From Trichoplax adhaerens (taxonomy: Eukaryota > Animalia > Placozoa): a stretch of 13,043 nucleotides of DNA. Shown here one piece after another: positions 1 through 13,043 of this stretch. The position numbers and the translations under genes are program-made. Position 1 is the stretch's first letter, and every line of letters begins with the position of its first letter. The stretch is taken from assembly GCF_000150275.1 (NCBI RefSeq), contig NW_002060975.1, positions 33,442-46,484 of the forward strand, given 5' to 3'. The notes under the pieces were generated by a model. That model searched no databases. It saw only the letters and a program-made list of their open reading frames with translations, and was not told the origin of the DNA.

Positions 1-1
1 G

Positions 2-415
2 AATTTCCGGTTTGTGAAGTGAAACGCTTTAGCCATATGTTTACTCACATTTAGTACGTATATTTAACTCGTACAATGTAATTAACCATAAGCAGATTTA
101 TTTCTTCATTTATCCCTATTTATTTCCTAAAGAGATGATGTAAGTCAACGAGAATATAGGTACCTATCCATGTGCTTACAACTTCACAAAATGATACTAA
201 TCCTATTCGCTGAAACTGATGGACTATACAGTATAAACTCCTAATGATTCTTTATAAACCGTTAAAAGTAAATTGTCTGTAAGCTATTTAAGACCAAAGA
301 AATAAAATATCAGCAAGAACAAGTAATTTTTATCTCTGTGTTTCAGATAGTGAGTTCGCAATCTAGTTTATTTACGCTAACTTATTAGCTCCATTTTTGG
401 ATGTCTTTACGCTTG
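2..415 (+). repeat. Direct repeat copy A (~415 bp, probably extends left of the window)
   Basis: Manual alignment to 10207-10621 gives about 15 substitutions and 1 indel (~96% identity). Confidence 0.97.
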
Positions 416-971
416 TTTTAAGTGCACTTTTGGCATGAAAATAAGTAGAGCGCTATTCTATCTAGGATAGATGATTTACGATGATTGTAGATACGTAGTG
501 AAGAAATAGTAGGCTTTAAAACAAAAATCTTGCGATACGTACGTTCAATTTTATAAATTTAATACTGTATCAAAATAAAATAAATCACAAGCTCAGGTTA
601 AAATCTGGAACAGGGATTATCGAGTAATATTAAGTTAAGAATGGAATTAAAGGCGTCAAGCTTATGATAAACACGTGGCATATAAAAATAAAATACATGG
701 GAGGAAATATAGAGAATTTGAGATGAACACTTTTTAAATTAGTTTTGAATGATAATGTCTATCCGTACCAGTTCACTCCTGCTTGATTTATTGGGATAGA
801 CTGGATACAACGTTTAATGAGTATTTCACAGTTCTTGAATCTTGATGCTCAAGCTGACAGTTTAATGGAGCTGATGAAGAAAAAGTAATTAACGAATTTG
901 TCTGTCAAAAAGGCGGAAAGAGTGAGATAGGAAGGGAAAGTAGAAAACGCATTTATTCGACTGTCATGCGA

Positions 972-1356
972 TCACATTATTGACTTTGAGTTCATTAATA
1001 AATGAATAATGTAACAGCACCGCTTGCAAAGAAAGAAATAACAATAAACTGTTCTTAACTTCTTAAACTTCTTAATTGGATGTTGAATTTGAGCTATTAT
1101 CATGCAAATGAAATTAGAATTCAGGAACGGTAGATTGACAATAGTTTTAGAGCTTACCAAAGTTTTAATAACATTAACACTTATTGATACTGCTAAAGTC
1201 AAAGAAGTGATGATATATGGTTTCCAATGTATCTTGGTCCCTTCAAAGGTTTCAATAGACGAACAGTATATAGTAGGTCATCATCATTAATTGTAATTCA
1301 GCTCGTTTAAGAACTTGTTATTCCAGTCAGTAAGCATATTTTATAGGTCAATTTGT
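972..1356 (-). pseudogene. Internally deleted paralogous fragment of the 3546-5029 pseudogene
   Basis: 1193-1356 aligns at DNA level with 3843-4038 (ctaaagtcaaa, gaacagtata, tagtaggtcatcatcat, aacttgttattccagtca). ORF 972-1202 has VNLPF...QIQH versus ITLPF...NLQH in ORF 3546-3842. Confidence 0.7.
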
Positions 1357-1357
1357 A

Positions 1358-2230
1358 TTATGACTTAGTTCGAACAGTGTACATAATAGTAATAATACGA
1401 GATTCAGTACTATCATTTAACTGATCGCAGGTAACATTTTGCAAGTCTAGATAAACTGCACTCGCCTACGACGGTAATAGAGCAGCTGTGTTGTCAATTC
1501 TGCCGAACCCTTCGTTGGCTATCTCATATTTCATAAGTCCATGGAGTACTTTCATATAGTTCCATTTTGATATAGGTATTTTTGCGACAGCATAGCTTGT
1601 ACCGCATGAGCAGTTGTATACATATTCTCGAATTGATAAGTTGTTTTGGATTGCTTTAAGAGTAAAGCTTGGAAGCCTTTAGATATAGCACTATTACTAC
1701 TGTTATCGGCACAATTTAGGGCTAAAATTGTCATCGCTGTTGTATCTAAATCAACCCAAGTTCCATCTGATGATTGCATTACTTGTAATTTATAGACTAG
1801 ATTCGATTTATATTTGCTGTTTGTCAATCAAATATGGAGTACATCACTTCTACCCATATAAAGTTATTTTCCTGGGTAATATTGTATAGGAGTACCTGTT
1901 GATTCTTAACAGGCCAATCGATCGACCTAACACAGCGATTTGCTTGAACTATTATAATTCTTGATGTTTAAACTAGCAAGAAAACTGTGAAATGGAATAC
2001 AAAAAATAATATTAAGGCGAGAATCTTTGTCTTAAAGGCAGATGAGTAGAAAAGAGTGAAAGGCGAAAAATAACTGTGTCTTCTCGTCTGTTATATCATC
2101 ATTAATATACGGTACCTATTGACCTGGTACTGTTTGAATAATTAATTTATAGTTACCACGCTCATATAAAAGTAAAGAATTTTAATTGGTTAATTGAATT
2201 TCCATCATTACTATGCAAACAAAATTCTAT
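1358..2230 (-). pseudogene. Cobalamin (vitamin B12)-binding protein pseudogene, intrinsic factor/transcobalamin/haptocorrin family: alpha domain plus start of beta domain
   Basis: DLDTTAMTILALNC resembles the family signature [SN]VDT[GA]AMAxLA[LF]TC. FENMYTTAHAVQAM resembles GNxYSTxLAxQAL. After a 1-nt frameshift at ~1565-1568 the frame reads WNYMKVLHGLMKYEIANEGFGRIDNTAALLPS*ASAVYLDLQNVTC...IITIMYTV, collinear with IF-type WNC...LPSLKGKTYLDVPQVTC...ITVIYTI. An upstream exon remnant PGQ*VPYIN (2130-2101) resembles GQLALY. Acceptor tttcacag at 1985. Multiple in-frame stops. Confidence 0.85.
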
Positions 2231-2449
2231 AGTATCAAATCAAACGGATAGACAATAATAGAGTGATTTGCTTGAACTTTTATATCATTATTAGTATCCC
2301 TAGTGACATAGTTCTGCTTATATAATTATAATTTACTCGTATAATTGCCACGCTAAGATATAAAAGTAAAGAATTTTCATTGGTTGATTGAGTTTTCGCC
2401 ATTATTAGGTAAATAAAATTCTATAGCATGAAATCAAACGGATAGACAA
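2148..2449. repeat. Diverged local tandem duplication (~110 bp; 2148-2255 vs 2340-2449)
   Basis: Shared ccacgct, atataaaagtaaagaatttt, aaaattctatag and aaatcaaacggatagacaa. In addition, gatttgcttgaact occurs at ~1937 and ~2265. Confidence 0.9.
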
Positions 2450-3545
2450 AACTGTACGCCAAGTATGGCAAATAATATTTTTGATAACTTCTATGATTAG
2501 TTTGATCGGTGTGGGTTCAATAAAATCCGTTAAGGTTCACATTCTATACTGTTTAAAATTTCAAGCTCTAACCTAATTATTGTTTGCATACATATTACAA
2601 TGAGGGGCGTAATATTGCATTCTTGACTAATCAAAGTTTGTATAAAGGTATTAATCCGACAACATAAGCAGGCAATCAGTACTGATTTAACGCAGTAACG
2701 ATTTACTCATTTTTAAATATGTGAAACACTTTCTAGTTATGGCTACAAAAGGGATAATTATTGTAGATGTTTTAGCCAACCTGACTTTGATCAATACACA
2801 TTTGCCATAAAGTTAATTTAGAATAAAAATATGGAAAAACTAATAACATGATACTTGAGATTACTTTCGCCTGTTTTCAAACCACACTCTCCAACCTAAT
2901 CACTAATGCCATATTATTATATTACCGAGAATCAACAAATAGGTTAGGAATTGGTGACAAATATTTTCATCTTCATTAACGGTGCACAATAATAATCGAT
3001 ACGACCGTTAGCTGTAATAGACTCGGTCACTGAAACGTTGATATCGATTGTATGTGATAGAGGTGATGTTAATTTAGTTTATTAATAGCTGAAGAGATCG
3101 CCATCTACAGTATTACAAGACTGTCATCAATATCTACTTTAGACTAGATGGGATGCTTAATGATAGATAGGCTGCAATTTTGCAATCCATTTTCTCCATC
3201 CCAATGTTGATCTTTATGTTCTCCTATTTTACCAATGTTTTGTTAGGGATGTTTTCCTTTTCTCTTTCAAGTCGCTCTTTGACTACGATTTGTAATAGAC
3301 ATTAAACTAACTCAGCAATAGCATTGACCATAGACTAGACATAGACTGCTTTTAATCATATTTTGGTTTATTTATTTTTGGGTATTGGTTTTACTGACAT
3401 TGGGGGTATACTTTATCCATCTGTACAGCATACACATCAATCATCTTCATTGATTATGGAAGCAATATTAACTTAGTTTATTGTCACTCTCGTTAAATTG
3501 CGCTGGGTACAAGATACAAGATTAGCTTTACATTTCACGCAAATA

Positions 3546-5029
3546 TTATTCCTTTTTCATTGGATTTGCTAAGCAGTAATCCTGATCACTCCTGATGATG
3601 AGTTGAGAGTGTTGAAGATTCCATTGCATGTCCCATATTTTGAAGTGACGGAATGGTAGAGTAATTTGTAGCTGTAGTGTTTGGGGGTTATAAATATTCA
3701 AACTAGATCCATTTTGATATAGGATTAACTGCTTGTCCGACCATAGATTTTCATGGTTGAAGAATTGTGTGAAAGGATGGAAGTATTTGATATTGTCTTT
3801 GTATCTTTTCATGCGTAAATATCCATCTTGGTAAATATCCATCTAAAGTCAAACAAGTGATGGTATACGGTTTACAAAGCATCTTGATCAGTTCAAGGCT
3901 TTCAATACAGGAACAGTATATATAGTAGGTCATCATCATGAATCATACGACTCGTAATAAATCGTTTGATTGCAATTCAGCTTGTTTAACAACTTGTTAT
4001 TCCAGTCACAGAGTATATTCTTATAGGCCAATCTTTGTCAGCAAGGCACTTAGTGTATCCAAGGCTGTTATCAAACTAAATATCTCACTCTTACTCCTGT
4101 ACCTTGTCTACTTACAAACTAGCGACCCGTATATTGTTTTAGACTTTTAGTCAGTTATAGTTTAGTAATTCCTTGTGTTTTTCACCGTCTTCTTGGAAAG
4201 TTGACCATCTGCAATTAGTTTAAATTGACATCATCAATTCTACTTTAATACCTTGAATAGTATCTATCAAAGTCATTGTAATTAAGGGTAAAGCCATCCA
4301 AAATATTATACAGGATGCACCTTGATCGATAATGGTGATGATAATCCTATTTCTGCAATGTAGATTACATCCAGTAACATATATTACCTGTCTGTTTACC
4401 TCTGTCATAATGATGCTGGTTGGCCTCTTCATCTTCCGTACCGACAGCGATGGCTGATTGCAAGTTACGATGCAAGAAACATCGAGGATAATTACACACG
4501 ATAGAGTGAAGTCGTTGTCAATGCCTCTTTTCCATAATCCTATATTTTCTCAATATAAGAAATTGAAAGAATTAAGTGCCACTAATGAGAGAATGAAATC
4601 AAATTGCGCAGGGTAGTGATATCAACACCTGCACTTGATCTATATCGATCTATATCGATCTATATCGTCTACATTCTGCATCAACAGAGCAATCACTGGG
4701 ATGCTATTAGTGTAAGCCAATCGACGTGTAGTTAACAGTGCTTAGCGATATTTTGGGGATGATTAGTGGATAAATTGCCAATCAATATTGCAGCCTTACT
4801 TCTTTTAGTTATAGCAATACTCAAAACAGATTGTGGTAATGTCTACGGTTCATCTTCCATTTGAATTATATTAGTACTGTCATAACTTACTTACCTTATC
4901 CATGATATTGTAACAGAAAATGTTTATCCCAATAATCTTCAAGCAGCTATCAATTCCTAACAGGAATCATGGATGATTGTCCTATTTCTGCCCCATCGAT
5001 AGACTCTAGTATAAGATTCAATTTGATCA
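3546..5029 (-). pseudogene. Decayed gene, possibly F-box plus beta-propeller/WD-like repeat
   Basis: ORFs 3751-3939 and 3546-3842 join into one ~125-aa frame when a 16-bp tandem duplication (3815-3844) is removed. The C-terminal part (SSLNIYNPQTLQLQITLPF..IWDMQWN..SQLII) looks like a propeller blade. Near the gap, fragments YTRVYRW, EDYWDKHF and CNIDWQFI resemble an F-box tail. The family assignment is by eye only. Confidence 0.45.
4637..4667. repeat. (gatctatatc)x3 tandem repeat
   Basis: Seen directly. Confidence 0.95.
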
Positions 5030-5079
5030 NNNNNNNNNNNNNNNNNNNNNNNNNNNNNNNNNNNNNNNNNNNNNNNNNN
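5030..5079. other. Assembly gap (50 N)
   Basis: Run of N. Confidence 1.
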
Positions 5080-5199
5080 GGATGATCATTAATTGGATAG
5101 TATTTTACGGCAGTTTTCCGTGATTAAACTACCACAGTAACAGATACAATTAATATTACTCATTTTCAGTAGGCATCATCGGTATACAATTAAAATGTC

Positions 5200-5219
5200 T
5201 TACGAAGACAACAGCATAT
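5200..5219 (-). CDS. Predicted terminal coding exon (DMLLSS*)
   Basis: Follows a 69-nt intron ending catttctaag; TAA at 5202-5200. It could instead be a 16-nt microexon using the gtaaga donor. Confidence 0.35.
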
Positions 5220-5288
5220 CTTAGAAATGTAAGACTAAGTAATTTATATACGTCCTACTCTTTCACTGAATATGTATATTTTGTATAC

Positions 5289-5381
5289 CTGTATTGACAG
5301 GCTCTATCTGCTTTGGTGTGATATCGTCAGGTAACGTCGATTTTACTTGTTTGTTAGAAGATGAAAATGATATCCGATTTT
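5289..5381 (-). CDS. Predicted exon 3 (93 nt, phase 1-1, Ser/Thr/Pro-rich linker)
   Basis: aaactag| ... ACAG|gtatac. Open in the phase left by exon 2: ENRISFSSSNKQVKSTLPDDITPKQIEPVNT. Confidence 0.6.
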
Positions 5382-5574
5382 CTAGTTTTAAAAGTAATCA
5401 AAAATTTAAAACATGTGATTATTATATGCGATACAATTAACGTCAAACTGTTTTAAATTCGAGCAACGGGACGCTAATATACAGTAGTTATAGCAAATTG
5501 CATAATAGATTGATAAATTAAGAATTGATATATACTTGATAACTGCAACAGTTACTATTAAGAAAAGAAATACA

Positions 5575-5593
5575 TACTGTACTGTACTGTACT
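5575..5593. repeat. (tactg)n microsatellite
   Basis: tactgtactgtactgtact seen directly. Confidence 0.9.
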
Positions 5594-6182
5594 AGAGTTG
5601 ACTGTAATCCGCAACAGCACAACCGGTATGAATGATCATCAGTACTGGAATGTATACTGGCTTCAATTAGCATGGACTCCCAGAAAAAACACCTTGGACT
5701 GCACCAGGGACTACTGCATGAAAAGGAAAGAAAGAGGGACGCAAAGCAGCCGTCAGTGCAAAATAATGTGCAGGCCTATCATTTTTCCCGTCATTCTACA
5801 GTACCGATGAAACCGTTGAATAACATTCATCATCTAAAGCAGAGCTTAGTGCTGTAACAGGCACAACTTAATTTCGAAAATATTAGTCAGTTCAGAATCG
5901 ACTGTCTGCATACTAAAGTATGACCAAAATAGGCCAAATGTCTGTCCGTCCAAAGGAGTGTCCAGTCCAGGTATTTTTTTCTAGCAGCCCATAACTAAGG
6001 GCAATTGGGCATTCGTAACATCCCTTACGATACTAATTGCAACAGACTAAAATCACAGATGGTAATTACTGAACAAAACTATCGCTGGCATTACTGAGAT
6101 CATGGTAGCATACCAGTAGAATCATTATTTTAATTCTGATTACATATAAAATTGAATGCATCAATTTTACCCTTCCTTTTAC

Positions 6183-7045
6183 CTTGAGAGGTCGCTTCAG
6201 CTATTGGCTTTGAGCTTTGCTTTTCATCAGATTCTTTGTTTTGATTTTTCAATTCGTCCAATTTCTGTTCTATCCTTTCAGTTGCACCTTCTATCCGTTC
6301 AGTTCGGTTATCTGTCCTTTCAGTTGTACCGTCGATTCTGTCAGTTCTGTCATCAATCCTTTCAGTTGTATCTTCTATCCGTTCAGTTCGGCCATCTATC
6401 CTTTCAGTTCTGTCGTCAATCCTTTCAGTTGTACCTTCTATCCGTTCAGTTCTGTTATCTATACTTTCTAAAAGACGTTTCACTTTGTCACATAGTTCAG
6501 CAAAACAATCCGATAGTGAATTATTTTTTTCCGCAATTTCTTTTATCAATTTCGTTAATGCCTTTATCTTGTCAATGCTGTTATTAAAATCGGAGGCACT
6601 ATTGAAAGTTTTTAAAATTTTTTCAATGTTAGCTTGGACTGGTTTCATAACATCGTCATTTAAATTTTGTACGTCTCTAATTATTTTATCAAACTTGGTT
6701 ACTATGAATGACTTTCCGTCTCCTGAGACCTACTTTAATATACTTTGAGCCTTGTGTTTAAGATCTTCAACCGTTTCAACTTTGCACAATTGGGTCTGAT
6801 ATTCGGAGTTTTTATCAATAGCAGATGACTTCAAAACCTCGTAAGAGTTTTCAATATCGCTTGAGTCCTCAAGCAATGGTCTTTGGCGGAAGCCATATTT
6901 ACAAATGTCACTTTTTCCCTGCAATTTGTAGTACTTTACTGTGTTTACCTCGACAATCCTAATGCCAATATTTTTAAATAACTTGGAGGCTCTGATCTTT
7001 TTCTTTCCCGGTAAAACTTTTAATTCACTTCCAGTACCTTTTGAC
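6183..7045 (-). CDS. Exon 2 of the same gene (KYGFR motif region, coiled coil, heptad repeats); contains one in-frame TAG at 6730-6732
   Basis: ORFs 6730-7125 and 6130-6648 share a frame and are separated only by one TAG plus 27 open codons. The exon ends at donor CAAG|gtaaaa (6182, phase 1). Confidence 0.78.
6274..6462 (-). repeat. Coding minisatellite: 9 x 21 bp encoding heptads of consensus I-[DE]-[DGN]-[RT]-T-E-R
   Basis: Units read IDNRTER IEGTTER IDDRTER IDGRTER IEDTTER IDDRTDR IDGTTER TDNRTER IEGATER. Confidence 0.97.
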
Positions 7046-8286
7046 CTACGATACGAATATTGCATATGTTCATTTTGTGTGCAGCAAATTCTTAATCCAT
7101 TATAGAAATGTGAAGAGAACGACATTCTAGACCACTAAGTCTATTTTTATAGCGAATGCTACCCAAAATGGCGCAAAGTACTCTACAAAACTACGTATAT
7201 TTATGCAAGATGTTATATTCACAAATGTACATTAAATTGCATAATCATAAGTTACAAGACAGCTGATAGCAGCTGATAGGTTATAAAAGCTTGCGCATAT
7301 TGATAATATAATATAATAAATTATCCATCACCATTAAAAGACCGTGGATGGAAAATGCTTTACTCATATTTGCATGTAAGTACACAAGGGACCTTGCAAA
7401 TATTCAATCAGCTATATTCAGGTTACATTTAGCGATTAATATATTTTAATTCTAAATAAAAAGTATTTCTAATTTTCATGAATTAGGTTACCAATCATTT
7501 CTTATAGGATTACCAATGCAATTCAACTAATAAAAACGTATCTTGCAGTATTAGGCCCAGCTAATTTTAAAACCAATAGTGCTGGAACTTAGGGTAAATG
7601 GTTTAATTAATGATGCACCACTGTACGAGTTTATATCCGAATTTTATACCACTTGAAAATTAAGATATTCCATCAAAGCAATACCGTAAGTAAACTGATA
7701 TATGCCCCTGAGTGATAGAAAAATTGTTATGTAAACCGGAAATTTGGACAAGAGGGTAAAAACAGATTATCCTTGCTATAGTGCAATGTCGTACACCTTT
7801 CAATTGGCATAAAGTTTGGGATATATGTAGACTCTAACAGATGTCCATCAGTGTTTAAGCTATTTTCAGTAAATATCAAAGTTGCCGGTAGTAATACTGG
7901 CTAAGTTTAATGATCCTTTACAATGCCATCATGGCAACTATGCTCTTGAACGATGTGTTAAGCGACGAGGGCTACAAAAGGGTTAAGCAAGCATTCACAG
8001 CGGGACTACAGTACGCTTGACATAGTGACGATAAGAATTCCATTGCATTTTTTTATAGTAGCTAATGTGAATCAAAAACATTCCCTTACTAGAATACTCA
8101 CTACTAAAATAATGTTAGAAAAGTTCATATTGAGAGTAATAAGCAAAGATAATCCAAGTCAAACATGTACGAAAATTTAAAATAGATATCGTGTAGAGTT
8201 TCTACGATATGAATTTAGAAATTCAAACCGCCTTGTTGCGTAAATAATTAGTGAAACACTTGGAAAGAAAATCTGTTCATACATAC

Positions 8287-8933
8287 AGGCAGGAATCTAT
8301 GTTTTTCTTGCTAAAAACAGGGCAGGCAATACTTTTGATAGCAAACTTAGCTAGATCAGCGGGCGCTAACTTGTCTGACGATTTATTTTCTTCCTTTTTC
8401 ACGAAGGCTTTAATAATAGCATCAGTCATGTCATCAGCCAATTTTTTAATATAATGATAATCGCTTTTATCAGAGATATAAGATATTTGTTGTTCAAACA
8501 TGAACAAGATTTCCAAAGCCATCATTGAGATTGCCAATGTGGTATTATCATTATTGGGCGCTATTTCGTCAATAAGTTTTTTCAATTTCTTCCTCTTGCA
8601 TTTTTGGAGCCACCATACAATACCATCGCCCAACAACTGCATTATGCTGTTTGCAGTAGCAGCACATCTAATAACGGTTGGTGTTGCATTTGTGGCTGCC
8701 GTTGCTACATCTGAAGCCGCGCTCCCCGCGATATCAGTAACAAATTTCACAACTTTTCCTGTTTTGCCTAGTGGTGCACTCTCTTCGTTTTCTACAACTT
8801 TGGAGGCAATTTCCAGTTTTGCAATGAATTTGAGTATAAAGTGCTTCAGAAATTGTTTGAATTTCAAACCATCGCTATTGTTAGGATCATCCAATTCTTT
8901 TGGCCAATTGCTTATAGTTTGTTGGCTTGCCAT
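8287..8933 (-). CDS. Exon 1 of an uncharacterised helical-domain/coiled-coil protein
   Basis: 218-codon ORF in AT-rich DNA. ATG context gaaATGG with an upstream in-frame TAA. Donor CT|gtatgt at 8286 (phase 2) matches acceptor tatcgtag|G at 7046, giving CTG (Leu) and the join ...IDSCL-SKGTG... Confidence 0.8.
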
Positions 8934-9299
8934 TTCTATTGAGCAGGAATTGACACGCAGGTTCTCTTATGCACCCACTTCTATAGAAAGTCAATAATAC
9001 GAATTTGAAGCAACATGCAAATGAAAGCTAGAAATGCAGTTAAACTGAAGATAATTAATTTGTTGAGTAAAACACTTATAAATGTAATAGTAACTTTTAA
9101 CTAGATAGTTTGATATTAATAAGTCGATGAATTTTCGCTAGCTTGATAATTATATTGTTACATAGTACTTTGAAATGCAAGCCAAAAGAGTTAATGTCAA
9201 TAGATCATAACATTAAGCGTCCAAGCATAATCTAACAAGTATAATTTCATAACGAATCATATGGGATATTTCTCTACTGCTTATTATCGATAAAACAAT

Positions 9300-9341
9300 T
9301 TGAAAATCTTAGACTGCACACTTTCTTGAAAATCTTAGACT
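9300..9341. repeat. Short direct repeat ttgaaaatcttagact x2 (26-bp period)
   Basis: Copies at 9300-9315 and 9326-9341. Confidence 0.9.
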
Positions 9342-9606
9342 ATTGACACTAATCCGCTTCATATTTTAGTTGTGGACTACACCCTGAACTCACGACTCGC
9401 TCGCTATTCTACTCAAATCAGCTGATTGAATTTATACAGCTAAATATCCAGTGTAACACACCATCACCGTAAGCATCAATATTTCCATAAACATGTATCA
9501 TCAGGGACTACTGGAAAACTTTTCAGTTATTCCTGTTAATTAATACTGTACTCAAAATGGATACAGAACAACCTATCATAGCGTAGAACTAGCTATATAT
9601 ATGTTA

Positions 9607-9775
9607 TGTTTAAGACGATGAATTTGCAATCTAATTTATTACGCTAACACATTAGCTCCAATTTTTGATGTCATCACGCTTCCTTCAAGCAAATTTTTGG
9701 CATAAAAAATAAGTAGAACACTGTTCCGTCTAGGATAAATAATTTGCGACGATTTTAGATACGTATACAAGAAAT
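9607..9775 (+). repeat. Older, diverged partial copy C of the same repeat family
   Basis: Aligns to ~339-507 and to 10545-10621. Shared blocks include ttacgctaac, attagctcca, ttttggcat, aaaataagtaga, tctaggata and tagatacgta. Confidence 0.9.
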
Positions 9776-10206
9776 CATTATGTTTAAGATGATAAGTTTA
9801 CAATCTAATCTGTCATAAATAAGATCGATTTGTGAGTAATTCTAAATTCGAAATCACTGCATTTGCTTCGTATCAGACCCACATTACTAAAAATTAAGTG
9901 GAGTATGATATTTGAATTTTAGGATAGTGGGTAGAAGAATATAGATTAGGTTATTGCAGTTGTATCGTCTGCCAAAGTAACAAAATATGTATTTACAACT
10001 GAAAATAATCGCAGTCAACTCACCTCCCAAGTTCAAGCATTATTCTCTAGAAGTAAATCTCTTAATAAACGATACACCTAACTGCGATTTAAGAAAACAC
10101 TAATTTGCAAAAATCTAGAGTATAATCGTGTTAACTATGTAGTCCTTTTTATTATGATACGCGTACACGTATCATTTATTATCCATCAATCTAATCTAAA
10201 TGAAGC

Positions 10207-10621
10207 AATTTCCGGTTTGTGAAGTGAAACGCTTTAGCCATATGTTTACTCACATTTAGTACGTATATTTAACTCGTACAATGTAATTAACCATTAGCAG
10301 ATTTATTTCTTCATTTATCCCCATTTATTTCCTAAAGAGATAATGTAAGTCAACGAGAATATAGGTACCTATCCATGTGCTTACAACTTCACAAAATGAT
10401 ACTAATCATATTCGCTGAAACTGACGGACTATACAGTCTAAGCTCCTAATGATTCTTTATAAGCCGTTAAAAGTAAATTGTCTGTAAGCTATTTAAAGAT
10501 CAAAGAGATAAAATATCAGCAAGAACAAGTAATTTTTATCTCTGTGTTTCAGATAGTGAGTTTGCAATTTAATTTATTTACGCTAACACATTAGCTCCAT
10601 TTTTGGATGTCTTTACGCTTG
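10207..10621 (+). repeat. Direct repeat copy B, truncated by the N gap
   Basis: Matches 2-415, from aatttccggtttgtgaagtgaaac to ggatgtctttacgcttg, then runs into Ns. Confidence 0.97.
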
Positions 10622-10966
10622 NNNNNNNNNNNNNNNNNNNNNNNNNNNNNNNNNNNNNNNNNNNNNNNNNNNNNNNNNNNNNNNNNNNNNNNNNNNNNNN
10701 NNNNNNNNNNNNNNNNNNNNNNNNNNNNNNNNNNNNNNNNNNNNNNNNNNNNNNNNNNNNNNNNNNNNNNNNNNNNNNNNNNNNNNNNNNNNNNNNNNNN
10801 NNNNNNNNNNNNNNNNNNNNNNNNNNNNNNNNNNNNNNNNNNNNNNNNNNNNNNNNNNNNNNNNNNNNNNNNNNNNNNNNNNNNNNNNNNNNNNNNNNNN
10901 NNNNNNNNNNNNNNNNNNNNNNNNNNNNNNNNNNNNNNNNNNNNNNNNNNNNNNNNNNNNNNNNNN
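10622..10966. other. Assembly gap (345 N)
   Basis: Run of N. ORFs spanning it are artefacts. Confidence 1.
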
Positions 10967-11421
10967 GACATGCTCTCCGGATATACAAGACTTTTCAGGC
11001 GCAATAACCTTAATAGATACACTAGGAAGATAAATATTGAAATGCTGAATGTAAGGGCCGTATCCGTAATGCATACGTTTATGCGACTATGTCATGAATT
11101 ATAAGAGTAGAATCAATAGCATCTATTATGGTGTAGAACTAGCAGATTTATGCACTGACTAATTTGGATGATGATTGCTACTTGATTATTAACAGAGAAA
11201 TAGTGCGGATTTCTGATCATCATTTTCAAATCACAAATATCAATTTTATCTTATTTCAACAAATAAGAATTAATTGATTTCATCATCCTTCAGATACGGA
11301 ACGCAAGGGCGCTTACTCTATTTATACTGCAGTGCCTTATCTTTGGGTGTCCGTTTTATATATATCGCTTGCTTTTACCTGCTAAAATTGTTATTATCAA
11401 GGTACTTATCATTAGTTTATA

Positions 11422-11445
11422 TTTTTTTTTTGGGGGGGGGGGGGG
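11422..11445 (+). repeat. T10-G14 homopolymer junction
   Basis: Seen directly. Confidence 0.9.
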
Positions 11446-11678
11446 AGGAAATAGGTTAACGGAAAAGTAGCACTTTAGTTATTGTCCGCTATTTGTAGTA
11501 AGTCAAGTTAAAAGGGTATAATATAAGCGATCAGATCGATTTGAGTGCACAATAAAGTCGTTGTAAGATGTAAACCATCAACGAAATAGACTCAAATAGA
11601 TCATAAAATCACTAGTGGAATGAATGTTAAAGAGAAGATATAGTCTAAAACTTCAAATCTCGGACACTATTATCATAC

Positions 11679-11720
11679 CTGCTTCAATGGATTGTAGTTT
11701 GACGTTAAAATTTATGACGC
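11679..11720 (-). other. Candidate 42-nt phase 1-1 microexon (GVINFNVKLQSIEA)
   Basis: attacag| ... GCAG|gtatga; open frame; length is a multiple of 3. Confidence 0.5.
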
Positions 11721-11817
11721 CTGTAATATTTCTGATACGTGCCAGGGAGATTAGTAAATAAGATAACGGTGATATAGCTCCGTTTGCCAGATATTTTTAA
11801 GAGTTAATTTGTTCTAC

Positions 11818-11853
11818 CTGAAGCGGCCGTAGGATAGTTAACAGCTTTTATAT
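11818..11853 (-). other. Candidate 36-nt phase 1-1 microexon (DIKAVNYPTAAS)
   Basis: attgcgtag| ... TCAG|gtagaa; open frame; a 97-nt intron separates it from the next candidate exon. Confidence 0.45.
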
Positions 11854-12190
11854 CTACGCAATACGATACAAACTAATGACTCATGTACGCTAATACGATT
11901 GGCTAAAGCATCTACAATCACGTGTTATATATACGTTACAACGCCCGCCAATTTTAATGGCAGCAGCCATTCTTGATTATCTTCATTATGTATAATTATA
12001 AATTCACCGATCTTACCAGTTGTTCCTTTTTATTTTTGACTAGTCAATCTACAGAACTATAAATTGCAAGCGTAGTAGATAATTTTATTGTCTGATTTTC
12101 ACGTTAAGATAAATTATTTCTTGTATCACTTCACTAATTTATGATATTGCATGAGCATAAATAAGTAATAGACTGTATTAAGTATTATAC

Positions 12191-12660
12191 CTACATTTTA
12201 GCCAGAAAAAAATCGACGATCTTCAATGTATCGTTATGGTGATAATCATTTAAAATTAACTTTATCGATGCATAGTATAATTATGATCAAAACAGCAAAC
12301 TGCTTAATCGCCTGTTTCCGTTATCCGTTCACCTGTTTCCGTTATCTAAGCCGATTATTATTCATGCCAGTTCATTAAAACTGACTTGTGTATCTCTCAA
12401 TTAATATGATCCAAAAATTATCTAGTCAAGTTTCACACATCAAGGATAATTACTTTCAGTTTTCTACCGTCGTTATTTTAAAACAAGAACATCAACCGTC
12501 GATGGCTTAGGTTTTGTATATTTATTATTACGAATCTTTATAATTTCTTCGCCCTTTACCGCATTTAAGTTTGCTCACATCGCCTTATTGCAATATACAT
12601 CTGCATGATCTATTTCAGCTATAAATAGCCTGAAGGATCTTTCCCTAATTATGACATAAT
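12191..12660 (-). pseudogene. Heavily decayed protein kinase (subdomains I-VII)
   Basis: Allowing frameshifts, motifs occur in the canonical order: LGK(G)SF..IY (Gly loop, ~12648), YIAIRR (VAIK-like), NLSHRRL, DNFWIILIERY (hinge), DHNYTMHR (HRD-like, ~12270), NDTLKIVDFFLAKM (DFG-like, 12235-12194). Many stops. Confidence 0.6.
12311..12346. repeat. Tandem duplication cctgtttccgttatc x2 (21-bp period)
   Basis: Copies at 12311-12325 and 12332-12346, inside the kinase remnant. Confidence 0.9.
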
Positions 12661-13043
12661 AAACTATACAGGCACTCTAATACAACATAGGATACATCAG
12701 CTATCTCAGGCTCTATCGAGTATCATTGTTACAAAAGACTTATAACAGAAGCCACTGAACTAAACCCAGAAATCTAGGTTAAACACACTGCAATGCTGTA
12801 GAGACTAGAGACTAGTCTTCAACCAGCTAATGATACCCGCAGTCGTCGTACATTACATTACTGAATTGCTGAAAGGGTTGCATTAATTTAGTATCCGTTT
12901 TTCTAAGTTCGTATGAGGCAATAAGATGGTATCTAGTACTATTTACAAGAAATATCTCATGTTAATGAGCAGAAATGGAATAGAGTCTAAGTTTATTTCG
13001 ATTGCTAGCCTGCGCCATCAATTTTTCTGCTTTACTTTTTAGT

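Follow-up and report, generated by a model that had tools for sequence, protein, structure and literature searches.

The minus strand of a 13,043-nucleotide stretch of Trichoplax adhaerens scaffold DNA (the window) carries a multi-exon gene whose product begins with an undescribed head module of about 480 amino acids. As aligned with its relatives, this is one conserved module, in which a helical domain of about 200 residues, here called X, is followed by a linker of about 100 residues with a K-x-G-[YF]-R motif and by a charged heptad stalk. Judged by sequence, the module occupies the position of the CARD in some placozoan Apaf-1-type NB-ARC proteins. The window copy is most likely a stand-alone head, which according to a gene model would be joined via a short Ser/Thr-rich exon to a C-terminal CARD in a scaffold gap. 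We put the probability at about one half that it is a CARD-tethered signalling subunit of an expanded placozoan apoptosome-like network. The module gives a common, so far unnamed head to placozoan Apaf-1 paralogues without a recognised effector domain and to their Death- and CARD-ended partners. It offers a handle on signalling by non-CARD apoptosome-like complexes in an early-branching animal, on the role of giant NLR-like proteins in arthropod endosymbionts, and on the movement of STAND N-terminal domains between kingdoms.

Gene structure in the window

The predicted junctions describe a genuine multi-exon, fast-evolving Trichoplax adhaerens gene (Table 1). An initial annotation had assembled a spliced gene of about 520-540 codons from minus-strand reading frames and small exons. 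The three ORFs exist, and all the motifs quoted were found, namely the Gly/Ala/Thr stretch, the basic cluster, FEQQI...KKLADD, CKYGFR and the heptads. Most of the junctions were borne out. The junction 8287/7045, with a GTATGT donor at 8286, an AG acceptor and phase 2, recurs identically in the JGI models of two paralogues (P0004, P0002). The JGI model P0006 on contig C1007 uses junction 6183/5381 and also the donor that follows 5289. The last junction, 5289/5219, had to be given up: acceptor 5219 yields six codons and then a stop, is unused by P0006 and is without homology support. The proposal also missed the CARD exons and took exon 2 as uninterrupted; its ORFs are real, but an in-frame TAG lies inside. 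The gene had further been called unannotated, which holds for exon 1 only, where no database protein matches at 100%, whereas exons 2-3 are annotated on a duplicate contig. Counterparts of exon 1 are present in P0004 and in the Trichoplax sp. H2 protein P0001. The small exon has an AG acceptor and a GTATAC donor, matches residues 296-326 of P0006 at 100% and is found in three copies on C1007. Exons were searched one by one, and the database models P0002, P0004 and P0006 stood for the joined product. A second gap region of the locus lies at 10622-10966.

Table 1. Positions of the gene features in the window
Feature	Position	Strand	Remarks
Minus-strand ORFs	8933-8277, 7125-6730, 6729/6648-6130	-	ORF listing
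Exon 1, all-helical X domain	8287..8933	-	ATG 8933-8931; 215 codons + 2 nt
Gly/Ala/Ser/Thr-rich helical hairpin, then basic helix	8598..8753	-	codons 61-112; hypervariable part of X
X core signature helices (A-L-E-I-L-F-M-F-E-Q-Q-I ... K-K-L-A-D-D)	8427..8519	-	alignments A1/A2
Intron 1	7046..8286	-	1241 nt, GT..AG
Exon 2a, linker (...L...G...YY...C-K-Y-G-F-R)	6734..7045	-	motif CKYGFR at 6903-6886
57-nt in-frame segment opening with TAG 6732-6730	6677..6733	-	premature stop or GT..AG mini-intron
Exon 2b, helical stalk with T-E-R-I-D-D-R heptads	6183..6676	-	GTAAAA donor at end
Small Ser/Thr-rich exon	5289..5381	-	31 codons; phase 1 at both ends
Last exon proposed in the initial annotation	5200..5219	-	without support
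Scaffold gap, 50 N	5030..5079	.	CARD exons beyond, recovered on contig C1007 only

The X-linker-stalk module

The module was defined by alignments A2 and A4, in which the series FE-Q / KLA-D / K-x-G-[YF]-R, pointed out in the initial annotation, proved to be a real conserved signature. In the X core, A139, E147, Q149, K164 and A166 are invariant or near-invariant (A1/A2), and residues 139-169 of the window protein read as [DE]-I-x-[RKQ]-x-[YF]-E-x-Q ... [KR]-x-[FL]-A-x-D. The linker alignment (A4), which comprises placozoan, metagenome and bacterial members, has an invariant Arg and near-invariant Leu and Gly. The window carries this series as well (L...G...YY...x-G-[YF]-R), and the helical stalk follows; its heptads are encoded by a 21-nt tandem repeat of 9.5 copies at 6269-6468. 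A profile search returned 32 relatives, and the family numbers about 18 loci in the Trichoplax genome. With X, no match was obtained in scans of Pfam, NCBIfam and PADLOC, and X and the linker gave only noise against PDB sequence profiles. Exon 2b gave only coiled-coil noise in the Pfam scan. A metagenome scan with A1 returned no matches.

A first AF2 model of X, built from 10 sequences, reached a pLDDT of 44.6 and was unusable. The second has a pLDDT of 72.7 and eight helices, with low pLDDT in the hairpin. Fold searches with this second model (PDB Foldseek, VIA wide, ESM Atlas, BFVD) returned no significant match. The best Foldseek hit in PDB had an E of 0.6 and the best VIA-align wide hit a Z of 6.9 (T4 antiholin RI, 68 residues); a weak or absent fold match does not prove that X has a different fold. 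ESM Atlas feature searches scored 0.78-0.88 with unrelated families, which we regard as leads only.

Placozoan architectures around X

The arrangement X-stalk-NB-ARC-APAF1_C was observed in P0007, P0011, P0009 and P0014, and the NOD of P0007 matches Apaf-1 structures (E 2e-25). X-stalk-Death occurs in P0038 (Death, 42.7 bits), the exons of which are present in this genome, and X-stalk-CARD in P0006. Trichoplax thus carries X on NB-ARC proteins as well as on separate Death- and CARD-ended proteins, with the CARD join taken from a gene model. The initial annotation had placed the gene in an immune or cell-death context, which fits these Apaf-1-type NODs and the Death and CARD partners. On contig C1332, NB-ARC exons follow 2.4 kb downstream of a paralogue with 81% identity, in the same orientation. 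In the window, including the stretch below the gap, no NB-ARC was found by tblastn or Pfam. Below the gap lies an exon of a cobalamin-binding protein, a different gene. A placozoan expansion of the Apaf-1 family has been described by Kamm et al. 2019 (PMC6321704), who also list Apaf-1-class NB-ARC/WD40 proteins without a recognised effector domain for Trichoplax sp. H2.

Continuation into CARD exons on contig C1007

Positions 2962-5295 of contig C1007 correspond to window positions 5080-7417 at 99.1% identity, and the contig spans the 50-N gap. On this contig the JGI model P0006 (TRIADDRAFT_62776) continues into four exons that encode a CARD, which scores 40.7 bits against a Pfam cut-off of 23.9. 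All seven junctions of the model are canonical GT..AG and phase-compatible. When P0006 was matched to the window, the CARD exons were absent there. Elsewhere in the genome the same CARD cassette forms the C-terminal part downstream of Roc-COR ORFs. No other X paralogue in the Trichoplax genome has a CARD nearby. The CARD link comes from this one JGI gene model on a 5.3-kb contig, and the main scaffold is gapped there.

Bacterial homologues

The initial annotation had placed a similar motif series in intracellular bacteria of the Legionellales type, and the series does occur there, in Rickettsiella and Aquirickettsiella, ahead of STAND NTPases (NB-ARC, NACHT). The module is present in Rickettsiella/Aquirickettsiella genomes, 24 of 31 in that order, and most genomes of the Rickettsiella lineage have it. 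The bacterial proteins have 900-2600 aa with X ahead of NB-ARC or NACHT, in the arrangements Ulp1?-X-NB-ARC-DUF7779 or X-NACHT, and several copies are found per 1.3-2.1-Mb genome. In the sampled bacterial genomes X was found only fused to an NTPase and not as a stand-alone protein. Because reciprocal profile tests agree, our data support homology of placozoan and bacterial X at the sequence level. Aligned by hhalign with the bacterial profile, the window X gave a probability of 97.3% and an E of 2.4e-11, with the core helices aligned. In the reverse direction, exon 1 was the best match of the bacterial profile A3 in the Trichoplax genome (E 3.9e-9).

The initial annotation had suggested a possible exchange between animals and endosymbionts; a recent one is not supported by the tree. 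Because it has one deep, well-supported split between bacterial and eukaryote-type members, neither a recent transfer nor its direction is shown. Joint transfer of X and NOD was rejected: the placozoan NOD is Apaf-1-like, and the bacterial NODs are of other NB-ARC or of NACHT type.

Divergence of the locus and of the hairpin

Tandem duplication has shaped this gapped locus, which is full of fragments and duplicated small exons. The initial annotation had called it rapidly duplicating; duplication and diversification are supported by the gapped tandem copies and by exons that diverge faster than intron 1. Intron 1 and its equivalent in the C1332 copy align with no gaps at 96.5% identity. Between these two copies, nucleotide divergence is 19% in the hairpin versus 3.5% in intron 1 (Fisher p 9e-12), and exon divergence is about three times that of the intron. 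The hairpin has a dN/dS of 3.17 (27 non-synonymous, 3 synonymous), and the overall value is about 1-1.4. Over codons 1-60 the window gene does not differ from the paralogue. The hairpin, which evolves under diversifying selection, is probably a conflict interface.

Status of the window copy and role of X

ORF2 and ORF3 lie in the same frame and are split by the TAG. In P0006 the TAG is spliced out within a 57-nt in-frame GT..AG mini-intron (6733-6677). Paralogues have Glu at the position of the TAG; in them the segment contributes 19 codons and has neither the GT nor the AG. Because the TAG is found on both contigs, in the window and on C1007, the copy may be a pseudogene, or it may stop at the end of the linker. 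In the wider form of this explanation the window gene is a dead or dying duplicate truncated by the TAG, and the X-stalk-CARD arrangement is a modelling artefact in which a pseudogene was linked to a stray CARD cassette within a poorly assembled tandem array. Besides the TAG itself, the overall dN/dS, the state of the locus and further pseudogene fragments in the family speak for such decay, and the nearest paralogues of the P0006 CARD are part of Roc-COR genes. However, the TAG is the single disruption in about 520 codons, without any frameshift, and the excess of exon over intron divergence is not what neutral decay predicts. The conserved first 60 codons, the seven regular junctions of P0006 and the restriction of the GT and AG around the TAG segment to this copy also argue for a functional gene. 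We consider a dead copy rather unlikely; in our reading this copy would be expressed past the TAG.

A different question is what X does. One proposal is an executioner domain that inserts into membranes or forms pores and functionally resembles the MLKL 4HB, HeLo or plant CC domains; NOD oligomerisation or CARD recruitment would cluster X, which would then attack the membrane via hairpin and basic helix. Its place at the N-terminus of STAND NTPases is in keeping with this, as is the finding that in most bacterial members no other effector domain was found. The basic helix after the hairpin is conserved, the bacterial-type proteins P0031 and P0032 have Gly-zipper-like hairpins of transmembrane-level hydrophobicity (KD19 1.75 and 1.88), and a large conserved head with a stalk is more device-like than a small adaptor. 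The window hairpin, on the other hand, peaks at a Kyte-Doolittle mean of 0.99 over 19 residues, which falls short of transmembrane hydrophobicity; most placozoan members lie at 0.3-1.6. The hairpin is also hypervariable, and in P0025-P0027 it is missing. An alpha-pore-forming or HeLo/MLKL-type fold was not recovered either: the fold searches matched X to none of the pore-formers or executioners (MLKL, HeLo, Bcl-2, colicin), MLKL 4HB, HeLo/HELL and RPW8-CC are not among the top 50 fold matches of X, and X has no HeLo, RPW8 or MLKL match in Pfam at E<=1. The only RPW8 match, at 15.9 bits, falls in the coiled-coil ORF and is far below the cut-off. Moreover, X need not be the effector, because some bacterial members have an Ulp1-like protease ahead of it. 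Neither hydrophobicity nor fold searches support membrane insertion, and this role appears unlikely. More speculative still is the idea that the X-linker-stalk is an unrecognised executioner head that early-animal Apaf-1-type and Legionellales-type NLR-like proteins share and have exchanged, with the hairpin as a pathogen-contested surface; if true, it would correspond, in animals and bacteria, to the plant CC, fungal HeLo and MLKL 4HB domains. X might instead be an all-alpha enzyme or ligand-binding effector, with an active site made up of conserved polar residues: the core helix would supply the acidic residue, Glu and Gln, and the linker motif its Arg. The invariance of A139, E147, Q149 and the linker Arg from bacteria to placozoans goes beyond the needs of helix packing, but such conservation equally fits an interface, and no enzyme family is similar by sequence or fold. 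We regard an enzymatic X as improbable.

In the reading that we prefer, the protein would be a death-fold-tethered signalling subunit in the placozoan apoptosome-like network. The stalk would oligomerise, the CARD would dock on CARD-bearing Apaf-1 paralogues or on CARD-caspases, and X would act upon induced proximity. By analogy with ASC (PYD-CARD), X could tentatively be a homotypic connector to the X-headed Apaf-1 paralogues, which we hold to be somewhat short of an even chance. Hypervariability of the hairpin is, however, unusual for a homotypic interface, and an adaptor role in bacteria is not favoured by the finding of no stand-alone X partner there. That X itself is the terminal effector is the alternative to a connector, and it is more doubtful.

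Comparison with known systems

Like the N-terminal domains of Apaf-1/CED-4 apoptosome proteins and animal NLRs, the module of the paralogues fills the slot ahead of NB-ARC and APAF1_C. Unlike them, the head is an X-linker-stalk without a known fold and not a death-fold six-helix bundle, and the window gene is without a NOD. ASC and RAIDD (CARD-DD) are similar in that X, a domain of NOD sensors, is joined to a CARD or, in P0038, to Death; they differ in that X is not a death fold, that a long heptad stalk separates the ends and that the CARD link stems from a gene model. MLKL 4HB plus brace, HeLo/HELL and CC/RPW8 likewise are N-terminal helical STAND heads that also stand alone, with a putative oligomerising helical stalk after the head and a basic patch beside the hairpin. 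However, no sequence or fold similarity to them was observed, and the hairpin is neither hydrophobic here nor conserved in the family.

The giant Rickettsiella/Aquirickettsiella homologues of X resemble the eukaryote-like, modular NB-ARC/NACHT and CE-clan (Ulp1) proteins of the Wolbachia phage WO EAM, Rickettsia and Rickettsiella, as presented in the passages of PMC5062602 and PMC6133264 drawn on here. Those passages neither place Trichoplax among such proteins nor describe an X-like domain. The NODs of these obligate intracellular bacteria differ from the placozoan ones in not being Apaf-1-like. Kaur et al. (PMC8195603), who treat the effector-associated domains (EADs) of bacterial NTP-dependent conflict systems, mention neither Trichoplax nor Rickettsiella. 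EADs are small, about 100 aa, and in the bacteria searched X was found only fused to its NTPase. In Trichoplax, X resembles EADs in occurring both at the N-terminus of NTPases and on separate proteins.

Gene structure at the locus

The window corresponds to C1382:33442-46484, on a contig of 450,750 bp in the 105.6-Mb assembly G000 (1414 contigs), and has ~32% GC, introns and two N gaps. Its closest proteins are those of Trichoplax, and the window is nuclear DNA of Trichoplax adhaerens, not of human origin. Exons were searched one by one, and full-length comparisons were made with stored database models. The three minus-strand ORFs of the initial annotation and every motif quoted with them were found in the sequence. 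The first junction, 8287/7045, has its homologous junction in the JGI models of two paralogues, P0004 and P0002. ORF2 and ORF3 lie in the same frame, with a TAG at 6732-6730 as the single separator; the proposed exon 7045-6183 crosses this in-frame stop. Junction 6183/5381 is used by P0006 (TRIADDRAFT_62776), the JGI model on C1007, a contig of 5,295 bp with 99.1% identity to window 5080-7417. At the last proposed junction, 5289/5219, the donor is used by P0006 and the acceptor is not. Beyond this donor, the model continues with four more exons encoding a CARD (40.7 bits, cut-off 23.9), and its junctions are GT..AG throughout. The CARD exons of P0006 were not found in the window, in which the 50-N gap is the exact point where C1007 runs on. 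Three copies of the Ser/Thr-rich exon, with identities of 100%, 61% and 97%, flank the CARD exons on C1007 (L023).

The TAG is present on C1007 too. P0006 splices out 6733-6677 as a 57-nt in-frame intron, and the bounding GT and AG are both particular to the window copy. In paralogues the 19 codons after the TAG position are coding, with Glu at the stop position. The segment may be a mini-intron, a truncation or a sign of a pseudogene; the window copy could be inactive, though this is less likely than not.

Features of the window and of related contigs
Feature	Position	Strand	Remark
Exon 1	8933 (ATG)-8287	-	GTATGT donor; joined to 7045 after AG, phase 2
31-codon Ser/Thr-rich exon	5381-5289	-	exon and its donor used by P0006
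N gaps	5030-5079 (50 N); 10622-10966		window sequence
Copies of Ser/Thr-rich exon, C1007	3266-3174; 2265-2173; 171-79		100%; 61%; 97%
Linker-stalk fragment, L024	5397-5812 of L024 (C1382:28838-29253)	+	akin to distant paralogue P0007
Cobalamin-binding exon	1552-1827	-	Pfam PF01122, 25.1 bits (cut-off 25)
NB-ARC-like exons, L035	C1332:4886-8778	-	28-40% identity to P0007 residues 469-871

A conserved domain ahead of Apaf-1-like NTPases

It is well supported that the product of the window gene is an undescribed STAND/Apaf-1-type head module in stand-alone form, which is probably tethered to a CARD. Exon 1, encoding the helical domain X, had no family match in Pfam, NCBIfam or PADLOC, and no entry of these databases or of the PDB covers X. 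In the papers searched on immunity in placozoans, on death-like adaptors of bacteria and on modular proteins of Wolbachia and Rickettsia, the domain is not described. X is a new domain in an already known kind of system. The Trichoplax genome holds ~18 loci with X, among them near copies (81% and 74% identity) and more remote ones (25-39%). Searching 1.84 billion representative proteins with a profile of the placozoan copies yielded 32 matches at E<=1e-3: Trichoplax, one Rickettsiella MAG protein, P0031 ('hypothetical protein') and metagenome or read-archive contigs. Named matches were from Trichoplax only, bar the MAG protein and P0031.

In an alignment of 36 sequences (A2), X spans ~200 aa. 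Its first helix is conserved and its helical hairpin variable; there is also a basic helix, and the core (A-C-D-I-C-R-M-Y-E-Q-Q-I ... I-K-x-F-A-x-D) is strongly conserved. The following ~100 residues are likewise conserved (alignment A4), and the Arg of their x-G-[YF]-R motif is invariant. The motif series given in the initial annotation (FE-Q / KLA-D / KYG[YF]R) is therefore real. A helical stalk follows the linker, in the window 9.5 heptads of T-E-R-I-D-D-R encoded by a 21-nt repeat.

In Trichoplax P0007, P0011 (named Apaf-1 in Trichoplax sp. H2), P0009 and P0014, NB-ARC and APAF1_C come after the X-linker-stalk module (~480 aa). Since the NTPase part (NOD) of P0007 matches Apaf-1 structures at E 2e-25, the module occupies the CARD position of Apaf-1. 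Kamm et al. 2019 (PMC6321704) leave the effector-domain column empty for listed Apaf-1-class NB-ARC/WD40 proteins of sp. H2. A Death domain follows the module in P0038 (42.7 bits), whose exons are present in G000, and in P0010, there with a score at the cut-off. For the 81% paralogue (model P0004 on haplotype contig C1332), NB-ARC exons lie 2.4 kb downstream, in the same orientation; P0004 (TRIADDRAFT_62502) is probably a truncated model of an X-stalk-NB-ARC gene.

Paralogues with 78-87% identity to the C1007 CARD cassette occur elsewhere in the genome. At L033 (C1372:7251-10337, +) the cassette is C-terminal, after a 707-aa Roc-COR ORF (COR-A 63.7 bits), so placozoan ROCO-CARD genes and the X gene share a shuffled C-terminal cassette. 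At C1397 and C1414, long ORFs lie upstream of such cassettes; L031 and L032 are related entries. Because the cassette serves as a C-terminal one elsewhere, a C-terminal CARD on the window gene, based on one gene model, is plausible.

Bacterial homologues

Among species-representative genomes, X turned up in those of Rickettsiella, Candidatus Aquirickettsiella and one unclassified Pseudomonadota MAG. The ORFs there are 2115-2417+ aa long and combine X with an R-Y-G-Y-R-R linker, NB-ARC and DUF7779. A second bacterial class (~910-1006 aa) is X-NACHT. Together, these proteins bear out the initial annotation in that the motif series stands ahead of NTPases in Legionellales-type bacteria. X occurs in 24 of the 31 genomes of the Rickettsiella GTDB order (1-7 copies each); an even sample of 401 Gammaproteobacteria gave two genomes of this order and one marginal match. 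Sequence comparison in both directions supports homology of placozoan and bacterial X: hhalign aligned the profiles over 150 columns (97.3%, E 2.4e-11), and the top match of the bacterial profile in the Trichoplax genome was window exon 1 (E 3.9e-9). The NODs of the bacterial proteins are not of the Apaf-1-like kind; X has therefore been combined with different NODs.

Rickettsiella P0034, with Ku, LigD and photolyase genes as neighbours, has a Ulp1-like protease followed by X and, 55 nt on, an ORF beginning at the NB-ARC P-loop. In two bacterial genomes (L025 8794/8849; L055 ~3930-4038), the Ulp1-X frame stops just before the P-loop and a second frame begins there; in a third (L038) the frame is unbroken. 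The broken frames may be split genes, frameshifts or pseudogenes.

Phylogenetic analysis of 48 X domains gave a tree with one well-supported split (SH-aLRT 99): 14 bacterial and three metagenome sequences fall on one side, and 14 sequences of Trichoplax, intermingled subfamily by subfamily with 17 from metagenomes, on the other. On this phylogeny X is an old domain common to both sides. Of the suggested animal-endosymbiont exchange, the shared domain stands; the tree gives neither recent transfer nor direction. The contig ERZ23499115 (ENA), whose X subfamilies interleave with Trichoplax ones, is gene-poor and carries a TPR-like reading frame (L027 1-528, +) just upstream of X gene P0018.

Possible function of the head module

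X is found both on NOD proteins and on proteins ending in a CARD or a Death domain, which is compatible with two models. With a probability of about 0.4, X would be a homotypic adaptor linking X-headed Apaf-1 paralogues to CARD-caspases: it would pair with the X of these paralogues, and the CARD would reach the caspases. The likeness to ASC lies in a domain of NOD proteins being joined to a CARD in the window gene model. Less probably, X would instead be an effector, as initially proposed, with the death-fold domain serving for its recruitment. Such an effector is favoured by how large the module is, by its place at the N-terminus in bacteria and by the hydrophobic hairpins of bacterial members (19-residue Kyte-Doolittle mean, KD19, of 1.75-1.88 and Gly-zipper-like sequence in two bacterial-type members), whereas the Ulp1-X order favours the adaptor.

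The hairpin itself also favours the adaptor, being non-hydrophobic in the window copy (KD19 only 0.99) and dispensable, as it is missing in three relatives. A conserved membrane-inserting hairpin is therefore not a family trait, though X may still be active on membranes. The AlphaFold model of X from A2 has eight helices (pLDDT 72.7, pTM 0.71) with a poorly defined hairpin (residues 58-111). Fold libraries gave this model no significant match: E was 0.6 at best in the PDB with Foldseek and 0.47 at best in BFVD, the top Z with VIA was 6.9 (68 residues), and TM in the Atlas was <=0.35. That no pore-former fold was matched again speaks for the adaptor.

Duplication and divergence of the locus

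The window lies in a tandem array with gaps, whose 92.6-99.9% repeats agree with the earlier description of a duplicating locus. Window 6263-7874 is 92.6% identical to the neighbouring copy, 3984-5029 is 99.9% identical to C1382:25257-26301, and 2-415 is 96% identical to 10207-10621. The near-identical repeats (96%, 99.9%) and the two N gaps indicate a ~10-kb tandem segmental array that the assembly leaves unresolved. The two tandem copies appear to have haplotype contigs in C1007 and C1332. In a comparison with the C1332 copy, identity is 96.5% in intron 1 (1241 ungapped bases) and 90.5% in exon 1 (Fisher p 2e-7), with dN/dS of 1.44 for exon 1 and 3.17 for hairpin codons 61-112 (27 non-synonymous vs 3 synonymous); codons 1-60 are identical. 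This greater divergence of exons than of introns suggests diversifying selection or mosaic gene conversion rather than simple decay. The L024 fragment sits between these tandem copies in the reverse orientation, and the cobalamin-binding exon belongs to an unrelated gene for a eukaryotic protein of the transcobalamin/intrinsic-factor type.
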